Below, piece after piece: positions 1 to 64,000 of a stretch of 64,000 nucleotides of DNA. The stretch lies in NCBI GenBank assembly GCA_024614665.1, contig GCA_024614665.1_4861.1. The stretch is one strand, 5' to 3'. The stretch is from a phage. Within the stretch, counting starts at the first letter, position 1. Every line of letters starts with the position of its first letter. The notes under the pieces are model-generated. The model had not been told where the DNA came from and did no database searches. It saw only the letters and a program-made list of their open reading frames with translations. The translations under genes were made by a program, and so were the position numbers.

Positions 1-305
1 ATACTCAGCTTACGGCTAGCGATATACTCTTCGTCTAACCGCCAGGCTTGTTCAGGAGGCACATCTAATCCAACGAGCAGATCCTTCTCATCTATCTCGA
101 GATACGCACCGTAATCACCAACCACCACACGGTTCCAACGTAGGCACACAGACACGCCACCTATTGTAGCAGTCCTTACCTTATCGAACCCGTTTAAGTG
201 TTGCTGATAAACTGACAAAGCTTCTTCACGCACTTTCTTGGGCAATGGTCGGTATCGATACCGTGCTGCCAAGCCCTCGATATACGCCAATATAGGATGC
301 TGCAT
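1..305 (-). CDS. hypothetical protein, 3'-partial (runs off window start); begins MQHPILAYIEGLAARYRYRPLPKK
   Basis: Minus-strand frame open from ATG at 305..303 through position 1 with no stop (translated by hand); absent from ORF track because it has no in-window stop; lies just downstream of terminator 322..353. Confidence 0.4.
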   Translation of the reverse strand, partial: MQHPILAYIEGLAARYRYRPLPKKVREEALSVYQQHLNGFDKVRTATIGGVSVCLRWNRVVVGDYGAYLEIDEKDLLVGLDVPPEQAWRLDEEYIASRKLS

Positions 306-321
306 ACAGCCCCCAGTGAAG

Positions 322-353
322 AAAAAAAGAGGGGCCGAAGCCCCGTCTTTTTA
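322..353. terminator. bidirectional rho-independent terminator
   Basis: GC hairpin GGGGCCGAAGCCCC (332..345) with A-run upstream and T-run downstream on the plus strand, so a U-run follows the hairpin on either strand; abuts stop of the 351..932 gene. Confidence 0.55.
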
Positions 354-932
354 ACACGTCGCGCCAAGTTCCGAACAGGGATCACCATCTTCCCAGTCGA
401 AAGCTGACATGCGTGCCCAGTTAAGTTGAATATCCACTTTATCGATTCGACTCAGTCGTACTGCACGATCTTCATTGGTAGCCCATTGCCAAATCTTATC
501 TTCATCGTACTTCGTCGAAATGCCCGATGTTGCTTCGCGGAAGTGGTCATCGGTACGCATATACGCATTCCCTTTGAACACATCCAACCGCGAAAAGCCG
601 TTCTCATAACCAGTCGCCATACCGTCATTATACAACTTACGATATTCCGGCATGGCAACGAGGAATGGCTGTAAAGCAGCATTGGCGAACTGGAATTCAC
701 CCAACTCTTCGATCTGTCTTACCATCTCCACCGCATCGCTATAACGTAATTTACGTGCGGTACTGAATGTTTCACGGAAACGCTCCAGTGAGATTAAGTC
801 CTGACAATGTTCTTTTACACGGTCAACGAGATCGGGTGCCAGGCTAGACAGCGAAAACGATTCTTTGAATACGCTGAGTGCCCCGCTACCTTCGGTCTGT
901 TTCGTCCACACCGTGCTACCTTGTAGCCACAT
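351..932 (-). CDS. hypothetical protein (193 aa), immediately downstream of the beta-prime-like gene
   Basis: ORF track; 13-nt spacing from upstream stop; followed by terminator; no motif recognised. Confidence 0.5.
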   Translation of the reverse strand: MWLQGSTVWTKQTEGSGALSVFKESFSLSSLAPDLVDRVKEHCQDLISLERFRETFSTARKLRYSDAVEMVRQIEELGEFQFANAALQPFLVAMPEYRKLYNDGMATGYENGFSRLDVFKGNAYMRTDDHFREATSGISTKYDEDKIWQWATNEDRAVRLSRIDKVDIQLNWARMSAFDWEDGDPCSELGATC

Positions 933-945
933 TACAATACTCCTA

Positions 946-1200
946 TTAGCCCATCACCGCTTCCAACGGAATGCCTTCTTCATCGTCCTCATCTGCCTCA
1001 ATAAGGAACTGGTTCTGCATACTGATTAGCTCGTTATGTAAAACCATGCCGTGTTCTACGCGGTCCACATCAGTAGAAGACATAAAGCCGTTATCTGGAC
1101 GGAATTGGAGCGCCAACTTCATCTCAGTTTCATCGACTGGCAAACGTACCTGGAACTGGTCACCATCGAAATCCTGTTTGTCCACCGTACACCGTTTCCG
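946..1200 (-). CDS. RNA polymerase beta-prime-like N-terminal module, exon 2 (catalytic DFDGDQ motif); 5' boundary approximate
   Basis: Translation ..KRCTVDKQDFDGDQFQVRLPVDETEMKLALQ matches the bacterial beta-prime region D ([23 protein letters not shown]); ORF track starts it at a GTG (1185) with no RBS, consistent with an internal exon; acidic C-terminal tail. Confidence 0.65.
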   Translation of the reverse strand, partial: RKRCTVDKQDFDGDQFQVRLPVDETEMKLALQFRPDNGFMSSTDVDRVEHGMVLHNELISMQNQFLIEADEDDEEGIPLEAVMG

Positions 1201-1559
1201 TATACAGCAGGTGTGCTAAGACACCCTCCTTATCTCTCGACAAGGCACAGACTATATCTTCACCATAGCTTACGCCTTAGGTGTTCTCCCACTTCGAAGT
1301 CCACTAGGACCCCTACTCGCATTTCAGCGATAGTCGTTGAACATTCCTCTCACGAGGCTTCGCTGCTGATTACCCATTATCACAACCCTTAGCACTATTG
1401 TTTAGCATAGGTCATCGTATCTGTTGTTTCAGACTTTCGTCCCCATTTCTGGTAGATACGCTTTAGGGTTTCCCAGCAATTCAGGAGAATACACATCGGA
1501 GGTTTCCCGTCCGATGGGGCTCTTTTCGAACCGTTAGCCATCTTTATCACACGGTCAGA
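1201..1559 (-). ncRNA. group I self-splicing intron (no homing-endonuclease ORF); boundaries about +/-25 nt
   Basis: Minus strand carries the canonical core elements in canonical order: P-like GAATTGCTGGGAAACC (1466..1481), Q-like AATCAGCAGCG (1361..1371), R-like GTTCAACGACTA (1331..1342), S-like AAGATATAGTC (1250..1260); interrupts beta-prime homology between region C and DFDGDQ; in-frame stops at 1395..1397 and 1216..1218 inside it. Confidence 0.6.
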
Positions 1560-2897
1560 GATACGCAGCGAACACTGGTTAACATCGGTAACAACTTCGT
1601 CGATGAACAGCGTCTGAATAGACAACTGTACCAGCGTTGGGTTACGTAGCGGTATAACCATGATCCCAAGACCGCCTGGGGATTCACGAATCAGTTCTTT
1701 AAAGATTTCGTCTACAAGCGGGTCATACTGCATTGCCGCTTTTGCGACGATACGTTCACACTGCCGCGACGAATAACCCCGGCGTAGCAGTTTGTTCTCG
1801 ATGTGGGTCGACATCAACCCAACCATCCAACGCCATGGTGCTTTTAACTTCCAGGCATCGTGTGGTTCTGAGATAGGTGAGATGGTTGCACGACCACCGA
1901 ACGGAATATGGGTGGAACCCAATTTCGCACGATAGTCACCCGGTTTACCTTCCATAGACTCACGACGGAAGTCCATGTGGAAGTACGTTAACTGACGGTT
2001 CGCTTTCAAAGCGCGACTAATCAGAAAACGCGGTTCGATCGCTTTACGCCGCGTATAAAGTAACGCGATATTTTTCACCGCATCAATAGCACCCGTGAAC
2101 ACTGGGTCTACCATGACACCACGACGACCTTCCTCAGTAACGATAAGTTTAGAGGAGATTAGCGGTAAGTGTCTTGGGAAGAATGCATGGCGTTGCGTTT
2201 CGAATAGCTCCTTCCATTGTAAACGTAAGCGTTCGCCTTCAGCGGCGTTATGCCGATTAGGTGCGAAGATTTCCTTCCAGGCTTCTGGCGTGGTAAGGAT
2301 GTTAAAGATACTAACGTGGTTATCAACCAGATTGCGCAAGCCACGAACGAAACCATGTTCTTCCAATACACGTTTCACAGCATGTGCGCGTTTACCGTCT
2401 GGTTCTTCTATAAGGTAATACGGGTCAATCATCCACATCATCAAGTCATTACCGCGTTCGATAGTGACCTTGTTACGTTCAAACTTCTTCAACTTGCTAT
2501 TAAAGAAAGCATTGAACATTGCCCAGAATCGTGGGTTGACGAAGTTACCCATTTCATCAGGTGCACGTAACCATACATCGGATTCAATTCGATGTTCAGT
2601 TACAACATAGCCACACGTCGGACACTTACAACCGAGATTGTAACGATGCGCGATCGGTGCCGGACAATCCAAACTACAAATCGGTGCAGAGTTCAGTTCT
2701 TCGTCAACGATTCTGTTCTGTACCATGCGATCGATAAGTTCAGCAACCTCGATCGCATCCCCGTTAACAGCGACATCGTTAATAATAGTGGGTGGTTTAA
2801 TACCTTTGGCAGCAGCTTCTATTTGCAAATCGGACAAATAGTTATCCTGACTAACCAACCGGCCGGATATTCCGTAGAATTTTGGTACCTTTCTCAC
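1560..2897 (-). CDS. RNA polymerase beta-prime-like N-terminal module, exon 1; 3' boundary approximate
   Basis: Cys cluster CSLDCPAPIAHRYNLGCKCPTCG (Zn-finger-like); GKPGDYRAKLGSTHIPFGGRATISP matches region B ([27 protein letters not shown]); VIPLRNPTLVQLSIQTLF matches region C (VLLNRAPTLHRLGIQAF); ORF track extends it to 1395 but the last ~55-65 codons are intronic read-through. Confidence 0.65.
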
Positions 2898-2979
2898 TCT
2901 GTCAACCTCAACAAAAAAAGAGGGAAGGACGGAGGCGTTAGCCCCCGTCCGTTTCCTAACTACTCAGTAACCGATTCGA

Positions 2980-4833
2980 TTACAGTTTGAAGTTGCTCAG
3001 AGACACGCCCAGACCGAAATCGGAACCGCTTGCAGACAGGCCGTTGCCAGACAGCGTGAAGTCTTCCCCACCGTTGTTGAAGAACAGAGAGGTCGCCATC
3101 GTGTTGTAGGCATTTACACCAGTCATAGACCAGGTGCAGTTGTTACGGACGAAGTCCAGCAGGCATTTACCGAAGATCGGGTTGATAGCCATATCCAGAG
3201 ATTCACCGGTAGCTTGCGGTGCTTTGGATGCGAACAGAGAAGCGGCCAGTTTCAGCATGTAGATACGCTGCTGACGCTCGTTCAGTTCACGGTGGCTGTA
3301 GGACTGTGCGTTCAGGTAGCTATAGACGTCGTTCGCGTTATCACCCAGTTTGGTAACAACGGAAATCAGGTCCATATCCTGGAAGCTGCGTTTCTGTGCA
3401 GTACCGGTGTAAACACCGGAAACAGTCGGTACGGCTGCTTTCACGATGTGGCTGCAATGGATGGTACCATTGAAGGCATCGCCCAGCTGTGCTTTCAGTG
3501 CAGAAGCAAATACTGCAGTGAAGCTGGTCGCTGCAACAACTTCGCCGTTCTGATCACGCGGGGACATGGAATTCAGAATAGCGAGCAGCTGTTTCAGAGA
3601 GTTGTCGTAACCGACCGCAATTTCAGACAGCATAGTAGACAGACCACCCAGGCCGTTACCGGCACGATGGCTAACTACCAGTGCTGCTTCACGCGGTGCG
3701 AACATATCCAGGCAACCTTCGATAGCTTCACGGCTACCGTCGATTTTGGATACATCAGGACGAGCGTCAGCACCCCAGGACAGGTATTCTGCCACACGGG
3801 AGAACTTGCGATCTTGTTTGTTCAGGCGTTTCACAAACAGGTCACGCCAGCCACCGATTGCCGCGATTTCTGCAAATGCAGCCAGCAGCAGCAGTTGACG
3901 TTCATACGGTGCCATTGCACCTTCAGTTTGAGAATCGACCAGACTTACTACGATTTCAGCCTGCAGCTGTTTCAGGTCGTAGACGCCGTTAACGACAGGT
4001 TTCTGACCGGTGAAACGCATATTGACGAAACCGGTACCGGATACACGCGGATACACCTGTACCTGATTGGTGTCCAGCAGAGTCGGAGTGGCATCGGTTA
4101 CGTTGCTTGGGCTGTGCTCAACGGTGATTGCGAAATCAGCACGCTGTGCGTGGCCGTTAGCATCCACAACCGCGCCATCTTCCAGCGGCATTACTGAGGC
4201 CTGATAACGGTCATGCTTACGCAGGTTCAGTGTACCCAGGTAGCCTGCGATACGACCGAAGATACCCATCATCATCTGACCCATCAGGGTACGTGCCCAC
4301 TCAGCATCCAGAACTTTACCCAGGTCTGGTACGGAGTTGATGATCATGAAGTTCGCATTGGTCAGACCATGCGCTTCCATGATGTTTTTCTGTACTACTG
4401 CCAGCACGTCTTTGTTGAACAGTTCAGTGATGGTGTAGTAGTCTTCCTGGCCGTTGTTGGTAGTTTCTTTCAGACGCAGAGACTGACCGCGTTCAAAGAA
4501 GATGATACCGTACAGCCAGTGGCCCTGCCATTGGCCTGCGACGTACGCCGCGGAACCCATTTCGTTACCCACGCCGACGATGGTGCCCCAGCGGAATGCG
4601 TTGAGGTATTCGTTGCTTTTCTTCAGCTCATCCAGGAGGTTGGTGAAGTGCATTGCATAAGTGCTGATGTTGCGGATGCCAAATGCGTTATCGAATTGGC
4701 TGACAGTAGAAGTACCCGGCACAGCAGTTTGCACTTTTACAGTCTCGTTGCCCAGACCGCCCAGTGGTGCGGTGTCTTGAGTCTGAGTGTTGTTCTGCTG
4801 AGCGTTGTTGTTAGAGTCAACGATTTTTACCAT
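2980..4833 (-). CDS. 617-aa protein with strong codon bias; candidate major structural or phage-nucleus shell protein (function unassigned)
   Basis: Long ORF with markedly host-optimal codon choice; sits directly upstream of the RNAP beta-prime gene; the long antisense ORFs across it are typical of highly biased genes. Confidence 0.6.
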   Translation of the reverse strand: MVKIVDSNNNAQQNNTQTQDTAPLGGLGNETVKVQTAVPGTSTVSQFDNAFGIRNISTYAMHFTNLLDELKKSNEYLNAFRWGTIVGVGNEMGSAAYVAGQWQGHWLYGIIFFERGQSLRLKETTNNGQEDYYTITELFNKDVLAVVQKNIMEAHGLTNANFMIINSVPDLGKVLDAEWARTLMGQMMMGIFGRIAGYLGTLNLRKHDRYQASVMPLEDGAVVDANGHAQRADFAITVEHSPSNVTDATPTLLDTNQVQVYPRVSGTGFVNMRFTGQKPVVNGVYDLKQLQAEIVVSLVDSQTEGAMAPYERQLLLLAAFAEIAAIGGWRDLFVKRLNKQDRKFSRVAEYLSWGADARPDVSKIDGSREAIEGCLDMFAPREAALVVSHRAGNGLGGLSTMLSEIAVGYDNSLKQLLAILNSMSPRDQNGEVVAATSFTAVFASALKAQLGDAFNGTIHCSHIVKAAVPTVSGVYTGTAQKRSFQDMDLISVVTKLGDNANDVYSYLNAQSYSHRELNERQQRIYMLKLAASLFASKAPQATGESLDMAINPIFGKCLLDFVRNNCTWSMTGVNAYNTMATSLFFNNGGEDFTLSGNGLSASGSDFGLGVSLSNFKL

Positions 4834-5018
4834 TTTAAATATTCCTTAATAGTGATTGCAATCATAGTTCGGTTCGCAGAGATAATATCTGCCTGTAATT
4901 TCATGGAATGCAAGTATGCCGTCGCTTACTTACAAGGCACATAGTCCAGACATTTCTCAGGAACTGTCACATAGATAATATCAATCTGAGATATTTTTGA
5001 CTGTGACTGACTTCCTAT

Positions 5019-6107
5019 GTGGAATCTAAGGAGTCTGCCATGTTCAGCCAAGCCGAGTTAAACCAAGTGGCCATAAAGGGTCACAGCACGGACCCCTCCG
5101 CTATAACATTAGCGGCTCACGTAAAAAACAACAGCCAGCGTATACGCAACTACTTCGAACAGCTTAATCGCAGTGCTGGTAATGGCCATTTGTTGCAACA
5201 GGTGTTGTCTGCCATCGGCTATGCCGGTGAACCAGAGTACGAAGACATCGAATGGGCTTGCCGTCGCAAGCTTGTTCAGATCGGTAACGCCTTACGCTTG
5301 ACGTCTGTTGGTGAGTACGGTCAAATCTTTAATAGCAAGTTTATCCAGGGCCAAGATGAGGTAATCTCTCTCGTAGCCCGCCCAGTAAATCCAGACCTTT
5401 CGTTCCGCGACTACACCCCCGCCCGTTACCTCTACCATGAGTATACCAACCTCAATTGGAAGTTCGGTGACGGACGGCCCCGAGGTGTTACGGTGATCGA
5501 AATCAACCTGGTTGCTTTGCTTTGGCAATATGTCAAAGGCCAGCAGCACTACAGTCGCGGTACCGAACCTATTGCCACACCTGTGTATCTCCAACGACAT
5601 GTGATCTCTCGCATGTTGCCGAGCTACATGGATATCGCCTTTGTAAATATACATCGTGCGATAGCCTTCGGGAAAGAGATTGAACCGGATGAAACATTAC
5701 GTGTCATTCCTGTTCCGCCGCTTCAAGCTTTAGCTGTGAAGCACGCAAAAGGCATCCGTAGTAAACTACTGGCTGCCAACCCGTTACCGGGACAAGTCTT
5801 AAACAACATCCCATTGTTCTTCCAACACCCTGATGAAGAAGGCCACACTGCACTGGAACTGATTGTCTTTCGAGAACCAGGTCAAACACTGCAGAACACC
5901 TGGCACCAGAACATGGTGAACTGGTACTGGGCACTGTTTTGTCTTCAATACAACCAGGGGAATATGGAGAAACACAAACGTACGATGTTGGTTGATTTGG
6001 CGCGTTATGTGGACTCTAAAGTCCTCACACGTTTGACCAAATCCTTCTATAACTTCATCCAACGCGATTTGATTATCCCGTTGATGACAGAGCTAGAAGA
6101 AAAATAA
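5019..6107 (+). CDS. hypothetical protein (362 aa)
   Basis: ORF track; ATG preceded by AAGGAG; divergent from the 2980..4833 gene across a 185-bp intergenic region; followed by terminator. Confidence 0.55.
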   Translation: MESKESAMFSQAELNQVAIKGHSTDPSAITLAAHVKNNSQRIRNYFEQLNRSAGNGHLLQQVLSAIGYAGEPEYEDIEWACRRKLVQIGNALRLTSVGEYGQIFNSKFIQGQDEVISLVARPVNPDLSFRDYTPARYLYHEYTNLNWKFGDGRPRGVTVIEINLVALLWQYVKGQQHYSRGTEPIATPVYLQRHVISRMLPSYMDIAFVNIHRAIAFGKEIEPDETLRVIPVPPLQALAVKHAKGIRSKLLAANPLPGQVLNNIPLFFQHPDEEGHTALELIVFREPGQTLQNTWHQNMVNWYWALFCLQYNQGNMEKHKRTMLVDLARYVDSKVLTRLTKSFYNFIQRDLIIPLMTELEEK

Positions 6108-6157
6108 GACTTACTCTCTCCTCGCGAACACTCTTTCGAGTATTCATACTATATACA

Positions 6158-6200
6158 AAAACTACACACTTCGGTGTGTAGTTCTTTTTTTTATTTTTTG
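6158..6200 (+). terminator. rho-independent terminator
   Basis: Hairpin CTACACAC-TTCG-GTGTGTAG (6162..6181) followed by a long T-run. Confidence 0.65.
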
Positions 6201-6208
6201 TCTGTCTA

Positions 6209-6406
6209 TTATTTTATCGTCTCCGTAAAATCACTTGCGTATGGTTTACCCCACACAGTGATTTTACGTTTCCGTTTGGCATCCAATGCCGTGATATGCA
6301 CCGTTTCGCCTGCCTGATGTAACTCAATATCCACGCAACCCCGTTCTTCGAGGTCGCGACGGATTGCGGTTATCATCTCTGTGGACTTCCCGCTATTTCG
6401 ATACAT
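6209..6406 (-). CDS. small ORF (65 aa) with P-loop-like SGKSTEM motif
   Basis: ORF track; NSGKSTEMITAIRR resembles a Walker A segment; overlaps the next ORF in another frame. Confidence 0.25.
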   Translation of the reverse strand: MYRNSGKSTEMITAIRRDLEERGCVDIELHQAGETVHITALDAKRKRKITVWGKPYASDFTETIK

Positions 6407-6674
6407 ACCCTTCCACCCGCACGTTTAAACCACCTATTGCTGCAAACCAACCGTCGAGAGGATTGTCAAATTGCTTGTCAATAGACACAACCGGTTTCAT
6501 GGTTTTCCAACGATCATCGCGTGGCGACACCGAACCTTCACACGATGCCAGTGTTTGAAACTGCGTTGGCAAAGACAACACATGCTGCCGTACCAGGTTA
6601 GGCTGGCTGTGCAAATAGAGCTGTCGCCAGCCCCAGTTATTTGCTTTACTGTTTCGTTTCGACACAATGTTCAT
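6393..6674 (-). CDS. small hypothetical ORF (93 aa)
   Basis: ORF track only; several overlapping small ORFs in this interval. Confidence 0.2.
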   Translation of the reverse strand: MNIVSKRNSKANNWGWRQLYLHSQPNLVRQHVLSLPTQFQTLASCEGSVSPRDDRWKTMKPVVSIDKQFDNPLDGWFAAIGGLNVRVEGYVSK

Positions 6675-6778
6675 CCTTTAGATAAGATAACCAAAGATTG
6701 AGTAGCGCCGTCGGTACCGGTGCTGGGTCCACCCACGTAACGGTTATTGTTTGTGGTACACACGATCGTGACTTATTC

Positions 6779-9058
6779 TTACTCCTCCGCTTCTTCCCCA
6801 TCTTCTTCCTCTCCATCACGTTCAGATTTCTTAACGTACTCACCACTACCTAATTCTTCCTTGACGGAATCTACAGACTCACCGTAGTAATCCGAAAGCA
6901 GACGAGTTCTGTTCTTGTCCATCATGAACACACCCAGACATTCCAGAATGTGATAGTAAGGTTCTACTGTGGAGAATGCGCTTCGACGTGTGTCTGCAGC
7001 ATCAATCAGCTCCGGCGGAATACCGAAGTTTTCCACCAGGAACTCTGGCAGTATCAGAGTGCGATAGGTACGATAGTTGTTTTCTTCGAACCACCGTGTT
7101 GCGGTGGTCTTAATCATCGGGTCTTTAATGTTTTCCAGCCACTCTTTAACGGCTGTTTTGTTCTCCAGGTTTACCGGAAGTTTCACGGCGTCATAAGGCG
7201 GTTCGTCCAGGTAGCCGTACTTCGGTCCAAAGATAGCGTTGTACATGCGGTGGTAATGGTAACTCTTTTCATCATCTTCAGAGTACGCACTACGGTCTTT
7301 GACGTTGGTTGTTTTCAGGTAGCCTGCTTTACCAGCGCGAATAGAATCCACCACAACGTGCTCAATTGCAGCAACCTTTTCCAGCAGAGGCAGAATCTTA
7401 ATCTTGTCACCACGTGCCACGATCTCACAGAGTTCTTTAATCGTGCGTTTGAACTCTTTCATGACCACCGGAGGAATGTTCGACGTACGTAAAGACACGC
7501 CCTTAACTTCTAACTCAGGGTCAGACTTCAACTGCCCTTCCTGGCCAGTGATGATGGAGAAATAGTGTTTTGCTTTCGTGGTTAACGCAAAGGAGTCGAA
7601 CTTAAATTCGTTCTTCATTGCGTACAAAAACAGACGCTCTTTCGCCACACCGATATTCGCCGACATACTCGCCATCAGATGACGTAAGTGCTGGGTTGCG
7701 ATATAAATCATCGCATCCGATACGCGCGTAGCTTCACGACCGTAATGTTGACCGGTATACCACTGCGCCCACCACTGTGCAGTCATCATCGTGGAGTCGG
7801 TATCAGATACCACGCCAACACGACGAACCACGTCAGGCATCCTGGCAATGTTGATTGGCAGGTTTTTGGTGGTCAGGATATTACGAATCAAGCACGCGTA
7901 CTTACCGATGGTTTTCTGCAGATACACAGCTGAGCGAATCAGCTCTTTGTATTTTTCCTGCTTATCCCACGGTTCCGCTTTGTTCGTGTTTTCGTCTTTG
8001 AGTTTAACGTCAGAGAACGACTTACCTAATGGCACGATATCAGTACGGAACTGCGAGATAATGATCTGCATGTCACCGTCGATAGAGCGCTCAGCAGCAT
8101 CCCAATCAGTGATCTCGTCTTCCATCTCCTCGGCAATCAGCGCACCGATAAATCCACGCATGAATTCATCGTTATATTTCGCCAGGTGGTAGAAGTCACC
8201 CATGTAGACAAACGCTGCACGTACCAGCGGGCTACAATTACCGACGTAGTGACGAATGAACTCCACCCCTTCCTCGTTACGGAAGTAAAACTCTGCAGAG
8301 TACATAACCACTTCCATAACCTCGTCCACAGTTGGGTAGTGGAGGTTATAGAGTTCCATACACTTCTTGAACTCCGCAAAGTTAGTCAGTGTACCGATAG
8401 AGAGTAGGTGGTCGATGACACGAGACGGCGTGTCGTAGTGACGATTACCGCCCAGTAGTCGTTCGTTGCCCGCATTACCGAATGATGTAGCTGTACGGCA
8501 GGTTGACGTCAATACAGAGTGTGAAGACTGGTTAAAGATTACCGTGTACGGTGATGAGAATGCACCCGACATCCCGTTGTTCAACGTCTTAACAGCGTTC
8601 TGTTCGTTCTTTTTGTTAATACGTAAAACTTCGTTTCCTGCAGCACCGGCTGCATACATCTCTTTCTTAACCACCGCACGCTTACGCACGTTCTCTGCCG
8701 TAAATTCAGCAAGCTTAGAACGCTTGACGTGTTCCGGCAAATAGAAAGTCAACGACGGTGCAGAAATGATCTGCTTATCAATCACTGTACGGAACAGTTT
8801 ATCTACCGTGGTGTATTTTTCTTCGCGATCGCCGGTCTTTTGATTGCGCACCCACATCTTACACACGGGGAATTCGTGTACTAACTCACCACCAGGTTGG
8901 AACATTTCTTCGACCTGCTGTCGACAGAACTCCAAAGAATATTTCCCGTTGGTGACGGTATGAATGTAGAGCGCCAGTTGTTCGTAGTACGCATCGATAA
9001 CGTCAATGTCGCGATGATACTCGTCTTGACTAAGACGAAATGGTGAATTGTAGTCCAC
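6779..9058 (-). CDS. large protein (759 aa); possible divergent RNAP beta-prime C-terminal-like module; acidic C-terminal tail
   Basis: Weak resemblance only: VGVVSDTDSTMM...QWYTGQHYGREATRVSDAMIYIATQHLRHL versus the beta-prime segment around the bridge helix ([29 protein letters not shown]); genomic context with beta-prime N module. Confidence 0.5.
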   Translation of the reverse strand: MDYNSPFRLSQDEYHRDIDVIDAYYEQLALYIHTVTNGKYSLEFCRQQVEEMFQPGGELVHEFPVCKMWVRNQKTGDREEKYTTVDKLFRTVIDKQIISAPSLTFYLPEHVKRSKLAEFTAENVRKRAVVKKEMYAAGAAGNEVLRINKKNEQNAVKTLNNGMSGAFSSPYTVIFNQSSHSVLTSTCRTATSFGNAGNERLLGGNRHYDTPSRVIDHLLSIGTLTNFAEFKKCMELYNLHYPTVDEVMEVVMYSAEFYFRNEEGVEFIRHYVGNCSPLVRAAFVYMGDFYHLAKYNDEFMRGFIGALIAEEMEDEITDWDAAERSIDGDMQIIISQFRTDIVPLGKSFSDVKLKDENTNKAEPWDKQEKYKELIRSAVYLQKTIGKYACLIRNILTTKNLPINIARMPDVVRRVGVVSDTDSTMMTAQWWAQWYTGQHYGREATRVSDAMIYIATQHLRHLMASMSANIGVAKERLFLYAMKNEFKFDSFALTTKAKHYFSIITGQEGQLKSDPELEVKGVSLRTSNIPPVVMKEFKRTIKELCEIVARGDKIKILPLLEKVAAIEHVVVDSIRAGKAGYLKTTNVKDRSAYSEDDEKSYHYHRMYNAIFGPKYGYLDEPPYDAVKLPVNLENKTAVKEWLENIKDPMIKTTATRWFEENNYRTYRTLILPEFLVENFGIPPELIDAADTRRSAFSTVEPYYHILECLGVFMMDKNRTRLLSDYYGESVDSVKEELGSGEYVKKSERDGEEEDGEEAEE

Positions 9059-9102
9059 GTCTGGCCCCTTGGTTTTTACTCAGCTATAAGACTTGCGGGA
9101 TA

Positions 9103-9142
9103 CGTGAAAAAAGAAAAAAAATAACCCACTCCGAAGAGTGGG
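9103..9142 (-). terminator. rho-independent terminator
   Basis: Minus strand hairpin CCCACTC-TTCG-GAGTGGG then T-run; follows stop of 9149..9559. Confidence 0.55.
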
Positions 9143-9148
9143 CTTACT

Positions 9149-9559
9149 TTAACCGGCAATACTCTCAACGATTTCAAAATCGACATCATTGAAACCGTTG
9201 GCAGCCAGGGCGCGCTTAAGGTCGTCAATCTCCTGTTTGTTATCCAGGGTGACGGTAAAGCGCACTTTCGTGTTTTCGATAATCTGAACATCACGAATCC
9301 AGGCATCAGCAGCGACTTTGGGTTTGCCATCAACACCTTTAAAAATCAGATACGTGTATTTGTTCACGTTATCTTCTGGCTGAGAAACAATGGAAGAGTA
9401 GATATTCTTCTGCTCCGCCATCACATCCATATAGCTTTTGGCCATTTCATAGCCAACGCCGGTTGCCAGAATAATTACACGCGTCTCTTGCCCTTTCAAA
9501 GGGGTGTCGTAAACAATGTTAACTTTTTGCCCAGCGACCAGTGTGCGTAAATCGAACAT
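9149..9559 (-). CDS. hypothetical protein (136 aa)
   Basis: ORF track; tightly packed same-strand array. Confidence 0.5.
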   Translation of the reverse strand: MFDLRTLVAGQKVNIVYDTPLKGQETRVIILATGVGYEMAKSYMDVMAEQKNIYSSIVSQPEDNVNKYTYLIFKGVDGKPKVAADAWIRDVQIIENTKVRFTVTLDNKQEIDDLKRALAANGFNDVDFEIVESIAG

Positions 9560-10158
9560 TATTCCTCCTCAGGAACATCAATAAGCAGCCTCATATCCAA
9601 AGCATTGGTTAACGGTGTCTTCGGGAAGTCCACCTTCAGAACCAACGTACGGATAGCGCCATTATGCGCCTCTAAGAACATCTTCACCGGCTCAACATAA
9701 TGCGCCATAACTGCCTCCGTTACGGCGGTCGCCATTAGATCCAACGTATAGTGCTTGAGCGTGGCCCAGTGTGAGCTGTCTTGCTCTTTGTACATCAACG
9801 CTAAATCTAACAATGGTGTCAGCCCGTTAAAATGTGACTCAGTGCTGGCTTCCATTGCAACATTAAACTTCCACCGACGGTACTCGTCAGTCAGTAACGT
9901 AAAGAAGTCGTGCAAGAACGTAAGGTCGGTGCGAGCCAACATGCAACGAAACTCGTACGTGTAGCTGGTCAGCGTTTCACGTATAAGTTCGTGCATCTCG
10001 TCCTGGTCCAATTCTTTTACAGGTATCTCCACGGTGATACGCGGTAGGCGGACTACGGTGTCAACCACCAAATCCAAAAACCGCATACCGTCCGGAAGAT
10101 ACCCCACGACCCCCAAGTCCACATTAATCAAGTGGTTGGCGATCACCTTGTAGATCAT
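9559..10158 (-). CDS. hypothetical protein (199 aa)
   Basis: ORF track; start/stop overlap with neighbour. Confidence 0.5.
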   Translation of the reverse strand: MIYKVIANHLINVDLGVVGYLPDGMRFLDLVVDTVVRLPRITVEIPVKELDQDEMHELIRETLTSYTYEFRCMLARTDLTFLHDFFTLLTDEYRRWKFNVAMEASTESHFNGLTPLLDLALMYKEQDSSHWATLKHYTLDLMATAVTEAVMAHYVEPVKMFLEAHNGAIRTLVLKVDFPKTPLTNALDMRLLIDVPEEE

Positions 10159-10167
10159 TCGTACTCC

Positions 10168-10599
10168 TTAACATTCAACACAGATGAGTGCGTTGCCAAT
10201 TTCATTCATAAGGAGTGAAACCTTTGTCTTTTTTGCTCCGTCTTCTGGAGTCAAGCCAGCCATGCCCCACACACGTTCTATCACGGAAAGGATTTCATAG
10301 AACCGAACTTCATCCTTAATCCCACTGCTCATGTTGTAGCAGTTTAGAGGCAGTACCTTTTCAGTACCCCACATCCCGCGCAACTGTTCCAGTATCAACG
10401 CAGGGTCTGGGGGAATAAAAGTAAGAAAGTTCTCACCCTTACCTAGCCCATTAACAATAGAACGTACCGTTAATTCGGCGTAACTGGCCAGAAACAAATA
10501 AGCGACAGCGGGCTCGATCTCGCTAGTATCAGCAATCTCGGCCCGTGCCAACAACGACTCATATTTGAAGACTTCGCCTATGGTCATGTACAGTTTCAT
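10168..10599 (-). CDS. hypothetical protein (143 aa)
   Basis: ORF track; 4-nt overlap with upstream gene. Confidence 0.5.
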   Translation of the reverse strand: MKLYMTIGEVFKYESLLARAEIADTSEIEPAVAYLFLASYAELTVRSIVNGLGKGENFLTFIPPDPALILEQLRGMWGTEKVLPLNCYNMSSGIKDEVRFYEILSVIERVWGMAGLTPEDGAKKTKVSLLMNEIGNALICVEC

Positions 10600-11084
10600 T
10601 CGCAGATTAACACCACATCGTTAAAACTATCACCTACATACGTTTGATATCGCCCCGGATACAGCGACTCTATCAGTCCAGCAAAACCAGTTAAGTTTGT
10701 TAACTCTTCGACCAGCAAACTTACTGCAGCGCCGAAGGCTGCTTGATGTTGTTCGGACGAACCTTGTGCTGCCAGAAACGTCGTATCGACGGACGTTTCC
10801 TTAGCGAACTGGTCAACGGACAGACCATCGGTCACCAGCTCCCAATTGCCCAGAGGTTCAAGCGTGTCTTCCTGTAACAAATCAACCATCGTCGAAGGGT
10901 CACGAGTTTTCACACCGATGATATACGCAAACGCAAAACGTTGATAAAAATCACGTATCTGTGTTTCATCAATCTCCAGGTTACTGGCTTCCAGTACACG
11001 CAATGCCGCTTCACGAACATGCTCGTAAAACCGAGTCGCGCTATATTGGTTCGCAATATCCGCCACATCAAACAGAACGCTCAT
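10596..11084 (-). CDS. hypothetical protein (162 aa)
   Basis: ORF track; 4-nt overlaps both sides. Confidence 0.5.
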   Translation of the reverse strand: MSVLFDVADIANQYSATRFYEHVREAALRVLEASNLEIDETQIRDFYQRFAFAYIIGVKTRDPSTMVDLLQEDTLEPLGNWELVTDGLSVDQFAKETSVDTTFLAAQGSSEQHQAAFGAAVSLLVEELTNLTGFAGLIESLYPGRYQTYVGDSFNDVVLICE

Positions 11085-11590
11085 ACACGACCTCCGAGAT
11101 TACCGATAAGCAAATCGATAACAGGCAGAAGTTGTGGGGTGATTCGCTCGTACGCTTCCTGGCTGGCAAACTGTGGGAATTTATCACCACCATTATAGTC
11201 CAGTAAGAATTCGACATCCGCCGGATTATGCATTGTGTATTGTGCACCGACCCAACGACCGTAGTGAGTAAACCAATAAGGAGACTGCGCTACGGCAGTC
11301 ATATACGCTCGGCCGATGTTTTGAATTGCAGTGCCGTAGGTGATTACTTGCTCATTTTCCAGCACAACGCCGTGTGCATTCAGTGTACGAGAAACAAACC
11401 CAAAGGTGTTGTTCATCATAAACTTTAACTCACTACCAATGGTTCCACGTTCCACGAAGCTCATGGCGGTATTGATTATCGAGTTCAAATCGTCATTCAC
11501 TTCGCGGAGCACATCGTTTGGCGAAAACTCCGTTAACGGCCCAGCCAATAACTGATAGCCGGGGATATAAAAATGAGATCGCTCAATCAT
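11081..11590 (-). CDS. hypothetical protein (169 aa)
   Basis: ORF track; compact operon. Confidence 0.5.
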   Translation of the reverse strand: MIERSHFYIPGYQLLAGPLTEFSPNDVLREVNDDLNSIINTAMSFVERGTIGSELKFMMNNTFGFVSRTLNAHGVVLENEQVITYGTAIQNIGRAYMTAVAQSPYWFTHYGRWVGAQYTMHNPADVEFLLDYNGGDKFPQFASQEAYERITPQLLPVIDLLIGNLGGRV

Positions 11591-11990
11591 TGTAAGTAAC
11601 CCCTGTAGTCAACATTTTCCAAACACCGTCTCCTACATGCCAGAGGAGAAAGTCGGATTGTGGTAAATAAGTCATGTCCTCGTCGATTGCTTGCCAGATG
11701 CAATCGGTGTCCCGTATCAACAACTCAAATCGACAAAGAGCCCAATATTTTGCCGATGTGGTTGGAGTAATGATTGGGTTATCGTGAACATACTCCATAA
11801 AGAACTGGCGTATCATGCTATCGATAACGCCATATTTTTTCCGCAGAACATGCAACCGAACAATTTGCTCGATATAGTCGTCAAGCTCTACCGCAGCATC
11901 CTGGTAATCGATGCCGAGATTCTCTTTGACGAGAGCGGTGAGTCGGCAAGTCAATCGCACGAACTCAGTATAAACCGTCATCATAGACAT
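11583..11990 (-). CDS. hypothetical protein (135 aa)
   Basis: ORF track; compact operon. Confidence 0.5.
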   Translation of the reverse strand: MSMMTVYTEFVRLTCRLTALVKENLGIDYQDAAVELDDYIEQIVRLHVLRKKYGVIDSMIRQFFMEYVHDNPIITPTTSAKYWALCRFELLIRDTDCIWQAIDEDMTYLPQSDFLLWHVGDGVWKMLTTGVTYND

Positions 11991-12273
11991 CTGTTACCTT
12001 ACGTGGAATGAAACGGAGAATTCTGTCTGCCTGATTATAATGATACCGATACCCTTTCGGAGGAATGCCCATTTCCTCACAGATAGCACGATGAACGTGT
12101 GACGCGATGGTGTGGATTTCCCGCGAATGACTTCTGGGACGATAACACCTAACAATCAGTGAGACTGTTTCTGTGTCCCACGCACCGTGTTCTGTAAATG
12201 TCGGAATCATGTATTCGAGCATACAGAGAATGATATGCTTCAACCCCGTGTTAACATCATACATGCTGAACAT
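11965..12273 (-). CDS. hypothetical protein (about 102 aa; start moved to internal ATG)
   Basis: ORF track ORF 11965..12432 overlaps the upstream gene by 146 nt; internal ATG at 12273 removes the overlap. Confidence 0.4.
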   Translation of the reverse strand: MFSMYDVNTGLKHIILCMLEYMIPTFTEHGAWDTETVSLIVRCYRPRSHSREIHTIASHVHRAICEEMGIPPKGYRYHYNQADRILRFIPRKVTDVYDDGLY

Positions 12274-12286
12274 GATGTCGCTGGGG

Positions 12287-12850
12287 TCATTCAATATCCT
12301 GACGTATGCCGTCGAGGCAATGTGATCGATCAGTACCAGACGGACGATATCGTTTGTTTGGGAAGCATTGGCGGTAGTGGATGAATCTGATGTCTTCTCC
12401 AATTTGTAACTCCAGAGATTGCACCTGCCCACGACGGGTTATGTGTGGTTCCAGTTTAATCGTCGCATAACGATTAAACGGGTGTTTGGCGGCCTTCACA
12501 GCATTCTCCACAAGCGCATGGATACTGTCCAGGAAACTGTTGTAACAGTCTTCGAATGCCAATCCGATAAGATATTCGGTAGAACGTAAAATCGCTACGG
12601 TCTCCTTCGTCTTATTAACCGGAGTACCCAAACCGCCGCTGGAAACGTGTGTACGTTCCACAGGAACTGTTTTCGGTGGAAGTATGATCTGGTCAGCCAC
12701 CAACATCATCGTGAGATTAAAAGCGTCAGTATAAGGTTCCAGCAAAGGTTCCATACGTGCATTAGGCATTTCCGGAACGGAGTAAAAGATATCTTCGAGC
12801 GCAGTGTGTAACAGTTGTACAGTTAACATCTCGCGTTCTTTTTGGCTCAT
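12287..12850 (-). CDS. hypothetical protein (about 187 aa; start moved to internal ATG)
   Basis: Internal ATG at 12850..12848 forms an ATGA overlap with the stop of the 12847..13167 gene (translational coupling). Confidence 0.45.
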   Translation of the reverse strand: MSQKEREMLTVQLLHTALEDIFYSVPEMPNARMEPLLEPYTDAFNLTMMLVADQIILPPKTVPVERTHVSSGGLGTPVNKTKETVAILRSTEYLIGLAFEDCYNSFLDSIHALVENAVKAAKHPFNRYATIKLEPHITRRGQVQSLELQIGEDIRFIHYRQCFPNKRYRPSGTDRSHCLDGIRQDIE

Positions 12851-13167
12851 CCGCAGAGCGGTAGCGTACTGGGAAGCATCGACAGGCCCCCAGAAGCTAG
12901 AATGAACCGCAGCTGGTTCGAGGTATATTCTGACCACGTTTGCACAACTCCATTTTTGTAATGAAAGGGATAGCTATGGTTTCGGCCCAACGCCGAAATA
13001 ACAAACCACGCTTCCGTGCCAAAATAACTTTCGGCAATGCGTATCCACTCGCGTGGAAACTCATGCGTGCCGGGATAAATGACTTCTTGTATCGCGCACA
13101 GTAACGTGTCCGCAGGCACAATCTGTTCATTTGTCCCTGGAGAGAAATTAAAGAACATGCGCGTCAT
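12847..13167 (-). CDS. hypothetical protein (106 aa)
   Basis: ORF track. Confidence 0.4.
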   Translation of the reverse strand: MTRMFFNFSPGTNEQIVPADTLLCAIQEVIYPGTHEFPREWIRIAESYFGTEAWFVISALGRNHSYPFHYKNGVVQTWSEYTSNQLRFILASGGLSMLPSTLPLCG

Positions 13168-13330
13168 CGAGAAATGCTCCTTAAGGATAATTCACGAAGA
13201 TAATATCTATGCAAAATTTCTTCGAGTATGGTGCGCACATAAAGGTCGTAAAACGTATTTTAATGTCAGGTAATGGGATAGCATTACCCGATGGTATGAG
13301 TTGTCCTACGAGCTTCATAGGAGCCTTAGA

Positions 13331-14143
13331 ATGAATGTTATCGACTACTGCCTGCGTAAAATCAGACAGCATATCCCTGCCCCGATTCTACAGGCGGCTT
13401 TTGTTCCAGAAAACCTCAAGTTACTGGGAATTGCAAGCTCTGTAGATAACGAAATTCAACAACGCGTTATTCGTGAAATTCTGGTCCCTGAAATCTCCAG
13501 AATGGGGCAGTATCAAGAAGTAGATTTGCAAGGTGTTCCTTGGGATAACGACACGCAAGATTATTTCAGTCGCGTGTACTATCTCGACGACATCAAAACA
13601 GGCGGTCGCCCTATTCTGGACGCCCATATCTCTGTAACACCTGTTGCCGGGCAGGCGTACACCATGCCACCTGCCGGTTCGTATCTGGACGGTGCAACCT
13701 CCGGTGTACTGGCGTCCACTCAACAAGTGGTTGATAGCCAATCGGCGATGCCACGTATCGCCTCGCCAGAAGTTGAGGTGCTCGGTCCGAATACCATTCG
13801 TATCAAAGACCCAGGCATGTTCGTTTACTCTACCAAACTCGTGGTGAAGTACGAACTGTCCCAGGAGATGAACGAAATCAAACCAGCATTCTATCCGGTT
13901 GTAGGTGAGCTGGCAGTCATGGCTGTTAAGCAATATATCTACAACACCATGATCTTCGACATGGACTCTGGTAAACTGGAAAACGGTATGGAGTTCGGTG
14001 CCTTCAGAAACGTTATTGAAGGTTACTCGGACGCAGGTCAAATGTTCGAAGACACCTTGCCGAAAATGCAGCGTTGCCTGGTCCACAACGACAACATCGG
14101 AAACCGTTGGAACTACATGAACGGTGGACGCTTCAAGTCGTAA
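13331..14143 (+). CDS. hypothetical protein (270 aa), opposite orientation to flanking block
   Basis: ORF track starts at a TTG at 13301; in-frame ATG at 13331 has AGGAG 8 nt upstream; terminator directly after stop; the antisense ORF 13421..14146 has atypical composition. Confidence 0.5.
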   Translation: MNVIDYCLRKIRQHIPAPILQAAFVPENLKLLGIASSVDNEIQQRVIREILVPEISRMGQYQEVDLQGVPWDNDTQDYFSRVYYLDDIKTGGRPILDAHISVTPVAGQAYTMPPAGSYLDGATSGVLASTQQVVDSQSAMPRIASPEVEVLGPNTIRIKDPGMFVYSTKLVVKYELSQEMNEIKPAFYPVVGELAVMAVKQYIYNTMIFDMDSGKLENGMEFGAFRNVIEGYSDAGQMFEDTLPKMQRCLVHNDNIGNRWNYMNGGRFKS

Positions 14144-14200
14144 CAAAAAAAAAAGAAAGATTCCGTACCTCTACGCAAGTAGAGGTACTTCTTCTTTTTT
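14144..14200. terminator. bidirectional rho-independent terminator
   Basis: Hairpin GTACCTCTAC-GCAA-GTAGAGGTAC (14165..14188) with A-run upstream and T-run downstream; between convergent genes. Confidence 0.65.
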
Positions 14201-14588
14201 AACCGGCAACACCCAGCACATCCTTAAGATGATGGGTAATACCTGACGTCCACGCCTCACCTTCACGCACGATTTCCGGTTGAGCGTTAACCAGTCGGCG
14301 GAGAGAAATTGTGTGTTCCGCTAAACCCGCTACGGGAAACACAGGTGGAACGGTGGCTTGTTTGACATAATCGACGACATCGTTGAAGCCTTCGTTAGAA
14401 GACCAATCAATTTCTACACCGTCGCAGACATCTAATTGACGCGTGTTATTCTCTTCATCGGGGTGGAAAGTAAAACCCCATTGAATTGTATCCAGGAGAC
14501 CACGGTCAAGTTCGTTGACCACTTTAATTTTCTTGAGGGTATCCGGATGCGCCATAATCACGTCCAGCGGACGCAGTTTGTTTTTCAT
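14199..14588 (-). CDS. hypothetical protein (129 aa)
   Basis: ORF track. Confidence 0.5.
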   Translation of the reverse strand: MKNKLRPLDVIMAHPDTLKKIKVVNELDRGLLDTIQWGFTFHPDEENNTRQLDVCDGVEIDWSSNEGFNDVVDYVKQATVPPVFPVAGLAEHTISLRRLVNAQPEIVREGEAWTSGITHHLKDVLGVAG

Positions 14589-14655
14589 CGAGCATCTCCT
14601 TTGGAATCTATTACAGCACAGACTCCCTACAAGATAGGTGCCTGCCGTAAAAAAG

Positions 14656-15072
14656 TCAGTGTAAGGTTCCGAGGGTTTTATAGTGTTTATAATTCATTGC
14701 GTGGATGCTGTCTAACACAATGGCGAATACTTCCTCATAAGGTAGTCGTTTCTGCATAACTGCAGCACACATCGAATCGAATAAAGAAGGCATTAATTGC
14801 GGCATTTCATTTAACGCCGATGATTCGCTACGGGATAAACACTCGCTTGTGTTTATTGTTGGTGTGTTTGGCCCAGTGTAGATAGCCACAGCCTCTACCA
14901 CATCTAGTGAGTCGAGCCACGGCTGGAATTGGGGCAACTGCATTAGCACTGGAAAGACCTCACTTGCAAGTATTCTTGAATAACTGCACTGCGGTCTTAA
15001 AGTCGTGGGTAATTTATTTTCTTCCAATGCTTTAAATAAATCTTTCGTCTGGTAGTAGCACTGCGTAATCAT
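14656..15072 (-). CDS. hypothetical protein (138 aa)
   Basis: ORF track. Confidence 0.5.
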   Translation of the reverse strand: MITQCYYQTKDLFKALEENKLPTTLRPQCSYSRILASEVFPVLMQLPQFQPWLDSLDVVEAVAIYTGPNTPTINTSECLSRSESSALNEMPQLMPSLFDSMCAAVMQKRLPYEEVFAIVLDSIHAMNYKHYKTLGTLH

Positions 15073-15105
15073 GGTAACTTCCTCCTATAAGATTCTGAGG
15101 CAGTC

Positions 15106-15143
15106 GTGAAAAAAGAAAAAAAAGAGGGAACCGAAGTTCCCTC
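15106..15143 (-). terminator. rho-independent terminator
   Basis: Minus strand hairpin GAGGGAA-CTTCGG-TTCCCTC then T-run; follows stop of 15158..16105. Confidence 0.6.
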
Positions 15144-15157
15144 AAAAGCATCGACTA

Positions 15158-16105
15158 CTAATCAAACTGAAAATCGTACACGCTAAGCCATTGCTCACGT
15201 GGAAACAAATTATAAACTTCCTCAGGGATGTGGAGTACCAACCATCTAGCTCCGTTACCGCCAACGTACCAGGAAGCGTACGGATATATAGAATCCTTCG
15301 GTGGTGCTAACGGAGAAGGTAATTGCTGAGCCCCATAAACGATGCTACCGACCATCTCGCCGTCCGGTAGGACTGCCGCAACCATCCAATTCGCGGGATA
15401 ATAGGTTCCAGCATCGGGAGTCGCTAAATAACGCAAGTATAAGTTATCTGGCTCAAACCGCTTGCGTAGAGTTAAGAATAAACACAACTCATACGGTTCG
15501 ATGTTCAATCTGGTGTTCGGGAGACTGTGCTCTTTATACCAGTTTGCATAACCTGCCTGCAGTGCTCTGATTGCCAGGATTGGTTTGTCTATATCCACAG
15601 GTAGCTGGAGTGGTGTAACGTTCAAATCTGCGGCGGTTGGAAACATTACCGGTTCAGGATTGATGAGCTGGTTATACGCTTCCCGTAAACGATTCATCTT
15701 GATGCGTAATGCACCGTTCGTTAACACCAGCCTACGTCCATGGTTTTCATCTGCCGCACGTTCCGTAAAAAGTGCATCGCCGAAGTGGCGAACAAACTCA
15801 ATGCTTAGGAACTTGGTGTGGTACGTAGGTGATGTGTACTCAATGAACTCATTCTGTCTGAATCCAAAATGGTGGAGCAATTCGCCGTTGGTCCATTTGA
15901 ACACAAATCGGAATTCGAAGTTCTTGTACTGTAGCGCATCTTTTACAGCACGTATCGCTTCCCAAGCGTCGAAGTTCGTTCTGTATAACGAACCAAAAGG
16001 GAAGAATCTGCGAGGTAAGAAAGGTCGAATGCGGGTTGCTTCTGCGAGGCTGAAGCCATCCTGGTTTAATCCTTCGATAGCGCTAGGATTACTTGGTCTG
16101 TACAT
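15158..16105 (-). CDS. hypothetical protein (315 aa)
   Basis: ORF track. Confidence 0.55.
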   Translation of the reverse strand: MYRPSNPSAIEGLNQDGFSLAEATRIRPFLPRRFFPFGSLYRTNFDAWEAIRAVKDALQYKNFEFRFVFKWTNGELLHHFGFRQNEFIEYTSPTYHTKFLSIEFVRHFGDALFTERAADENHGRRLVLTNGALRIKMNRLREAYNQLINPEPVMFPTAADLNVTPLQLPVDIDKPILAIRALQAGYANWYKEHSLPNTRLNIEPYELCLFLTLRKRFEPDNLYLRYLATPDAGTYYPANWMVAAVLPDGEMVGSIVYGAQQLPSPLAPPKDSIYPYASWYVGGNGARWLVLHIPEEVYNLFPREQWLSVYDFQFD

Positions 16106-16195
16106 GATGCATACCTTTTATAGTCGAGTTGGGAGAATTCAGATGAGGATTTCTCATCTCACTTAGGTAATATCTATCTGTGGATATTTGGAATG

Positions 16196-16239
16196 CAAAA
16201 AAAAATAAAAGAGTTGTCCTCACTCCGAAGAGTGAGGAC
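16196..16239 (-). terminator. rho-independent terminator
   Basis: Minus strand hairpin GTCCTCACTC-TTCG-GAGTGAGGAC then long T-run; downstream of stop at 16330. Confidence 0.6.
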
Positions 16240-16329
16240 TTCCCTGGTGTTGGCATGTAAATCTACAAGGTCTTACAAGGTCAGACGAGGGCTAATCGTC
16301 AGGAACATAGCTACTGGGCGTTAGCTAAT

Positions 16330-17151
16330 TCAGCGAAGGGCGTCGGTAGTCTTACCGTGAGAGTTAACCACGTAGACTTCGTCGCCTTTATAAAACAGTT
16401 CGTACAACGCACCGGTACTGATCTGGTTATCAGGATCGTATCCAGATTCTTCTTCGATGCACATTGCGCCAATCAGTTCATCGACTGACCGGTCGCCAGG
16501 GCGAGCGCCTTTTAAAACAGTGACAACGCACTCACCATTAACCCATTGTGAGTGTTCCTGGACATCAGTGAACTCGATAGATGGACCAGGCTCTAATTTG
16601 GCTTGTTGCAGTTCTTCCTGAGTGTAGACAATAATCGCCATGTCGCTATCAGGAGACGGCTTGTACCAACCTAATTTTTCTAAGGGCGTACCGAAACCAA
16701 CGAGTTCGCCGCAGATACTATCCATGGCTTCCGGTTCACATAAATTTGTCGCCAGTACCAAGATAGCGTTGCCCTTATTATCTAGCACGTAGCTAATAAA
16801 CTCGCGTGCGTTGCAGTTAAACACCTCGACCGTTTCCAAATCGGGGATAATAAGGTTGGGGAAAAGCTGCCTCAGGTATACGTGAGCATAAAGCTGACTT
16901 GTAGACAGGCGCTGCTGCCAGCTACAATAATCAGACAAATGCATGGTGTTCGGATCAGGCACATCAGGGGCAACGCGTTTTAACCCCGGATTAAGGGCTA
17001 ACTTTTCATCACCGACAACGATGTCGAAGCGCTCGTTCTCGAGCATTTTTAATGCCTCGCGGAATACACGAGACTTACGGTCACCGATACGAACCTTTTC
17101 ATGTTCGGTAATGATACGGTCACCATCAATCACACGTTTAACTGTAAACAT
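16330..17151 (-). CDS. hypothetical protein (273 aa; start moved to internal ATG)
   Basis: ORF track ORF 16330..17523 has a 124-codon Pro/Gly/Arg-rich N-terminal extension with non-protein-like composition that abuts the tRNA-like elements; ATG at 17151..17149 (MFTVKRVIDG) has AAGGA RBS. Confidence 0.5.
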   Translation of the reverse strand: MFTVKRVIDGDRIITEHEKVRIGDRKSRVFREALKMLENERFDIVVGDEKLALNPGLKRVAPDVPDPNTMHLSDYCSWQQRLSTSQLYAHVYLRQLFPNLIIPDLETVEVFNCNAREFISYVLDNKGNAILVLATNLCEPEAMDSICGELVGFGTPLEKLGWYKPSPDSDMAIIVYTQEELQQAKLEPGPSIEFTDVQEHSQWVNGECVVTVLKGARPGDRSVDELIGAMCIEEESGYDPDNQISTGALYELFYKGDEVYVVNSHGKTTDALR

Positions 17152-17526
17152 GTTGCTTTCCTTCTTACTACTATTGCTGCTTCTATTGGTAGTCCACGAC
17201 ATATCCCTCGTGGGTGGGTTCGGTGTGTAACCGAATAAGTTTTTCTGTTCCCAGGGCAACGCACCAGGCTTAATTGATTTAGTTGGCAAACCAGGAACAG
17301 AAAAGGGTGAACAGACCAGGGCGCGAGGTGGCTCTGTAAGGATGCGTAAGAAAAACCCAAACGGCCCTGGTCTGTAATTTGGCCCGAAGTCACCGTGTCG
17401 GAGGACAGCCCATGCAGGTAGGCGGCAATGGACACGGTGACCGCGGAAGTGGTTCGTGTTACCCTTGACCCGTGTGTGGATACGCGTCTTATTTCGAATG
17501 CCTTCGGGATAAGGATAACACAAATG

Positions 17527-17606
17527 GGGCGAGCAAACGGACGGATTCGAACCGTCGAAATATCCGATTATGAGTCGGGTGTTAATTCCTCTAACTTCGC
17601 TGCTCT
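17527..17606 (-). pseudogene. tRNA-like element (degenerate): T-arm GACGG-TTCGAAT-CCGTC and anticodon-arm-like CCGA-CUCAUAA-UCGG (CAU), but no pairable acceptor stem
   Basis: Hand folding of minus strand; anticodon loop identical to elongator tRNA-Met loops; acceptor stem cannot be formed and the variable region is 6 nt. Confidence 0.35.
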
Positions 17607-17675
17607 TGCTTTGACCGGTCTCGAACCGGCGACCTTCCTCAAAGAGGTTGCTCTACCTACCTGAGCTACAAAGCC
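17607..17675 (-). pseudogene. tRNA-like element (degenerate): canonical acceptor, D-arm and T-arm but anticodon arm shortened by about 4 nt
   Basis: Minus strand GGCTTTG-TA-GCTCAGGTAGGTAGAGC...GCCGG-TTCGAGA-CCGGT-CAAAGCA; only 13 nt where a 17-nt anticodon arm is expected; G1-A72 mismatch. Confidence 0.35.
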
Positions 17676-18450
17676 ATTGTAAGGTGCCGGTGCATCCCGG
17701 CGTGTGTTAGTGCAGTCAGCTCCCTCGGGCCTATCTGCGGCAACACGTTGCCCGGCGCACCGACATATACCACAGTAACCTCGTAAAGTCACTCTGGTAT
17801 TGTTCGTTGCATATTACTAAGTTATCACGTAAACGATTTCACCACTTCCAATAATTAACCTAAATTCATTTCTGAATGCAGGTGATGGACTTCTTCTTCT
17901 GAGCCTGGCCATAAGGTCAGGTCTTAGCGTCTCCAAGCACCACCCGCTATCACGTACATTCGTGGCGTACCGGCCGTATGAGGTACCGCGCCTACGGTGA
18001 CACACAGTCACCCTAACACTGGGAACTCAATCCCATTTGATTATCAGATTGTGGATTTACAGGCGTAGCGTAGCGGCTTAATGGGCCGGTGCTTGCCTGT
18101 CCCCTAGGGACGGTTGTCGTGGAGACGCCAGTCTGTAAGTGGGGCCCTTACGGGAAAACCCATCGCCTGTAAACCAAACATGACTGAATACCCAGAACCG
18201 GACGTTTGAAATCAACATCCTGATGTACTGGAGTATTTCATGCATAAACGTGTCTCGTATCGAATGAGGTTATGACCGGTCAGATACCCAGCATCCTGTA
18301 CAAGCGACCTGGTGCTTTGTGTACCTGGCTGCTACGGATTTATCGGTTTACCGTAGGTCTGAGCTGCTACCGGCTCATGCGGGACATCAACCCGCACAAT
18401 CTGAGTAAGTATCATGGCTCGAATAGGGTTAGTGGGCCGAAGCCCACTGT

Positions 18451-18693
18451 TTAGCCAGCATTGAACGATTCATGAACGACGGTCCCAGCAGGATAGTGCG
18501 TAGTGCCGATAAGAGTAACGGTCAGGGTAAGCCCTTCATCCCAGCGCTCTTTCGGTAACCAGCGGCAGTCCATCCAATGACCACAGTCGGGAGGAATTGC
18601 ACACGCGGCTTGCTCCGTAGGAGCCGCCACGATTATGGAATCAAATTCATCGTACCCGATATCGTCAGTTCGTTCTAGCAAGTACAAATTCAT
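18451..18693 (-). CDS. hypothetical protein (80 aa)
   Basis: ORF track; AGGAG RBS 6 nt upstream of ATG. Confidence 0.45.
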   Translation of the reverse strand: MNLYLLERTDDIGYDEFDSIIVAAPTEQAACAIPPDCGHWMDCRWLPKERWDEGLTLTVTLIGTTHYPAGTVVHESFNAG

Positions 18694-18757
18694 GTTGTTC
18701 TCCTACAGTTGACAAATCTGTGTCTTCTGTGTTGAACCTGAATTCGTTGGCTAAATG

Positions 18758-18833
18758 TGGCGGGGGCACGAGGTTTCGAACCTCGAACCTTCGGTTTTGG
18801 AGACCGGTGCGCTACCAATTGCGCCATACCCCC
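18758..18833 (-). tRNA. tRNA-Trp (anticodon CCA), 76 nt, CCA encoded
   Basis: Hand-folded cloverleaf on minus strand: acceptor GGGGGTA/TGCCCCC, D-arm GCGC-AATTGGTA-GCGC, anticodon arm CCGGT-CUCCAAA-ACCGA (as in E. coli tRNA-Trp except a C27-A43 mismatch), T-arm CGAGG-TTCGAAA-CCTCG, discriminator G, CCA. Confidence 0.8.
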
Positions 18834-18926
18834 AGAATTCTTTAAACGTGTTTATACGGATGCGCTACCCCGTTATCGCAGGCGATTGATGGGGTCAAGC
18901 TTGCGTGCTTCTGACTCCCGCATGAT

Positions 18927-19418
18927 TCACCTCCGTAGTTCGTAAGTGCTAATCTCACCACCGGTGTAGATATCGCATTCGGACGCAATCTCAACAGCAC
19001 GAACCGCATTCGCGCCCATCTTCATCGCACCCAACGCGTACTCGTAACCGCTTCCGGTTGCCAGAGGTGGTGTGGCTTCACTCCACCACAACGACACGTC
19101 GTCTTCACGCTTCCCACCGACTATCGCTTTCCCTGAGGCCAGAAGCATCAGGAAAGTAAAATCCATCTTCGCAGGTAACTGCGAGCTTTGTGTTAACCCC
19201 TTGTAGCCGGGTCTCAAGCGGATAGTTTCCAGCAGGGCCAATTGTCCTGTGATGTCGCCGCTTACCCCGAACACCACAATTCGTTCACCGGTAATCCACC
19301 ACTCCTCGTCAGGAGGACAGACGAATAACTTCTGGGTATTCAGGTTGCAGATATTCGACCCACGGGTTAACTGGCCGTCAGCAGCTAAGACTTTTCCATC
19401 GAACGCTATCGTGGTCAT
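18927..19418 (-). CDS. HslV-like Ntn-hydrolase peptidase (proteasome beta-type, 163 aa)
   Basis: N-terminal MTTIAFDGKVLAADGQ matches HslV [20 protein letters not shown] with Thr directly after Met; C-terminal LATGSGYEYALGAMK...ASECDIYTGGEISTYEL matches HslV IAIGSGGPYAQAAARA...AGDICIYTNHFHTIEEL; no HslU-like ATPase in window. Confidence 0.6.
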   Translation of the reverse strand: MTTIAFDGKVLAADGQLTRGSNICNLNTQKLFVCPPDEEWWITGERIVVFGVSGDITGQLALLETIRLRPGYKGLTQSSQLPAKMDFTFLMLLASGKAIVGGKREDDVSLWWSEATPPLATGSGYEYALGAMKMGANAVRAVEIASECDIYTGGEISTYELRR

Positions 19419-19949
19419 GATTTAATTCTCCGTTTGGTTTATCATACCTCACGCAGAATCTGTAAATTTTAATCAGCCAGGTACCGTCGTTTCTCAACGG
19501 GAGTACCCACCCCTCTCGTCTGTTCCGAGCCGCCAAGATTTGGACCAACCTCCTCGTCGGAGTTATCCCCCAAGTCTGCGGTTCTACACGCAGACCCCTT
19601 TTCGACGCAACGCCGAATTCGAATCAGTTTTGGCCCGACGCCAGAGCGGAATCAGCGATAACTATCGGAGGTAAGTTCAACGACGTCTCTCCGCTGCCCA
19701 GTCCTCTGGCGCTGCCACGGTCAACTCGGATTTTGTCATGGGTGCGCAGTCGACTTTCTCGACACTCTCGCAAACCGAACTACGCCCGACGTAGCACCGT
19801 CGGCAGGTCGGTTATTTACCGAGTACCTGAATGGGTGGTGATTGTCGGAATCCCCGCCGACGCTCACCGGTTCTGTTCCACGGCGAAAGTTTTCCAGAAC
19901 ATAATAAATCACGCAGTGTTAGATTGCGCTTTGTCGAAGACACCACGGT

Positions 19950-19990
19950 AGGTATTTTCGAAAAAGCGTCCTGGGTAACAATCCCAGGAC
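19950..19990 (-). terminator. candidate rho-independent terminator inside ORF-free region
   Basis: Minus strand 8-bp stem GTCCTGGG/CCCAGGAC with 7-nt loop followed by GCUUUUUCG; no protein gene upstream of it. Confidence 0.35.
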
Positions 19991-20349
19991 TTGGAGCCCT
20001 AGCGTGCAGGGTTTAAAAGTGATTGGACCATTGGCGCGGTCAATCGCTATTCGCATATAACAACAAACTCACGTAATCAAAAAATTACCGGCTCGAGGCG
20101 TAGGCGTCCAGGAGCCGGTGAGTCACACAGCAGTGAGTCCCTCTGCGGGGATTTTCGTGGAGCTTGTCGTTGGAATAAAAATCCGTCCCCGGACGGGTTG
20201 GTGGTGTGGGTCGACTTGTCAGAGTCTGCCGTCCAGGGAGGCGGCCACCGAAGCTATGGGTTTTGGACATCGAGTGGTGGTCTGAACACACGATAGGGAA
20301 ACCACGTAAAAAATACACAGGGTACCCAAACCAGGACGTCTGTCCGATC

Positions 20350-20545
20350 ACGATCTCTTAATAAGGATCACGCGCGCGCCCGCACGCGTTTTAAGATCTT
20401 AATATATTAATATATTTATTTATATAAATAATTATAATAATTAAATATAATACCTAAAGGTATTATTATATTTAATATTATTATATATTTTAAAAGATCC
20501 TGGAGGATACGGGTGTGCGCACGCGCACGCGTATAAGGAAAGGGT
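20350..20545. promoter_or_regulatory. AT-rich quasi-palindromic element flanked by alternating purine-pyrimidine GC tracts (candidate origin/unwinding element or promoter hub)
   Basis: About 100 bp of nearly pure A/T (20396..20495) with an inverted repeat around TTAAATATAATACC/GGTATTATTATATTTAA; flanked by CACGCGCGCGCCCGCACGCG (left) and GTGTGCGCACGCGCACGCG (right). Confidence 0.35.
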
Positions 20546-21121
20546 CTTCGACCCGATCCACAGGATCGATCTAAAAAACAATCTAAGTGATTGTTTTAAA
20601 AAGAAATTTTGAGAATTAGATTAAATTATCCCCTAAGGGGGATTTTAGAGTGAGTTAAACAACCCAAAGAACTCGTAAGTAACCGACAGTGTGTGTCGGT
20701 TACAGAACGATCCAGTTTTCACCCAGACATGGCACGAAGTGCTACCCAACGTGTGATCGTCGTCGCCGGCCGCGACCGTCACCTCGGAGCCGAAACGGGA
20801 ATGGCACTCTCGCGCTCTCAACGGCCCGCTGGCGCGATTTTCCGGTAGGGGGAACCCAAGTGTACTGGGTCAGGTATAAATCTCGTTCTAGCGCTTTCTA
20901 GAGCGTTTTTAATAACTGGTTAAAAAACATACAATCCTGAATCCACATTCCCTGAATTTCCTCGCCCCGACAAAAATAAATTCTCTGTCTCGATACATAA
21001 CCCCCTCTAAAACGCACGTAACCGACCCTAGAAAACGATAAACTGCCAAAAACGAGCTACCCTACATCCAGACCACTTAATCGTTTTCTGACGTCTCCTA
21101 GACCCCCTTTAACCGGCCGGT

Positions 21122-21184
21122 TAAAAAATAATCAAAAAAAAATAAAAAAAATAAGATTGGCGTACTCCCCGAAGAGAGTACGCC
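21122..21184 (-). terminator. rho-independent terminator
   Basis: Minus strand hairpin GGCGTACTCTC-TTCG-GGGAGTACGCC (11-bp stem, UUCG loop) then very long T-run. Confidence 0.7.
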
Positions 21185-21191
21185 TAGTGAC

Positions 21192-21701
21192 TTAACACTT
21201 GATGGTATAGCCATCAAGGCCAAGGTGTACTGGTTTTATCCATAACCCTGGCTCCCCGAAAATATTCAGGTCGTAAGTTTGGTAATGCATGATCTTTGCA
21301 GGAACATGCACACCCATGCGCTGCAGAAATTCCCAGACGGCGATGTAGCGTTCACGTGTGATGAACATTAACCCGGAGTCGAACCCGGAACCGATGTCTA
21401 AGAAATTACCAAGAGAACTGTCAAAACTTGACACACCATCTTGAGTAAGTGCGACCAACCCTTTAGTTAAATCTCTGTGGTTGTCAATGAAGTTACAGAG
21501 ATCTACGATGGTTATTTGACCGTAAATACGACGGAGGACGGCAGCAACAGCCAAAATCTCGCTGGTATTTCCGTAGTCACCTAAAGGGTTATGGTCCATC
21601 ATCGCAGTAATTATGCTTGTGTCACAGAGGTCGATTAACCGCTGGTCGTGTACCACCAGGTTAAGACCTTGCCCCACCCGCATGGTTGGCGCAGTAAACA
21701 T
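21192..21701 (-). CDS. hypothetical protein (about 169 aa; start moved to internal ATG)
   Basis: ORF track ORF 21192..21746 overlaps the upstream gene; internal ATG at 21701 (MFTAPTMRV) removes the overlap. Confidence 0.45.
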   Translation of the reverse strand: MFTAPTMRVGQGLNLVVHDQRLIDLCDTSIITAMMDHNPLGDYGNTSEILAVAAVLRRIYGQITIVDLCNFIDNHRDLTKGLVALTQDGVSSFDSSLGNFLDIGSGFDSGLMFITRERYIAVWEFLQRMGVHVPAKIMHYQTYDLNIFGEPGLWIKPVHLGLDGYTIKC

Positions 21702-21711
21702 AGGATGCTCC

Positions 21712-22845
21712 TTACGTTTTGACTGACTGTGAAGGTAATCTGGCATCGTACATTAAAAAGATTTCCAGCAGGCTCATACCCGTCGCGTAAAAGATTTGGT
21801 CTGTGATGACACTCACTAACGCTTCCGGGTCTATTGCATCTACCGCAAAATCACTGTCGAACTGCCAGAACTCGACGTCATCCCCCTTTTCAAACATTGC
21901 GGCATATAGTCCAGGTTTTACACCACGCCGGAACGAAAAGAGTTTTGCGTCAGACTCAGTGTCCTTACCATAGATTTCCCCATCAGTCCGTGTGATCGCT
22001 GCACGTTTACACCGAGTTACCGTAAGGAGCGCACGGTTTGCAGATGCTTGCGATTTAAACGGATAGGGGCCATCGTATGTCGGGACATTCTGGTCGCCTA
22101 AGGCATCAAGTGCCTTACTCCGATAGACTACCGGAGACTTAAAATTACACAGTCGATTCCCTTCGGTAAACATTGTGTATTCGACCTTAACGTCGGTACC
22201 GACGAGGTCAGCAGGGGACACTTTGTAGTGTGCTAATTGTCCCTGCACGCGGCGAGAAAGCATCGATGCCAGGAACGTGTGGTTGCCCTGTGTGCGCAAG
22301 ACATACCCAAACTCTGTGCAGTCGATGATACGAGCGTCCATACGTCGTACAGGCTCCAGCCGGTAAGTCACATCATTCGCTTCGATAAGAAACTGACTGA
22401 TGCTAACATCGCGAGATCGATGTTTGATTGCTTCAAACACTTCACCCGCTTCCAGAATGGCTGGTTCAATTACATTGACCTGGAATGGGAGGGGTTTCGT
22501 CGGCCGTTGACCCATTGTTGTCACTGTCATCGAACGTAGCCATGGATCGTCCTCGCTAGGGTCATTGGAAAGCCAATGTGTTAACCAGCGAGAAAGGTTC
22601 TGTGGAATCGTTGCGGTAGAATATAAAATCACGGTACCCATTATGCCTGCATCGGCCAGCAAGCGTGCGAGTACCGTGTTCATCGAATCGTATTTACCAT
22701 TTCGAAGAATAGGTAATCCTCCGACCTGGACCATTTCGCAGATGACGCCGTGCGGCAGCACCCACATCTTCACTTGTTGGGCAGAATGTATCTGTCCCGT
22801 GCGTAGCTTTTCCTGCCACGCGTGCTTACGTTCATAGTTCATCAT
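21712..22845 (-). CDS. hypothetical protein (377 aa)
   Basis: ORF track. Confidence 0.55.
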   Translation of the reverse strand: MMNYERKHAWQEKLRTGQIHSAQQVKMWVLPHGVICEMVQVGGLPILRNGKYDSMNTVLARLLADAGIMGTVILYSTATIPQNLSRWLTHWLSNDPSEDDPWLRSMTVTTMGQRPTKPLPFQVNVIEPAILEAGEVFEAIKHRSRDVSISQFLIEANDVTYRLEPVRRMDARIIDCTEFGYVLRTQGNHTFLASMLSRRVQGQLAHYKVSPADLVGTDVKVEYTMFTEGNRLCNFKSPVVYRSKALDALGDQNVPTYDGPYPFKSQASANRALLTVTRCKRAAITRTDGEIYGKDTESDAKLFSFRRGVKPGLYAAMFEKGDDVEFWQFDSDFAVDAIDPEALVSVITDQIFYATGMSLLEIFLMYDARLPSQSVKT

Positions 22846-22917
22846 TGGGTAAAATCTCCTTCAGGTATACTCTCAGTATGATAACATATATCCGTAAATT
22901 TTTAGAGGTTTAGCGCC

Positions 22918-24294
22918 ATGTCTGAATTGGTTTATGATTTCAGTGCCGGTTGTTATCGTGATACCGGAGCGAAGGTTGCCGTCGAATCATTCGGACGTGA
23001 CCCATTCTTCGACGATGACACGTATTCTACGGGCTTGTATTACGACTATGGTTTTGGCGGTTACGTTCCGATGGGGCTGGTAGTTGCTGCAGAAGCCATG
23101 AAGAATGACCGATTACGTAAAGTGTTTGACGAATGTTTTAAACACGTCGTTATCGATCGTCGTTTTGCAAAGCAAATTCAACTTCACGTGGATAACATTC
23201 TTAAACGTGAAGGCAATGTGGAGTGGCTAGGGTCTAATCTATTAGGCGTCCACACCATTCGTTTCTACGATTCTGACCGTAACCGCTTTTTTGAAGATGT
23301 CTTGAAAGTGGATGAAGATTATCTGTTCGAGATGATTAAAGAATCAGGTACGATTAACACCGACTGGGCAGTGGCGGGTGATCCGTATAACCTCTCTACG
23401 GTGTATACTCTACATCGAATGATGTCGAAATTCGCCGATCGTGAAATCCACGCCGCGGCGGTATCGTTAGTAACGCTTCTGCAATTCAAATTCTACTCCA
23501 GTATATATTATCACTTCTTCCCCAAGCCGGTCGACATGGCCGCTGCCGACGCCGCATACTCGATGTTGTCGTTAAAGTTCGATATCCGTCGTTTAGGCAA
23601 CTGGGGTCTGCACATGCAGGAGCGTTCAGAATACTTCTGTTCTCCGGAGTACCCAAACTACGACGCGGTTAAACGTTTTGATACGCCAGACCTGGTATTG
23701 CGTTTTATCACCGACCTGAACACCCGTACCAAACAAACCGTGAAGGACTATTACGCGGTGCTGGACAAAGTGCGTCGTGATAACAGTCGTGTGATTACGC
23801 AGTCAACCCGAATTGAGTTAGACGGCGAATCGATTATCCGTGACAAAGTGGGTGCACTGGATATCGCTAAGCAGAATCTGTTCGATGCGTCTTACGATAT
23901 CAACAATCTTTACAAAGAGCAATTAGCAAAAGTGGTGTTGGAGCTAGTACCCAAAGCATCTCCCGCGGCACTGAAAACTTTGCTGGCGTATATTGCAAGT
24001 CTACCGCTTGGCAAAAAGCGCGATGAGATTAACGCTATCATGGAGGACACGCTATCGCACGCGTTCGACGAAATTGTTACTTCTCGTCTGAACTTTAACG
24101 ATGCGAGTACGGTTCTACTGCGTATGCGTTCGTTGTACCAGGCTTCGAAGTCCCCCAATCCGTACGTGTTATCGTTACGTGAACGTATTGAGAAACTGGC
24201 TGCACGAGAAACACATATCCGCCATGAAGCCGCATTGGCCGCTTTGCGTAATGCGTTGTTGTTGTACTTCTTGATCCGCTCTTTGCAGAAATAA
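22918..24294 (+). CDS. hypothetical protein (458 aa)
   Basis: ORF track; divergent from the 21712..22845 gene; followed by strong terminator. Confidence 0.55.
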   Translation: MSELVYDFSAGCYRDTGAKVAVESFGRDPFFDDDTYSTGLYYDYGFGGYVPMGLVVAAEAMKNDRLRKVFDECFKHVVIDRRFAKQIQLHVDNILKREGNVEWLGSNLLGVHTIRFYDSDRNRFFEDVLKVDEDYLFEMIKESGTINTDWAVAGDPYNLSTVYTLHRMMSKFADREIHAAAVSLVTLLQFKFYSSIYYHFFPKPVDMAAADAAYSMLSLKFDIRRLGNWGLHMQERSEYFCSPEYPNYDAVKRFDTPDLVLRFITDLNTRTKQTVKDYYAVLDKVRRDNSRVITQSTRIELDGESIIRDKVGALDIAKQNLFDASYDINNLYKEQLAKVVLELVPKASPAALKTLLAYIASLPLGKKRDEINAIMEDTLSHAFDEIVTSRLNFNDASTVLLRMRSLYQASKSPNPYVLSLRERIEKLAARETHIRHEAALAALRNALLLYFLIRSLQK

Positions 24295-24346
24295 AATAAA
24301 ATGCCACCTCTCCAGTTTCGGAGAGGTGGCTACGTCGTATTTTTTC
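24288..24346. terminator. bidirectional rho-independent terminator
   Basis: Hairpin GCCACCTCTCC-AGTTTC-GGAGAGGTGGC (24303..24330) with A-rich run upstream and T-run downstream; between convergent genes. Confidence 0.65.
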
Positions 24347-24360
24347 GAGTTAAAGTTGAT

Positions 24361-24603
24361 TCAGGCGAGTGCTCCCGATACGGCAACTTGATGTAGGGTA
24401 TACACAACGTGTAGCCCCGCGGTCGATAGTCCACCGATAAGCAATACGCCAAAGCTACAGGTGATCTGTCCGAGCCGCATTGTGCGTGTGCAGACATCGT
24501 GGCTTTGTGCGTGGATGCGTATTACTTCGATGGTGTGGCGTAAGCCAAAGTACAGGCAAATCCACATTACCATCACGATTGCATAGTAGAGTTGAGTCAT
24601 CAC
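24361..24603 (-). CDS. small hydrophobic protein (80 aa, two predicted transmembrane segments)
   Basis: ORF track; hydrophobic stretches LYYAIVMVMWICLYFGL and ITCSFGVLLIGGLSTAGLHVVY; ATGA overlap with upstream gene. Confidence 0.4.
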   Translation of the reverse strand: MMTQLYYAIVMVMWICLYFGLRHTIEVIRIHAQSHDVCTRTMRLGQITCSFGVLLIGGLSTAGLHVVYTLHQVAVSGALA

Positions 24604-26711
24604 TTCATCCTCTGTCGTTGGATTAGCTCTTTCAAGCTTTCCATCGATGCGACGTTACGAACGTCAGTGTTGAGTTGAGAGACGAGCGCTTGAATACGAT
24701 TCTTGTACATGAGCTGTTGTACCGGGTCGGCTACAACTTGACTCTGTCTAATCATCGTTTCAATTTGCCCCATCAGTTGTTGTTGCTTTTCTTCTTCCTC
24801 GACTGCAGCCTCTTCATCGAATTCACCTGCCATGCCCCCGAGCATATTGCGGTTGCGCATCATCAGTCGGCTGTTACTTATACCGTAGTGGCCTAAGTTG
24901 TTGCCGAACAGAAGTAACCACATTGCCAGAAGCCAGGATATTACCAGGTCATCGTGACCGGATGCACGGTGGTCTATGCGCCCGTTTCGTTCGACGAGAC
25001 CGAGGATTTGGTCGATCAATTCGCCTGACCGCAGTAAGTCCGCAGAAAGACGCAACGCCGTGGTAAATACTTCACCATACAACTTACGGCGTTTATCCTG
25101 GTCGGTTGAGAAACCGATGTATTTACGGAATTTGTCCCAGAAGCGCTCTGGACTGCCCACAGGGCCACGATGGAACTCTTTGTAAAGTTCATCGTTCCTT
25201 GAGTAATCCTGGGTCACTTTCACGTACAAACGACGATGCAAATCGCGAACCTTAGATTGCAGCTGCAGTATGATGGCATCTGCTACCGAGGAGCCGGTAG
25301 ACCGTCGTTCCAGAATGAGTACCGTGTTCGGATATTCGATCATGAAGTCTGCTAAGTGAATCGCAAACCCGATGACGTTCGTTTCGTTCACGGTGAGCTT
25401 GCCGGCATATTCGGCAGTGACAGAGTTGACGATTGACATGGCAATGGCGTCACGTCCAACGGCTTCGGAGGTATCCAAACCGATGATGTGGCGGTCTTGC
25501 ATTTTAACCAGCATCTGTTCTTCAGTGTAATACCAATCCGTTACGTAGTTGGAAGCAGAGATAATTTTCTGTGCTGCCCGAATACGCGAGGCGTTCATAC
25601 GTCTTGCATCATCGCCTGAGAACGGTTTGTTGTAACCACCGGTTGTCCATTCACCACCGAAGTCACGGCGGATTTGGTCTGGTGTACCTGGGGCGTTCGC
25701 AATCATATCTGCGAGTTCTTCGTCCGTGGTACCGAGTTGGCGGTGGTTGTATTTCACGTAGAACATGATACGTGGAATCTTCGCAGTAGAGCCTTTGCGA
25801 ATCATGTCAATCAGTTGTGCACGAGTCGGAATGTCGATATACCGTTCATCCCACGAAATCCCCGACGTCATCAGGCTGTACATGTACTCACCTTCTTCTG
25901 TCGCCAAATCCCCAGGTGTTGTTGCGAAGACGTTGCCGTATGGAACACCTTCGGCTTCGTTAATACGACGCGCCGCAGTACCCGATGCTAGTGCAGCGGG
26001 GAGGATATGGTGGATGTTGTTGGTAAACGGTCCTTCATCCGAGAACAGGCGTCCGGCTGTGAGTCCACGGCCTACCCCGTTCGCAGCTTCCTTATCGTTT
26101 TGACCGATGCCGGTGATAAGTTTGTTACCCTGCGCTAGACATGCAAACGTCTCACGGTTATCAGGATCGTCCGGATGATGAGGCCAGAGGTAATCCGGTA
26201 ACGCGTTACGCAGTTGTTTCATTTTGTTGATAGTTTCTTCACGCAGGGCAGGACCCTTCGTGATAAGAATCGTACGTGAGTTCTCCAGGAAGCGCATCAG
26301 CCACAATAGCAATGCGGACATCCCGACAGTTTTACCATGCTGACGGAGAAACTCGATAGCGGCGTCGATGTTGTTGAAGAAAATCCAATACATCGAAAAG
26401 TTACCGCGGTCTAGACGAAACGGCATCCCGTTTTTTACACCATCCGCAGGGACACGGACACATTCACGGAAGAAGTACCATGGGTTTTCCGCGCACTCCG
26501 TAACAATCATCGCTTTTTGTTCGAGTGTTAAATCCGGGCTAAATGGATCAACACCACGGAGTTCGGGATTGTGTAATGCCAGGTGGACGTACCAATGCTG
26601 GACACCTAATCCTTGTAGTGTTGTGGCGAACTGAAGGAAGTGCACATTTGGTGTGACATCGTCAACAATCGCGCCAGGATAGTGTCGCCAATCGTTTTTT
26701 CGCAGTATCAT
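24600..26711 (-). CDS. putative terminase large subunit (703 aa)
   Basis: Walker A-like LRQHGKT (compare T4 gp17 SRQLGKT), candidate Walker B RLFSDEG; size and position next to structural genes; not confirmed by search. Confidence 0.4.
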   Translation of the reverse strand: MILRKNDWRHYPGAIVDDVTPNVHFLQFATTLQGLGVQHWYVHLALHNPELRGVDPFSPDLTLEQKAMIVTECAENPWYFFRECVRVPADGVKNGMPFRLDRGNFSMYWIFFNNIDAAIEFLRQHGKTVGMSALLLWLMRFLENSRTILITKGPALREETINKMKQLRNALPDYLWPHHPDDPDNRETFACLAQGNKLITGIGQNDKEAANGVGRGLTAGRLFSDEGPFTNNIHHILPAALASGTAARRINEAEGVPYGNVFATTPGDLATEEGEYMYSLMTSGISWDERYIDIPTRAQLIDMIRKGSTAKIPRIMFYVKYNHRQLGTTDEELADMIANAPGTPDQIRRDFGGEWTTGGYNKPFSGDDARRMNASRIRAAQKIISASNYVTDWYYTEEQMLVKMQDRHIIGLDTSEAVGRDAIAMSIVNSVTAEYAGKLTVNETNVIGFAIHLADFMIEYPNTVLILERRSTGSSVADAIILQLQSKVRDLHRRLYVKVTQDYSRNDELYKEFHRGPVGSPERFWDKFRKYIGFSTDQDKRRKLYGEVFTTALRLSADLLRSGELIDQILGLVERNGRIDHRASGHDDLVISWLLAMWLLLFGNNLGHYGISNSRLMMRNRNMLGGMAGEFDEEAAVEEEEKQQQLMGQIETMIRQSQVVADPVQQLMYKNRIQALVSQLNTDVRNVASMESLKELIQRQRMK

Positions 26712-26755
26712 ACAATCTCCATACCTCCACCCCCGAAGGGGTGGAGGAAGGTTTG

Positions 26756-28399
26756 TTACTCGATGTGGTGCGCCAGCATTGGCGTAGCCGCGAGGTTAAG
26801 CGTATCCGTAGGAGTGCGACGAATCCAGCGAATAACTAACGAATCGTCCAGAGCGATACGATAATCTACCGTTTGCTCATTTAACCACTCATCGATGCTG
26901 TGGGTGTAAACCTTACCACCGACATGCACCTCAAAGTGTGTAGGCTCGGGAGCCTCAGATTCATTACGACGATCGTAGAGTGGATAAACCGGCTCATACA
27001 ACGCTTTAAGCCACTCGGCTTTAGAGGCACAACCACAACGAAGGTTCAGCGTGGAGTAGTTGACGTTAGAGTATTTGAACTCTGCCCAAATTTCATTACC
27101 ATAGACCAGCCCATCAGGCAGGTACTCGATAAGGAAGTTGGTGTTCAACTCGTTACCTGGGTTAACCAGTGTGATAGCGAAAGACTGCGCCTGGATGAAT
27201 GCACGGAACTGTGGATTCACTTTGCTGATATCCACCTGCACGTTCAGACGCTGTTTCACACCCATCAATAGTGGGTCGAAAGTAGTCCCTGTGGTGTACT
27301 GGATGTTTGCGGTCGCGTCGTAGACTTGGCCGCGAGTCAGGTTGTACAATAGGAACGACAGACGATAGCCACGGTTCGCATCCAACCAACGCGGAACCAC
27401 AAACAGCTTCATGGAGTACGCCCCATCAACAGTTTCGGTCACAGCGGTATAGTCTTTGACAATCGTATCTTTAACGATATCGGTGCCACCGTAGGTTTCA
27501 CCACGGGCCAGCTGATAGCTTAACTGGCAAGGTAACTCATTACCGGCGTTTGACGCAATGTAGAATGTGTCGTGAGCACCAGAGTTGCGCAGACCGTTAA
27601 ACTTCACACGCGAGCCATCAATAGGTAGGCGTTTGGTTCCGTCGCTGTACTGGATGTCACACCACAGCGGAATAGATTCCAGCGGGATGTTAATCGGCAG
27701 CGTCAGCGTAGTACCGTTGTCGTCTACCAGGAACGGAGAAACCAGTTTAATACCTAGCACAGTGCGAGACGGAGTCTCTTGCGCCATCACCAGATTGGTC
27801 TTGATGATGTGACCGTGAGCGATCTGAACAACGTTACCGACGTCGGAGTAGACTAGGAAGGTACACTCTTCGCCGTTACTGACTTCGGCCAGGCAGCTCC
27901 CAGGAATCGCTTGCTTCACCACGGTTTCTGCGTCAGCCGCACTGATAGTCTGCACCGGCAGATAGTTCTTTTTCAGAACCCCGTCTTTGTAATAACCAGA
28001 CAGGATTTCCGCATCATCGTTTACAGATGAGCCACGCAAGATACGCACACCGTCGATATCGGGACCGTTGAAAGTGACGGCATCATCGATGACCATCGTC
28101 GGTGGAAGTTTGGTGCTGTCCACGTAGACGCGATATCTGTCAGAGCGTAGTGGGTAGTGACCATTAAGACGCCCGTCTTGGTTTGCCACACCAACGCCAC
28201 CGAACGGTTCTGTTTCCCACGACGGTACCGAATAGTTTACGCTAACCACACGGTCAAAACCGGAGGTCATGTCGTTCACGATAAGGTCACGTGGGTTAGG
28301 TACGTAACCTGTTGGTTTGTTTGGTTCGTACAATTCACTCGGGTCCCAGACTTCGAACCCGCGATCCTTGTCGATTAATTTGGACGCAATCTTCGCCAT
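26756..28399 (-). CDS. hypothetical protein (547 aa), likely virion-associated
   Basis: ORF track; context in structural block. Confidence 0.5.
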   Translation of the reverse strand: MAKIASKLIDKDRGFEVWDPSELYEPNKPTGYVPNPRDLIVNDMTSGFDRVVSVNYSVPSWETEPFGGVGVANQDGRLNGHYPLRSDRYRVYVDSTKLPPTMVIDDAVTFNGPDIDGVRILRGSSVNDDAEILSGYYKDGVLKKNYLPVQTISAADAETVVKQAIPGSCLAEVSNGEECTFLVYSDVGNVVQIAHGHIIKTNLVMAQETPSRTVLGIKLVSPFLVDDNGTTLTLPINIPLESIPLWCDIQYSDGTKRLPIDGSRVKFNGLRNSGAHDTFYIASNAGNELPCQLSYQLARGETYGGTDIVKDTIVKDYTAVTETVDGAYSMKLFVVPRWLDANRGYRLSFLLYNLTRGQVYDATANIQYTTGTTFDPLLMGVKQRLNVQVDISKVNPQFRAFIQAQSFAITLVNPGNELNTNFLIEYLPDGLVYGNEIWAEFKYSNVNYSTLNLRCGCASKAEWLKALYEPVYPLYDRRNESEAPEPTHFEVHVGGKVYTHSIDEWLNEQTVDYRIALDDSLVIRWIRRTPTDTLNLAATPMLAHHIE

Positions 28400-28401
28400 G
28401 A

Positions 28402-30915
28402 TTAACCCTTGATTATCAGATACTGATTAAGCTGCACTTCGCCATTCAGATAACGTTCATTGACGCGGTCTAAGAAAGCAAAGCCAAGTTCGTTGATTTC
28501 TACCGTTTCGTACTTCACATGCGGATGCAGTTTCACAAACGCTTTATCGTAACCGATATAGGCCGGGTCAAACGGCAGGAGGTCTTTATAACGCTCCATG
28601 ATGTTATCCAGCTGTGACGTCGAGATACGATACTCTGGATCGTCTTCCCGCAGAATCAGAATACCTTGCAAGTAGTCCCACAAGATCTTGTTCAGGGTTG
28701 GCGAATAGAGGTGATACAGATACGGCAACGGTACCGGGTTAACCGGTGGGGGTGTCGGGAACCAGTTAGACAGATAAGCCTCGACGCGTGTATCCAAATC
28801 ACGGGCAGTGTCGCGCAAGTCGTACGTATCGCCGCTTACCAGCGTCCGCAACGGAATAGTCGGATCGTCGACCGAGTATGGGAACCCGTCTTGTACGATG
28901 TCGACACCTACAGTGTTGTCTTCACGGAACACGACTTCGTCACGCAATAGCAGTGAACCACCACCCACGACACGAATCACTTTGTCGTCACGGCAATCAA
29001 ACTGGCTGTTATTAGACAGCAGTCCGCTTGACACGAAACCGTGTTTAGGAATACGGAGTTCACCGGTCACGCCACGACAACGCACTGAGATTTTATTTGT
29101 ATCCCCGTCCGCCATCCATGCTTTACAAACCACCACGATTTCCGGCCAGCGGGTGTGGTAATCGATACCGTGCACCAGTGGGTGGTTGTTCAACCACACT
29201 TCAACCGTTTCCATCGGTAGCCACAGCGTGCGCTGCTGCCCGTCTTGGTTACGTGCTACAATCGGAATACGTATCTGACCTTCCGACACCTTAACATCTA
29301 CTTCGAAGAACAGATGGAAGTCGTCGTAAATCACTGTCGGGTGACGTCGTGTCCGATCTACGGTCCAGGTGATTTTATTTCCGTCGCGGGTATAATCCGT
29401 TCCTTCCTCGGCTTTGTAGTAGTCGTTAGTTGGAACTTCCCCGACGACCATTCGAATCCAGAGCCCAACGTTTGAACCTGGCTCAATTTCAAAGTCAGGT
29501 GCGTTGTCAACAACCTTCACCGCATCCGAGACTTCGCCTGCAATAGCCTCGATGATTCGTGCTTCTGGATTGCGAGGGATGTAAACATCGTAGCCTGCAT
29601 TACGGTGATGTTCTAACAGCAACCCATCGGCATCGTACTCGTATACAGTTGACAGCGTTGCCAGTAAGTCGGGCAGAGTACCACGATAACCACCGGATGT
29701 AAGTTCCAGACGCTGTGGAGTGTCGGCACTGTAACGTGCGGCGGCATTGTAGCCGTACGCGTCAGTGCAGAGATCGCGTGTGATGTTCCGGAGTTTGGCT
29801 GCCGCTAACCGATTCGCTGCCGATTCTTCGAGCGCTGCTGCGGTCCACTCCGGTACGTTGGAGTTTGCCCCCACCATCGCACCGATGATTTGCTCGTCGT
29901 TAAGACGATAGAGATCGTGCGTGTGGGTGGAATTATACAGCGGCTTCAGGTCAAGGAAATCGTCACGTATCAATAAACGAATCGTTAGTTCGTCGATATC
30001 ATTCATCGGGGTATTGAACGCGGTGCGGTACTTCGAAATCCGCATCGAAGGAATCGATAGATCGTTCCACGTCAATTGTCGTACGGCCAGATGGCGGTGA
30101 CGATGGTAGTAACGCCCCTCACCTTTCCACAACAACTGAATTTCACAGTCGTTGTTGAAAATCCAAACGCCGTCCCCTTTTGGAATGTGCAGCAAGTATT
30201 TTCGTGTTTGGTCAAGCGTTGAGTAGAACGTTTGCAAATCCCCACAACGGTATTCAACCACACGACGAATACGTCCATCGACACGGATTTCAACATCATC
30301 CCATGCTTTGATATCCCCAGGTTTAGGATCGACAATCATCTTTCCGTTTACCCAGAAATCGACATAGCCGATTTTCTGGCTCTTCAATAGATTATAACGG
30401 TCTAAGACGATCTGGATCTGTTGTGGGTTCGGCGGATTATACGGTTCGATGAACGTCGGTTTAACAACAGGAGCGTTTTCACCGCCATCATTACCGGCAT
30501 AAATGCGCAGATAACATGGCGTGTCGTCTAACCACTTGTAGCGTTCCGTTTGCGGAATCGCCATGTAAATCTGACCAGAGAGTGTCCGCCAGAAATACAC
30601 AGAGTTCGACGGGATAATTGTCCCATCTTCGTTGTACACCTGCATCCACGCATGGAAGTTATTTACACACGTAGTAAGTTTCTTCCAGCGCTCAAGAGGG
30701 ATGCTCAAGTTGCCGTAGTTGAGGTGGAGCTTGTCAATTACAAACGCGTGCCACCACCCCTCGCCCGGTAAAGGAATCGGATTACGCCCGTGCTTGAAAA
30801 ACCCGATCGCTCCGGTCTTTTCAGTTAATCGAAAAGGCGCAATGTTCAACACCCCATCGAGGTACGGACGCTGCCACGCATTTTTAACGGCGTGAGCGAC
30901 CAGCCAGTTCTCCAT
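28402..30915 (-). CDS. hypothetical protein (837 aa), likely virion-associated
   Basis: ORF track; context in structural block. Confidence 0.5.
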   Translation of the reverse strand: MENWLVAHAVKNAWQRPYLDGVLNIAPFRLTEKTGAIGFFKHGRNPIPLPGEGWWHAFVIDKLHLNYGNLSIPLERWKKLTTCVNNFHAWMQVYNEDGTIIPSNSVYFWRTLSGQIYMAIPQTERYKWLDDTPCYLRIYAGNDGGENAPVVKPTFIEPYNPPNPQQIQIVLDRYNLLKSQKIGYVDFWVNGKMIVDPKPGDIKAWDDVEIRVDGRIRRVVEYRCGDLQTFYSTLDQTRKYLLHIPKGDGVWIFNNDCEIQLLWKGEGRYYHRHRHLAVRQLTWNDLSIPSMRISKYRTAFNTPMNDIDELTIRLLIRDDFLDLKPLYNSTHTHDLYRLNDEQIIGAMVGANSNVPEWTAAALEESAANRLAAAKLRNITRDLCTDAYGYNAAARYSADTPQRLELTSGGYRGTLPDLLATLSTVYEYDADGLLLEHHRNAGYDVYIPRNPEARIIEAIAGEVSDAVKVVDNAPDFEIEPGSNVGLWIRMVVGEVPTNDYYKAEEGTDYTRDGNKITWTVDRTRRHPTVIYDDFHLFFEVDVKVSEGQIRIPIVARNQDGQQRTLWLPMETVEVWLNNHPLVHGIDYHTRWPEIVVVCKAWMADGDTNKISVRCRGVTGELRIPKHGFVSSGLLSNNSQFDCRDDKVIRVVGGGSLLLRDEVVFREDNTVGVDIVQDGFPYSVDDPTIPLRTLVSGDTYDLRDTARDLDTRVEAYLSNWFPTPPPVNPVPLPYLYHLYSPTLNKILWDYLQGILILREDDPEYRISTSQLDNIMERYKDLLPFDPAYIGYDKAFVKLHPHVKYETVEINELGFAFLDRVNERYLNGEVQLNQYLIIKG

Positions 30916-30925
30916 AGTGGGCCTC

Positions 30926-31831
30926 TTACTTGATGTTCAGTGGTTTGGTGTTTTGATTCAACAGAAGGTTGTAAGTGAATTCAAACTTATCGCGTTTCTT
31001 AGCGGTGTCTGACTTCTTCACAATCCCACCTAACCGACTGCGGTTAAACATGTTATTATCCAGACAAGCCTTAATCATAACGAAGAGGCTAGGCGGATAT
31101 TCGATGGCGCTAGTAGCGAGTTGTTTTTCATAACTCACCCCGAAGAAGCTGGTATTCAACATCTGCTGCAGAGACAGAATGCTCAGGTCACGCACCCGCG
31201 GAGTGATATCTGCAGCCTGCACCATTTCGACGAATTCTGCGATATTACGCGGGAAAAGATATTCTGTGTGGCCTGTCACTGATTCAAACAGTTCCGCAGG
31301 TAAGCCTAATTGCTGCTCCAGCATCTGCTGCAAACGTAACGCTTTCACGTCATCTTCGACGTGGTTATAGAACTGCCCCACTGAGAATAATGCAGCCAAC
31401 GCTTTGATTTGCCCACTTTGATATGGAGCAAGTGCAAACGTGTGGGTAATCGCATCCGACACCCATTTGCTGAAAATCTCATGGTGGTAGGGCATCTGTG
31501 CCATCAGTGCAGCAAGCTTACCATTACTCCGTTTCCACACCAATTCCCAGCGAGCCTGGTCGAGACGCAATGCGTGTTCGACTGGGTTTCGTATTTTTAG
31601 CTCGTTGGTCTTATCCAGCGTGGTAAACGTGGCTGCGTATACATAAACGTCGTCGCCGATAACAATCGGCAAAGGAAACGGTTTTACATCAGCGGTCTCA
31701 ACAACGTAATGAACTTCATCGGACTGCGAGACAGTTTGGTTAAGTTTACGGGCTAATTCCAGGTCTGCCTTGGTGCGAGTAAGGTCGATTGCATTAAAGG
31801 GATTACCGCTGTAAGCGTTTTCGAGTGCCAT
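30926..31831 (-). CDS. hypothetical protein (about 301 aa; start moved to internal ATG)
   Basis: ORF track ORF 30926..31993 overlaps the divergent sheath gene start; internal ATG at 31831 has AAGGA RBS. Confidence 0.45.
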   Translation of the reverse strand: MALENAYSGNPFNAIDLTRTKADLELARKLNQTVSQSDEVHYVVETADVKPFPLPIVIGDDVYVYAATFTTLDKTNELKIRNPVEHALRLDQARWELVWKRSNGKLAALMAQMPYHHEIFSKWVSDAITHTFALAPYQSGQIKALAALFSVGQFYNHVEDDVKALRLQQMLEQQLGLPAELFESVTGHTEYLFPRNIAEFVEMVQAADITPRVRDLSILSLQQMLNTSFFGVSYEKQLATSAIEYPPSLFVMIKACLDNNMFNRSRLGGIVKKSDTAKKRDKFEFTYNLLLNQNTKPLNIK

Positions 31832-31888
31832 GAGTATGATCCTTAGTATGACCATCAGGTCTTTAAGACGAATATATGGAGACGTTCC

Positions 31889-33934
31889 ATGACTTTTATT
31901 CCACGAAACGGCGCGCCGTTGAATAACAAGCAAGGTTGGCAGGATAACTCTGTCCCCGAGCTTGTGCGTACCCCTACGGGTGACGCAATTCATAAGCCGC
32001 TGATCTTCACCTTTGCCGCGCGCGGGGTAGACAACGAGGCGTTCCCGTTAACCGGGGATAATGCACTGTCTCTGCTTGGTCGCAATGTCTTTGACTTGCG
32101 AGGCCCCTACGCGACGTTCAACACGCCCTATCAGGCGATGTTCAACGCCAACGCAAACGAGTGTATGTATCAGCGCTTGATCCCTGAAGATGCGAAGACC
32201 GCAAGTGTTCGCGTATTCGCCGACGTACTCGAAACGAAAGTTCCGTCCTACGACCGCGACAGCAACGGGATCGTTCAGTACGACAACTCGGGCAAGCCCA
32301 AGATCAAAGAACAAGTTGACGGTTTGGTAATCGTCTTCCGTTCTGTCGTAATCGACGAAACTACCCCGGCCATCGGCGCAGGTGTGGTTATCGACGGGAC
32401 GATGACTGGCGAAGGCGGCACGAAATCGAAGCTGTATCCGTTGTTCGATATCGCAGGCCCGTATGCGGGTGCTGACGTCAACGGTTTCGGTTTCAAACTG
32501 ATCCCACTCAGCGAGAAATCCAGCCCGGCTCTGACCTCCTCCTATCAAAATGAAGTCGGTGGTCGTGTTTACACCCTGCAATGGTTCGAAACCCTGGCAG
32601 GTGTGACTTCTCCGGTAGTGTGGAAAACTCTCACTGGCATGAGTAGCATCAATTTTAGCTTTAAGCCCGATGCATACTATCAGCCGATGAGAACGCAACT
32701 CGACTTCGAAGTTGTTGTTGCGGATGCATATCGTCAGACGATGCCTGACATTGGCGAGCTGCCAGATTATGGTCCTTTCGAGCAGTTCTATCTGTATCGC
32801 GAGAACCTGGAAACTGTACTGGGATTGGCTCAGGCCGCTATCACGACTGAAGCGCCTACTGACCCGTATATGGTTGACATCTTTGGCGGCTACGATTTAC
32901 TGGGCCAGCCTTACGATGGTCTTCAGGTAAACCCGGCTACTGAAACCGGTAAAGTTGTGTTCTCCTCATCCAACATCCACTACCTGCAAGGTGGTAGCGA
33001 TGGTACCATGAACAACGACGTTTACGACGAACTCGTTCGCCGTGAAATGTTGCTGTTCCCGGATGGCGGTAAAGTCCGTTACGACAACGAGCTGAAATAC
33101 TCGCTGGGTTGTTTCTGGGACTCCGGCTTTAGCTTCGATACTAAAGCTGCGCTCGTGAACTTCATCGGTCGTTCACGTAACACCTTCTTGACGCTGGCGA
33201 CTCACGTTTACAGCCAAGGCCGTAACGATGAGCAGGCAGAAGAAAGTGCAAAAATCGCCCTGATCGAATTGATCACAGCGGTACCGGAATCTGCCTATTA
33301 CGGCACTCCGGCTGCACGTGGTATGGTCACCGGCCAATCGGCGTTCATCAAGAACTCTTCCTACAAGAAGCCTGTTCCGATGAACTATTCCCTGGCGAAC
33401 TTCTTCTCGAAGTACCTGGGTGCTGCTGAAGGTCGTGCAAAACCGGCTTATCGTTTCAGCCGTGGCGAACTGACGATTATCGAAGATCTGACTGACCTGA
33501 GTATGCCGTGGAAAGGCAACGAAGTGTATGCATCTGACTGGGATGTGTCGCTGATCACTGCCCGTTCCTACGACTACTATCGCTTGTTCATTCCGGCGAT
33601 TCAGTCAATCTACAGCGAAGATCGTTCTGTACTGAACAACGCCCTGTTCAACTTCATGATGACCTACGTCTATCGTGTTTCCGACCGTGTATGGGCGGAC
33701 ATGTCTGGCGAAGCGGCCATGACGGATGATGAACGTGCGAAGATGATTGAGAACAAAATTATCGAACGTCTGGAAGGCCGTCTCGATAACGTTGCTGTCG
33801 TCACTCCGAAGGCGTACTTCACTGCAGACGATAAATCCAATGGTTACTCTGTGACGCTGGACCTGATCGCTGAAGGCGGTGTGCTGCTCACCCAGTTCAA
33901 CACCACTATCAAAGTTTACCGTCGGGAGAGCTAA
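31889..33934 (+). CDS. putative tail sheath protein (681 aa)
   Basis: Inference from size, strong codon bias, and an immediately following 291-aa gene plus strong terminator (sheath-tube arrangement); no motif verified. Confidence 0.4.
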   Translation: MTFIPRNGAPLNNKQGWQDNSVPELVRTPTGDAIHKPLIFTFAARGVDNEAFPLTGDNALSLLGRNVFDLRGPYATFNTPYQAMFNANANECMYQRLIPEDAKTASVRVFADVLETKVPSYDRDSNGIVQYDNSGKPKIKEQVDGLVIVFRSVVIDETTPAIGAGVVIDGTMTGEGGTKSKLYPLFDIAGPYAGADVNGFGFKLIPLSEKSSPALTSSYQNEVGGRVYTLQWFETLAGVTSPVVWKTLTGMSSINFSFKPDAYYQPMRTQLDFEVVVADAYRQTMPDIGELPDYGPFEQFYLYRENLETVLGLAQAAITTEAPTDPYMVDIFGGYDLLGQPYDGLQVNPATETGKVVFSSSNIHYLQGGSDGTMNNDVYDELVRREMLLFPDGGKVRYDNELKYSLGCFWDSGFSFDTKAALVNFIGRSRNTFLTLATHVYSQGRNDEQAEESAKIALIELITAVPESAYYGTPAARGMVTGQSAFIKNSSYKKPVPMNYSLANFFSKYLGAAEGRAKPAYRFSRGELTIIEDLTDLSMPWKGNEVYASDWDVSLITARSYDYYRLFIPAIQSIYSEDRSVLNNALFNFMMTYVYRVSDRVWADMSGEAAMTDDERAKMIENKIIERLEGRLDNVAVVTPKAYFTADDKSNGYSVTLDLIAEGGVLLTQFNTTIKVYRRES

Positions 33935-33937
33935 TAG

Positions 33938-34813
33938 ATGGCAATCAAAGATCGTCTCATTTTGCCTGATCAGGGTCTGCACGTCGACGGCGGCCAGTAC
34001 GATATGGTCAACGCGTTCTCCTCGGGCCAAAACGGCCCGGTTGGACAGGTTGGCAAGTTCGTTACTAACGCCTCTCGTCTGCGTCGTAACGTCATTGCGC
34101 GCGTCATGGAATTCCCTCGTTGGGTGGATTACATGCCGAACCCGCAGATGTGGCGTCAGGCTATCAAGTCCTTTATCGAGGTTCACTCCGAGATTACTGG
34201 CTTGGATAAAACCCTGAGCCATGCGGCTGTTGAAACTCAGCAGGGTCGTAACAACCGTACCCAGTATGAAGCTGGTCTGGTAACGGAAGCACTGTCCTCT
34301 GTTACCTTCACCACCCCGGATAAACTCGGGAAGGTGTACCAGAACATGCTGTGGGCGTGGCTGGTTTACGGTGTTTGCGATCCCCAGACTGGTCACCCAG
34401 GTCTGGCCGCAATCAACCCGAACGTTCCTGACCACCTGCCGGATATGTACAGCATGACCGTGCTGTTCATCGAACCGGATGCATATCAGCGTAAACCGCA
34501 GAATGCGTGGTGGTTAACGAACATGATTCCGGAAACCGCTGGCCAGGATATCGGTGAGCGTGAAACCAACACCGGTCCGCAGATTAACGAACTGTCAATC
34601 GCCTTTACCTCCCAGCAATGGACAGGTTGGGGTCCGATGCAGGCCGCTGCGAAAGAGCTGGATCGTATGAAGCTGTACGGTCTGCGTCCTTACGAACGCA
34701 AACTGTGGCTTACTCCGTCTCAGCAGACCGACGGTATCAACCCGGACGTCAACGCAACCCCAGGTGGTTACAACTCTGTCTCCGACGAGCAGATGGCCAA
34801 CCAGATGCGCTAA
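33938..34813 (+). CDS. putative tail tube protein (291 aa)
   Basis: Inference from position 3 nt after the candidate sheath gene, size and codon bias. Confidence 0.35.
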   Translation: MAIKDRLILPDQGLHVDGGQYDMVNAFSSGQNGPVGQVGKFVTNASRLRRNVIARVMEFPRWVDYMPNPQMWRQAIKSFIEVHSEITGLDKTLSHAAVETQQGRNNRTQYEAGLVTEALSSVTFTTPDKLGKVYQNMLWAWLVYGVCDPQTGHPGLAAINPNVPDHLPDMYSMTVLFIEPDAYQRKPQNAWWLTNMIPETAGQDIGERETNTGPQINELSIAFTSQQWTGWGPMQAAAKELDRMKLYGLRPYERKLWLTPSQQTDGINPDVNATPGGYNSVSDEQMANQMR

Positions 34814-34871
34814 GACAAAAAAAACAAGCGTTACCTCTCTCCATTTGGAGAGAGGTACGTTTTATTTTTTC
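34814..34871. terminator. bidirectional rho-independent terminator
   Basis: Hairpin GTTACCTCTCTCC-ATTT-GGAGAGAGGTAC (34829..34859) with A-run upstream and T-run downstream; between convergent genes. Confidence 0.7.
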
Positions 34872-35404
34872 GGTTGGCCAGCATCGATCTCACGCTGCGC
34901 ATTGGCACGAATCAGCAAGTTCTTGATTTGCAGCAATAATAGATAGGTTACGAGCACATCGAATTCAGACGGCGGTTGAACATCGCCCAAGTCGGGGTGG
35001 GCAATCTTCCAGAGAGACATCCCGTCTTTATAACCTTGTCCTGATTCTGCCGCGAGAATGTCGTTGGCGGACATGCTAATGAGTTCGTGTTCCAGTTGAC
35101 GGAGTACATCGTCACCCAGCTCTACTTGCAACAGGCACTTAAAGCGGATGATAAAGCCCGCGATAATACGACCGCTACTACCTTTGGTGATCGTGTCGAG
35201 AAAACGTTGGTAGCCGTTGATGGTGTGCGGAATAATCTCAACCGGATATTCGGCAATGGTTTCGAAAGCATCTTCCAGTATAGCTTTCATGGACAATGTA
35301 AACACGTCACCGATCTGATTGATGTGGCGGATAATGTCTTCACGTTTCATATCAGATGGAATCGGTTTGATATCGTCCTGACCGAGAGTATTAAGTTGCT
35401 TCAT
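34862..35404 (-). CDS. hypothetical protein (180 aa)
   Basis: ORF track. Confidence 0.5.
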   Translation of the reverse strand: MKQLNTLGQDDIKPIPSDMKREDIIRHINQIGDVFTLSMKAILEDAFETIAEYPVEIIPHTINGYQRFLDTITKGSSGRIIAGFIIRFKCLLQVELGDDVLRQLEHELISMSANDILAAESGQGYKDGMSLWKIAHPDLGDVQPPSEFDVLVTYLLLLQIKNLLIRANAQREIDAGQPKK

Positions 35405-35410
35405 TGTAGC

Positions 35411-35451
35411 TCCAAAATCAAAAAAAATAGGGCAGTCATAAGACCACCCTA
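35411..35451 (-). terminator. candidate rho-independent terminator
   Basis: Minus strand 7-bp stem AATAGGG/CCCTATT with 15-nt loop followed by T-run; after stop of 35509..35997. Confidence 0.35.
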
Positions 35452-35508
35452 TTGTTTACTGCTTCCGACCGAGTAGCTCAGCGAGTTACTTTGGGCTGGA
35501 CGGAATCA

Positions 35509-35997
35509 TTATTCGTCGTCTTCGTCTTCTTCATCAGTTGCCATCATGGACTTGGCAAACTCTTTACGCAGCTTGCCTTCCAACGCTTTAGACTTCGGAG
35601 AACCGAAACCGTAAGAGATGGACGCTGCCCATTCTTTCTGAGTTGGGTTTTCAGTAACCGGGCGAGAGAACACGGTAGAGAATGCTGCGTTACCGATATC
35701 GAGCGTTAAGTCCAGTGCACCGATTTCGCTATCCGCTTTTGCACGGTCGGCAATCAGACCACCGGCAACGCCACCGAACAGTTCAGTGAAGTTTGCGTCG
35801 TGCTGTCGCAGAGCGTCAGCGTCTTCCAGTGTGAAGCGATAGTCCACATCCCCAACTTTCGTTACCGGGAGCGTGGAAGTATATAGCTCGACGAGCGGCT
35901 CAGCGTTCAGCGCCAGGTCTTCGGACAGGGTTGCTGCCGGCGTGTCCAGTTCAGCGATCAGTTTGTGCAGTGCTTTCATTGAAGTTACTTCAGCCAT
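35509..35997 (-). CDS. hypothetical acidic protein (162 aa)
   Basis: ORF track; acidic C-terminus. Confidence 0.5.
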   Translation of the reverse strand: MAEVTSMKALHKLIAELDTPAATLSEDLALNAEPLVELYTSTLPVTKVGDVDYRFTLEDADALRQHDANFTELFGGVAGGLIADRAKADSEIGALDLTLDIGNAAFSTVFSRPVTENPTQKEWAASISYGFGSPKSKALEGKLRKEFAKSMMATDEEDEDDE

Positions 35998-36023
35998 CTT
36001 AATATTCCTTAAGGTCAGTGTGA

Positions 36024-36695
36024 TTAATCGTGTGAAAGACGAGCTTCGAGGTCGTCGATAATGGTATCTGTGAAATAGCTAATATCTAGCTGCTCCACGA
36101 AATCCCTGCGTTCCAGAATGCGCTCTGCGAAGAGCGTACCGTACCAACTAGGGACATTACTAACGCCGTTGCGTCCGAACTTCTGCTGGACATGACCAAC
36201 GGCATGGAATTTTGCATCACCTTTGCTTTTACCCTGTTCACGGGCAAACAGATAAGAACGGTGCATGTAATTGCTCACGTCATCTACAGACGGTATACCA
36301 CGGTCAGCTGCGGCAACTATCTCAGAGACAATCCCGTTGTAGTTCCCTTTGTGAGAACTGCGGTGTTCTAAGACTGCATGGGCAATCGTCAAACATTCAT
36401 CATCGGTAAGTTTATACTTACGTTTGAGCACTGGCTTGTTATCCAGTATCCAGCTATACCCTTTGATGTGGTGCGACGCACGGTCTTCTTTGGTAGAGAA
36501 GATGTCGTGAGCTGCCACCGCAATCAGTATCAGCTTCAGGTGTTCGGTTTGCCCAAGCATATACGCGATACGAATCGCATTTGATTTAACTGAGTTGATG
36601 TGATCCATGCGATGCGCACTATCGGTATAACGATAGAAGTCGCGGAATTGACGAACCAGTTTTTCCCAAAGTTTGTTGAGTTCAGTGCCCTGCAT
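36024..36695 (-). CDS. putative HD-domain phosphohydrolase (223 aa)
   Basis: His...His-Asp...His pattern typical of HD-domain metal sites (MDHINSV, LIAVAAHDIF, SHHIKG); assignment by motif only. Confidence 0.4.
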   Translation of the reverse strand: MQGTELNKLWEKLVRQFRDFYRYTDSAHRMDHINSVKSNAIRIAYMLGQTEHLKLILIAVAAHDIFSTKEDRASHHIKGYSWILDNKPVLKRKYKLTDDECLTIAHAVLEHRSSHKGNYNGIVSEIVAAADRGIPSVDDVSNYMHRSYLFAREQGKSKGDAKFHAVGHVQQKFGRNGVSNVPSWYGTLFAERILERRDFVEQLDISYFTDTIIDDLEARLSHD

Positions 36696-36729
36696 GTAAA
36701 TATTCCTTACGGTAATGGTCGATTAACTA

Positions 36730-37119
36730 CTACGAGAATGTGTGATAACAACGTGTCAGTGTAACTTTCACGTTATCAGAATGGTCTTCGTTGGTATACA
36801 CCACCGGCCAGATAATGTTATCAGACGAAAGCGTCTTTGATAACCCTTCAATCAATTCCTTCATTGAGGTTCCCTTCAGCCGATGGGTCGTACGCCACCT
36901 GTGTGACGTCATACGGCTATAAACCACCATATCTGGTGTAAGGGTACTACTTTCCTCTTTAATCTCCTCTAAACGCTTCTCCTCGCTTTCTACGAAGCTT
37001 AGTAAAGCATCTGGATTTCGAACAAACTCACCGAAACGATCGTCTCGGCGCAAGCCACAAAGAACCCATAGCGTAAATGGATCTCTGCACGCATCTACCA
37101 ACCCCTCTGCGATTTTCAT
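36730..37119 (-). CDS. hypothetical protein (129 aa)
   Basis: ORF track. Confidence 0.5.
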   Translation of the reverse strand: MKIAEGLVDACRDPFTLWVLCGLRRDDRFGEFVRNPDALLSFVESEEKRLEEIKEESSTLTPDMVVYSRMTSHRWRTTHRLKGTSMKELIEGLSKTLSSDNIIWPVVYTNEDHSDNVKVTLTRCYHTFS

Positions 37120-37173
37120 TTTATTCCTTCCTACACAGTCAAAGGATTTGTACGATTCGTTATTTTTGAGAGA

Positions 37174-37572
37174 TCAGATCAGCTGCTCGGCGCGCAAACG
37201 TCTCAAAGTGTTCGTTGCTGTAATAAGAACATCTTGCAGCTCTTGTATTGCTTCGCCATCAAAGTACGCTTTAAGATGCAGGTCGCTGGTGATGAGTCCG
37301 CCGTATTTGTAAGGCAGGTCTGTAATATCACAGACGATGGGATTTTCTGCTCGCCACTTTTCATCAGCAATGAGAATAAGAAACTTCCAGGCGTTTTGAT
37401 TGTCGAGCGCTTCGCCGGTTTCTGGCTTGTAGAGTTCTTTTAAACGTTTATCGCGCTCAGCGATAAGGTATTCGTCATCAGTCAACAGACGAATTAAATC
37501 GGCTTCGTTGCTCTCGGCTTTAGCACAAAGCATCATGGCAACAAAGGGGTCTTGGCGTAGTTGGTTAGTCAT
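37174..37572 (-). CDS. hypothetical protein (132 aa)
   Basis: ORF track. Confidence 0.5.
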   Translation of the reverse strand: MTNQLRQDPFVAMMLCAKAESNEADLIRLLTDDEYLIAERDKRLKELYKPETGEALDNQNAWKFLILIADEKWRAENPIVCDITDLPYKYGGLITSDLHLKAYFDGEAIQELQDVLITATNTLRRLRAEQLI

Positions 37573-37661
37573 TGTAAATACTCCTTCTGGGTAATAGTCG
37601 ATTAAAGCGTTAACGTGTAACGCTCACCTAAGTAATATATATCTCAGTTCTTTTTGAATGC

Positions 37662-37710
37662 AATTAATAAAATAAAAAGGCTCACCCGTATCCGAAGATA
37701 GGATGAGCCT
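37662..37710 (-). terminator. rho-independent terminator
   Basis: Minus strand imperfect hairpin GGCTCATCCTATC-TTCGG-ATACGGGTGAGCC then T-rich run; follows stop at 37719. Confidence 0.5.
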
Positions 37711-37718
37711 AGTGGAGC

Positions 37719-38267
37719 TTAGACTTGCAGTAGTGTCCCCGAGTGAGTAATCGGGTCATTGTAGAACGCTTCACACTGGAGGCAAATGCCATCAATGTTC
37801 GGTTCTTCAGTTCGCGACCATATTGCCGCGCCACCTTGCAAAATCCATTCTCGACAGTTACGACCATAATCGTCGACAAGCAAATTACCTCGCGAGGCGT
37901 AAGCTTTCTTCTGCCCTGAACTTTCGGTGACGATGACTTTGTCAGCTGGTACCCCAAAGTGCTTCATGAACCACCGTTGTTTTGAATCCACAACCAATTG
38001 GTGGTCGTAGTGATCTTCTGACCCAGAGGTGAGTATTGCCCAACTGTCGCAAAGTCTATCTACCGTTTCCAGGATTCGCTCTACACCCTCAATTGGTTCG
38101 AGTTTGTAAAACAGGTCAGGATCGTTCTGATACATCGAACGAACCAAACTACGACGGCGGAGTTCAGGTAATGCGTTAAACTCTTTAATCGTCATTCCGG
38201 GAAAATGTGTGGATAAAACGTATTTACGCCAGCGTGCAAAAACGCCATCGCTATCCAGATAAAACAT
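37719..38267 (-). CDS. putative HAD-superfamily 5'(3')-nucleotidase-like phosphatase (about 182 aa)
   Basis: N-terminal MFYLDSDGVF matches HAD motif I (DxDG); later LVDDYG; start moved from ORF track 38306 to ATG at 38267. Confidence 0.4.
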   Translation of the reverse strand: MFYLDSDGVFARWRKYVLSTHFPGMTIKEFNALPELRRRSLVRSMYQNDPDLFYKLEPIEGVERILETVDRLCDSWAILTSGSEDHYDHQLVVDSKQRWFMKHFGVPADKVIVTESSGQKKAYASRGNLLVDDYGRNCREWILQGGAAIWSRTEEPNIDGICLQCEAFYNDPITHSGTLLQV

Positions 38268-38320
38268 TTTCTTGTCCTTATTTTGTTCCCCAACACATGA
38301 AACCAACGTCGTGTAAAAAA

Positions 38321-38665
38321 CTACATTTGCTTTATTGCCATATTCGAACGATACGGCTCAGTGAGTAGAAAGTAAGTACGGCGATAGTCGATTGTCACTC
38401 CAGCCTCTTTAATGTCGCAATAGAGTGCCATGATATCTAGCGACGCGATTCCGGAGATAATGTTATTAACCTTGCGTTTTGTATCAAAACGTTCCGATAA
38501 GATTTCGGCAAGCACTTCCTTACCAGCCTTTCCTTGGATGGCGTAGATCGCTAACGCTTTCAGTTCTTCCGGCGTCAAACAACGAAGGGTCGGAGGTATT
38601 GCGATGTTAACGACCTTCATGCGTCCCCCTACTGTAGTGGTTTTTAGTTGTGATTTGCAGACCAC
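38321..38665 (-). CDS. hypothetical protein (114 aa)
   Basis: ORF track. Confidence 0.5.
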   Translation of the reverse strand: MVCKSQLKTTTVGGRMKVVNIAIPPTLRCLTPEELKALAIYAIQGKAGKEVLAEILSERFDTKRKVNNIISGIASLDIMALYCDIKEAGVTIDYRRTYFLLTEPYRSNMAIKQM

Positions 38666-38675
38666 GAACTAGGCA

Positions 38676-39305
38676 CTACGGTGTAACGACGTATTCGTTC
38701 AGTGCGTTATCAAAAGCAGTACGCGCAGTGGCGACCGCCTCCGAGACCTTAACTTCACCGCGCTCCCAGTTGACGCTGATAATCAGTCGATAAAATTCGC
38801 CGGCTTTCAGCAGTTGACTGGTAGACAGGCGCACATCTTGTCCGAAACTTAAGTGATAGACAAAAACGTGGCCGCCGTTGCGAAGTTCTGACAACCGCAT
38901 CTCGCCCAGGTAAATCGGTTTGATATCCCAGTTCGACATGCGGTGCGGTACAATCCATACTTCACCCGCCCGATTCGGTTCCTGCGTCAGGTTGACCGAA
39001 GGCTGCGCTACATCACGTTCATCAAAACCGTAAAGATACAATCGTGTGGGTATTTCGATTGCAGAGAAGTTGTGACGTGCACCCTTAATCGCTCGCTCTA
39101 AATCTACCGAGCAGCAAATCCTGGGCACGGTCTTGTCTTCATCTGGCGCGCACGAAAGTGGGATACGCGGCGAAAACGTCGGTATCTTACACTTGCTTAA
39201 ATGCAGCGGCTGTTCAGTCAGTTTACGCAACGTCAACTTTTTGGCGACGTGCGGCATCTGGCGTTCACACCACCGCTCTAATGACGGGTCGATATGTTCT
39301 GCCAT
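38676..39305 (-). CDS. hypothetical protein (209 aa)
   Basis: ORF track. Confidence 0.5.
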   Translation of the reverse strand: MAEHIDPSLERWCERQMPHVAKKLTLRKLTEQPLHLSKCKIPTFSPRIPLSCAPDEDKTVPRICCSVDLERAIKGARHNFSAIEIPTRLYLYGFDERDVAQPSVNLTQEPNRAGEVWIVPHRMSNWDIKPIYLGEMRLSELRNGGHVFVYHLSFGQDVRLSTSQLLKAGEFYRLIISVNWERGEVKVSEAVATARTAFDNALNEYVVTP

Positions 39306-39308
39306 TTT

Positions 39309-40112
39309 TTACCAGCTCCTTACACCCATGCCCATTACCCGCAGATTGGACACTTTCGGAGCCAGCTGCAGGTATTCCTGCGCGAGTTGCTGGAGAGCAC
39401 CACGACGGGACTCAGTGGCAACAGCGCTGGTCGTTGTCGGATTGTACAGAATGTCTTCCAACACTTGACGACTGATAGGGCGGTCGACGTAAGTGCGAGT
39501 AGATTCCTGTGCCACTTTACTACCGCGTTGAATCGCAGAGTATTTGTTACAGATTTGCAGGCCATCTTCAATAACCCAGTCAAAGGTGACCAGTTTATCG
39601 ATACGGCGTACGATAGTCGTACCCAGACGACCTTCACGAACGATAGCACGCAGTGAGAAACACACGTTCTGATGTGGGTTCTCTAGTGCTTCCGCCAGAA
39701 GCGGACCACGTTCACGGTTAGGTTTAATCCAACCCCAGATTTCCATTACCGGCAGACCGTTACACATCTGGTCGGTCGGCTTCACTTCTACTTCGCGAAT
39801 GTGCATACACACGTTACGCGTTTCGATCCATTCGTTACGTTCGATCCACTGGGCTTCGCTCATGCCTTGTTCGTATTGCGGATGGTCTTCTTCACCGAAG
39901 AGATTCCCCGCCAAAACTTTACGCATGAAAACGTTAGAGCGCTCGAAGACATGTTTTGACTCGTTATAGGCGTAGTAAATATTCTCAGAGTTGAAAATAT
40001 TCAGTGCACCTAACAGGACGTAGTAATACCCGTCCGCATCTTTCTTTAGCGTTGCCCCTTTATTGACCCCAGCGAGTGCCACGCAGTTATAACGTAGTGA
40101 CAAGTTTTCCAT
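39309..40112 (-). CDS. hypothetical protein (267 aa)
   Basis: ORF track. Confidence 0.5.
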   Translation of the reverse strand: MENLSLRYNCVALAGVNKGATLKKDADGYYYVLLGALNIFNSENIYYAYNESKHVFERSNVFMRKVLAGNLFGEEDHPQYEQGMSEAQWIERNEWIETRNVCMHIREVEVKPTDQMCNGLPVMEIWGWIKPNRERGPLLAEALENPHQNVCFSLRAIVREGRLGTTIVRRIDKLVTFDWVIEDGLQICNKYSAIQRGSKVAQESTRTYVDRPISRQVLEDILYNPTTTSAVATESRRGALQQLAQEYLQLAPKVSNLRVMGMGVRSW

Positions 40113-40174
40113 TGGTTTCCCCAGTTGTTATTACCGAGGCGGGTTATTGGGGACGTACAATAACCCTACCTCAG

Positions 40175-40903
40175 TTACCTCATATACAAATCCTCGAGTG
40201 GCTCTGCACGTACCGGATCGACCTGGAGTGCAGAACGGATACCCTGTTTCAGCTCCACATCTGCAATCTTGGCCAACCTGGAAGTTTTGTTCAATGAACC
40301 TGAACGCAGCGGAATAAACTGCACCCGATTCATCAAATCGCTGTCTTTTTTCAGGGTGTAGCGGAAATACGTCCGCGGGTCGCCAACCTTACGCTGTGTG
40401 TGGGCAGCATAACAGTCAGCGGTGATCTGGTCGTTAAAGACCGTAAAGCCGTTCCACGTCTTAGTGTCAGACAATAGCTCAGCGTCATCTACTGCGGTAT
40501 ACCAGAAAGGCCGGTTGCCGAAGTCGTAGATGTACGAAGCGATGTTGTAGACTGGCGAGGATAGCACTTGCAGCATTCGGTTGGGGAACACCACCGTGCC
40601 GGGGTCAAAACGGAACTCGTAATACGGCACACCCTGAACATCAATTTCCTCAAACGCCGACGGGGTAATTTCAATGAACGTCGTGACGTTCGATACCCCG
40701 TAGGTTTTGCGGTCAGTGGAGATAGCGAAAATACCGACGATTTCTACTTGCGAAGAAATTACCGCCAGCTCTTTAGCCACGAAGCCAACAGGGATGTAAA
40801 TGTAACATCCCCCTTTGGTGATGGTGGCCGTGCCTTGGTCCACTAAATCTGCATGAATTTTCGTCGCGTCACGACGTGCTGTTTCAATGGCGCTCACGAC
40901 CAC
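40175..40903 (-). CDS. hypothetical protein (242 aa)
   Basis: ORF track. Confidence 0.5.
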   Translation of the reverse strand: MVVSAIETARRDATKIHADLVDQGTATITKGGCYIYIPVGFVAKELAVISSQVEIVGIFAISTDRKTYGVSNVTTFIEITPSAFEEIDVQGVPYYEFRFDPGTVVFPNRMLQVLSSPVYNIASYIYDFGNRPFWYTAVDDAELLSDTKTWNGFTVFNDQITADCYAAHTQRKVGDPRTYFRYTLKKDSDLMNRVQFIPLRSGSLNKTSRLAKIADVELKQGIRSALQVDPVRAEPLEDLYMR

Positions 40904-40912
40904 CTCTCTTTA

Positions 40913-42388
40913 TTAAACTTTGCTCGGTACAGAAATAACCACACCGCCACAAATCCAATCCAGAACGTAGTTAATCATCCAGTCGGTCGCTACCTCGTCA
41001 GGTTGACGGTTAGCAATCATACCACGATGAATATCCAGCATCAGCTTGGACAGCTCGTACTCACCAAAGACTTCGGTTGCTGAGACTTTGATAACGAACT
41101 CTGTGATGTCGGTGGTGTCGGTGGTGAAGAACTCGTCGATGAAGCTCGCCGTCGAACGCTTAATGAGTTCTGGCGTTGCTACCTGACCGTCTTCTCCACG
41201 CCAGAACAGTTCAGGATCGGTTGCATCGATGGCCACGTTAAACGCTTGTTTCAGTGACTGGCGATTGCGTGTTACCCAATTGCTATCGAGCTTAGCACGC
41301 TGAATCGCGGAACGGTGGCTCCAGGCAGCGATGTAGTCTTTCTGTTTTTCCAACAGTGAAGCTACACGCGTGGAGACATTGGTGTCACCTTCGTCCAGTT
41401 GGTAAATAGCGCCCAGTAACGCTTCAACGCTACCGCCTTTTTCCAGATAGTCATCCATAACTTCCTGGCAGATATACACTTTCTTCTCAACGTTGTCGTA
41501 TCCGAAGACAATGTTACCGGTCTTGATGCGGGTAACGATGTTCTGGGTGTAGGCGTAAACCCAGCCGATATAGCTGTAATGCAATGGCAGCATCTGTGCT
41601 TTCCACTGCCCGCTATTCAGACCAGAGTCTTTCCACGGCATTTCCAGGTAGTAGCCAGAAAGCAGCATAAACAGAATGTTGCGTTTCAGGTTGTGTGGTG
41701 CCTGGTCGCTTACCGGAGAGAGCATGTTCCCTTCGAGCATGGTGCGAACGGCTTCGTTGATGCTCCAACCCAGAGCATTCAGCAGTTCTTTAACCAGATC
41801 GTCGTAAGCTTTGCTGCCGGTTTCTGGCAGTTCGATATCAGCAGGGACGTTAGCTTTAACCGCGGGATGTGTGGTACCGTTACCCAGCGGGTTCTCTACC
41901 GAATCAATTAATGCTTGTACCACCGGGGAGTTCAACGCCGGGTCCATACCTGCCGGTACGAGTGCCCACTCTTCGCTAACTGCCTGGTTTTCAATACCCT
42001 GGTTGTTTTGGATGACCAGCTGAACAAACGGCTGAATAACGTTACGGGCAAAGTCAAGCATACCCTGACAACGCTGGATGGCCATGCGCTTCAGTTCAAA
42101 CAGCGTTGGTTCGTGGTCTTCGACGTTCAGCGTTTCTGGACCCGCTGCCGTATCCGCGATTACAGACGCTTCGCCCGTGCCAGCTTGCGGCGTTTTCAGT
42201 GCAGTGATATCCGGCAGAGACTGGAAGAACTCTTCGTCAGTTATCTGCGTATCGAAAACGCTCTGCTGCGTAGTCGCTTTTGTCAGTAGACCAACAGGAC
42301 TGTCAACGTCAGCTTCCAAACGAATCTGGTGTTGTTTCGCCAGTTTCATTGCGTTGGTGACAGCATTAAGTGAATATAAGTTGATCAT
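40913..42388 (-). CDS. hypothetical protein (491 aa)
   Basis: ORF track. Confidence 0.55.
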   Translation of the reverse strand: MINLYSLNAVTNAMKLAKQHQIRLEADVDSPVGLLTKATTQQSVFDTQITDEEFFQSLPDITALKTPQAGTGEASVIADTAAGPETLNVEDHEPTLFELKRMAIQRCQGMLDFARNVIQPFVQLVIQNNQGIENQAVSEEWALVPAGMDPALNSPVVQALIDSVENPLGNGTTHPAVKANVPADIELPETGSKAYDDLVKELLNALGWSINEAVRTMLEGNMLSPVSDQAPHNLKRNILFMLLSGYYLEMPWKDSGLNSGQWKAQMLPLHYSYIGWVYAYTQNIVTRIKTGNIVFGYDNVEKKVYICQEVMDDYLEKGGSVEALLGAIYQLDEGDTNVSTRVASLLEKQKDYIAAWSHRSAIQRAKLDSNWVTRNRQSLKQAFNVAIDATDPELFWRGEDGQVATPELIKRSTASFIDEFFTTDTTDITEFVIKVSATEVFGEYELSKLMLDIHRGMIANRQPDEVATDWMINYVLDWICGGVVISVPSKV

Positions 42389-42678
42389 GCCTGACCCCCG
42401 TTTTTGGTGCTGATGGAATCCTGGATGCGACCAGTAATGCGCGCACCCACCATATCAGCGATGTCTCGTTTCAGCAAACGCTGATCGCCCATGCGGTCAG
42501 ACAGGCCATTGCTGCCCTTCAGCAGTCCGTGAATAATTTCGGTGGCCAATTCAACCGCATTGCCCAGAACAACAAAGTTCATGCGTTGCTGTGGGGAATA
42601 ACCTTCCGTTTCCGGATTCGTGCTATTACGACCCACCGGAATCCCATGCTGCTGCTTGAGCGTATCTAAAATTCCCAT
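42385..42678 (-). CDS. hypothetical protein (97 aa)
   Basis: ORF track; ATGA overlap with downstream gene. Confidence 0.45.
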   Translation of the reverse strand: MGILDTLKQQHGIPVGRNSTNPETEGYSPQQRMNFVVLGNAVELATEIIHGLLKGSNGLSDRMGDQRLLKRDIADMVGARITGRIQDSISTKNGGQA

Positions 42679-42725
42679 TATTAACTCCGGAGTTTATTTA
42701 CCGGGCGGGAGCGACCCGCCCTACA

Positions 42726-45700
42726 TTAGTTGATTTTAGCCGGCAAGGCTGGGACGTCTTCACCATCTAAGATGCGTCCGATGTTCTCCCCACCACGATA
42801 CCCGACAGCGTTGGTGGTTCCGATGCGCATGATAGAACCTACGATACGTGCGTCGACGGAATCACGACCAAAGATAATGTCGAGTTCCTGCCCGTCTTCC
42901 GTTTTGTTGGTTCCATACATCACTTCCTGAACCGTCGTTTTCAGCTGGTTAGCAATAACCATCTTATCCGCTGCTGCCATCTCTACCCGGTGTGTGATGT
43001 AGAATCGGACACACAGGCTATTGTACGCTAACGGCACCCCCTCAACACGAAAATCACCGTTGACTCGACCGTCCTTCGGCTCGTCACGTTTGAGAGCCAG
43101 CGCAGTCTTCCGACGTATACGGTCGTATTTACGAACCATCTCCGCCAAAGACGGGGTCATATCTTCCAACTCGCCGTGGTAAACCACTTCGATTTTGTCG
43201 ATAAACCCACGAACACCAGAGCGTGGTGCAAAGGAGCTTAACTCACGCAGCGTCTCCGCTGCTTCTTTACTGAACCCGCTCATATCGCCAGTCAGGTTGT
43301 CGGTGAAGGTGCATAGAATTGAATCCACGTCTACGTGGTCCCCTTCTTTTACCATCTCCAACAGGTTCTGGGTGAATGTCATTGTGACTTCTTTGAGTTT
43401 GGTAACATCGGCTTCGGCCTTAGCAGCGAACCGCTCACTAATGGCGTTGGAGTCCTCAATTACTTCTTCCCCTTCAATCAAAGCGACAGTTGCCAGTATC
43501 CCGTTTTTAAAACTGACCTGCGTTGGATCATAGATGTCTGGTTCAAAGTGTTGTTCGTTGTACGTGATAACGGCACCGGCAGGGAGTTTATCTCCGCGCT
43601 TCCATTTCGTTACCAGGGTGTGTGGGTAGTAAGTCCCTTCGTGCGGACCGAACCAACGACCCAGTGGGAAAGCTTCTTCCTCCCCGTCGTCGTATTTGAT
43701 TTTAACGTGGTCGTTAAGAACCTCCACAATCTTGCCAGGTTTATCGATTACGCGTGCGTGCTTCACAGAAGTACGGTGTGCCACGAACTTTTCTTGCTCG
43801 GTACGATACGGTGTGGTGGTTGCGCCAACACAACTGGTCGCAGAACCGAATTGAATCCCAACGAAGTTCTGACGCTTAGCATCGTCCATCAGGGTATCCG
43901 GCACCAAGCCATCAATAAACGACAGCGCCTCACCCGGCTTCAGTTTATCGAGGTCCTTTTTAAAGGTCGTGCCGTCCACGGTATCGTAGCGCGGGTTGTT
44001 TGTTGCAAAGGCGGTGATACCTACGTCGCCGTTATCGACCGTGTTACCGGAGACAATCCCCAGGTCGCTCGGTTGGAATTCACGGGTACTGTAGACCATG
44101 GTTTTGCGGTTACGACCGCCTGTACCGCCCATGGTAACGACATCCTTTTCTTTGATGTTCTGTACCGGGTTTGCGCCAGGTGCCAGCAAAACAGACGGGT
44201 CGGAGTTAATTGCACCCCACACCATGTCCTGTGTCAGCTCAAACTTACGATTCGAGTTAGGCGCGTTGTTGTAGTTACGCATCGCCCGCACCATCGCGGT
44301 GTAGATGTGATACGAAATACGTTGGTTCCCGATGAACATCATTTCGTCACCGTTAATTTCCGGTAACGTGTGGTCCGTCTGCAGCAGTTCGTTAGAACGC
44401 TCCAGTAAGCCGATAAAGGTTTCCGGCTCGCCCATTTTCCTGAGGATACGCGCGTGCATGTCGTCAACAAATGCGGTCCGCATCAGCTTCAGCTCTTTGA
44501 TGTAGCGTGGTGTTAGCCCATCTGCATCGCGTAACAGGTTCAGGTAAATGTCTTCCCGGTCAACTTCCGACTCGGTATACGTGGTAAAGTGTTTAATGTA
44601 ACGGTCTAAGCCGTTGACAATCATCCTCTGTTGATCGTTCTCGCAGACAATTGCAATTTTCGCATCCTGGAGACGAATAATGGAGTCGAACTGACCTTTA
44701 TCGATACGTTGTCCGACAGAGAGAACCTCGTAACTGATACCGAAGTGTTTCAACATCCCGGTTAATCCGAGATAGTACGCAAACACAAAGCCCAGCGAGA
44801 TTGATTTACCCATCAGTGACAATTCAGTCATTTCACGTGGAGCCTTAGCGGTGTCCACGCCAAAGACTTCGGCGAGTGTACCCAGTGGTTCGGTCTTATC
44901 CTTATCCACTCGATAGAGCTGGGAGTTTTTATCCATACCGACGATGACATGACTCCGCGGTTTCTTCGCCACAGGTACCAGCTCGACACGGTCCGCATCT
45001 GCCAGTTGCCCTTCGTTAAAGAATACCGCTTTCTGTTTAATGTCAAAGTTCCATTGGTACCCAATTGCGTTGAACGTTGCTACACGACGCGCTACTTCGG
45101 TATATTGGCGCGGCAGTTTAGACAGCGGATCGAACACATTCGCCAGTTTTGCATCAGTGATTTCGGTGTTCTTTGGATCGACTGCACGAGTAATAATCGC
45201 GTTAGTGAGCCAACGTCCGTAATCATTGACGACTTTATCGCTGCGACGGACAAAGTTCTTCCCGTAGGCAGTGGTTAACGCTACAGTATCGTGGGACACT
45301 TTACGGATAGGAACATCGACGCGCTGACGACGCATTGTATATTCCACACCATTTGCAACCCAAGTACCGTCTTCGGTTAATGCAGGAATTGAGAAACGTA
45401 CCGTGGTTGGTTCTCCGCCAATCGGCTGAATACGCAACGTGTGGTGTTCGATATTCCCGGTAACGGAAATCTCTTTCTCAACAGTGTGATTGTGAATCGC
45501 CAAACCGAGACGCTGAGATGACGCCACTGCACCCAGAACATCTTTCGGGAAGATTTCCTGGTTGTACTGACGAATGATTTGGTCGGTGGTATTTTCCGCC
45601 CAGGCTTCATCCGTAACTAAGCGTTCAATCTTCTTAGGCTCGGCTTTAACTTCGAGTTTCTTCGGATCAATGGTCAGACCTTCGCCGTACGTCTCTTTAG

Positions 45701-46931
45701 GATTGTACGGGTTGGGTAAGTTTACGAAACGTTTAGAAGATTCGTTCAGGAACTGATACGCTTTGGCGGTGACGCGGCCCGCTTCTGCCAGACGCTCAAC
45801 TTCCTGTTTAATCACAGCATCGTGTGGGATGGTGCGTTCTACGACGATGGTGGTTGGTTTGACATCTTCTTTCGGCGCTTCGATGACCAGATCTTCTTTC
45901 TCATCGAACTCATGATCGTTCAATGTGTCGTCGGCGTTGTCGCTTTGTGTTGCTTCATCGTCGACGATATCGAGGGTTTCTTCCGGTTTACTGGCAACGG
46001 TATCAACAGCATCGTCGTCCTCACCCAGATGTACGCGTTCGTCCCCTTCCGGTGTAACGAACTCGTCATCTTCGTAGTCGGTAGACGGCGGTGTGGTCAT
46101 CACAGTAGTCAGTGTACGGTAGAACATTCTGCCCATCTGCACGTCAGTCAAACGACCACCGGCAGACTTACGCATTCTTTCAATTACACCCATGTTCATG
46201 GATGTAAAACCACCGTTGTGCGTGAAGATAAAGTTCACACGTGACAGCTGGTTCATGTCCATACCGTCAAACAGGGTTGCTTGCTGATCGCCGTAAGCCC
46301 AACCGAACAGTTCCAGTAACCACAGGAGATTAAAGTCCTTAAAGCGCTCCAGTTTGGTTTTAACACGATCGTTATACGTCGTTTTAAAACGATCGAAAGA
46401 AGGCAGTACGTTACCCAGTTCGATGATGTAGTAGTTCTGACGCATGTACTCACGTGAGTCAGTTTTCATCTGGTTAGTTATCAGCAGCTGAATGTTGTGC
46501 AGACGTTCGTACCAGGACATCAGAGTATCAGGGTAGAAATAATGCGGCAGCATCGGGGTGTAGTTTTCGATGAGCAGCACTTTTGGATCGGAACGTACCA
46601 CGCCGTCTTCAATCATGCGACGAATACGACGGTTGTTACGATGGTACTGGAAGATTTGACGTTCTTGGCCAACAACCGGTTTCTTACGCGGATGGCCGAT
46701 AATGCCGTCTTCAGGCAGCTGGAAGTGGTGGCGAATCATCGCCGGTTTTTCCAGCTGGCCAAAACACGGTGTAGTTAACGGCGGCGCTAAAACCACCTGG
46801 TCTAAATCGATGGTGTGGTAGATAGAACCACGTGGGAGCTGGAGCTTCTCCAGCGGGATAATACGCGGGCGACCGAACTCATCGGTCTTGCGCACGGTAA
46901 AGCGCTGGTTAAACTGTTTCAGAAAAATCAT
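42726..46931 (-). CDS. multisubunit RNA polymerase beta-like subunit (1401 aa; N-terminal/central module with long acidic insertion)
   Basis: TMGGTGGRNRKTMVYSTREFQPSDLGIVSGNTVDNGDVGITAF resembles the bacterial beta Rif-region segment [44 protein letters not shown]; C-terminal GEMEVWAL-type region not present; adjacent to beta-prime N module. Confidence 0.55.
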   Translation of the reverse strand: MIFLKQFNQRFTVRKTDEFGRPRIIPLEKLQLPRGSIYHTIDLDQVVLAPPLTTPCFGQLEKPAMIRHHFQLPEDGIIGHPRKKPVVGQERQIFQYHRNNRRIRRMIEDGVVRSDPKVLLIENYTPMLPHYFYPDTLMSWYERLHNIQLLITNQMKTDSREYMRQNYYIIELGNVLPSFDRFKTTYNDRVKTKLERFKDFNLLWLLELFGWAYGDQQATLFDGMDMNQLSRVNFIFTHNGGFTSMNMGVIERMRKSAGGRLTDVQMGRMFYRTLTTVMTTPPSTDYEDDEFVTPEGDERVHLGEDDDAVDTVASKPEETLDIVDDEATQSDNADDTLNDHEFDEKEDLVIEAPKEDVKPTTIVVERTIPHDAVIKQEVERLAEAGRVTAKAYQFLNESSKRFVNLPNPYNPKETYGEGLTIDPKKLEVKAEPKKIERLVTDEAWAENTTDQIIRQYNQEIFPKDVLGAVASSQRLGLAIHNHTVEKEISVTGNIEHHTLRIQPIGGEPTTVRFSIPALTEDGTWVANGVEYTMRRQRVDVPIRKVSHDTVALTTAYGKNFVRRSDKVVNDYGRWLTNAIITRAVDPKNTEITDAKLANVFDPLSKLPRQYTEVARRVATFNAIGYQWNFDIKQKAVFFNEGQLADADRVELVPVAKKPRSHVIVGMDKNSQLYRVDKDKTEPLGTLAEVFGVDTAKAPREMTELSLMGKSISLGFVFAYYLGLTGMLKHFGISYEVLSVGQRIDKGQFDSIIRLQDAKIAIVCENDQQRMIVNGLDRYIKHFTTYTESEVDREDIYLNLLRDADGLTPRYIKELKLMRTAFVDDMHARILRKMGEPETFIGLLERSNELLQTDHTLPEINGDEMMFIGNQRISYHIYTAMVRAMRNYNNAPNSNRKFELTQDMVWGAINSDPSVLLAPGANPVQNIKEKDVVTMGGTGGRNRKTMVYSTREFQPSDLGIVSGNTVDNGDVGITAFATNNPRYDTVDGTTFKKDLDKLKPGEALSFIDGLVPDTLMDDAKRQNFVGIQFGSATSCVGATTTPYRTEQEKFVAHRTSVKHARVIDKPGKIVEVLNDHVKIKYDDGEEEAFPLGRWFGPHEGTYYPHTLVTKWKRGDKLPAGAVITYNEQHFEPDIYDPTQVSFKNGILATVALIEGEEVIEDSNAISERFAAKAEADVTKLKEVTMTFTQNLLEMVKEGDHVDVDSILCTFTDNLTGDMSGFSKEAAETLRELSSFAPRSGVRGFIDKIEVVYHGELEDMTPSLAEMVRKYDRIRRKTALALKRDEPKDGRVNGDFRVEGVPLAYNSLCVRFYITHRVEMAAADKMVIANQLKTTVQEVMYGTNKTEDGQELDIIFGRDSVDARIVGSIMRIGTTNAVGYRGGENIGRILDGEDVPALPAKIN

Positions 46932-46949
46932 ACATGTGCCTTATGGGTA

Positions 46950-48563
46950 TCATTTCAACAGCGCAGCAGTCGTTCTTTTAATCACGTTGTTAACCGGATT
47001 GATTTTGAAACTGCCGTCTGTTGCAAACCAGTAGTTTTTCGAACTGACCCACTTCCGATTTTCCTCGAGCGCTTCGGTTGACATCGGGCAGTTTGCTGAG
47101 CCGGTGTCACCATCGTAGTCACCACCCAATCCACCTAATCGGGATGGATGTGGTGCCATGGATTCCACAAAGGTTTTCACGGTACGGTCAGGGAAGCTAA
47201 TTGCACCCTTCTCTTTTAACGTGACCCAATCGTCTTCCAGTTCATGCAAATAGAGGGAAGAGGTGGTGGTCTCCAATCTTATGGTCGAGGAGTAAGTCGA
47301 ACCGCGTCCCGTAACCGGATAACGCGTGATGAACGAGAAGTAGTCATTCCAAATATCGTAACCTGACAAATAGAGGAGTTCTGCTAAGCTCAGTCCGCGG
47401 ACAAGCTTACGGTCACGTCCTTCCGGCAGGTCTTCAATATCGTAAAAGATTTTGAAGCTGCGTTTGTCCTGGTAGATTAATGCCACGTAATGGTCCGGAT
47501 CAATCATCAGCGGTTTATGTCGAAGCTCGCGCGCTTCCATTCTGTTGATGAGTGTTTCGATGCCATCGTCGGTAGTGAAAAGGTCATACACCCGCCCGGA
47601 GACTTCCAGGAACTCACGCTTGAGTGTTTTGGTGTTAACGCCGTATAAGTTGCCGTCCCCTGCCCGGATGTTACTGAGGTAACGTTCACGGATGTGGTAT
47701 TGAGCCACAGGCAGTAATGCCTTCAGGGTTTGGTACAAACCGATACGGGTATCCGTTGGACGAATCGCATCTTCGCGACCCATGACCTTGGAACCGGTTG
47801 AGAATGAAGACAGTACGTTACGCGTACCGTTCATTAACTTACGTGACGTCACTTTACGACGTGCAAAACCACCTTTACCGTCTTGGATGTTGAAAAAGTA
47901 CATCCAGATGTCATTAAAGGTTTGTTGGAGCTTCCAGCGAACCGGGTCAGTCAGTTCCGTTCGCGTACTGCGGTCGGGGATTGCACGTGCCAGAGAAATC
48001 AGACGGCGGTAGAGTCCGCCAATCTCTTCTTCTTGGTCGCGGCCATCCTGACGAATGACCAAATCACGTAATCCCGCAGGCAGAACCAGCACATAGCGGC
48101 TGAGACTGACCGGACGGAACTTATTGAAGAAATCGACTGTCTCGTCGCGACGCATTGATTCGTTGCGTCCTGGCGTCAGTTGTTCGTAGTAGCGTAGGAA
48201 GAAGTTGAAGCCGGTGTCTGCACCTTTATCACTGGGCAGAGCCGGCTCGAAATCTTTTTCTTTCTCATTCCAGATAGCGAATCGCTTCCCGGAACAGATT
48301 TCTTCGTACAGCTGTTTCAGCTGGAACAGTGCCAAACAAACGGTCGGCGAAATGATATCCAGTTTGATATCAATGTACGAGAACGTTGAGTCTCGTGCCT
48401 CGCTCCCTGTGAGGCCAAATATTTCAGTTGAATACAGTCCTTCAGGGTGAAAGTTTTTCGTCAGTCCCTGAAAGGTGTCTGTTGTTGTAACTGGTTTTAA
48501 ATGCGACACCAGGGACTTGTTGACGTTTAACAGGTAAAAGTCAACCCAGTTTAGCTTTCTCAC
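46950..48563 (-). CDS. multisubunit RNA polymerase beta-prime-like N-terminal module (537 aa; paralog with DYDGD)
   Basis: [35 protein letters not shown] matches [67 protein letters not shown] matches region B; [13 protein letters not shown] matches region C; GGDYDGD matches NADFDGD; no Zn-finger cysteines. Confidence 0.7.
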   Translation of the reverse strand: [537 protein letters not shown]

Positions 48564-48592
48564 TTTTAAGCTCCTGAATTGGAAGAAACATT

Positions 48593-51500
48593 ATGGCAAA
48601 AAGAGGCAAAGACGGTTTCGATGATATCGACTTAGATAGACTCGATGACTGGGATGATTTCGGTGAACCACCCCGTCCCAAAGACGAGAAAAAACGAAGC
48701 CCGATACTTAGTACCCTGAATGTTGCCAGGAAGTCGGCGTTGTCAACTATCTGGCCAGAAGGGAAACGCGACCAAGTTATCCTCAAGGGGATGCCTAAGC
48801 CGGCAGCTGATGCATACGAGGGCTATCAGTCAGCGGCAGCTGCAGCAAAGGATATTTACGCCCATACGAAAGGGGAGCTTGAGAAGACCGAGCGCACGCT
48901 GAAGATGCAAGCGCGCCAACTCGGTCCGACGATGAAGAAATACTTGCCTGATGCGGTTACTAAGCGCATCGACAAGTGGTCAAAATCTGACCAGTTGGAT
49001 TACCAAAATTACGATCCTAATCAGGCGTTGATGGATCGTGAACTGGGCGACGTTTTCTCAGGTGTGCCAAAGGACGCCGAAGAACAACGTCAGCTGCAGG
49101 ACAGCATGGTAGAGGATAAGCTCCGCGACAGCATCAAAGAGATGCGTGCGGATGCAATGCACCAAACCATGATTGGGATGGCGAAAGACATTAACCTGCT
49201 AACCGGGTTAAGCCGCGGGGTATTCTTAAACATCGAGCGTAAGAAACTCGAACTGCAATACCGTACCCTGTTTGCCATCCAAGACATCGTGAAGATGAAG
49301 CAGTCGGAGTTCGATCGTAATACGCCTGCTTTAGAAGCCATCGTGAAGAACACGGCATTGCCGGATTACGCGAAGGAAGATTTCTCAGAAGTCCGTTGGG
49401 CGAACGTTAAACGCCAGGCTGCGGAATGGATGAACCCGTTGCGGTATGCTGACGGGTTTATGGACATGATTCGCGAAAATACCAAGAAGAAAATTTCTGG
49501 TATATTTGGCGAAGGTCGCGGTTTGTTAGAATCTGTTCTCGGCATGGGCGTTGAAGATGATTTCGGCATGAGCGACAGCTCTTCGTTGACTGCTGAACGT
49601 CGCAAAACAAATGCTCGCGATAAAGCAACTGCATGGGGTAGCGGATTCCTTGCGAAGAAACTACTCGGTCCACAAATCGAGAAACTCCAGAAATGGACTC
49701 GCGAGGAGATGGAGAAAAATCCAGAGGTCATGAAACGCCTGCAGAAGGGCGCGTTCACCTTTGGTAATCTTTCCTCCATCTCGAACTCAGCCATCGCAGG
49801 CGAAACGCAAGGACCGTTGGCGGATTTGTTCCGGGTGCTGAATGAACTCGGTATTGTCCAACCGTTAAACCGTGAGAAAGCCTTCCTTGACGAACGTAAT
49901 GGCGAAACGTTAAGCCGTTCGGCGAAATTTGACCGTAAAGCATATCTTAGCCTGGTTGAAGTTATTCCTGCCTGGCTGGCAGAGATTAACAAATCTGTTC
50001 GTCGGGGTTATGGCGAACATGCCGACCTGGAATACGACATCACTAGTCGTGGGTTCGTAGACCGTAAAGTGGTCGGTAACCGCGTACGCAAGGCGGTTGC
50101 AAACGATGAACAACGCCTGCGTCTCCAAAATTCCATTAACAGCACTGTGGATTTTGTTGACCGCGGCAAAACGCTCTCGCAGAAGGATCGACAGCATCTC
50201 GCCGACTATATCGAGTCGCGAGCCTCGCAGGGCCGCGCATTCGACGTAGAAGCGATTCTGAAAGACCCGATGCATCTTCATCGGTATATGCCAGGAAACT
50301 CCGCAGAACGCATTAAGGAAGCCTTACAGGGGCATTCTGATAGCCTAACCGGTGGTAGTAACGAATTAAGTAACGAACTGGCTCGTAAAATCTCCACAGT
50401 ACAATCGTCTATCACCCAGCGTCAGGCAGTTATTGACGAAGCGGTGAACATTTACGGCGAACGTGCGCTGCGTGATGCAGGTATATTCAACTACGACGCA
50501 AAGAGTGACACCTTCGGCGTAGATAAAGACCTCTCCGATCCCTACACCTTGTTTAATGACTTGGCGATGGGTAAGACACGCAGTGGTCGTGCACTGACTC
50601 GTGACCAGGAGATTCAACGTAAACTGCAAAACGGTTCAGCGTTAGGCGACTACTTGCGCCGGATGAACCAAGGGGCAAATGGTGGTGTCGATGACACGTC
50701 GTTGCCGCCGGCTTTACGTGGCGGTGGTAAAGGCCGCGGAATGTCGCCTCGGCAGTTAGCCGCAGTTCTCTACGGTGAAACCTCGACTAACTTTGTTGAA
50801 TTGTTGAGTCAACGTAACCGCGGCGAAGAAGCACCACGGAATAACTTTGACGGCATCATCGAAGCGATTCGGGGTAATAACAACAGTGACACCCTCCAGA
50901 AAATTCTGGAACACGTCAGAAGTATGGACGAAGAAGGGGTTCTCCTGGCTTCGTTAGCAGGGGGTGCTGGTTCTGGTGACGAAGAGATGGGACCACCTCG
51001 TCCTGGTGGTGGTAGCGGTGGCGGTAAACGCCGCCGTATTATCATCGGTGAGGATGGGCTTATTCGTCGTTGGGGCGGTGTGTTGTTCGACACTGCAGCA
51101 GGAATCGGTGGCTTTGCAAAACGTGGTGTTAAAGGTGCCTGGAATAAACTGAATCAGTTCGGTGGCTGGGCACGCGGTAAAATCGCAGGGATGGGCGGCG
51201 GAGAAGGTCCTGGTTTCTTAACCCGGATGCGTGGCCTTATCAGCGGTAGTGTCCGTGGGGGCTTTGAAGCGGTAAGTTCCTTCGGTAAAGGACTACTGGG
51301 TATCCGCGACATTTACGATGACCACGGTAATGTTGTTCTGCAAGGTGCACGTCTGGAAGCTGGAGAATACTACCAGGTCATTGATGGTAAAATGGTTCAG
51401 CTGAAAACGCTGGACGACATCAAACTGGGGAGTGATATTGTTGACTCCGCAGGTAATCTGGTATTAGCAGCCGCTGACTTAGCCGCTGCGGGTAAACTCC

Positions 51501-54500
51501 GCTACTATAAAGGCGGGAAAATCCAAGCACTGACCCAAGGTCTGGCCAGTAAGATTGGCTTAGGCTTTAATAAAGTGGCTAAGCTACCGAAACGGTTCCT
51601 GGATTTCCTGTCGCCAAAAGCGGGCAGCATCGTTGGTAAGATTAAGGACTGGCTGAACGAGATTCCGGAAGGCGAAGAAAAGACACGTCTCCAGAAAGCG
51701 TTCAACCGCGTAACGAGCTTACCGGGTAAAGTGCTCGGTTTTGCGAAACGTGGTGTCGACCGTCTGAAAGACATGATTACCGACAACCCACTGACGCGTT
51801 GGTGGAAAGGCCGTAAAGATGGTGGGGGAGGTGGTTTCAGTCTCTTCTCATCGACCGGCAAGAAAACCAACCACATTCTTATCCGTATCTACAAACTGTT
51901 GAACCAACGTTTACCGGGTGATCCGGAAGACGAAAGTTGGACAGAAGAAATGGAGAAGGGTGTCGGTGGCGGTGGTAGTACGATCGGCCGTGCAGTTCGC
52001 GGGGCGTATAATCGTGCGAAAGCGTCATTGTCTGAACGTTTTGGTGGACGTTGGTCAAGAACAAAAGCGTTCTTTGGTCGTGGACGTGACCGCCTGCGTG
52101 GTTGGTTCAGTGGTTTCCGAGGCCGGGCTGGGGATATGCTCGATGGATATCGTGGAGCACGACACGACATTGCTACACGTTACGAAGTTGAACGTCGGTT
52201 GGCTGGACGTGATGATGATGTTGCTGAGTTTTATCGCAGTCATTTGAACGCGAAAGGTGGCCTTTCTGGCCGTAAAGTCTACGGTGATGCGAAGGAAGAC
52301 CTTGAGACCGCCCGTGATGCAGCAGGGAGAGTTATTAACAAAGGGAAGAATGCTGCCAAGTCTGCAGGTGCAAGATTGTTTGAACGCTTGGACCGAATGA
52401 TTGGCTTGCAAGAGATGTCGTGGTTTAACACCATGCGCGAATCAGTATCCCGTGCAGGTGGTGACGATGGCATTATTCGTACCATGTTTGCGAAGTTCGG
52501 TAAACGTAACAAGCCGCCTGAAGGTGATGAAAAACGCGACTACTTTAACTTCTTCAAACGTTGGCGTGAGAAACGTAAGGAGAAGAAAGAGAAAGCGCAG
52601 GGCTCCAAAGGGAAATCTGGCGGTCTGTGGGATATGGTGAAAGGCTTACCTATCATCGGTCCCATCGTCAGTATCTTGGGAACTGTGGGTAATATACTCG
52701 GTTCTATCACGAAATGGGGTGTGTTAAAACCCGTAGGCCTTTTAGGGAAGGCTGCGTGGAATGTTGGTAAGTTCGCAGTAACCCGCTTGGCGGCACCCGC
52801 GGTGTCCGCTGTGGCAACTGCGGCATCTGCCGTCGTGACCGCGGTGGGTTGGCCGGCAATTCTCATCGGTGGTGCGATCGCCGCGGCAGGTTACGCCGCG
52901 TACAAAATCGCAACGACTACCTATACCCAGTACCTGGATAAGATGCGTTTAGCTCAGTACGGTTTCCGTGATTACGATAAGTGGTCGTCGGACGACGGGG
53001 CGAAAGCGCGTTACTTAGAAGACGCATTGCGTGAGTATGTGTCTTACGCGGAAGATGGCCAAGCCAGTCTCCGTGGGCTAAGTGGAAAAGACGTTCAGAA
53101 GTTAGCTGAAGGATTCGGTATCAACGTTGAGGAAAAAGGCGAGATGTTGGCCTTCCAAGCGTTTATGCTTCAGCGCTTCATTCCGATTTATCTCCGTTGG
53201 ATTACGGCACTGAAATCAATGCCGAACAGTATCCAGTTGGCTGACGTCGGCGATGCGAAGAAAGTATCGAAAGAGGACATGCAGACACTCTTCAACAAAA
53301 TGAAGATGACTAAGGATGCAAAAGCGTTCTCTTCGTTAACTGACCCACGCAAAGTCAACCAAGGTTTCTTCTCGAAAGCTTGGGACGTTGTAACCTTTAC
53401 ACCGAAGGAGTTTTTGAGCGGTGAAGAGGTTATGGAAGTGCAGAATGAAGTCGAGCGTGCGATCAAGTTCAGAATGGACGATAAGAAAGCACGTAAGTAC
53501 GGAATGGCACCGGCCGTGGAGGGGATTAAATCCGCTGGCGTTGATGAAGCTATCAACAAACTCGGACAGCTGGATAACGAACGTAACAAAAATCTGGCGA
53601 AGGTAGAAGGTTGGGAAGACGGAACAGAGCAGGTTCAGATTCAGGTAGACTGGAATGCGGTGCTCGACCAGAAAGACATGAATGCGATGGAGTCGGTACG
53701 TTGGAAGACTTATGGTTTTACCACCATCGATAACGCCACTCGCACCATGATCACGGTATTCGAGAAGAACGTCATTAAGGACATTGACGTGAAAACCGCA
53801 AGCTACAAAGGAGATTGGAAGAAAGCAATCGCCTCGATGGTTCCAGACGCTATCGGTACACCGAAAGAAGATCGTTTGAAACGGTGGTTCTTTGACCGTT
53901 TCTTACCGGTATTCATGACGTATTTGGTTGGGGTGAAGCGTTACCTGCCAACAGCCGATCCGCTGAACTTGAAACTGACCGGCGGCTACCTGTACGAAAT
54001 CAGTCTGATGATGTCAACAGCCTACAGCTTGAAAGGCGGTATAAGACAGTCGGTGTGGGAAGTGAATATCAACCCATTAGGGGGTGAGGCTAACACGAAC
54101 CCATCGTCCATCAAAGCCGAACTGGAAACGCTGAAGCTGCTGTCAAAAGAAGCTGACCTTGCCGTGCGTAACATGATCAAAGCCATTAAAAATAATGGCA
54201 AGCGTGCACGCTGGAAGGATCGTAACAAGAACCGCAGTTCTCTGGAAGTCACCGGTGAAGATGATGAAGACTCGAACATCAGTTCGGGAGATTCTTTGTC
54301 ATCCGACGGTGCTCGCGCCTCAGGTTATATCCCAACGGGTACAAGCGGTGGCGTACCGGGTAACTTAGGCCAAGTCGTCGATGCGGTTGGTGGTGTGCGG
54401 AACTACGCTGCAATGACCACGGGTTCGTCTTCGATTAACCTGAGTGATGTGAAAGACGGTGATTATAAGTCACTGGCTGAAAAATACCCGATAGAAATGT

Positions 54501-55714
54501 TGGGTAGAAAGGGTGCGTTGAACGTTCCAAATATCAAAGCACTGATTACCGATGCAGCGAACATGATGGGCGTGCCACCTGCAGTGGCGTTAGCAATGGC
54601 TAAGGCGGAGTCTGGATTTAACTACACCGCTAAAAACCCGTATGCTTCGGCGTCTGGGTTGTTCCAGTTTGTTAACGGTACGTGGGACGGGATGATGAAG
54701 GGGTATTCGCGGAAGTTCGGTATTCCGCGTGTTAACCAGATGGACCCGTGGGCGAATGCTATATTGGGTGTACAGTTCATTCGTGACAACATCCAACAAG
54801 CACAACGTGACCTGGGTGGTAAAGCACCACCTCCAGCCGTGGCTTATTTGTATCACTTCCTGGGTGCAGGCGGCGGTAAGAAATTCCTGGAAGCATGGAA
54901 GCGTAATCCGAATATGGCGGCATCAAGTGCTCCTGGGATTACATCTGCAATACTGAGAGGGAATGCCAACGTCTTCTACAGCAACGGTCGTATACGTAGC
55001 GTAGACGGGGTTATTCAGGAACTGAACCGCCGCATGGGCGCAATTTCCGCCAACGAAGTCGCTGCCGATCCGAGTAAGACGAAGGATATGGTTGCAGGCT
55101 TGTCGCCTAATTCACCAACCAACCCGGCAGCAGCAATGGGTGCACCGGCCGCTAATGATCCGAGTCTGTCGCCAGCAGATAACCTGCCGGCAGATAATGC
55201 TAATCGTCGTGATGACGCATTGACGCAGAAAGGGGCCATGGCGGCACAAGATGCAATGGCTACCGCCGCAGGTAATGTAGGACCAGCAGCACCTACACCA
55301 ACTACAGGTGGTTCCGGAACATCCGATGCCTCAACAACAGCCGAAACCGTAGCGTCGCAAGCTGCAGCAGAAGGATTGTCTGCAACGGATGTTGCTAAAG
55401 TGAAAGCAGGCGCGGAAGCGCAGGTTAACGCAGCAGCTCGTCCAGTTGCCGCTCCAACTTCTGATGCTACAGCATCGACGCCAACGCTGAATGGTGACCC
55501 GATAGATGTTCAGCAGCTCAAGGTACTGATTCAGTCTCGCGATTACTTGAAAGAGATTCGTGATATTTTGAAATCAAATCCGAGAGCAGCAAACGACACG
55601 CGTGGTGGTAGTATCCAGCAAGCGGCAAATGTGGCTCCTCCGGGCTCAGCTGCACGCAGGCAGGAAATAACCCAACCGACACCGTCGTTAAACGTAAGTC
55701 GGAAAGCAAGCTAA
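48593..55714 (+). CDS. giant virion-associated protein (2373 aa) with lytic transglycosylase domain
   Basis: SLT-type motif AMAKAESGFNYTAKNPYASASGLFQFVNGTWDGM at about 54560..54900; multiple Gly-rich linkers, Arg/Gly-rich segment, long hydrophobic segment, Ala/Pro/Thr-rich C-terminus; AGGAG-like RBS. Confidence 0.7.
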   Translation: MAKRGKDGFDDIDLDRLDDWDDFGEPPRPKDEKKRSPILSTLNVARKSALSTIWPEGKRDQVILKGMPKPAADAYEGYQSAAAAAKDIYAHTKGELEKTERTLKMQARQLGPTMKKYLPDAVTKRIDKWSKSDQLDYQNYDPNQALMDRELGDVFSGVPKDAEEQRQLQDSMVEDKLRDSIKEMRADAMHQTMIGMAKDINLLTGLSRGVFLNIERKKLELQYRTLFAIQDIVKMKQSEFDRNTPALEAIVKNTALPDYAKEDFSEVRWANVKRQAAEWMNPLRYADGFMDMIRENTKKKISGIFGEGRGLLESVLGMGVEDDFGMSDSSSLTAERRKTNARDKATAWGSGFLAKKLLGPQIEKLQKWTREEMEKNPEVMKRLQKGAFTFGNLSSISNSAIAGETQGPLADLFRVLNELGIVQPLNREKAFLDERNGETLSRSAKFDRKAYLSLVEVIPAWLAEINKSVRRGYGEHADLEYDITSRGFVDRKVVGNRVRKAVANDEQRLRLQNSINSTVDFVDRGKTLSQKDRQHLADYIESRASQGRAFDVEAILKDPMHLHRYMPGNSAERIKEALQGHSDSLTGGSNELSNELARKISTVQSSITQRQAVIDEAVNIYGERALRDAGIFNYDAKSDTFGVDKDLSDPYTLFNDLAMGKTRSGRALTRDQEIQRKLQNGSALGDYLRRMNQGANGGVDDTSLPPALRGGGKGRGMSPRQLAAVLYGETSTNFVELLSQRNRGEEAPRNNFDGIIEAIRGNNNSDTLQKILEHVRSMDEEGVLLASLAGGAGSGDEEMGPPRPGGGSGGGKRRRIIIGEDGLIRRWGGVLFDTAAGIGGFAKRGVKGAWNKLNQFGGWARGKIAGMGGGEGPGFLTRMRGLISGSVRGGFEAVSSFGKGLLGIRDIYDDHGNVVLQGARLEAGEYYQVIDGKMVQLKTLDDIKLGSDIVDSAGNLVLAAADLAAAGKLRYYKGGKIQALTQGLASKIGLGFNKVAKLPKRFLDFLSPKAGSIVGKIKDWLNEIPEGEEKTRLQKAFNRVTSLPGKVLGFAKRGVDRLKDMITDNPLTRWWKGRKDGGGGGFSLFSSTGKKTNHILIRIYKLLNQRLPGDPEDESWTEEMEKGVGGGGSTIGRAVRGAYNRAKASLSERFGGRWSRTKAFFGRGRDRLRGWFSGFRGRAGDMLDGYRGARHDIATRYEVERRLAGRDDDVAEFYRSHLNAKGGLSGRKVYGDAKEDLETARDAAGRVINKGKNAAKSAGARLFERLDRMIGLQEMSWFNTMRESVSRAGGDDGIIRTMFAKFGKRNKPPEGDEKRDYFNFFKRWREKRKEKKEKAQGSKGKSGGLWDMVKGLPIIGPIVSILGTVGNILGSITKWGVLKPVGLLGKAAWNVGKFAVTRLAAPAVSAVATAASAVVTAVGWPAILIGGAIAAAGYAAYKIATTTYTQYLDKMRLAQYGFRDYDKWSSDDGAKARYLEDALREYVSYAEDGQASLRGLSGKDVQKLAEGFGINVEEKGEMLAFQAFMLQRFIPIYLRWITALKSMPNSIQLADVGDAKKVSKEDMQTLFNKMKMTKDAKAFSSLTDPRKVNQGFFSKAWDVVTFTPKEFLSGEEVMEVQNEVERAIKFRMDDKKARKYGMAPAVEGIKSAGVDEAINKLGQLDNERNKNLAKVEGWEDGTEQVQIQVDWNAVLDQKDMNAMESVRWKTYGFTTIDNATRTMITVFEKNVIKDIDVKTASYKGDWKKAIASMVPDAIGTPKEDRLKRWFFDRFLPVFMTYLVGVKRYLPTADPLNLKLTGGYLYEISLMMSTAYSLKGGIRQSVWEVNINPLGGEANTNPSSIKAELETLKLLSKEADLAVRNMIKAIKNNGKRARWKDRNKNRSSLEVTGEDDEDSNISSGDSLSSDGARASGYIPTGTSGGVPGNLGQVVDAVGGVRNYAAMTTGSSSINLSDVKDGDYKSLAEKYPIEMLGRKGALNVPNIKALITDAANMMGVPPAVALAMAKAESGFNYTAKNPYASASGLFQFVNGTWDGMMKGYSRKFGIPRVNQMDPWANAILGVQFIRDNIQQAQRDLGGKAPPPAVAYLYHFLGAGGGKKFLEAWKRNPNMAASSAPGITSAILRGNANVFYSNGRIRSVDGVIQELNRRMGAISANEVAADPSKTKDMVAGLSPNSPTNPAAAMGAPAANDPSLSPADNLPADNANRRDDALTQKGAMAAQDAMATAAGNVGPAAPTPTTGGSGTSDASTTAETVASQAAAEGLSATDVAKVKAGAEAQVNAAARPVAAPTSDATASTPTLNGDPIDVQQLKVLIQSRDYLKEIRDILKSNPRAANDTRGGSIQQAANVAPPGSAARRQEITQPTPSLNVSRKAS

Positions 55715-55723
55715 TCGTAGGGG

Positions 55724-57985
55724 GTGGCAACACCCCCTAATCATCTTACAGAGAGGTTTTACGTGGAAGCAAGACAACTAAAAGATTCAGGATGGGTAAC
55801 CGGCCTGTTTGGCGGTACAACCGCACAACGCGATGAGCGTTTCCTGGGTTTGCGTCGTTACTCTAACGCGATGCTCTCGTTTGAAGATACCACGATGGGT
55901 GGTTCGCAAGCGTTAAATGCGCCGCCGCAGTTTACGATGTTTGCTGATCCGAGTTCAACAGGTGCCTTTGCACAACCTGATGCAGGTCGTGGTTCGTACT
56001 CAAAGTACGTTAAAGGTCAAGACCAACGTGGTTCCTATCGTCTAGGGACTTTCTATTACGAAGCTATTAACCAAAACAGTTTTTATCTTCATTGTCGTTT
56101 CGGTAAACCTCGATATATCGGGGTCGCTGCATTCTTCGCGAATATGTACGATTCCAACCTAGCGTATCTGGCACGCACAGGTGATTACCCAGGTATGTTA
56201 CGTGCGATGGGGACGTATGTTGCCGCCGCAGCAATATGGGCCGCAGTAGGTACGGTTGCCTTTGCGGTTATTCTGATTACGCCACGTATGTTGAAGATGG
56301 TGCTGAACAAGCAGACTTCTCGCTACTACTACGTGAAACCGACAATGCACTTGTATCTGCGCGCTGTGCAGAATATGGTCAACACCCAGTTAGTTTATCG
56401 TCGATTAGTACCAACGGGTGTGTTAGGGACTTTCCAGCTTGCTAATGCTGTAGATGGGTCTGAGAAAGGCGGTACTGCTAATAAGTACAACGGCGACCGT
56501 AAAGAGTGGTACTCCATGCTGCCAGAAATCTGGACAGCTGATGGTGAGTTCGATATCTATCGAATGATTAACCGCTACCAAACTTTGGCCAACTACCAGG
56601 CGAAAACCATCGATAAGATTCGTAAAGAGTCGAGTAACGAAGAGGACATGGCTCGCCGTTTGCGAAACTTCTATCTGGAAGCGACGTACTCAACAACCCA
56701 TTTGGAAAAAGCTGCGCAGTACGAGGTTTCTTTACGTAACCTTGAATACGTAGCCAAAGCTGGTAAAGGGTACGATGCTGGTTTTGAAAACGTCGACAAC
56801 AAAGAAGACGAACTGGTAGCAGGGATGAATGGAAGCATTCAGGATGCTCAGTCACAAGGAGGTAAAGCTGAAAACTTCGAAAACGAAGGTGACGTGCAAC
56901 GTAAAGAGCTTGCCGATCGCATGGCGCAGGTTGAAAAGAACCAGGCTCAGGTTGCTAAAAGTCAGACTGAAGCAAACTCGATGGATGAGAACAATCTCGA
57001 CATTGGGAAAATTGAAAACTGGATGGACCAAGGTCAGAAAGAATCTGTCGGTAGCGTCTTTAAAGACTATATCGATATTTTAGATGGCGCTATGGATGGC
57101 CTAACTTCGAACATCGCTTCGGAGATACGTAACGGTTCGCAATGGATTACTTGGCGTGTTGATGGGCGCGATACCGTAGGGCGTTCGTTCTCCAACACCA
57201 CCAAAGAACCTGAAATCTCTGGCACGGTTAACTCCGCCACGCAGAAAGCACGTTCTTTGGAAGTAAACCTCTCCGGTGGTAAGACTGGTTTCGACGCAGT
57301 CGATGGTCTCATTACTGGGCTGAAGTCCGCCTTTACAGGCGCACTCGATTTCTTACATTTATCAGGGATTATGTCACTGTACAACTCGTCGGTGATTGAC
57401 TTCCCGGAAGTGTGGGACTCCTCAGACACCTCAGGTGACGATATCTCGCTAAGTATTCCCCTTCGCTGTTGGTCGGGTAATGACTTAGATGTGTTTCAGG
57501 ATCTGATTGTCCCGTTGTCGTTCTGGTTAGCGGCAGTTTGTCCGTTAGCAACCGGTAAACAATCGTTTACACACCCGTTCTATCTGGAGTGCTATTCTCG
57601 CGGTCGTTATTCCATGCGTAATGCCATGGTAACTAACCTGAGTCTCCAGTTCGGTACAGGTGGTTTAGGTTGGCGTGCTGACGGTCTGCCGTTGTCGTGT
57701 GATATACAGGTAACTATTCGTGACCTGTCGCGTGTTATGTACATGCCGATTGTAACTGATATTGGTGTGTTTGATGATGATAACAAGTTCAGTGAATTTA
57801 TGTCTGTGTTGGGCGCTGCCACACTTTACGAGCGTACCAACGGCATCGCGCAGGCTAAAATCAATGCGTCTATCTGGGCGCAGAACTGGGCAAGTGCTTG
57901 GTCGCAGGGTAGCATCGTCAACGCCGCCTTAGATATCATACCAGCCCGACAAATCGCGAACATTTTCCTACCACAAGCGCGTTAA
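55724..57985 (+). CDS. hypothetical protein (753 aa), likely virion-associated, with one hydrophobic segment
   Basis: ORF track; 9-nt spacing after the giant gene; hydrophobic stretch AAAAIWAAVGTVAFAVILI. Confidence 0.55.
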   Translation: MATPPNHLTERFYVEARQLKDSGWVTGLFGGTTAQRDERFLGLRRYSNAMLSFEDTTMGGSQALNAPPQFTMFADPSSTGAFAQPDAGRGSYSKYVKGQDQRGSYRLGTFYYEAINQNSFYLHCRFGKPRYIGVAAFFANMYDSNLAYLARTGDYPGMLRAMGTYVAAAAIWAAVGTVAFAVILITPRMLKMVLNKQTSRYYYVKPTMHLYLRAVQNMVNTQLVYRRLVPTGVLGTFQLANAVDGSEKGGTANKYNGDRKEWYSMLPEIWTADGEFDIYRMINRYQTLANYQAKTIDKIRKESSNEEDMARRLRNFYLEATYSTTHLEKAAQYEVSLRNLEYVAKAGKGYDAGFENVDNKEDELVAGMNGSIQDAQSQGGKAENFENEGDVQRKELADRMAQVEKNQAQVAKSQTEANSMDENNLDIGKIENWMDQGQKESVGSVFKDYIDILDGAMDGLTSNIASEIRNGSQWITWRVDGRDTVGRSFSNTTKEPEISGTVNSATQKARSLEVNLSGGKTGFDAVDGLITGLKSAFTGALDFLHLSGIMSLYNSSVIDFPEVWDSSDTSGDDISLSIPLRCWSGNDLDVFQDLIVPLSFWLAAVCPLATGKQSFTHPFYLECYSRGRYSMRNAMVTNLSLQFGTGGLGWRADGLPLSCDIQVTIRDLSRVMYMPIVTDIGVFDDDNKFSEFMSVLGAATLYERTNGIAQAKINASIWAQNWASAWSQGSIVNAALDIIPARQIANIFLPQAR

Positions 57986-58007
57986 TATACCATAGAGGTA
58001 GTGCGTT

Positions 58008-58559
58008 ATGAGTTTATTTGGAAAGACCGCAAAAGAGCTGGTTTACGATCTCATCGTGTCTCAGAATCCTGGACTGACTGGTAAGGGCGTGACCATCGAT
58101 AAATTGTCGTTCGGTAACCCGGCACACATCACCGCAGCCGATCCTGACCCAGAGCAATACACCAGACTGAACACCAACCTTGATGTTTCTGGTATCATTG
58201 AGAAGGGTACGTTCGGTAAGATGGGTCTTACTTATCGACGATTGGACGTAGCACATTTGTTTGAGAACGTCGTGTTGTCTGTCGATGGCACCGGCGTGTC
58301 GACCGCTGCCGATCTTGTTCCCTTGCTGCGAACCAAATACAATTGGTTAATCGACGCAACCGAGATTTACGCGACAGAATCAATGACTTCCCCCACGAAA
58401 CACAATCTGCGTTTCAATGGAAAGTCGCTGGCGTGGACAGGTACGGTTGAGGTTTATTTGACCGAAGTTCCGAGCGATGGTGTCGATATCAGTAAACTGA
58501 TTACCGTTACTGAGTTGAACGGTTTGGTTTATGACGTTTCCGACATGGCTCAAGCGTAA
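58008..58559 (+). CDS. hypothetical protein (183 aa)
   Basis: ORF track; followed by terminator. Confidence 0.5.
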   Translation: MSLFGKTAKELVYDLIVSQNPGLTGKGVTIDKLSFGNPAHITAADPDPEQYTRLNTNLDVSGIIEKGTFGKMGLTYRRLDVAHLFENVVLSVDGTGVSTAADLVPLLRTKYNWLIDATEIYATESMTSPTKHNLRFNGKSLAWTGTVEVYLTEVPSDGVDISKLITVTELNGLVYDVSDMAQA

Positions 58560-58616
58560 CAAAAAAATAAGTAATGCGAGTACCCCTAACGGGGTACTCG
58601 TTTGCTTTTATTTTTA
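58560..58616. terminator. bidirectional rho-independent terminator
   Basis: Hairpin GAGTACCCC-TAAC-GGGGTACTC (58578..58599) with A-run upstream and T-run downstream; between convergent genes. Confidence 0.7.
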
Positions 58617-59051
58617 GCGTTCGATAATCACTTTTACGATATCTTCTACCGGAGGGTAATACCACAACACCACACTGTTTCGTCCCAAGTCTTTTGGAAA
58701 CGTTTGGCAATATGCAATGTCGGTGCCGAAGCGCTCAGAGAGCTTTAAAACGTTCTCTGGGAACTGACAACCACCACGCCAGTCGTGCGTATAGAGTACC
58801 TGCTGTAATAATTTCACATTAGCATCGAAGAAGTACAGATTTTCTACCGGCGCAATGTGAGGTACCGGAATTGGTGTGTCGGTGAGTACGAACTCCAAAC
58901 CACCGCATTGTTCTGAACGCTCCGCTAGGAATTTCAGATGCCATGGCATTAGACCGTGGTCTTCCCAGACGATATTGTTGACCAGTAAACGATCAACGTA
59001 TTCGTCGTAATCAACCGTGAACAGTTTCTTCGCCATCGGTAAACGCCTCAT
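58614..59051 (-). CDS. hypothetical protein (145 aa)
   Basis: ORF track; start uncertain (overlaps upstream gene by 41 nt). Confidence 0.45.
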   Translation of the reverse strand: MRRLPMAKKLFTVDYDEYVDRLLVNNIVWEDHGLMPWHLKFLAERSEQCGGLEFVLTDTPIPVPHIAPVENLYFFDANVKLLQQVLYTHDWRGGCQFPENVLKLSERFGTDIAYCQTFPKDLGRNSVVLWYYPPVEDIVKVIIER

Positions 59052-59952
59052 CTTTTACAGTAAGGGAACCGTTTACTTCGATTTCAGCAGCAGTCATGTC
59101 TGCTTCTTTAACGAAGATACCGTCCGCGTTCAGGAAACCCTTACGGTCTTTGATTTCATCCCACGCCAAGGAGAAGCACTGTTCCAGAGTCATATCGTAC
59201 GCAATAGCCAGCGCATTGGCGTATTCGACCATCTGAGCGAAGTGACATTCGATCATTACCGCGTCGCTGTTCTCGAAGTGTTTATATTCGAGTTGCTTAG
59301 CTGAGTCGATGCCTGCCTGATCCCAGATATAATCAACCGCACAAGTAAGATGGAAACGCATTTTGTGGAACAGGTAATGACTGTTCCCGGCGTGTGGTTT
59401 CTTTGAACGTGCGTCGTTGACGTATGTGCTGATATCGGTTGAGTCAAACTTAATGAGTTCCATCAAGTTAACCAACACGACCAGAGCATCACCGATACCG
59501 TCCATGATGTAACGACGTTTGTTTTTACTGATACCGGTTGCCGCTTCACCGTCTTCTTCGTAGAGTTTGGTGGCTTGGCTATACCAGACGCCGTTATCCA
59601 GAATACCACGCGCTTTAGACCAACCCATAACGTTAGTAATACATTGTGGGATGGTGTACAAAGGTACGTAACGCGGACGATCAACCGTACCACGATACTC
59701 GACACCTTCCAACGTCCACGGCATTTCGAAATCATTTATTTCCAAACTCTGGTCGCCTGTGAATACTTTACCTTCGACGTAAGTGTGACCGGTTTCACTG
59801 TTCACGCACAGGGTGTACAGTTTCTCAAAGGACCACGGTTCAACAAACTGACGTTGGCAGAATCCAGCCAGAAGCTCATTAATCTGTGCCAGGTACTGGT
59901 TAGGTTCAACAATAACGTTATACGGAATCTGGATAATGAAACGGTCGCCCAT
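59011..59952 (-). CDS. hypothetical protein (313 aa) with possible MazG-like NTP pyrophosphohydrolase segment
   Basis: Weak motif resemblance only (KLYEEDGEAA ... IMDGIGDALVVLVNL resembles the EExGE / ELGD helices of MazG-type enzymes). Confidence 0.3.
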   Translation of the reverse strand: MGDRFIIQIPYNVIVEPNQYLAQINELLAGFCQRQFVEPWSFEKLYTLCVNSETGHTYVEGKVFTGDQSLEINDFEMPWTLEGVEYRGTVDRPRYVPLYTIPQCITNVMGWSKARGILDNGVWYSQATKLYEEDGEAATGISKNKRRYIMDGIGDALVVLVNLMELIKFDSTDISTYVNDARSKKPHAGNSHYLFHKMRFHLTCAVDYIWDQAGIDSAKQLEYKHFENSDAVMIECHFAQMVEYANALAIAYDMTLEQCFSLAWDEIKDRKGFLNADGIFVKEADMTAAEIEVNGSLTVKDEAFTDGEETVHG

Positions 59953-59967
59953 TTTGATAGCTCCTTA

Positions 59968-60006
59968 AACAAAAAAATAAGTAGGGTGTCCATATGGACA
60001 CCCTAA
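59968..60006 (-). terminator. candidate rho-independent terminator
   Basis: Hairpin TAGGGTGTCC-ATAT-GGACACCCTA with T-run on the minus strand. Confidence 0.45.
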
Positions 60007-60014
60007 TACGTATT

Positions 60015-60203
60015 TTAAATCTTGCACGCACCACCGGTGCAGTTGTCGTCGTCTTTCGACGGGTCAACGCCACCTTCCACACCTGCGTCAGGGTCAAGTC
60101 CAGGGATAACCATCTCGTCATCCGGAGACATGTTTACATCCGCACCTAACCCATCACGATACATGAACGTTGTGGCTTGCCCACGACCGAGTTCTCCAGC
60201 CAT
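60015..60203 (-). CDS. small acidic ORF (62 aa)
   Basis: ORF track only. Confidence 0.3.
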   Translation of the reverse strand: MAGELGRGQATTFMYRDGLGADVNMSPDDEMVIPGLDPDAGVEGGVDPSKDDDNCTGGACKI

Positions 60204-60215
60204 ATTTTCCTCTAC

Positions 60216-60695
60216 TTAATTAATCAGGTGTATCACAACGTCTGGCGTTACTACGTCGACCAGACTGCGATAGATTTTATCGTAACTGAACTTGTTGAAG
60301 AAGAAACCCGCTTCATCGACAATAACCAAGCCGAATTTCTCGTAGCCGGATATACCAGCACCCGTCGCGCGTTTCCAACCCTCAGGCAAGTAGTTACAGT
60401 GCACGGTCAGCCAACCGTTCCCAGCGGCTTTTTCATGGAATTTCTCCACCACTTCGCTCCGTAACGCTTCATTGTGAACCAGATACAGAACGCTGCCGTG
60501 GAACTTTGCTGACATATCAACAGCGTGTGTTGTAACGCCTTTCTGACGACCAGCGCCATAGCGGATAGTGCGGAACTCGCTCAGTGCAATATGCGGTAAA
60601 AAGCCACAGCTACGGGCTTCATCGGAGTCCAGTTCGATAAGACCTTTGGACAGTTCTTTTACTACGGCGCGATAATCGATCCGAGTTATAGACAT
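60216..60695 (-). CDS. hypothetical protein (159 aa) with Walker B-like LVIVDEAG
   Basis: ORF track; no clear Walker A. Confidence 0.45.
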   Translation of the reverse strand: MSITRIDYRAVVKELSKGLIELDSDEARSCGFLPHIALSEFRTIRYGAGRQKGVTTHAVDMSAKFHGSVLYLVHNEALRSEVVEKFHEKAAGNGWLTVHCNYLPEGWKRATGAGISGYEKFGLVIVDEAGFFFNKFSYDKIYRSLVDVVTPDVVIHLIN

Positions 60696-60706
60696 CTGTT
60701 TTCACC

Positions 60707-61504
60707 TTATTTGTAGTTAACCATATACGGCGCGCCCTGCTTAGTAAAGCCAACCGTCAGCTTGCTCGCCTCTTCTTTTACCCATGCGGGTAATTCTTCA
60801 CGGAATGCCGGGTTCAGGAACCAAATCTGCTCATAGCGCCCGTCAATCTTTTCAACAACACGTTCCCAACCTTCGACGTACGTCAACGAGAACCATTTAA
60901 AACGCGCATGGCGTGCCCAGTAGTGGTATTCGATGGTTCGACCGACGTGAGTCAATACATCAATCAGAACTTGGTAGAAGCTCGGCTTTCCGATGACATG
61001 GGTATACTCGAAGATAACAGACTCTTCGCCAGGGACGAAGTTATCTTCAAAATTCTTCTCCCCTGTTAAAGGTACCATTATCGTGTCGTTGTTGATACAC
61101 AGCAACCAGTGCTTATTCGAAAATATCGGCGTGTCGCCTGAGAAACGAGCCCAGCGATAATTTTCAATCGCGACGCCAATCTGTGGCCGTAATGTATCGA
61201 CCACCTTCGCTATCGCTGCAGGGTCTATCGGCTCATAGACCAGACAAATCGCTTGCACTTGCTCTCTTTCCTGCTCAGGTTCCGCAGGTCGTGGTCGCCG
61301 CCCCAGCATCAAAATCCCACTAAGATTAGTTTCCCCAATCTCAATGATTTCTATTTCGCTAGTAGGAAGCTGCCGTTTAGCGTCCTCCATGTCGACGGCT
61401 CCTAATAACCCGTATTCGTAGTCGTCGAATTCCACCGTGTAGAATTCATCGGAGAACGCAAAGAGTTTCATCATCTTATTTCTCCATTGTTTTAAAGAGA
61501 ACAT
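60707..61504 (-). CDS. hypothetical protein (265 aa)
   Basis: ORF track. Confidence 0.5.
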   Translation of the reverse strand: MFSLKQWRNKMMKLFAFSDEFYTVEFDDYEYGLLGAVDMEDAKRQLPTSEIEIIEIGETNLSGILMLGRRPRPAEPEQEREQVQAICLVYEPIDPAAIAKVVDTLRPQIGVAIENYRWARFSGDTPIFSNKHWLLCINNDTIMVPLTGEKNFEDNFVPGEESVIFEYTHVIGKPSFYQVLIDVLTHVGRTIEYHYWARHARFKWFSLTYVEGWERVVEKIDGRYEQIWFLNPAFREELPAWVKEEASKLTVGFTKQGAPYMVNYK

Positions 61505-61739
61505 CTACGCTATTACGGAGCATATTCAGTTCTTCTTCTTTCTTACGCAGCAGCATTTCAGGAGCGTTCTTTGCAAACTCTTTCAGTGCCATTTGGACGA
61601 CATGCGAATCGGTTTCGTCCGGGAACAGAGCTTTTAATGCGACCCATTCTTCCGCGGTGAATACGTCGCCCTTGCGGACATTACGCTGTTGTGGCAGTCG
61701 AATTGTTTTACTGAGACGGTCTGTCATAACTCCACCCAA
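61476..61739 (-). CDS. hypothetical protein (87 aa)
   Basis: ORF track. Confidence 0.4.
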   Translation of the reverse strand: MGGVMTDRLSKTIRLPQQRNVRKGDVFTAEEWVALKALFPDETDSHVVQMALKEFAKNAPEMLLRKKEEELNMLRNSVDVLFKTMEK

Positions 61740-62260
61740 ATCAGTTTAAAGGTATTACCTTCTAAGCCAGTAGGATGGATAATCATCGCTTCGGTATAGA
61801 TAGGCTCTTCTTCCGCAATACGGTGCTCAGCTGCTAAGCCTGAAAGGTGCATGTAGAGGTCTTCATCCATATCCCCGTTAAAAGACGAAGTCAGGATAAA
61901 GGGTGTGGACTCAGCGATTTGCAAAAGCGTTTCTTTGCTAATCTGTATTTCCATTGTCCGACGCCGTTCCATCCAGCTACCTTGCTCGTGGATATATGGG
62001 TCGGTATTAATGCGAACGACAGGTTCCGTAGACACACCCAGACCACGCGACATCATCTGGATAGCCAGAAGCGTCCACCATTCTTGTTCGGATATCGGGA
62101 AACCGATAGCCTTCATTGTACCGTCCGGTTGTGGAACGTGTAATTGTCCACGATGTTCGTCTGGAAGCTCGATGATCTTCTGTCCGTTGATAGGAATAAA
62201 CGGCGATTCGTCCGTAGCAACCGCCGCTTTAGGCTTGAAGGGAACGATGTTGTCAACCAT
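61724..62260 (-). CDS. hypothetical protein (178 aa)
   Basis: ORF track. Confidence 0.5.
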   Translation of the reverse strand: MVDNIVPFKPKAAVATDESPFIPINGQKIIELPDEHRGQLHVPQPDGTMKAIGFPISEQEWWTLLAIQMMSRGLGVSTEPVVRINTDPYIHEQGSWMERRRTMEIQISKETLLQIAESTPFILTSSFNGDMDEDLYMHLSGLAAEHRIAEEEPIYTEAMIIHPTGLEGNTFKLIWVEL

Positions 62261-62272
62261 AAACGCTCCTAA

Positions 62273-63310
62273 TTAGATAGCGACTGGTGCTTTAATTGGG
62301 TCGTGTGATACATAATCCCGGATCTCAAAATCTTCGAACTTATAATCGAAGATAGATTCCGGTTTACGCTTGATGACCAGTTTCGGTAAAGGTAAATGTT
62401 CGCGCGTCAGCTGCAGCTTGGCCTGCTCCAGATGGTTGGAGTACAGATGCACATCGCCGCCACTCCAAACGAAATCGCCCGGCACCATGTTAACTTGCTG
62501 TGCTACCATGTGTACGAGTAATGCGTAAGACGCGATGTTGAACGGTGTTCCCAGGAAGAAGTCTTGGGAACGTGCGTACAGTTGACATGAAAGAACGCGG
62601 CGAGGTATTTCAAGTGCGTCCATCTCAACGTGGAACACTGTGTCATCTGCTACAGCTTCATTACTAAAGCGGGAATCGTTAAATTGATCTGGAAGGTTCT
62701 TTTCAAACCAATCAAGACGCTCGTCGATAGACAGCTCACGAGTGTAGAACTGAAAGAACGCATGACACGGAGCTAACGCCATTTGATCCAACTCACCCAC
62801 GTTCCATGCGCTGACAATAATACGGCGACTGTCAGGATCGTTACGCAGCTGGTCAATCACCTTAGAGATCTGGTCGTGCTCTTTCAGAAGTACACGCGCA
62901 TCGAACATTTGTGAACCGTCGTCCGCGTCGCCATAATCCGCGTATCCAGCAGCTTGCAGTTTCTCGAGTAAAGCTGCATTTTTCTTAGGCACCAGTTTCA
63001 CATCTTTCCAACGTCTCCATTGTGCACCATACAGGGGTCCAAGGTTCCCATTCTCATCTTGCCACTCCCGCCAAATGGTAACGCCGTTATCTTCCAGATA
63101 TTTGGTGTTGGTATCACCACTAAGGAACCACAGCAATTCATGGATAATAGAACGCAGGTGGAGTTTCTTAGTCGTGACTAACGGGAAACCTTTACGCAAA
63201 TCAAAACGCATCTGGCGACCAAAGACAGAAAGCGTCCCCGTTCCAGTACGATCGCCTTTAACATGACCCTCGTCCAGAATGTTCTGCATCATCTCAAGAT
63301 ATTGTTTCAC
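62273..63310 (-). CDS. thyA: thymidylate synthase family protein (ThyA-like, about 345 aa with two insertions); could equally be a dUMP hydroxymethylase-type homologue
   Basis: [31 protein letters not shown] matches E. coli ThyA N-terminus [31 protein letters not shown] if translation starts at GTG 63310; active-site [12 protein letters not shown] and [30 protein letters not shown]-terminal KAPVAI conserved; two insertions of about 40-45 aa. Confidence 0.8.
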
Positions 63311-63312
63311 AA

Positions 63313-64000
63313 TTATTTTCCTTTCAATAAATTCAAAATGTCTCTTAAATCGTCGTTCGCACAAATGTTTACAGCGTTACCATCGAACTTAACATCAACA
63401 CGAGGGTTACGATTGAACAACATTTGTTTTCTTACTATCCACGGTTCAAAGTGCGCCTTGAGAAGCTCTTGCAGCTTTTCGTTCATAATGTCCTCCATCC
63501 GCAGCAATAGCTGCGGCATGGCGACTTCACCGTTATGTTTGGTTTGTAAATCATTCGATGTGGCCAAAAGGCAATTTACAATAATGTCGTGAACTGACTC
63601 GTTGGTTTTGTACACCGCCTGATAGGTTTGTTTCGCCAAATCGTTGTCGGGTAACGGCAACGTTGCTTTAAGCAGTTCGCCGAGCGTGCTTAATGTTTCG
63701 GGAGTCTTAACGAGCTTACGATGACCGTTAAAAACAACGCGGTCAAACTCCAGCCCGCAGCGACACGCTAACAATTGATACTGCCTCATCAACTTACGAA
63801 GCAGCGCGCTGTAACTCTTAGGGTCGTGTTCTGGTTCTCGCAAAACAACACTAACGGCCTCGACCGCAATTAACATGAGTTGCTGCAGCTGCCCTTCTTT
63901 CGTTCCAGTTGTAGTACGAACGGATAGCGCGTCACTCAGCGGAACGATAATATCGCCGAAGTTAGAATGTGGACCGAGGTGTAGCAGCGCGGCAAATGTC
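63313..64000 (-). CDS. hypothetical protein, 5'-partial (frame open to window end)
   Basis: ORF track starts it at ATG 63876, but the same minus-strand frame is open with no stop from 64000; stop at 63313..63315 is 3 nt upstream of the thyA GTG start. Confidence 0.45.

Follow-up and report, generated by a model that had tools for sequence, protein, structure and literature searches.

The window, a 64,000-nt (64-kb) stretch of DNA from a giant Salmonella phage, carries on its minus strand two neighboring ORFs, one of 500 aa at 1395..2897 (-) and one of 79 aa at 946..1185 (-), the latter opened by a GTG at 1185. No Pfam domains were found in the two ORFs and, therefore, the protein was identified via PHROGs and PDB searches. 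Both ORFs match consecutive stretches of phrog_2987 (exon 1, positions 1-417; exon 2, positions 418-477), and exon 1 aligns to phiKZ gp55 in PDB 7ogp_A. Judged by these alignments, the interrupted gene is orthologous to phiKZ gp55 and SPN3US gp23 and encodes the β′ N-terminal subunit of the non-virion RNA polymerase (nvRNAP). The nvRNAP has been described as responsible for late transcription in work on SPN3US and phiKZ (PMC5105663). Its sole paralog in the window, at 46950..48563 (-), encodes a distantly related protein of vRNAP type. An upstream ORF of 617 aa showed no sequence similarity to PDB chains or to the Vibrio or KTN4 neighbors; synteny with a Vibrio phage annotation suggests that it may be the nuclear-shell protein chimallin. 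The gene and its insertion are laid out as follows:

1530..2897 (-), exon 1 of the nvRNAP β′ N-terminal subunit gene; 456 codons, GTG start, ending …ATG GCT AAC GGT (…MANG)
1174..1529 (-), predicted group I intron, IA-type, 356 nt, no ORF; begins UCGAAAAGAG, ends …GGACAAACAG
1395..1529 (-), read-through of the exon-1 frame into the intron; 44 codons to UAG, inflating the ORF to 500 aa
946..1173 (-), exon 2; 75 codons plus stop, beginning GAT TTC GAT GGT GAC CAG (DFDGDQ)

Boundaries of the insertion

The boundaries were set by comparison with the intron-less allele together with the group I rules of a U at -1 and a G at the intron end. The comparison leaves two equally good cuts, and the cut at 1529..1174 was chosen since it is the only one that gives both. 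The 5' splice site lies between 1530 and 1529, with U1530 as the last nucleotide of exon 1, G1174 as the last of the intron, and 1173 as the first of exon 2. Aligned relatives that reach the 3' splice site all end in G. Removal of 1529..1174 yields a 531-aa ORF, joined at …KMANG|DFDGDQ…, which is collinear with SPN3US_0023 and phiKZ gp55 across the junction. The predicted spliced product matched phiKZ nvRNAP chain A (7ogp_A) with an E of 2e-38 and without gaps through the junction, where KMANGDFDGDQ is aligned to the corresponding 11 residues of phiKZ. The exon-2 DFDGDQ is the catalytic Mg-binding aspartate triad. The junction-spanning stretch of the spliced protein would read …VIKMANGDFDGDQFQVR….

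The original prediction had the homology breaking at about 1575 and resuming at 1200, with a gap of about 370 nt. Homology runs on to 1530 and resumes at 1173 around an insert of 356 nt, so these boundaries were displaced by 27-45 nt. The predicted change of reading phase across the insert was confirmed, as 356 mod 3 = 2, and the 3' end of the 500-aa ORF is indeed intronic read-through. Its last 44 codons (1529..1395) encode a tail missing from the SPN3US protein. A P1 of GACCGU (1556..1551) with ACGGUU (1534..1529) had also been proposed and was rejected, as the intron-less alleles place ACGGU (1534..1530) inside exon 1. These are the last five nucleotides of exon 1, so that the actual 5' splice site follows U1530, 21 nt downstream of the one proposed.

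Predicted fold of the ribozyme

A covariance search upheld the earlier proposal that a group I intron splits a β′-type RNA polymerase gene immediately before DFDGDQ. Rfam RF00028 (group I) matched at 1228..1537 (-) with 65.5 bits (E 2.2e-14) over the full model (positions 1-253 of 253), compared to a curated gathering threshold of 50 bits. This was the sole group I match within the window, even at E<=1, and Rfam at that cutoff found no second intron or other structured RNA in the window beyond it and three tRNAs. An intein is excluded because the 356-nt insert shifts the frame, has stops in all frames, and neither ORF has a Pfam domain. Neither is a group II intron indicated, since only RF00028 matched in the region (Rfam, E<=1) and the insert has no ORF. 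As predicted, the intron has no homing endonuclease ORF, with stop codons in all three frames, and does not encode its own means of mobility. A tblastn search with four related HNH endonucleases found no homing endonuclease anywhere in the window, free-standing or intron-borne (best E 0.74).

The elements of the fold, from 5' to 3', are the following:

1528..1532 (-), P1 5' strand; exon G-3 G-2 U-1, then intron U1 C2
1518..1522 (-), internal guide sequence, the P1 3' strand GAGCC; from MFE and centroid folds
1494..1516 (-), P2 hairpin with GAAA tetraloop; 8 of 9 pairs with compensatory changes in relatives
1467..1482 (-), element P (J3/4, P4 5' strand, J4/5), GAAUUGCUGGGAAACC; from RF00028 and string search
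1373..1468 (-), P5 and P5abc-like extension (P5a, two GAAA-capped hairpins, A-rich bulge GAAACAAC)
1361..1371 (-), element Q (P4 3' strand and start of P6), AAUCAGCAGCG; from RF00028, covariation, and string search
1341..1363 (-), P6 hairpin with GUGA loop; from the covariation count, two helices
1331..1342 (-), element R (J6/7 and P7 5' strand), GUUCAACGACUA; from RF00028 and string search
1296..1330 (-), P7.1 and P7.2 hairpins, characteristic of subgroup IA; inserted as 37 nt in the Rfam alignment, both covarying
1283..1261 (-), P8 hairpin; from RF00028 and covariation
1260..1250 (-), element S (J8/7 and P7 3' strand), AAGAUAUAGUC; from RF00028, covariation, and string search
1185..1245 (-), 3' peripheral hairpins P9 (GAGA loop), P9.1, and P9.2; from predicted fold and covariation count
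1174 (-), terminal guanosine ωG; from the intron-less allele comparison

The core strings stand in the order P-Q-R-S that had been predicted, all four on the minus strand and each unique in the window. P1 is short (5 bp), and its hairpin GGUUC-GAAAA-GAGCC, with the wobble U1530·G1520, appears in both the MFE and centroid folds (z = -4.2). By inspection, the U·G is retained in a Raoultella phage, where GCU/GGC at the equivalent place is a compensatory change at -2, and in a Vibrio phage, where GAU/GUC has covarying neighbors. The P1 loop GAAAA (1527..1523) can pair with exon-2 UUUC (1171..1168) as a candidate P10; in Proteus phage 7, a guide AAAA is opposite exon-2 UUUU. Likewise, C1176-A1175 can pair with U1249-G1248 as a candidate P9.0. 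Both the P10 and P9.0 assignments were made by inspection only.

Covariation was assessed with an alignment of 13 introns from four lineages (Seoulvirus, Raoultella/Klebsiella, Vibrio/Photobacterium, and phiKZ-type phages). A plain RNAalifold fold cannot draw the P3/P7 pseudoknot and gave a spurious small hairpin in place of P7; therefore, pairs were counted on a hand-built structure. Pairing was seen in 90.2% of cells, compared to 37-44% when partners were slid as a control, and 46 of the 92 pairs showed compensatory changes on both sides. None of 500 shuffles reached the observed covariation score. The core P3-P8, including the P3/P7 pseudoknot, covaries: P4 pairs formed in 100% of cells, P7 was 100% paired with one compensatory pair, and 4 of 7 P3 pairs were compensatory. 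P9.0 was paired in 82% of cells with no compensatory change. The P5 extension is an 85-nt insertion compared to the Rfam consensus, and P5a is compensatory in 5 of 7 pairs. The hairpins between P7 and P3' (1330..1317 and 1313..1296) both carry compensatory changes, which places the intron in the phage-type subgroup IA (perhaps IA2-like). From these sequence comparisons, we conclude that 1529..1174 (-) is very probably a functional, endonuclease-less IA-type group I intron in a phage nvRNAP β′ N-terminal subunit gene.

Alleles and related introns

The Seoulvirus genomes of SPN3US, SEGD1, MET_P1, SPFM2, and SPLA1a lack exactly 356 nt here; all five are 98-99% identical elsewhere and have one uninterrupted 531-aa ORF. 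Exon 1 is collinear with SPN3US_0023 at 98.6%, and exon 2 is 99.7% identical to its 3' end. The SPFM1 record, which has extra sequence at the locus, was set aside as too noisy, since its alignment falls into about 30 pieces. Complete intron-plus genomes are available from isolated plaque-forming phages (JN03, EC001, SPLA3, SPLA5c, and 1252), and the gene is single-copy in intron-plus genomes, at one place per record. The upstream flank is GCT AAC GGT in 8/8 intron-plus alleles and GCA AAT GGA in 5/5 intron-minus alleles. These three synonymous changes in 9 nt track intron presence perfectly and provide both the U at -1 and the bases that pair in P1, while polymorphisms farther away are shuffled among the 13 alleles. 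The three linked changes fit a co-conversion tract. Thus, the 8 intron-plus and 5 intron-minus alleles combine presence/absence polymorphism with apparent flanking co-conversion, as is looked for in homing. Intron state (present, absent, or endonuclease-bearing) varies among phages that are >95% identical.

A closely related intron with an endonuclease is found in Proteus phage 7 and in Salmonella phage SaP7 (Seoulvirus). Its insertion site is identical to the window's, as are the flanking exon codons (GCT AAC GGT | GAT TT) and the 3' end (GGACAAACAG). Over intron positions 10-324, its ribozyme core has 79% identity to the window's, and many helices differ through compensatory changes. This intron is 1,405 nt long and holds an I-HmuI-like HNH + NUMOD1 ORF in the P1 loop, with a 9-bp extension of P1 closing that loop. 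HNH_3/NUMOD proteins are encoded by the sister alleles of Proteus phage 7/SaP7 and phiKp_32.

The second intron of phiKZ-type gene 55, seen in KTN4 (species Phikzvirus phiKZ), interrupts the same orthologous gene and catalytic motif one codon upstream of the window's KMANG|DFDGDQ. It is a group I intron with P7.1/P7.2 (RF00028, 74.7 bits), and its core can be aligned to that of the window intron, with partial BLAST similarity at ~76% identity. Both introns have a terminal G and a U at -1. They differ in that the KTN4 intron encodes a 334-aa HNH endonuclease in the P1 loop, whereas the window intron has no ORF, and KTN4 gene 55 has a further intron at RN|PTL, whereas the window gene has a single one. 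PDB 7ogp deposits the joined phiKZ protein as PHIKZ055/PHIKZ056.1.

In Vibrio phages, an intron lies one codon downstream of the window's site. Raoultella phage VB_ZK_P1 also has an unclassified 313-nt insert, with a predicted 12-nt mini-exon and homologs in Aeromonas phages. Within NADFDGD, insertions in the sampled genera fall at four positions, one codon apart except for the last: N|A in phiKZ-type phages, G/A|D in the window and Raoultella/Klebsiella, D|F in Vibrio, and G|D for a second element. The window intron itself is, therefore, new but of a well-known kind, with related giant phages carrying introns within one codon of its site.

The td, nrdB, and sunY introns of T4 belong to subgroup IA2, have P7.1/P7.2, and sit in conserved codons of essential enzyme genes. 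As they are reportedly classified by Michel and Westhof, these phage-borne introns would share their IA-type architecture with the window intron at the level of class. In contrast to the introns with a P1-loop endonuclease, T4 introns have their ORFs in P6 or P9 loops. They are also spliced in the cytoplasm with coupled translation and transcription. In SPN3US-type phages, by contrast, transcription takes place within a phage nucleus (PMC13282480). A further parallel is the ΦPA3 gp210 intron, a group I intron in a vRNAP β gene. Its endonuclease has a demonstrated role in interference competition (Birkholz et al. 2024, PMC11620839). Like the window intron, the ΦPA3 intron is in a chimallivirus RNAP gene adjoining conserved active-site aspartates, and the endonucleases of the window intron's sister alleles belong to the same broad class as its HNH nicking endonuclease. 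It differs in gene (virion polymerase β), in site, and in having an endonuclease, which the window intron lacks.

Proposed splicing, origin, and significance

Self-splicing of the window intron is predicted from the established group I pathway. The pre-mRNA would fold into P1-P10, and an external guanosine bound in P7 would attack the phosphodiester after U1530, which P1 holds through the wobble U1530·G1520. In the next step, the 3'-OH released on exon 1 would attack after G1174, placed by P9.0 and P10. This would join the exons as …AAC GGU|GAU UUC… (…KMANGDFDGDQ…) to give the 531-aa subunit with its catalytic aspartate triad. By analogy with T4-type introns, translation running 44 codons into the ribozyme core would be expected to interfere with its folding when ribosomes are close behind. 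A phiKZ long-read transcriptome found no spliced reads for the introns predicted in that phage under the conditions used (PMC10914365) and, thus, in vivo behavior in this phage group is only partly documented.

The intron is most likely a selfish element. It is best taken as a homing element that lost, or never had, its HNH endonuclease, and its persistence would be explained by the damage that imprecise loss would do to an essential active site. The endonuclease-bearing sister intron at the same site could mobilize it in trans.

The original prediction held that the ribozyme gates transcription capacity. In such a scheme, splicing would be modulated, for example by GTP level, translation, or the phage nucleus, to time or limit the nvRNAP. 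The host gene is essential and rate-determining, and T4 group I splicing depends on growth state and translation (Sandegren and Sjöberg 2007, as cited in PMC10914365). However, about three quarters of near-identical Seoulvirus genomes do without the intron, sister alleles carry a homing endonuclease, and neighboring codons of the motif hold unrelated insertions in other genera, a pattern of parasitic homing. No regulatory feature was found in the sequence. A polymorphic allele at a mobile-intron hot spot is the signature of a selfish homing element and not of a regulator, and we consider gating improbable.

Another possible explanation is a decayed relic that splices inefficiently and leaves the gene impaired or a pseudogene. 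The missing endonuclease, the phiKZ transcriptome, and the divergence of the window intron from other endonuclease-less copies (3-4%, compared to 1-2% in exons) could be read this way. Yet P, Q, R, S, ωG, and the U·G wobble are all intact, the differences from relatives are predominantly compensatory, and the gene is the only copy of a catalytic subunit of the late-transcription polymerase in isolated plaque-forming phages, so that this explanation is very improbable. A truly split gene, with the 500-aa and 79-aa polypeptides translated separately and assembled without RNA joining, is just as hard to credit: every inspected intron-plus record does annotate two CDSs ('beta subunit 1' and 'beta subunit 2') or a truncated one, RNAP subunits of these phages already come in several polypeptides (PMC7598289), and the GTG at 1185 opens the second ORF, but the break would interrupt NADFDGD, the invariant loop of the active site, the sequence in between scores fully as a ribozyme and covaries, deleting exactly 356 nt recreates the uninterrupted allele of sister phages, the intron codes for the 44 aa and 4 aa by which the ORFs are longer, residues that have no match in the protein family, and no Shine-Dalgarno-like sequence can be read 5-10 nt from the GTG.

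A more speculative reading draws on the ΦPA3 gp210 precedent. The NADFDGD stretch could be a contested homing hot spot whose elements serve as weapons or shields between co-infecting nucleus-forming phages, with the window intron as an 'immunity allele' spliced in the ribosome-free nucleus. Splicing there could explain why the 44-codon read-through is tolerated. If true, the intron and the three linked synonymous changes would shield an essential gene from the endonuclease of the sister intron. We offer this only tentatively and regard it as rather unlikely.

None of the inspected GenBank records annotates the intron, and no published description was found in the literature on SPN3US and Seoulvirus introns. 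The correct product to annotate would be a single 531-aa protein joined at MANG|DFDGDQ. The known workings of group I introns are unchanged by the finding. The allelic series of empty, endonuclease-less, and endonuclease-bearing sites, in phages >95% identical and culturable on Salmonella, E. coli, or Proteus, offers a nucleus-forming phage in which homing of the intron, loss of its endonuclease, and competition mediated by introns could readily be measured. The hot spot is also an example of mobile introns gathering at the codons under the strongest constraint.

The interrupted gene and the intron boundaries

Two ORFs of 500 aa (1395..2897) and 79 aa (946..1185) were confirmed on the minus strand of the window. 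A Pfam search gave no match for either, and the two matched successive segments of a single PHROG family ('RNA polymerase beta subunit'), with profile positions 1-417 covered by residues 8-456 of the 500-aa ORF and positions 418-477 by residues 5-64 of the 79-aa ORF. The four group I core strings named in the original prediction were all found on the minus strand in the canonical P-Q-R-S order, and the covariance search proposed there gave a full-length match to the Rfam group I intron model at 1228..1537 (-), with 65.5 bits (E 2.2e-14) against a gathering score of 50. No other intron-like match was seen in the window with Rfam, even at E<=1.

In SPN3US, SEGD1, MET_P1_082_240, SPFM2 and SPLA1a, the gene is uninterrupted at 1,596 nt (SPN3US_0023, 531 aa), and the insert in the window relative to these five alleles is exactly 356 nt. 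When a 356-nt gap was moved across the window sequence, two positions 1 base apart fitted equally well. Group I chemistry calls for an upstream exon ending in U and an intron ending in G, and since one position alone satisfies both, the intron was set at 1529..1174.

Features of the intron and its flanks in the window
1530, minus strand: end of exon 1 (U1530), …AUG GCU AAC GGU
1529..1174, minus strand: intron, from the 356-nt comparison and the group I end rules
1482..1467, minus strand: core element P, string unique in the window
1371..1361, minus strand: core element Q, string unique in the window
1342..1331, minus strand: core element R, string unique in the window
1260..1250, minus strand: core element S, string unique in the window
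1173, minus strand: start of exon 2, GAU UUC GAU GGU GAC CAG

Compared with the intron-minus alleles, the break points first proposed (about 1575 and 1200) were 45 and 27 nt off. The P1 proposed with them has to be replaced, as ACGGUU (1534..1529), taken there for intron, consists of the final five bases of exon 1 and the opening base of the intron.

With the intron removed, the ORF is 531 aa with the junction …RVIKMANG/DFDGDQFQV…. The closest solved structure to this protein was 7ogp_A, chain A of the phiKZ non-virion RNA polymerase ('PHIKZ055 … PHIKZ056.1', E 2e-38). Because this alignment crosses the junction (KMANGDFDGDQ) unbroken, the interrupted gene is, by homology, the catalytic β′ N-terminal subunit of the non-virion polymerase. 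A 537-aa paralog (46950..48563, -) keeps its GGDYDGDTG motif uninterrupted and lacks an intron at the corresponding position. This distant copy is of the virion-polymerase type, presumably the SPN3US gp42-like β′ N-terminal subunit of the virion RNA polymerase, and is no substitute for the split gene.

The region 800..3000 (-) was 95-99% identical to 34 Seoulvirus (SPN3US-like) jumbo-phage genomes, and a separate 24-kb stretch of the window was 97.5-99.4% identical to the same group, in which no record matched it perfectly. These matches place the phage, on sequence similarity, among the Salmonella/E. coli giant phages of the SPN3US group, for which a phage nucleus has been reported (review PMC13282480).

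Directly upstream of the polymerase gene is a 617-aa ORF (2980..4833, -), in the position of the 'nuclear shell protein' (chimallin) in Vibrio phage annotation. Comparison with PDB chains and with the Vibrio and KTN4 neighbours revealed no sequence similarity, and phrog_8316 (unknown function) was its sole match. The polymerase gene is followed by a 193-aa ORF (351..932, -). Just downstream of that ORF, the GC-rich hairpin GGGGCCGAAGCCCC (331..344) has T-runs beside it on both strands and resembles a bidirectional terminator. Three tRNA genes (17532..17675 and 18761..18833, -) scored 30.6, 38.1 and 65.6 bits with the Rfam tRNA model.

Predicted fold and covariation

The minimum-energy and centroid folds of 1545..1160 (-) both contained a P1 hairpin, GGU/UC-GAAAA-GAGCC, in which U1530 and G1520 form the U·G wobble expected of P1, and a P2 hairpin capped by a GAAA loop. 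The fold was better than 100 of 100 shuffles (z = -4.2). The structure drawn from the Rfam alignment and by inspection comprised P2, P3, P4, P5 with a P5abc-like extension, P6, P7, P7.1, P7.2, P8, P9, P9.1, P9.2 and P9.0. In the established classification, P7.1 and P7.2 between P7 and P3' are the mark of subgroup IA, the common phage type, and on this rule the window intron, which has both hairpins, is assigned to it. From the sequence we also infer the P9.0 pairing and a P10 between a GAAA loop and UUUC of exon 2.

Covariation was assessed with 13 introns: Seoulvirus (n=5, including the window), Proteus phage 7, SaP7, Raoultella VB_ZK_P1, Klebsiella phiKp_32, Vibrio/Photobacterium (n=2) and KTN4 (n=2). 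Standard pairs filled 90.2% of cells, compared to 37-44% when the 3' partners were slid by 1-3 columns. Both sides had changed at 46 of 92 pairs, and none of 500 shuffles reached the observed covariation score. RNAalifold independently recovered P2, P3, P4, P5, P6, P7.2, P8 and P9.1, with 36 of its 67 predicted pairs compensatory.

Alleles and related insertions

The endonuclease-less intron was found in six Seoulvirus records (JN03, EC001, Lh1B, SPLA3, SPLA5c and 1252) at 96-97% identity. In Proteus phage 7 and SaP7, exactly this site is occupied by an intron of 1,405 nt, whose core is 79% identical to that of the window. This long intron encodes a 332-aa, I-HmuI-like protein with HNH_3 and NUMOD1 domains, and the ORF occupies the P1 loop, which a 9-bp extension of P1 closes off. 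Most of the other Seoulvirus records are intron-free. No intron was annotated in the records inspected, which instead show the locus as a pair of 'beta subunit' CDSs, as one truncated CDS or as hypothetical proteins, and a literature search found no description of introns in SPN3US-like phages.

Directly upstream of the site, GCT AAC GGT was present in 8/8 intron-plus alleles examined and GCA AAT GGA in 5/5 intron-minus alleles, and farther polymorphisms were mixed across both classes. Both the -1 U and the GGU/GCC pairs of P1 come from these three synonymous exon changes, which resemble a co-conversion tract and may guard the site against the endonuclease.

A P1-loop ORF closed by a 9-14 bp extension stem was seen in all three endonuclease-bearing relatives (compared locus L003, phiKp_32 and KTN4). 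The endonuclease-less introns of the window (1518..1532) and the Raoultella phage have a 5-nt loop exactly where these relatives hold the ORF, suggesting that the cassette was gained or lost cleanly. SPFM1 (LR535901.1 223835..228135) has ~1.1 kb of extra sequence at the intron locus and a partial intron match (43% coverage, 89% identity). Since the locus aligns in ~30 pieces with fragmented genes, the record probably represents an allele with an endonuclease, assembled at low accuracy.

At the same site as in the window (FNA/DFDG), VB_ZK_P1 and phiKp_32 carry an intron of 71% identity, with an endonuclease in phiKp_32 but not in VB_ZK_P1. In both, this intron is followed by a 12-nt mini-exon (GAUUUUGACGGU, encoding DFDG) and a second insertion of 313 nt before coding resumes at …D-T-M-YCYVLSDLKGK (2848..3172 of the compared VB_ZK_P1 locus, PV662128.1 ~26200..26524). 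The second insertion is preceded by U, ends in G and has a P1-like hairpin, CGGU/AA with UUGCCG, containing a U·G wobble; its fold had z = -4.2. Rfam gave no match to it even at E<=10; unannotated stretches of Aeromonas jumbo phages contain partial homologs. Possibly it is a group I intron too divergent for the Rfam model to detect.

A 66.5-bit intron interrupts the gene at NAD/FDGDQ, one codon downstream of the window site, in Vibrio phage 2 TSL-2019 and Photobacterium phage PDCC-1. In KTN4 (phiKZ species; KU521356.1 48254..55348), two group I introns divide gene 55 into three exons; they score 87.5 and 74.7 bits with Rfam, and the second lies in the same motif one codon upstream of the window site. 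Each holds an HNH ORF within its P1 loop, in contrast to the ORF-less window intron. The KTN4 record annotates the first exon alone as a polymerase subunit and the remainder as hypothetical proteins. For RNA polymerase genes of such phages, phiKZ gp55 among them, introns have been on record since the phiKZ genome paper (PMC11512511; PMC10914365), and the endonuclease of an intron in one ΦPA3 polymerase gene has been shown to mediate competition with phiKZ (PMC11620839).

Predicted splicing and probable homing

The window element is predicted with high confidence to be a functional self-splicing group I intron. The GenBank records imply instead that two separate polypeptides are made, but this would disrupt the invariant active-site loop and leave a full-scoring, covarying ribozyme unaccounted for. 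A dead intron is unlikely, given that its core is intact and that the gene is essential, single-copy and borne by plaque-forming phages. Within the predicted self-splicing intron, the exon-1 frame continues for 44 codons inside the ribozyme core and then meets a stop. Splicing in T4 is affected by ribosome traffic. Transcription in SPN3US-type phages takes place inside the phage nucleus, apart from ribosomes (PMC13282480).

The intron is real, exactly delimited and unannotated until now, and its kind is already well known, the nearest precedent being an intron of the orthologous phiKZ gene whose site differs by one codon. The proposal that splicing gates transcription found no support. Polymorphism at the site, a sister allele with an endonuclease and insertions staggered over adjacent codons all point to selfish homing elements aimed at the most constrained codons.

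Follow-up and report, generated by a model that had tools for sequence, protein, structure and literature searches.

What does the 617-codon gene next to an RNA polymerase (RNAP) subunit gene encode in a phage DNA of 64,000 nt (GCA_024614665.1), the whole of which is here called the window? A preliminary description, made from the sequence, had placed a 617-aa gene there and left two readings open, a major capsid protein or the shell protein of a phage nucleus. The open reading frame (ORF) was found at that place, on the minus strand and with an ATG start (Table 1). We conclude that this gene, chmA, very probably encodes chimallin (ChmA/PhuN), the principal phage-nucleus protein of an SPN3US-like Salmonella jumbo phage (Seoulvirus, Chimalliviridae). 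Both the family and this member of it were known before, and the gene's identity as a chimallin is already in the literature. The phage nucleus protects the DNA of jumbo phages against restriction and CRISPR nucleases and keeps transcription apart from translation within the bacterium.

The taxonomy of the window phage is Seoulvirus. The chmA DNA is 99.0 to 99.5% identical to that of SPN3US, SaP7, JN03, and other Seoulvirus jumbo phages of Salmonella and Escherichia coli, and the protein is 99.8% identical in amino acids to the SPN3US copy. Recognizing chmA matters for annotation, as the SPN3US copy and its relatives are called "hypothetical protein" in every one of more than 40 GenBank records.

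Table 1. Positions of chmA, its parts, and the elements and genes around it, counted from the first nucleotide of the window
Feature	Position	Strand	Remarks
chmA coding sequence, very probably chimallin, 617 aa	2980..4833	-	orthologue of SPN3US_0022 / ACQ60_gp244
N-terminal tail, aa 1-44	4702..4833	-	conserved MVK(I/V)V tip, then hypervariable low-complexity linker
Predicted folded two-domain core, aa 45-577	3103..4701	-	starts with FD(R/N)AFG; includes loop HRAGNGLGGLS
C-terminal tail, aa 578-617	2983..3102	-	predicted disordered, as conserved as the core
Shine-Dalgarno AAGGA	4843..4847	-	9 nt 5' of chmA ATG; read directly from the sequence
Proximal promoter-like box CAGGCAGATATTATCTCTGCGA	4874..4895	-	41 nt 5' of chmA ATG; putative promoter
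Distal promoter-like box CAGATTGATATTATCTATGTGA	4967..4988	-	perfect consensus match, 134 nt 5' of ATG; putative promoter
Terminator-like element	2913..2950	-	between chmA stop codon and start of RNAP gene
nvRNAP beta'1 gene	946..2897	-	phrog_2987 match; next gene downstream of chmA
nvRNAP beta'1, exon 1	1530-2897	-
nvRNAP beta'1, group I intron	1174-1529	-
nvRNAP beta'1, exon 2	946-1173	-
Divergent gene, homologue of phiKZ gp52 / SPN3US gp21	5019..6107	+	phrog_3938 match
Antisense ORF, 327 aa	3214-4197	+	frame directly opposite chmA sense codons
Antisense ORF, 243 aa	4213-4944	+	frame directly opposite chmA sense codons

Remote homology and predicted fold

Homology of the window protein to recognized chimallins was found at the profile level only. 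A Pfam scan gave nothing at E ≤ 1 except a spurious sub-threshold match to flagellin D2, PHROGs assigned the protein to phrog_8316, a family without known function, and neither phmmer nor a 27-sequence clade profile matched any PDB entry even at E ≤ 10. Its identity to the solved chimallins, those of 201phi2-1 (gp105), Goslar (gp189), and phiPA3 (gp53), with structures 7sqq-7sqv, 8igg, and 8fne, is 12 to 14%. BLASTP against phiKZ gp54 was not significant, whereas an hhalign comparison of the clade profile with a phiKZ-type chimallin profile returned a probability of 87%, which is under 95%, with an E value of 4e-6 over 417 collinear columns. This alignment pairs D.NGH.QRADF with D.GNPIRSDI and KRS.QDMDL with EKRDRRDLD. 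Searched against 1.84 billion proteins with HMMER, the clade profile matched 24 cluster representatives and no more; one of them, P0104, also passes the Pfam family PF25677 (Chimallin_Phikzvirus) at 35.4 bits, the cut-off being 27. An iterated profile that included distant members reached phiPA3 PhuN (8fne) at an E value of 3e-18 and 201phi2-1 chimallin (7sqq) at 5e-6.

The window protein and five close homologues did not reach the gathering cut-off of PF25677 (27 bits) when searched at E ≤ 1 with version.1 of the model, against which phiKZ gp54 scores 1121 bits. Precomputed, faint matches to PF25677.3 are recorded for nine homologues, and for the five homologues scanned here, which are flagged in this way, the match was not reproduced with the PF25677.1 model. 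Because PF25677 was built on the phiKZ-type clade, the failure of the window protein separates clades and not families.

The AlphaFold2 model computed from the clade alignment (pLDDT 76, pTM 0.78) is well predicted for residues of about 54 to 577, and the ends (residues 1 to 53 and 578 to 617) have a pLDDT below 50 and are predicted to be disordered. The modelled core consists of two domains, an alpha/beta N-terminal domain and a GNAT-like C-terminal domain, and superposes on the solved chimallins. When Foldseek was run with the model against the PDB, all nine matches with E ≤ 0.001 were chimallin/PhuN structures, among them those of Goslar (7sqv, E of 6e-21), 201phi2-1 (7sqq), and phiPA3 (8fne), and the tenth match had an E value of 0.08. 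The chimallin matches span E values of 6e-21 to 1e-15 and TM scores of 0.58 to 0.71 across the entire core. In BFVD, 17 of the 19 matches at E ≤ 0.001 were full-length (E ≤ 2.4e-17), to proteins of 590 to 691 aa. Wherever such a full-length match carried an organism name, that organism was a phage; we take these to be jumbo phages related to phiKZ.

It is this modelled structure that was decisive for assigning the window protein to the chimallins. The preliminary description had held that sequence alone does not discriminate between capsid and shell. It had also suggested an HMM and structure-based comparison with HK97-fold capsid proteins and chimallins as a check, and this comparison does separate the two: it matched chimallin/PhuN structures, with no HK97-fold capsid protein among the matches listed in the three structure searches made with the model.

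An HK97-fold major capsid protein, with high expression explained by the roughly 1,560 copies of it in each virion, would suit a protein of about 600 aa, which is within the size range of jumbo-phage capsid proteins, and would suit a codon bias unmatched in the window. However, besides the lack of an HK97-fold match, the major capsid protein of SPN3US is gp75, the product of another gene, and the SPN3US orthologue of the window protein, gp22, was not found among the proteins of wild-type virions and is absent from DNA-full heads (PMC7411985). We regard a capsid protein as so improbable that it can practically be set aside. Of the two readings first offered, the shell protein therefore stands, on chimallin-only fold matches, and the capsid protein falls.

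The SPN3US orthologue under two numbers

RefSeq and GenBank number the SPN3US genes in opposite directions, and the orthologue of chmA is consequently ACQ60_gp244 (YP_009153316.1) in RefSeq and SPN3US_0022, or gp22 (AEP83855.1), in GenBank. Under the first number, Laughlin et al. (2022) described SPN3US "gp244" as a diverged chimallin homologue at 10% identity and suggested that it makes the square lattice of SPN3US lysates. Large tetragonal sheets had been seen in the clarified lysate of a mutant SPN3US infection (Heymann et al., 2020). The link between the SPN3US protein and this lattice is inferential, since the literature examined holds no mass-spectrometry identification of the lattice protein. 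Under the second number, the SPN3US genetics group proposed that gp22 is a scaffold or core protein. A limited literature search found no paper equating gp22 with chimallin, and because of the two numberings it has gone unnoticed that the abundant gp22, discussed as a possible scaffold, is chimallin. The GenBank-numbered gp244 (YP_009153538), a virion protein of 240 aa, is unrelated and has been described as the C-terminal part of the beta' subunit of the virion RNAP. A 2025 preprint gives YP_009153538 as the SPN3US chimallin; this accession appears to be the wrong protein, apparently as a result of the same clash.

[quoted passage not shown] Prohead preparations from protease-mutant infections, even when purified over two gradients, gave about as many peptide spectra for gp22 as for the major capsid protein, and gp22 is absent from mature heads (PMC7411985). 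Several observations weigh against this role, for which we see only a slim chance. The model shows a globular alpha/beta protein of two domains that can be superposed on chimallin, and not an elongated helical one, and purified "mottled" capsid intermediates held little or no gp22. Given the tetragonal sheets in the mutant lysate, co-sedimenting sheets, or proheads docked to the shell, would explain the co-purification of gp22 more simply, and the gp22 of the prohead preparations may well have come from co-purified shell sheets or from proheads docked on shell fragments.

The orthologue in Erwinia phage Asesino also argues against a scaffold. Asesino gp039 (ChmA) shares 64% identity with the window protein along the full length, and its GFP fusion localizes as a ring about the phage DNA mass (PMC11724907). 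Identifying the product as chimallin tidies the record: gp22 and gp244 are one SPN3US gene under two numbers, and the supposed head scaffold of earlier discussion is very probably the nuclear-shell protein.

Candidate docking segments and a glycine-rich loop

Conservation along the protein follows the division into tails and core. The share of sequences with the majority residue is 0.64 in the N-terminal tip, 0.30 in the linker, 0.68 in the core, and 0.65 in the C-terminal tail. Residues 11 to 44 are hypervariable, and the FD.AFG segment (aa 47 to 52) that follows them is conserved like the core. [quoted passage not shown] The C-terminal tail contains the motifs SLF(F/Y)NNGGE.F.LSG.G (SLFFNNGGEDFTLSGNG) and SDFGLG..F.L, and these are likely the counterparts of chimallin CTS1 and CTS2, which lace adjacent tetramers together. 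The hhalign alignment runs collinearly into this tail, as far as phiKZ gp54 residues 580 to 602 (the CTS1 region). A tail that is conserved though predicted to be unstructured is the pattern expected of docking arms, and by analogy the tail would dock onto adjacent protomers. It differs in detail from that of 201phi2-1 chimallin, in which about 50 residues follow the core, as against 40 residues with motifs of their own in the window protein.

In the chimallins of 201phi2-1 and Goslar, the NTS binds within the tetramer and CTS1 and CTS2 bind between tetramers, giving a pliable square lattice; the CTS roles have been described for 201phi2-1 (PMC9365700). By analogy, the two-domain core of the window protein would assemble as tetramers, in which the FD.AFG segment would reach a neighboring subunit via the flexible linker. 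The two C-tail segments, also on flexible linkers, would bind protomers of adjoining tetramers, and the linked tetramers could form a flexible square lattice with the thickness of a single protein layer. [quoted passage not shown]

The loop HRAGNGxGGLS (aa 389 to 399), placed by the model between a strand and a helix, is nearly invariant in the clade of SPN3US and Erwinia phages and is specific to it when compared with the solved chimallins of 201phi2-1, Goslar, and phiPA3. Its sequence is similar to motif A of the GNAT family, the binding loop for the acetyl-CoA pyrophosphate. The loop could form a site for CoA, a nucleotide, or some other ligand with a phosphate group and couple lattice assembly or pore gating to that ligand, or it could be the least-derived link to the proposed GNAT-toxin ancestor; we offer this reading of the motif as speculation that is unlikely to be right.

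The same resemblance, with the distant likeness of the C-terminal domain to the fold of the GNAT toxins AtaT and TacT, raises the question of whether the protein might be an active GNAT-family acetyltransferase or a toxin-derived enzyme, instead of or besides a shell protein. These toxins, however, have no sequence-family match to the window protein, a Pfam search gave no GNAT match to it, and chimallins, which are lattice-forming structural proteins, have been reported to be without GNAT active-site residues. We consider enzymatic activity of this kind extremely improbable.

Gene order and signs of high expression

The genes around chmA keep an order found in other phages with a chimallin. 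The preliminary description had placed the gene directly upstream of an intron-split RNAP gene, and the match to phrog_2987, the intron family Rfam RF00028, and a splice reconstruction confirm this. The nvRNAP beta'1 gene begins 82 nt downstream of chmA, and its product is 27% identical to phiKZ gp55 (E of 9e-42). On the other side, the product of the divergent gene matches phiKZ gp52 in BLASTP (E of 3e-8). The phiKZ block runs from DNA polymerase gp50 through small ORFs, gp52 on the opposite strand, gp53, and shell protein gp54 to nvRNAP gp55. A DNA polymerase, which is of a divergent family-B type, a gp52-like gene on the opposite strand, the shell gene, and nvRNAP beta'1 follow each other in this order in the window, in phiKZ, and in four further genera. 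The argument from position beside an RNAP gene was therefore sound, since the phiKZ shell gene adjoins the nvRNAP gene in the same order. The window also has another RNAP gene, a large beta-like one (42726-46931), in keeping with the two multisubunit RNAPs of Chimalliviridae.

SPAsTU, Asesino, Caitlin, and CR5 have the same arrangement around the shell gene. Asesino, which is an Erskinevirus with an Erwinia host and not a Seoulvirus like the window phage, has identical gene neighbors, with gp040 downstream of gp039, and the same two promoter-like boxes upstream.

Upstream of chmA, a 206-nt region holds two copies of a box with the consensus CAG-N3-GATATTAYC-N3-GTGA (the GATATTATC boxes, listed with their positions in Table 1). 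This box is over-represented in the window, with 10 matches at three or fewer mismatches versus 0.84 expected. Good copies are intergenic and in the orientation of the downstream gene; further intergenic, co-oriented copies are at 13192-13213, 16159-16180, and 37624-37645. Both boxes are kept upstream of the orthologue in four phages whose proteins are 44 to 79% identical, the proximal one being conserved in SPAsTU, Asesino, and Caitlin and degenerate in CR5. A review describes AT-rich motifs of about 10 nt near position -10 of early promoters in jumbo phages that encode RNAPs. Both boxes fit this description and are putative promoters, from both of which chmA would be expressed early in infection. 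A scan for the sigma-70 promoter consensus gave a chance-level result (2 found versus 2.5 expected).

The Shine-Dalgarno sequence of chmA lies within TAAGGAATAT, which is kept around it in the orthologous loci. The terminator-like element downstream of the stop codon comprises a G+C-rich hairpin of 10 bp (2950-2927) and, after it, a T-rich run (2926-2913). The hairpin, which was spotted by eye and then folded, having been missed by a consensus terminator scanner, has a predicted free energy of -25.6 kcal/mol (z of -3.6), and an equally good fold occurred in 1 of 200 shuffles.

The preliminary description had singled out chmA as the gene with the most biased codon use in the window, and two measures agree with it. 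When the 50 non-overlapping ORFs of the window that reach 100 aa are compared, chmA has the highest CAI (0.664, versus a mean of 0.323 and a standard deviation of 0.086 for the other ORFs, so that z is 4.0); the weights were those of the Sharp-Li E. coli w table, and the reference-free effective number of codons ranks chmA identically. This number is 34.4 for chmA, the lowest of the 50 ORFs, the runner-up having 38.5. In codon bias, chmA stands above the tail sheath gene and above the gene of a virion structural protein. The bias is not a GC effect, as GC3 is an unremarkable 0.58. Codon choice that suits the host, a strong ribosome-binding site, and the conserved pair of tandem promoter-like boxes together suggest that chimallin would be produced in very large amounts. 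Very high expression, already proposed from codon bias in the preliminary description, is in line with published proteomics, as quoted in work on SPN3US, in which gp22 is abundant in infected cells.

Two long antisense ORFs lie opposite chmA and had been taken as artefacts of its codon choice. They exist because chmA is nearly free of the codons TTA (0), CTA (0), and TCA (1); the single TCA, codon 213, is the antisense stop (4195-4197) that separates them, and the frames are open only through these missing codons. The orthologues that are 44 to 79% identical contain 0 to 2 TTA, CTA, and TCA codons, and their antisense frames continue without a stop for as much as the entire gene length. phiKZ gp54, in contrast, has 35 CTA codons and no long antisense ORF. 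Between chmA and its SPAsTU orthologue, 223 substitutions fall on the third sense position, versus 92 and 77 on the first and second. With changes concentrated on sense third positions and TTA, CTA, and TCA avoided in every enterobacterial orthologue, we rejected genuine antisense genes and regard both ORFs as by-products of codon choice.

The RNAP gene next to chmA differs between phages that otherwise share this locus. Its Asesino orthologue gp040, named nvRNAP beta'1 (PMC11724907), is annotated as a single uninterrupted ORF, unlike the split gene of the window, and the SPN3US gene is without the 356-nt insert. The insert matches the group I intron family at 65.5 bits (gathering score 50; E of 3e-15). 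Excising the 356 nt yields a 531-aa product that is identical to SPN3US gp23 at 530 of 531 positions. The intron is inserted within the catalytic NG|DFDGD motif, with exon 1 ending in T and the intron ending in G. It was found in only six other Seoulvirus records, at 96 to 97% identity, which is lower than that of the flanking genes.

A group I intron in the nvRNAP beta'1 gene

[quoted passage not shown] No homing-endonuclease ORF was seen within the 356-nt intron. The SPN3US copy of the gene is without the intron, which is also found in only six other Seoulvirus records. Identity of the intron to those six copies is 96-97%, versus approximately 99% for the flanking genes. Together, this restricted distribution and lower identity suggest from sequence comparison that the intron is mobile and polymorphic. 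Two plus-strand ORFs opposite the gene are both probably spurious; the codon adaptation index of the shorter is 0.20, the second-lowest in the window.

Coordinates of features in the window
Feature	Position	Strand	Match
Group I intron, 356 nt	1174-1529	-	Rfam RF00028, 65.5 bits
113-aa ORF, opposite intron/exon region of RNAP gene	1051-1392	+	
132-aa ORF, opposite RNAP gene start	2592-2990	+	
Glycine-rich loop HRAGNGLGGLS, chimallin residues 389-399	3637-3669	-	
Promoter-like box copies	4874-4895, 4967-4988, 13192-13213, 16159-16180, 37624-37645	all -	
Loci touched by SPN3US gp22/gp244 numbering clash	2980-4833; 40175-40903	both -	

Glycine-rich loop and promoter-like boxes

Within the GNAT-like domain of the chimallin, a glycine-rich loop with a strand on one side and a helix on the other resembles, in sequence, acetyl-CoA-binding motif A. 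The loop is near-invariant within the SPN3US/Erwinia-phage clade, and two of its residues, R390 and G392, are also conserved in the wider family. A promoter-like box (consensus CAG-N3-GATATTAYC-N3-GTGA) is intergenic and shares the orientation of the downstream genes. Scanning the 64-kb window with up to three mismatches gave 10 matches (0.84 expected), and the box may represent this phage group's consensus for early (virion RNAP) promoters.

Database copies and gene numbering

A protein identical to the window protein (P0001) carries the locus tag XI41_21145 of Salmonella enterica serovar Derby. Bacterial genome assemblies therefore contain the phage sequence too, which agrees with the reported persistence of jumbo phages in bacterial isolates. 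Several SPFM-series Salmonella phage records carry shortened chimallins of 413 to 586 aa (P0028 to P0031), which the clade profile matches only piecemeal, in 17 to 24 short stretches, and which BLASTP covers poorly. These look like frameshifted or error-rich assemblies, not true variants.

SPN3US genes are numbered in mirror image in RefSeq versus GenBank (ACQ60_gpN = SPN3US_0(266-N)). The chimallin is "gp244" in RefSeq, as also in Laughlin et al. 2022, but GenBank and the papers on SPN3US genetics call it "gp22". The GenBank "gp244" is YP_009153538, a virion protein of 240 aa that is unrelated to the chimallin. That accession is given for the SPN3US chimallin in a preprint (10.1101/2024.12.31.630880), apparently the wrong protein.

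Follow-up and report, generated by a model that had tools for sequence, protein, structure and literature searches.

A packed operon of small genes upstream of the DNA polymerase gene in an SPN3US-like jumbo phage, compared with the import-adaptor region of phiKZ

In phage phiKZ, the products of imp2 (orf47, gp47) and imp4 (orf48, gp48) serve as cargo-specific nuclear-import adaptors, and neither gene tolerates transposon insertions. Imp2 and Imp4 license certain proteins, such as the RecA-like Nlp1 and the host TopA, for the import that depends on Imp1/PicA, and both have been described as conserved in Pseudomonas phages only (Kokontis et al.). The cargo-specific adaptors Imp2, Imp4, Imp5 and Imp7, which bear on how cargo is chosen for the phage nucleus, have so far come from Pseudomonas phages only. 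Most genes in the slot of imp2 and imp4, namely gp43–46, are uncharacterised, leaving Imp2 and Imp4 as the sole characterised products of this slot.

We have analysed a DNA stretch of 64,000 nucleotides (hereafter the window) from an SPN3US-like Salmonella jumbo phage (Chimalliviridae), which is 98–99% identical to SaP7 and SPN3US. Nine minus-strand ORFs at 9149–13167 correspond to SPN3US gp9–gp17. Across chimalliviruses the slot is laid out in the same order, i.e., an opposite-strand portal-adaptor gene, about eight small genes, an SH3DP gene and the DNA polymerase gene; where both anchors are present (61 loci), the interval between them has a median length of 4.1 kb and a median of 8 genes. 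In the window, gp9–gp16 occupy the part between the adaptor and SH3DP genes, upstream of the DNA polymerase gene, which is where phiKZ encodes Imp2 and Imp4. The phiKZ gp43–gp48 array is like gp9–gp16 in its slot, in consisting of 7–8 small, co-directional and packed genes, in protein sizes (~100–360 aa), in non-virion status and in lineage-restricted sequence, and chimallin and nvRNAP beta' are encoded further downstream in both phages. On the other hand, the two arrays show no detectable sequence homology, and the one hint at the level of the fold, from gp13, is weak.

Organisation and conservation of the operon

The features of the region are as follows, from the upstream flank to the downstream one.

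13301..14143, plus strand: gp8, flanking gene, portal adaptor homolog (phiKZ gp42), divergently transcribed
13190..13215, minus strand: candidate early (vRNAP-type) promoter, core ATAGATATTATC at 13199–13210, ~32 nt 5' of the ATG of gp9
12847..13167, minus strand: gp9, 106 aa, first gene, with an AAGGAG ribosome-binding site; phrog_9874, unknown function; orthologs 31–77% identical
12287..12850, minus strand: gp10, 187 aa with ATG 12850 as the start, which would form an ATGA with the stop of gp9; phrog_8359
11965..12273, minus strand: gp11, 102 aa or more; TTG 12402 and GTG 12432, further upstream, are possible true starts that would make it overlap the 3' end of gp10
11583..11990, minus strand: gp12, 135 aa
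11081..11590, minus strand: gp13, 169 aa, better conserved than the other seven of gp9–gp16
10596..11084, minus strand: gp14, 162 aa, pI 4.2, ATGA-coupled to gp13
10168..10599, minus strand: gp15, 143 aa, ATGA-coupled to gp14
9559..10158, minus strand: gp16, 199 aa
9149..9559, minus strand: gp17, 136 aa (15.3 kDa), SH3DP protein (Pfam) of the baseplate ring HR1, TAATG overlap with gp16
9113..9144, minus strand: intrinsic terminator, closing the operon and separating it from the DNA polymerase gene
6779..9058, minus strand: gp18, flanking gene, family-B DNA polymerase (phiKZ gp50 homolog)

A preliminary description of this DNA had reported nine ORFs on one strand, and this is borne out, with nearly no non-coding DNA among them. 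Between the window and SPN3US, the codons of gp9–gp16 differ synonymously in 62 cases and non-synonymously in 17, a comparison used in place of most between-genus ones, in which dS is saturated. The dN/dS values against pEa_SNUABM_29 are 0.09–0.23, and the gene order is identical in 29 loci of the SPN3US clade. Since synonymous changes are in excess, dN/dS is low and the order is kept, the nine ORFs are genuine genes under purifying selection. Throughout the clade the order 9-10-11-12-13-14-15-16 is maintained, an additional ORF appearing only now and then, and array genes are hardly ever gained or lost, whether the host is Salmonella, Erwinia, Cronobacter or E. coli. The proteins gp9–gp16 are soluble, mostly acidic and confined to the SPN3US clade, and they diverge at 2–5 times the rate of the polymerase. 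The mutation tables of Thomas 2016 list zero mutations in gp8–gp18, and are thus uninformative on essentiality.

The junctions are less uniform than the ATGA type with 0–4-nt overlaps that had been proposed, which applies to three or four of the eight. Overlaps of 4 nt (ATGA) are found at gp13/gp14, at gp14/gp15 and probably at gp9/gp10, where ATG 12850 would be the gp10 start; the start annotated in SPN3US is ATG 12829 (180 aa). The gp16/gp17 junction is a TAATG with a 1-nt overlap and a strong ribosome-binding site. As for the others, gp12/gp13 overlap by 8 nt and gp11/gp12 by 17–26 nt, while gp15 and gp16 are separated by a 9-nt gap. At gp10/gp11 the layout depends on the start of gp11: with ATG 12273 the two genes are 13 nt apart, whereas with TTG 12402 or GTG 12432 they overlap by 116–146 nt. 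In relatives, gp11 is annotated with 118–135 aa and overlaps gp10 by 35–83 nt; in the long ORF, the PHROG match of gp11 starts with residue 33. The sizes, given earlier as 100–200 aa, are ~100–199 aa; the ORFs of 216 and 155 aa are over-extended.

The array had also been described as bounded by terminators, which is correct for the downstream end only. There, 3' of gp17, a strong intrinsic terminator at 9144–9123 on the minus strand has a 9-bp stem, a UUCG loop and a U-tract (dG −16.1, z −4.8). The upstream end is a divergent promoter region common to the operon and the inverted gene gp8, and the nearest upstream hairpin (14165–14188) lies beyond gp8. Overall, we are highly confident about the anatomy, that is, about 9149–13167 being a real and tightly packed operon, which encodes eight fast-evolving non-virion proteins of unknown function, probably early ones, followed by one baseplate protein.

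A candidate early promoter and the timing of expression

Early promoters of these phages have been described as a conserved AT-rich motif of roughly 10 nt (review PMC7598289), and ChmA and nvRNAP have been reported as early products in the literature. Upstream of gp9 we have found the AT-rich motif AGATATTATCT, within a block that is conserved 5' of gp9 orthologs across the clade as a phylogenetic footprint. The window holds 12 matches to the motif, against 3.4 expected. An extended form of it occurs at 16 sites in the whole SPN3US genome, 15 of them intergenic; at every site the motif has the direction of the first gene behind it, and that gene is a non-virion one. These sites precede gp5, gp9, gp22 (ChmA, with two copies of the motif), gp30 (phiKZ gp68 homolog), gp31 and gp34 (nvRNAP beta), and further ones precede gp55, gp66, gp76, gp99, gp125, gp180, gp209 and gp221. 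In SPN3US the motif stands before the gene for chimallin, before those for two nvRNAP subunits and before further non-virion operons, and none of the first genes behind the 16 extended sites is in the SPN3US virion list. Because it is also found upstream of the chimallin and nvRNAP genes, we infer that AGATATTATCT is a candidate early promoter for the injected virion RNA polymerase. Such a candidate motif is now defined for the SPN3US phage group. A scan for sigma-70 promoters returned fewer sites than in shuffled sequence and is uninformative for this phage.

The operon thus resembles the early operons of chimalliviruses, which are served by the injected virion RNA polymerase, in its AT-rich motif of ~10 nt, which the genes for chimallin and nvRNAP have as well, and in the non-virion first genes behind that motif. 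It differs from them in ending with a structural gene. The products gp9–gp16 are absent from the virion list obtained for SPN3US by mass spectrometry. Based on this absence and on the motif in common with chimallin and nvRNAP genes, both indirect, gp9–gp16 are probably early-expressed and non-virion; the early, non-structural character suggested before can be kept for these eight but not for gp17.

Relatives and possible roles of gp9–gp16

We have found no match to gp9–gp16 above cut-off in Pfam, NCBIfam or PADLOC. The single NCBIfam match was a sub-threshold one, gp13 against a GrpE model (12.7 bits, cut-off 176), and PADLOC gave zero matches. The absence of recognisable motifs, as claimed earlier for the whole array, therefore stands for gp9–gp16, whose sole matches are PHROG families without an assigned function, and fails for gp17, which belongs to Pfam PF20287 (SH3DP). 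Similarly, the remote-homology searches place gp17 in the SH3DP/phiKZ gp49 family and give gp9–gp16 only clade or collinear relatives. In iterative HMM searches over the ORFs of 93 loci, the gp9–gp16 families are confined to 22–29 loci of the SPN3US clade. We have also compared the eight window families with 264 array families by HHalign. This linked gp13 (92%) and gp10 (89%) to collinear genes of intermediate chimalliviruses, and gp12 (94%) and gp15 (71%) solely to divergent Phobos/CR5-type orthologs within the SPN3US clade; it gave no link to phiKZ-type families. The restriction to one clade holds even among 1.84–5.8 billion proteins. For gp13, only 19 relatives are found among 1.84 billion representative proteins, and its profile, enlarged with 12 metagenomic relatives, still gave no match beyond its own family.

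In direct comparisons with phiKZ gp43–48, no homology of gp9–gp16 was detected by blastp or iterative HMMs, and phmmer gave no hit either to the Imp2 proteins phiKZ gp47, PhiPA3 gp44 and 201phi2-1 gp79. Pairwise blastp among the nine window proteins and phiKZ gp43–49 gave no match at all, missing the pair gp17 and gp49 too. Against a profile of eight Imp2 members, every window family has an HHalign probability of at most 0.8%. For Imp4 there is likewise no sequence homology, with a probability of 2% between gp16 and the gp48 family.

Structure prediction by AF2 covers gp13 and gp16 of the eight. The gp13 model (pLDDT 86.9, pTM 0.85) consists of an N-terminal strand, a helical bundle, a beta-hairpin and a C-terminal helix, and the gp16 model (pLDDT 80.6, pTM 0.75) of a strand, a helical bundle and a C-terminal beta-hairpin. 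A Foldseek search of BFVD with gp16 returned its own orthologs and no other structural relatives. With gp13, three confirmed Imp2 relatives are within the top 12, namely 201phi2-1 gp79 (E 0.15), Phabio gp64 (E 0.23) and PhiPA3 gp44 (E 0.71), with TM 0.25–0.36, each individually insignificant.

An array of tandem paralogs was also considered, as a helical bundle with a C-terminal hairpin could be seen by eye in many members. The members are not alike, with no pairwise blastp or HHalign signal, and neither HHalign nor the two AF2 models support the idea; the gp13 model and a gp16 ortholog have a TM of ~0.2.

Since the counterpart slot of phiKZ encodes Imp2 and Imp4, an adaptor-like role appears the most likely one for some of gp9–gp16. 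By this analogy we tentatively propose that at least some of them may be early, phage-internal accessory factors of nucleus-based replication, for example import adaptors; an import-adaptor function as such is possible, and we hold it a little more cautiously. Under this proposal, the injected virion RNA polymerase would read the motif, and gp9–gp16 would be made before or during formation of the phage nucleus. Each adaptor would recognise a particular cargo and hand it over to the Imp1/PicA importer. The fast divergence would then reflect co-evolving protein–protein interfaces, and the tight translational coupling would give balanced protein amounts. If the SPN3US slot does encode this layer, it offers eight defined candidates that are testable in a genetically tractable Salmonella phage. 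A bolder version, in which the eight or so hyper-diverging genes of the slot would make up a collinear cassette present throughout the family and encoding the cargo-specific import layer, with gp13 as a remote structural homolog of Imp2, is in our view doubtful. If true, it would make Imp2-like adaptors universal in Chimalliviridae instead of specific to Pseudomonas phages, with sequence drifted while position and fold are kept. Slot position is by itself no proof of function.

The preliminary description had favoured a host-takeover or anti-defence cassette, in which every one of the small early proteins would block some host process or immune system. Several features are compatible with it, including the early-type promoter, the non-virion status, and proteins that are small, acidic, fast-evolving and without known relatives, their families being clade-restricted in even the largest searches above. 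Small early gene clusters of the 'monkey-wrench' kind in T4-like and other large phages are similar in having small, packed, unannotated and probably early genes, but their content varies between relatives, while content and order are fixed in the SPN3US-clade array. Counter-defence islands, too, usually differ in content between close relatives. Here, the order 9 to 16 is kept, and the same eight genes show almost no presence/absence variation between phages of four host genera. Close comparisons reveal purifying selection, chimalliviruses depend on the nucleus for much of their DNA-level protection, and no characterised inhibitor was matched in Pfam, NCBIfam, PADLOC or PHROG. Considering that positive evidence is absent and that the content is fixed across host genera, we regard such a cassette as possible but rather unlikely.

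The adaptor-like proposal also competes with one in which gp9–gp16 would be replication or recombination accessory proteins for the adjacent DNA polymerase, e.g., divergent substitutes of a clamp, a loader or an SSB. Linkage to the polymerase gene is kept in every chimallivirus examined, and the translational coupling suggests a complex; even so, we judge this possibility to be very unlikely. The same logic underlies the Pfam name 'SH3 domain associated with phage DNA polymerases'.

The terminal gene, gp17

The last gene of the operon is of another kind. Its product matches Pfam PF20287 over the full length (E 3.2e-35, 120.9 bits, cut-off 25), and the iterative HMM groups it with phiKZ gp49 in one family of 85 loci. 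The window protein is identical to SPN3US gp17, for which mass spectrometry recorded 19–21 spectra in virions and zero in tailless gp64- particles. The phiKZ homolog gp49 is a component of the baseplate ring, as built in PDB 9xqs, and phiKZ gp42 is the portal adaptor. We conclude that gp17 is a baseplate hexagonal-ring protein whose presence in the virion depends on the tail. It shares with phiKZ gp49 and 201phi2-1 gp81 (PF20287, HR1) the Pfam match, the HMM family, the polymerase-adjacent position and the virion status, although its identity to gp49 is below BLAST detection. For phiKZ gp49, the HR1 ring is described as 12 dimers that are linked through handshake beta-sheets. A non-structural reading of gp17 is thus refuted, as its virion incorporation, named beforehand as evidence against such a reading, is what has been observed.

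Considering this neighbour, one may ask whether gp9–gp16 are non-virion morphogenesis factors, i.e., chaperones or scaffolds for the neck or the baseplate. Structural genes lie on both flanks (gp8, portal adaptor; gp17, baseplate ring), gp16 and gp17 are coupled by the TAATG with its strong ribosome-binding site, and chaperones would be compatible with absence from virions. However, the promoter motif is common to the ChmA and nvRNAP genes and is found before no virion gene, and the phiKZ slot genes of known function encode import factors, not assembly factors, so we consider this role highly improbable.

The structural gene gp17 sits in the operon without a separate predicted promoter, which is odd for a purely early unit. 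The outcome so far is mainly a tidier annotation, in which the gene named 'polymerase-associated SH3' is a baseplate protein gene.

Organization of the gene block

The interval 9149-13167 is, on solid grounds, organized like an operon: eight non-virion genes restricted to one clade (gp9-gp16) are followed by one baseplate gene (gp17), with a sequence motif before the block and a terminator after it; gene numbers are those of SPN3US unless another phage is named. All nine ORFs claimed in the preliminary description are present on the minus strand and fill this interval, and they are labelled 'hypothetical protein' in every record. With 9000-13400 as query, megablast matched 36 phage records, among which Salmonella phage SaP7 and SPN3US are 98.9% and 98.0% identical to the window over the full length. 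By this identity, the window is assigned to an SPN3US-like jumbo phage (Seoulvirus, nucleus-forming Chimalliviridae).

We have counted 62 synonymous and 17 non-synonymous codon differences between gp9-gp16 and their SPN3US counterparts, and the dN/dS values against Erwinia phage pEa_SNUABM_29 are 0.09-0.23. Orthologs of every gene, with their order unchanged, occur in pEa_SNUABM_29, phiEaH2, Machina, Wellington, Phobos and CR5, and this order is kept in 29 SPN3US-clade loci overall. Judged by the synonymous excess, the low dN/dS and the conserved ortholog order, the ORFs of the array are real genes.

The packing is tight, as had been described, but the claim of ATGA junctions with 0-4-nt overlaps holds only in part. 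ATGA occurs at gp13/14, gp14/15 and probably gp9/10, while other junctions differ:

gp16/17: TAATG overlap
gp12/13: 8-nt overlap
gp11/12: 17-26-nt overlap
gp15/16: 9-nt gap, with the stop codon within a TAAGGAG ribosome-binding site

The SPN3US annotation seems to place the starts of gp10 and gp11 wrongly (12287-12850 and 11965-12432 of the window, minus strand). For gp10 the probable start is ATG 12850, which shares an ATGA with the gp9 stop; pEa_SNUABM_29 has this arrangement too. In relatives, gp11 is annotated with 118-135 aa and overlaps the gp10 3' end; within this end the window phage has no ATG for a longer gp11, and the candidates are TTG 12402 and GTG 12432.

The block is bounded by terminators on one side only. 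A strong intrinsic terminator follows gp17 (9144-9123, dG -16.1 kcal/mol, z -4.8), but none was found at the upstream end, where only a 133-nt divergent region common to gp9 and gp8 exists. Since no terminators are predicted inside the array, gp17 may be co-transcribed with gp9-gp16. The flanking genes are:

6779-9058, minus strand: gp18, family-B DNA polymerase, the next gene downstream of gp17
13301-14143, plus strand: gp8, homolog of phiKZ gp42, upstream of gp9 on the opposite strand

phiKZ gp42 is the dodecameric portal adaptor, and virion mass spectrometry shows gp8 to be retained in tailless SPN3US heads. gp8 is a lone inverted gene flanked by two minus-strand operons, and a GC-rich hairpin (14165-14188) in the space where gp8 and gp7 (14199-14588, minus strand) converge may terminate the transcription of both.

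Several minor observations concern the window and its relatives in the databases. A tRNA-Trp (anticodon CCA, 18758-18833, minus strand) is the only ARAGORN tRNA within the window, and a nearby 'tRNA-OTHER' of the SPN3US record has no ARAGORN call there. MT679221, 'Proteus phage 7', is 97.7% identical over the region, and its listed host (Proteus mirabilis) is an odd label for so close a relative. In several SPFM records (LR535902-LR535921) the match to the region is broken into as many as 40 scrambled pieces, and the encoded gp13 and gp16 are truncated or mosaic (proteins P0006-P0010, P0026-P0030); artefacts of assembly or of sequence quality are the apparent cause. The protein clusters P0001 (126 member sequences), P0002 and P0025 hold identical or almost identical copies of gp16 and gp13 labelled 'Salmonella enterica' or 'E. 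coli'. As the contigs bearing them are ~241 kb, these are whole phage genomes inside bacterial assemblies, the cause being a carrier state or contamination.

The baseplate gene and its fast-diverging neighbours

The description of the ORFs as lacking recognisable motifs is right for gp9-gp16, which match only PHROG families of unknown function, but not for gp17 (9149-9559, minus strand), which has a match with E 3e-35 to the SH3DP family of Pfam (PF20287, 'SH3 fold domain associated with phage DNA polymerases'). Thomas et al. 2016 reported phiKZ gp49 as a PSI-BLAST homolog of SPN3US gp17, and we have found both in one iterative-HMM family, which 85 of the examined loci contain. The phiKZ protein is part of a solved structure (PDB 9xqs), and according to the 2026 phiKZ structural atlas twelve gp49 dimers form the hexagonal ring HR1 of the baseplate. 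In virion mass spectrometry, gp17 (15.3 kDa; the window protein is identical to that of SPN3US) gives 19-21 spectra in tailed SPN3US particles and none in tailless gp64- particles. Based on this homology to a structurally known ring protein and on the tail-dependent spectra, gp17 is a baseplate protein. The name of PF20287 reflects gene neighbourhood only, and is misleading for this family. A second relative, 'SH3 fold domain-containing protein', has been solved as well (PDB 11lx and 36za, 28 chains).

gp9-gp16 are not found in the SPN3US virion list (~86 proteins). They are soluble, without hydrophobic segments, and have pI values of 4.2-6.2, except gp11 (7.05). No similarity among them was detected by blastp or HHalign. 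A role as assembly chaperones seems very improbable to us.

These eight genes are restricted to the SPN3US clade. Among 5.8 billion proteins, only 18 clusters were matched for gp16 and 12 for gp13, and a gp13 profile run with HMMER against all of 1.84 billion representatives returned 19 proteins. In Phobos and CR5, where the polymerase is 70% identical, gp9-gp16 are only 22-38% identical or undetectable by blastp. Against pEa_SNUABM_29, their dN is 0.13-0.33, compared with 0.06 for the polymerase. By these measures, gp9-gp16 diverge much faster than the polymerase.

A candidate early promoter

When the regions upstream of the gp9 orthologs were aligned, a conserved block, cATAGATATTATCtt, was seen ~30 nt before the start codon. 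The motif is enriched in the window, with 12 matches at no more than 2 mismatches against 3.4 expected, a number reached by none of 100 shuffles. The motif core GATATTATC is near-palindromic, so a one-mismatch match also lies on the opposite strand. Four sites in the window fit the extended consensus AGATATTAYCTnnGYGA; all are intergenic, and each points at a gene:

4881-4889 and 4974-4982, minus strand: two sites upstream of chimallin gp22 (2980-4833, minus strand)
13199-13210, minus strand: upstream of gp9
16166-16174, minus strand: upstream of gp5 (15158-16105, minus strand)

In the SPN3US genome, assembled from five pieces of JN641803 sequence, there are 16 extended sites, each in the orientation of the gene that follows it; 15 lie between genes. 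They precede gp5, gp9, gp22 (two sites), gp30, gp31, gp34, gp55, gp66, gp76 (two sites), gp99, gp125, gp180, gp209 and gp221. Here gp30 is a homolog of the phiKZ gp68 subunit of the non-virion RNA polymerase (nvRNAP), and gp34 is annotated as an RNAP beta subunit. None of these 14 first genes is in the SPN3US virion list, for which we calculate a chance of ~0.005, taking about one third of the genes as virion genes. One copy (JN641803 25231-25240) lies inside the gp30 3' end, 266 nt before gp31. By position, gp31 corresponds to the core importer Imp1/PicA, since its neighbours gp30 and gp32 match phiKZ gp68 and gp70 relatives; phmmer gave no match between gp31 and 201phi2-1 gp125.

Early operons of jumbo phages carry a highly conserved, AT-rich motif of ~10 nt near -10, which is recognised by the virion RNAP, while middle and late promoters are beyond bioinformatic detection (review PMC7598289). 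Chimallin and nvRNAP are early products in the literature. Since the motif precedes their genes, heads non-virion first genes and fits the review, we infer that 13199-13210 is a candidate early promoter. The gp9 block would share its AT-rich upstream motif with early chimallivirus operons; the structural gp17 at the end of this predicted early block is unexpected in a purely early unit.

The conserved slot and possible functions

Using the polymerase as anchor (tblastn against phage records and a pattern scan of IMG/VR), we have obtained 61 loci with both anchors, in which an adaptor gene on the opposite strand, small co-directional genes, the SH3DP gene and the polymerase follow one another. 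The median slot between adaptor and SH3DP genes is 4.1 kb long and holds 8 genes, with extremes of 6 and 14. Prichard et al. list phiKZ gp42, gp49 and gp50 as core genes (cg68, cg1, cg2), and the slot genes between them are absent from that list. In phages with a polymerase 44-51% identical, the array has equal gene number and sizes, and HHalign finds counterparts of gp10 (89%) and gp13 (92%) at matching ordinal positions. This retained order indicates vertical descent with extreme divergence, not replacement.

In phiKZ the slot holds gp43-gp48, and the only functional data for slot genes concern two of these, Imp2 (gp47) and Imp4 (gp48). Kokontis et al. showed that import of the RecA-like Nlp1 depends on imp2, whose product is itself imported, and that of host TopA on imp4, both acting with the core importer Imp1. 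A 2026 preprint terms them cargo-specific adaptors, and a transposon screen recovered no disruptive insertions in either.

The gp9-gp16 proteins occupy the same position, but no sequence match to Imp2 or Imp4 was detected by blastp, iterative HMMs or HHalign. Structures were modelled for gp13 and gp16, the two with a buildable alignment. The gp16 model (pLDDT 80.6, pTM 0.75; strand, helical bundle, C-terminal beta-hairpin) has no matches in BFVD beyond its own orthologs (TM 0.78-0.86). The gp13 model (pLDDT 86.9, pTM 0.85; five models span 41 to 87) has a strand, helical bundle and beta-hairpin followed by a C-terminal helix. After orthologs at TM 0.9, its next match is an unnamed 145-aa viral protein (E 3e-3, TM 0.60/0.69); lower matches are weak and enriched in chimallivirus proteins, several being small array genes. 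Three Imp2-family members are within the top 12, namely 201phi2-1 gp79 (E 0.15), Phabio gp64 (E 0.23) and PhiPA3 gp44 (E 0.71), each individually insignificant (TM 0.25-0.36). The first two belong to the family by annotation, position and phmmer, and the third according to Kokontis et al. That one small family supplies three of these top 12 matches is suggestive. Since sequence methods are negative and the gp13 matches individually insignificant, membership of gp9-gp16 in either family is not established.

Overall, we infer that phage-internal roles in nucleus-based replication are favoured for gp9-gp16. As the slot is conserved family-wide and its only characterised occupants are cargo-specific import adaptors, a concrete model, tentative and somewhat short of an even chance, is that gp9-gp16 are such adaptors; made early, they would present cargo to the importer within nucleus-based replication. 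Proteins with co-evolving interfaces would be expected to diverge fast while under purifying selection, as is seen here. Virion incorporation, named beforehand together with late expression as evidence against host takeover or anti-defence, is seen for gp17. For gp9-gp16, phages of different host genera carry one fixed set of genes, which makes host-specific counter-defence less likely; we regard host takeover or anti-defence, the view of the preliminary description, as rather unlikely. Replication accessory factors encoded next to the polymerase are an improbable reading.

The genes are already public, and earlier comparative papers include maps of this region. New here are the assignment of gp17 to the baseplate, a motif that is a candidate for the early promoter of the SPN3US group, and the explicit link by position to the Imp2/Imp4 slot, supplemented by a weak structural hint from gp13. 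Between phiKZ gp42 and gp43 lies a conserved 142-aa ORF (NC_004629 35899-36327; 15900-16328, plus strand, of our phiKZ locus L003), unannotated in RefSeq; six loci carry relatives of it at this position, and in phage BRkr it has the annotation RVBP21_3070.

Follow-up and report, generated by a model that had tools for sequence, protein, structure and literature searches.

What does a phage carry in 1.6 kb of its genome in which almost nothing can be read as protein? The stretch in question (positions 17,152 to 18,757) is part of a window of 64,000 nucleotides whose source is an SPN3US-like giant Salmonella jumbo phage with 98% identity to SaP7 and SPN3US. From the gene for a 273-aa protein to tRNA-Trp there is indeed no long open reading frame, an 80-aa gene excepted, and the original prediction saw in this stretch a candidate large structured RNA of the sort that adjoins tRNA genes in phages. 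The kind of element was judged correctly, as strong covariation attests, while its extent was overdrawn and its strand missed: the RNA is confined to 17874-18402 on the minus strand, about 520 nt or roughly one third of the flagged stretch. Extra stable RNAs have long been recognized in phage tRNA clusters (species 1 and 2 of T4, GOLLD, ROOL), and to our knowledge none has an established job. The 1.6-kb stretch is a tRNA operon of the phage, mostly decayed, and in our preferred reading, which is probably correct, it holds a novel and modular structured RNA that is matured and persists in folded form.

The tRNA operon and its decay

All neighbouring genes are carried on the minus strand, along which the order is the HslV gene, tRNA-Trp, the 80-aa gene, the structured RNA, the remnants of a tRNA array, trailer hairpins and finally the 273-aa gene, which starts at 17151 with a good ribosome-binding site (RBS). 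The tRNA-Trp(CCA) gene (18758-18833, minus strand), called by ARAGORN and scoring 65.6 bits with Rfam, is the sole canonical tRNA remaining in the operon. Two tRNA-like genes that had been described as bracketing the stretch lie inside it, also on the minus strand; both pass the Rfam RF00005 tRNA gathering score of 29 bits and neither is called by ARAGORN. The gene at 17606-17675 (38.1 bits) has intact acceptor, D and T arms, with a loop of just 3 nt at the site of the anticodon loop; for the acceptor and T stems, covariation is seen with orthologs bearing 30-45-nt insertions in the anticodon arm. Its neighbour at 17532-17603 (30.6 bits) is a weak tRNA(CAU)-like gene of the Met/Ile2 type whose acceptor stem is imperfect; its orthologs reach 44-48 bits in Caitlin and Stratton. 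In related phages the same locus holds as many as 10 tRNA genes or more. A tRNA-Asn and a Tyr-Glu-Asp-Ile-Gln block, both retained by relatives, are missing from the window. The breakpoints are clean and lie at about 17526, where the tRNA-Asn still present in the close relative MET_P1 is precisely deleted, and at about 17680, where close relatives have 258 extra nt and SPAsTU has five tRNA genes.

Such clean losses, together with the two low-scoring genes left behind, invite the view that the whole stretch is mere debris of a decaying tRNA array, free of selection, its hairpins being leftovers of tRNA arms. This description fits about 17532-17680 only. The segment 17874-18402 is present in phages with full tRNA arrays, has no match to the tRNA model at E-values up to 10, and exhibits compensatory evolution across genera; because of this covariation and the presence beside intact arrays, decay is refuted as an explanation for that segment, and as an account of the stretch it is very unlikely.

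The RNA is separated from what is left of the array by a spacer (17676-17873, minus strand) that includes the breakpoint near 17680, a conserved hairpin (17767-17800, minus strand) that covaries between Seoulvirus and Machinavirus and is followed by UAUAUGUCGG, and an AU-rich motif, UUAGGUUAAU (17854-17863, minus strand). The motif UUARGUUAAU was entertained as a phage promoter and rejected: it is unique in the 64 kb, and is therefore not a general promoter. The trailer of the tRNA operon, which doubles as the 5' UTR of the 273-aa gene (17152-17531, minus strand), has two long conserved hairpins at about 17452-17525 and 17389-17444 and more hairpins ahead of the RBS, and its alignment (A3) contains compensatory pairs along with indels that are not multiples of three. 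In a simple scan neither a sigma-70-like promoter nor a minus-strand terminator was recognized within the stretch; a promoter separating the RNA from the tRNAs, of the kind used by the phage's own RNA polymerases, is possible.

The assertion that the stretch contains no credible protein gene does not stand, as its coordinates take in the 80-aa gene (18451-18693, minus strand), a real gene that matches phrog_5444 (E 1e-36). An AlphaFold2 model of the 80-aa protein (pLDDT 88.8) found no match in the PDB. Directly after the stop codon comes the hairpin GUGGGC-UUCG-GCCCAC (18432-18447, minus strand), correctly located by the original prediction as GTGGGC-CGAA-GCCCAC; it has no U-tract, is kept in SPAsTU and pEa29, and is not called as a terminator. 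That the 80-aa protein and the RNA are obligate partners was considered and rejected, and because the protein family occurs in smaller phages that have no such RNA, the linkage of the two may be mere synteny. What lies outside 17874-18402 is explained by decay of the tRNA array, the conserved trailer hairpins and the 80-aa gene.

At the DNA level, the only matches to Erwinia phages within the 1.6 kb are the tRNA parts, the RNA element and the 80-aa gene. Among close SPN3US-like genomes the flanking protein genes diverge by 8-9% as compared with 1-3% for the non-coding stretch, probably because of mosaicism, and nucleotide diversity in these genomes was uninformative as a test of constraint. 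HslV was tried as a marker for reaching more distant jumbo phages and dropped as too widespread. In the roughly 60 deposited genomes the region is annotated inconsistently ('hypothetical protein', 'tRNA-OTHER') or left blank. A second ORF-poor and partly conserved stretch is located further on, at 19419-21190.

A structured RNA conserved across jumbo phages

The RNA element is made up of three parts: a 150-nt pseudoknotted core, a small ORF of 55 aa and a 3' domain. It is kept in four jumbo-phage genera, with about 24 distinct sequences, all on contigs from phages of about 240-290 kb, and its homologs measure 520-600 nt. It invariably has tRNA genes as neighbours. The neighbouring HslV protein is just 35-43% identical, whereas the element has invariant blocks of 11-22 nt; the family is conserved as much as the tRNAs around it, and survives in SPN3US-like phages despite the decay of the array. 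The 3' end of the element lies 0-20 nt from the first tRNA in Stratton, L019, L022 and L017, and in L014 its 5' end is found 75 nt past tRNA-Cys.

Comparative alignment with related phages, which had been proposed as a check, reveals strong covariation. RNAalifold assigns 84 pairs to the element, 39 of them compensatory. Across 85 pairs, 93.5% of cells hold a standard pair, as against 80.4% after shuffling (reached by 0 of 500 shuffles) and 31-45% with slid partners; double, compensatory changes affect 42 pairs versus 7-15 for slid partners, and the covariation score is 0.408 relative to about 0.06 in the control. The core alone (alignment A7) behaves similarly, with 89.9% of cells paired compared with 72% after shuffling and 31-45% for slid partners, changes on both sides in 28 of 37 pairs, and a score of 0.565 versus about 0.1. 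The richness in stable hairpins to which the original prediction appealed is not beyond chance when a single sequence is folded (z = -1.8 for the minus and -3.6 for the plus strand), and these values are uninformative and do not tell the strands apart. The support for an RNA structure is therefore of a comparative nature, drawn from aligned sequences and not from the hairpins of any one of them. The three hairpins originally quoted are all present at their places: GCGGG-ACATCAA-CCCGC (18379-18395) corresponds to the covarying helix P1 of the RNA, and the UUCG hairpin follows the 80-aa gene as described above, but GAGC-TGCTACCG-GCTC (18361-18376) is not conserved, and its bases belong to other helices. 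In the central region of the element the fold differs from clade to clade. Two readings made by eye, the pairing UGGAGAC/GUCUCCA and a tetraloop-receptor contact GCUAAG/UAUGG, were dropped, as neither is conserved across clades.

The core domain and its stand-alone copies

The core domain (18254-18402, minus strand; about 150 nt and 130.7 bits with covariance model R1) consists of hairpin P1, a closing helix and two more hairpin arms round conserved junction bases ACAAAGCAC, followed by a 3' tail CUCAUUCGAUACGAG. Compensatory changes are seen in five pairs of P1 (UGUGCGGG-UUGAUGU-CCCGCAUGA; 18375-18398, minus strand). Within its 7-nt loop (18384-18390) the bases at 18385-18388 (GAUG, minus strand) pair with the segment CAUU of the core tail (18263-18266, minus strand), 17-20 nt upstream of the AUG of the small ORF, to form a candidate pseudoknot. 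Pair 26:184 is GC in 7 and AU in 8 sequences, and pair 24:186 is AU in 12 and GC in 4; with 21 sequences, including the type-B copies described below, the same two pairs are AU 13 / GC 7 and AU 14 / GC 5, and 13 double-change cells are counted versus 0-4 for slid partners. The features of the family captured by R1 are a P1 loop of the form YUGRURW, helix 4 with a NNANNCNNUAANN loop, a ACAAAGNAC junction, the pseudoknot between P1 loop and tail, and a position in a phage tRNA operon, all of which are found in the window. The 21 non-redundant members score 89-141 bits without exception, one copy per locus, with a model that was built on these same member sequences, excluding L043, L045, L036 and L040.

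In a second jumbo-phage lineage, here called type B, the core occurs alone, 18-20 nt past tRNA-Tyr, in SA002, pEa_SNUABM_48 (pEa48), L043 and L045, with R1 scores of 128 bits in the first two and 89-91 bits in the last two. These copies are complete, including the pseudoknot, and have no small ORF behind them; the next gene, about 190 nt away, has its own strong RBS, and the homolog of the 80-aa gene comes after the core RNA. The core is an autonomous module that occurs alone or fused.

The helices of the element contain 115 G-U cells versus 20 A-C cells, and the RNA is placed on the minus strand because of this imbalance and of the neighbouring genes, all of which are on that strand. The same numbers bear on the suggestion that conservation is imposed at the DNA level, by a replication origin, a packaging site or a cluster of promoters near the conventional start of the genome. 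The locus does lie near position 1 in most deposited genomes of the group, and the ORF-poor stretch at 19419-21190 could be seen as a companion to it. Tolerance of G-U and not of A-C, however, characterizes a single RNA strand, not duplex DNA, the compensatory changes keep pairing rather than sequence, and the type-B core resides at about 177 kb of a 288-kb genome, again beside tRNA-Tyr. Conservation of the DNA as such is accordingly a most improbable explanation.

The 3' domain and its peripheral hairpins

The 3' domain (17874-18077, minus strand) combines invariant blocks with two covarying helices, 14 and 15, in which 97.5-97.7% of cells are paired and 9 pairs have changes on both sides. 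The segment CGCCUGUAAA (18056-18065) pairs back to UUUACAGGCG (18164-18173) within the small ORF. An invariant hairpin, UGGGA-UUGAGU-UCCCA, is found at 18020-18035 (minus strand), and the domain ends in a long hairpin (17878-17947, minus strand) with invariant internal loops UUGGAGNCG / GAAGAAGAAGUC. The Wellington-like contig L036 keeps the basal stem of this long hairpin, and in place of the rest it has an unrelated hairpin. Two adjacent, exchangeable hairpins (17963-18013) form a peripheral module (17963-18015, minus strand) with a mosaic distribution across clades; the second of them (GCGCGGUACCUCAUACGGCCGGUACGC) hardly differs between phages of separate clades and is present in some family members only. 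A dispersed repeat was considered for this hairpin and rejected, given its single copy per genome. Its 10-nt loop and closing pairs match the consensus of the L17 leader at 18 of 19 positions, and the module scores 22 bits with Rfam RF03132, below the gathering score of 34.9 and with E-values of 0.17-6.3 depending on the amount of sequence searched, in a context that lacks rplQ. This resemblance is a lead only and could be due to chance. An origin of the element in the host was rejected, there being no blastn match in E. coli genomes at E-values up to 1 and no occurrence of the 3' motif in any of 185,579 bacterial genomes.

The small reading frame

The small ORF of 55 aa (MHEILQYIRMLISNVRFWVFSHVWFTGDGFSRKGPTYRLASPRQPSLGDRQAPAH; 18078-18245, minus strand) has an AUG start and matches phrog_26199 (E 8e-5). 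It had been dismissed as short in the original prediction, but it is the sole frame on either strand that remains open throughout the 18 aligned homologs, its stop always in the same column, and it covers about 170-200 of their 520-600 nt. Three members match the phrog_26199 profile with E-values from 1.4e-8 to 7.6e-5; that family has just 7 database proteins, all from this phage group, and no homologs of the small ORF were found beyond the group. Counted by codon position, the changes are distributed 128:81:186 in the N-terminal half and 63:36:56 in the C-terminal half, and the synonymous fraction is 0.29 versus 0.20 and 0.07 in the other frames, a signal that is clear in one clade only. The second half of the frame overlaps RNA helices, and its UAA stop codon sits in a hairpin loop. 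Because the coding signal is clear in just one clade, translation of the small ORF is rated as likely and not more; its peptide is under weak constraint only. The original prediction had allowed that a conserved set of small-protein ORFs might instead explain the region; this is borne out in part, because the RNA contains a conserved small ORF, which does not explain the whole region.

ORFs are called here by some annotators (gp9 of ChrisDB, gp9 of Machina, a 65-aa CDS in SPAsTU). With these annotations and the PHROG match in hand, it might be supposed that the conserved blocks are coding in some unrecognised way, as several small genes, by frameshifting or as a split gene. The one open frame, however, spans only a fraction of the element. 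In the 5' and 3' domains every frame is interrupted by a stop in one homolog or another, and indels occur whose lengths are not divisible by three; even in the small ORF, the C-terminal half has no excess of third-position changes. Hidden coding is scarcely credible as the source of the conserved blocks.

The element might also be an ordinary mRNA for a small protein, in which the 5' domain is a translational operator or riboswitch-like aptamer acting in cis, the 3' domain is a stabilising 3' UTR, and nothing functions in trans. The P1-loop pseudoknot adjoins Shine-Dalgarno-like purines, the segment it targets is 10-25 nt ahead of the AUG and, in Machina, L022 and pEa11, coincides in part with AGGUGA-type sequences, the small ORF is conserved, and the size and architecture of the core, with its junction and pseudoknot, are those of aptamer domains. 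Several observations are difficult to reconcile with this arrangement. Type-B phages have the complete core and pseudoknot with no small ORF to regulate, the RNA is better conserved than the peptide it would control, and the long invariant unpaired blocks of the 3' domain are needless for a mere stabiliser. No riboswitch, T-box or other leader model in Rfam reaches threshold. On balance a simple mRNA is unlikely.

A proposed pathway for the RNA

We favour instead a folded RNA that is matured from the tRNA operon and persists. It would be transcribed within the precursor of the operon and released by the tRNA-processing enzymes of the host, with RNase P cleaving at the 5' end of the next tRNA and, in type-B phages, 3'-trailer processing after tRNA-Tyr freeing the RNA. 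Shielded by its terminal helices, it would then persist as a stable, folded molecule. The core would function by itself as a folded RNA, and its task would most likely be to offer a binding platform to a conserved factor of the tRNA or translation apparatus, of host or phage origin. In the SPN3US/Erwinia lineage the core would be fused to a translated small ORF, such that passage of ribosomes unfolds the central helices, and the composite may be a bifunctional or translation-sensitive RNA.

A bolder version of this proposal is that the core represents a new class of trans-acting phage RNA, matured from the tRNA operon, which engages the translation or tRNA apparatus of the host and whose fold, in SPN3US-like phages, is switched by ribosome traffic through the fused ORF. 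We regard this as speculative and doubtful. Possible routes would be capture of L17 through the leader-like hairpin, or an RNA-only complex like those of GOLLD and ROOL. If true, the RNA would report on or tune translation during infection by a nucleus-forming phage. Genetically tractable jumbo phages of Salmonella, E. coli and Erwinia carry the family, the model phage SPN3US among them, and the role of tRNA-linked phage RNAs is therefore directly testable. The covariance model now allows the region to be annotated across the roughly 60 deposited genomes.

Comparison with known RNA families and systems

The Rfam 15 models were run with cmscan on the whole window at gathering thresholds, on 16900-20600 and 17860-18410 at E-values up to 10, and on 11 related loci. 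Only tRNAs reach threshold in this region of the window and in the 11 relatives, the L17-leader match being sub-threshold. Of the families that the original prediction had put forward for checking, GOLLD, ROOL and HEARO match nothing in any of these searches, as is true of OLE and raiA; neither ARAGORN nor Rfam finds a tmRNA; and RNase P and group I and group II introns have no match within the stretch. A group I intron is detected elsewhere in the window, at 1228-1537, and the scan therefore works on this genome. A full-text search of the literature found no description of the element. Judged by sequence comparison, the RNA at 17874-18402 is a well-defined new family outside Rfam release 15.

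GOLLD and ROOL are large, ornate RNAs that often adjoin tRNA genes in phages and prophages (Rfam; PMC12286853, PMC5737381). The element resembles them in being several hundred nucleotides long, phage-borne and a neighbour of tRNAs, with many helices and conserved junctions and loops; it differs from them in the failure to match their models at E-values up to 10, in its occurrence in jumbo phages that infect Enterobacteria, and in having a conserved ORF and a modular 150-nt core that also exists alone. The L17 ribosomal-protein leader RF03132, whose L17 ligand is itself just predicted (Eckert and Weinberg 2020, PMC7247131), shares its two-hairpin layout with the mosaic module (17965-18015), which scores below the gathering threshold, is not upstream of rplQ and is present in some members only.

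Compared by description, the element is like species 1 and 2 of phage T4 (RNA C and D) in being a non-tRNA RNA inside a phage tRNA operon. The T4 species are stable RNAs of about 120-140 nt, matured from the tRNA cluster by tRNA-processing enzymes, and lack an ORF, whereas the element is larger and contains one. A further parallel is with the trailer of the E. coli tyrT operon, where RtT RNA, made of repeated units and a family in Rfam, is cut from the tRNA-Tyr transcript and is associated with an ORF for the small basic protein Tpr. The type-B core likewise lies directly behind tRNA-Tyr, and the SPN3US-type element likewise has a tiny ORF; in contrast to RtT, there is no match to the Rfam RtT model and no similarity to E. 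coli genomes, and the RNA in the window is upstream of the tRNA-Tyr position. The two ends of the element are without the tRNA-like acceptor and T-arm pairing of tmRNA, and its ORF begins with AUG, unlike the start-less tag ORF. With tmRNA it shares a stop codon placed in a helix, and with tmRNA and the dual-function RNAs SgrS/SgrT, RNAIII/hld and SR1/SR1P, in which a structured RNA contains a short reading frame, it shares that same joining of a short frame to a folded RNA.

Gene order and coding content

Over the flagged stretch (17152-18757) and on either side of it, identity is 98-99% to Seoulvirus jumbo phages of Salmonella (SaP7, SPN3US and SEGD1; ~240 kb). The annotated genes nearby are all encoded on the minus strand; in order of transcription they are an HslV-family peptidase gene (18927-19418), tRNA-Trp (18758-18833; the only ARAGORN call in the region), an 80-aa gene (18451-18693) and, beyond the apparently empty region, a 273-aa gene (16330-17151). 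The original prediction saw no credible protein gene here; there is no other long ORF, but the 80-aa gene is real and a conserved small ORF lies within. The three hairpins cited as signs of an RNA are present where they were placed, but hairpin richness is within chance for the single sequence, because its folding is unexceptional (z-scores of -1.8 on the minus and -3.6 on the plus strand).

Several features of the surroundings deserve mention in their own right. Proteins of the 80-aa family (phrog_5444; also at loci L046, L049 and L052) share the motif MNLYLxER...YDEYDS at the N-terminal end and end in an invariant SFNAG region, and the family recurs in phage contigs of ~30-90 kb beside DNA polymerase A and helicase genes; the AlphaFold2 model of the window protein is confident (pLDDT 88.8) and has no fold match in the PDB. 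Among close SPN3US-like genomes a 315-aa gene and the 273-aa gene (15158-17151) vary at 8-9.5% per site and the adjacent non-coding tRNA-operon region (17152-18450) at 1-3%, which suggests mosaic exchange of the two protein genes as the source of their divergence. Close relatives carry extra CDSs absent from the window, a 576-nt gene by HslV (Proteus phage 7, L002, 5581-6156) and, among those annotated in phage 1252 (L003, 3433-3972 and 6185-6760), a 540-nt gene replacing the tRNA-like pair, and the locus is therefore an insertion/deletion hotspot. Several SPFM records (LR535901-LR535921) match the region merely as 20-29 short pieces of 96-98% identity, which suggests assembly or indel noise in the deposits rather than biology. 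Upstream of the HslV gene, a second ORF-poor stretch (19419-21190, ~1.8 kb) has no Rfam match, and two of its segments (19426-19621 and ~20419-20543) are ~80% identical to mostly unannotated sequence in Erwinia Machina-, Erskine- and Wellington-virus genomes; it could harbour more conserved RNA or regulatory elements. A group I intron match (1228-1537, minus strand) passes the Rfam gathering threshold with 65.5 bits and an E value of 2e-14.

A conserved and covarying RNA on the minus strand

In each relative a gap of ~580-800 nt, unannotated or inconsistently annotated, lies just upstream, in the sense of transcription, of the first tRNA of an array. Minus-strand alignment of these gaps yields long invariant blocks, among them GGUGCUUGGAG, GGCUCA...GAAGAAGUCCAUC, ACAAUCUGA, UGGGAUURAGUUCC and ACAAAGNAC, between variable stems that change in a compensatory manner. 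The element so defined occupies 17874-18402 in the window and is conserved far better than its neighbors: the HslV protein shares only 35-43% identity with its counterparts in Stratton, ChrisDB and Huxley, and DNA-level matches to Erwinia phages within the 1.6 kb are confined to the tRNAs, the element and the 80-aa gene. GenBank phages, plus IMG/VR and JGI/ENA metagenomes scanned with exact patterns, supplied ~24 distinct element sequences, all on contigs of phages of roughly 240-250 kb; the 3' motif occurred in none of 185,579 bacterial genomes scanned, and blastn against E. coli genomes gave no match at E up to 1.

An RNAalifold consensus from 14 sequences has 84 pairs, 39 of which stay paired through two-sided changes. 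In 16 sequences, 85 pairs from the 5' and 3' domains were scored, with shuffles and partners slid by 1-3 columns as controls. Standard pairs fill 93.5% of cells, a level reached by none of 500 shuffles (80.4%) and far from slid partners (31-45%); 42 pairs are doubly changed, as opposed to 7-15 with slid partners, and the covariation score is 0.408 against 0.05-0.08, so that covariation is strong. The best-supported helices include P1 (18375-18398), a hairpin with a conserved 13-nt loop (18331-18357; 6 of 7 pairs compensatory, up to five pair types), a nested arm (18276-18328) and a long terminal hairpin (17878-17947), all on the minus strand. The RNA is assigned to this strand because G-U pairs in the helices outnumber A-C combinations by 115 to 20, an excess that also disfavors a DNA-level element. 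That this is a real structured RNA gene we regard as very probable. A large structured RNA beside tRNA genes is thus supported, but it takes up only a third of the stretch, is encoded on the minus strand and has a conserved small ORF inside it.

The small ORF within the RNA

A single frame is open in 18 of 18 aligned homologs, on either strand, with 55-69 codons, an AUG start and the same invariant UAA, which sits in the loop of a conserved hairpin. In the window it encodes 55 aa (18078-18245, minus strand) and has a match in phrog_26199, a family of unknown function. When 5.8 billion proteins were searched with a profile, seven relatives only came back, all within this phage group. Signs of selection on the peptide are uneven. 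Changes by codon position are 128:81:186 in the N-terminal half, and in one clade 32:10:65, with 47 synonymous and 32 non-synonymous; no coding signature appears in the C-terminal half (63:36:56), where the ORF and RNA helices overlap. The synonymous fraction is 0.29 in the ORF frame versus 0.20 and 0.07 in the other two, an excess clear in the pEa11 clade only. On such comparisons the frame is maintained and probably translated, its peptide sequence being weakly constrained. Conserved small-protein coding thus accounts for the region in part, but ~190 nt upstream and ~200 nt downstream of the ORF remain conserved, structured and non-coding.

The 5' domain as an autonomous module

A search with a short query picked out 60 matching nt in SA002, a Salmonella phage of 288 kb, and in pEa_SNUABM_48 and 37, Erwinia phages of 294 kb, members of a second jumbo-phage lineage (type B), and alignment revealed the complete 150-nt domain (18254-18402 in the window), with compensatory changes in P1 (GGG/CCC to UGG/CCA). 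The type-B core starts 18-20 nt past tRNA-Tyr; neither small ORF nor 3' domain lies behind it in these phages, and ~190 nt beyond is a 99-aa homolog of the 80-aa gene. A covariance model of the core (R1; 17 sequences, 159 positions, 37 pairs) scores 130.7 bits in the window and 128 bits in SA002 and pEa_SNUABM_48, and it detects two IMG/VR contigs outside its training set (91.3 and 89.5 bits, E ~1e-20), in both of which the RNA directly follows tRNA-Tyr. Each locus has one copy. Within this domain 28 of 37 pairs are doubly changed, with a covariation score of 0.565 versus ~0.1 for slid partners. Judged from this distribution, the 5' domain is an autonomous module. The main rival reading, in which the element is a leader or UTR that serves the small ORF in cis only, is unlikely, and the type-B core copies speak against it.

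A candidate pseudoknot pairs four P1-loop bases with a tail ~150 nt downstream (CAUU, 18263-18266). Two of its four pairs swap A-U and G-C in step in 21 sequences (AU 13 / GC 7 and AU 14 / GC 5), with 13 double-change cells versus 0-4 for slid partners. In the SPN3US/Erwinia lineage the tail is 10-25 nt ahead of the small-ORF AUG and in some members overlaps AGGUGA-like sequences; the pairing is retained in type B, where no ORF follows, and hence belongs to the RNA fold and is not just a trap for the ribosome-binding site.

Exchangeable hairpins in the 3' domain

In a Wellington-like contig (L036) an unrelated hairpin replaces the terminal one on the same basal stem. A 33-nt peripheral hairpin (17963-17995), present once in the window, is near-identical in phages of separate clades, and the sisters of these phages bear other hairpins, for which Rfam scans gave no lead. 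The hairpin pair at 17963-18015 (minus strand) provides the element's best sub-threshold Rfam match, to RF03132, a predicted L17 ribosomal-protein leader (PMC7247131), scoring 22 bits (gathering score 34.9), with E from 0.17 to 6.3 depending on the amount of sequence searched. Both share a two-hairpin layout, with 18 of 19 bases identical in the loop and closing pairs; the resemblance is a lead, possibly due to chance.

A tRNA operon in decay

Comparison with relatives identifies a decaying tRNA operon at this locus. An array fills the same interval in SPAsTU, pEa_SNUABM_29, Caitlin, ChrisDB, pEa_SNUABM_4, Machina, Stratton, pEa_SNUABM_11, Asesino, pSal-SNUABM-04 and pEa_SNUABM_9, usually with Tyr first, Asn last and up to 10 or more genes. 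Relative to these, deletions in the window are clean: tRNA-Asn, present in the close relative MET_P1, is precisely absent at ~17526, and the breakpoint at ~17680 corresponds to 258 additional bases in close relatives and, in SPAsTU, to tRNA-Gln, Ile, Asp, Glu and Tyr. Two weak Rfam tRNA matches fall inside the stretch, both on the minus strand, one with a CAU anticodon (17532-17603, 30.6 bits) and one with a 3-nt loop where the anticodon loop is expected (17606-17675, 38.1 bits). Between the latter and its orthologs (L005, L010, L011, L038) the acceptor and T stems covary across genera and the anticodon arm varies freely; the ortholog in SPAsTU has a ~44-nt insertion, and those in Machina, Stratton and Asesino are annotated as 'tRNA-Ile(aat)' of 97-121 nt. 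By these patterns it appears to be a conserved tRNA-like RNA that does not decode, and not a dead gene. The 380 nt from 17152 to 17531, which separate the last tRNA position from the 273-aa gene, are non-coding, since indels there are not multiples of three, and contain two long minus-strand hairpins conserved through compensatory changes (~17452-17525 and ~17389-17444). The remainder of the stretch is thus a decaying tRNA array, conserved processing or trailer hairpins and the 80-aa gene.

Tyr(GUA) and Asn(GUU) are the tRNAs most persistently retained near the RNA (type-B L041 and L042; minimal arrays L004 and L006). Together with those for Asp and His they make up the GUN tRNAs of the queuosine family, which colicin-E5-type anticodon nucleases also target; the overlap may be coincidence.

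Possible mode of action and relation to known RNAs

The comparisons show a modular RNA, conserved, covarying and strand-specific, which encloses a conserved reading frame and in every case lies in a tRNA operon close to tRNA-Tyr. It would be transcribed together with the tRNAs, since no sigma-70-like promoter or minus-strand terminator was found within the stretch, although the sigma-70 consensus may not be the phage's own. Its adjacency to tRNAs suggests release by tRNA-processing enzymes: in Stratton, L019 and L022 the element ends right beside the first tRNA, it follows tRNA-Cys by 75 nt in L014, and the type-B core follows tRNA-Tyr. The element is conserved as strongly as the tRNA genes beside it, long invariant stretches outside the helices included, suggesting that it binds a conserved partner rather than serving mere stabilization, and the composite of core and small ORF could be sensitive to translation because ribosomes reading the ORF must open the central helices. 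We find this overall picture reasonably probable; action in trans is a tentative proposal, slightly less favored than its converse.

Apart from tRNA, no Rfam family reached its gathering score in the stretch and nothing relevant appeared at E up to 10, and the large-RNA, tmRNA, RNase P and intron families gave no match; the element failed every test of membership in known RNA systems that was run, and full-text literature searches, which took in a recent review of jumbo phages and a survey of 10,006 candidate structured RNAs from viruses, gave no description of it. The prediction was partly right, and the element appears to be a new RNA family. In kind it is like the extra RNAs of tRNA operons in T4 and E. 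coli tyrT (RtT/Tpr), and it resembles GOLLD and ROOL in being large, ornate, phage-borne, adjacent to tRNAs and of unknown function.
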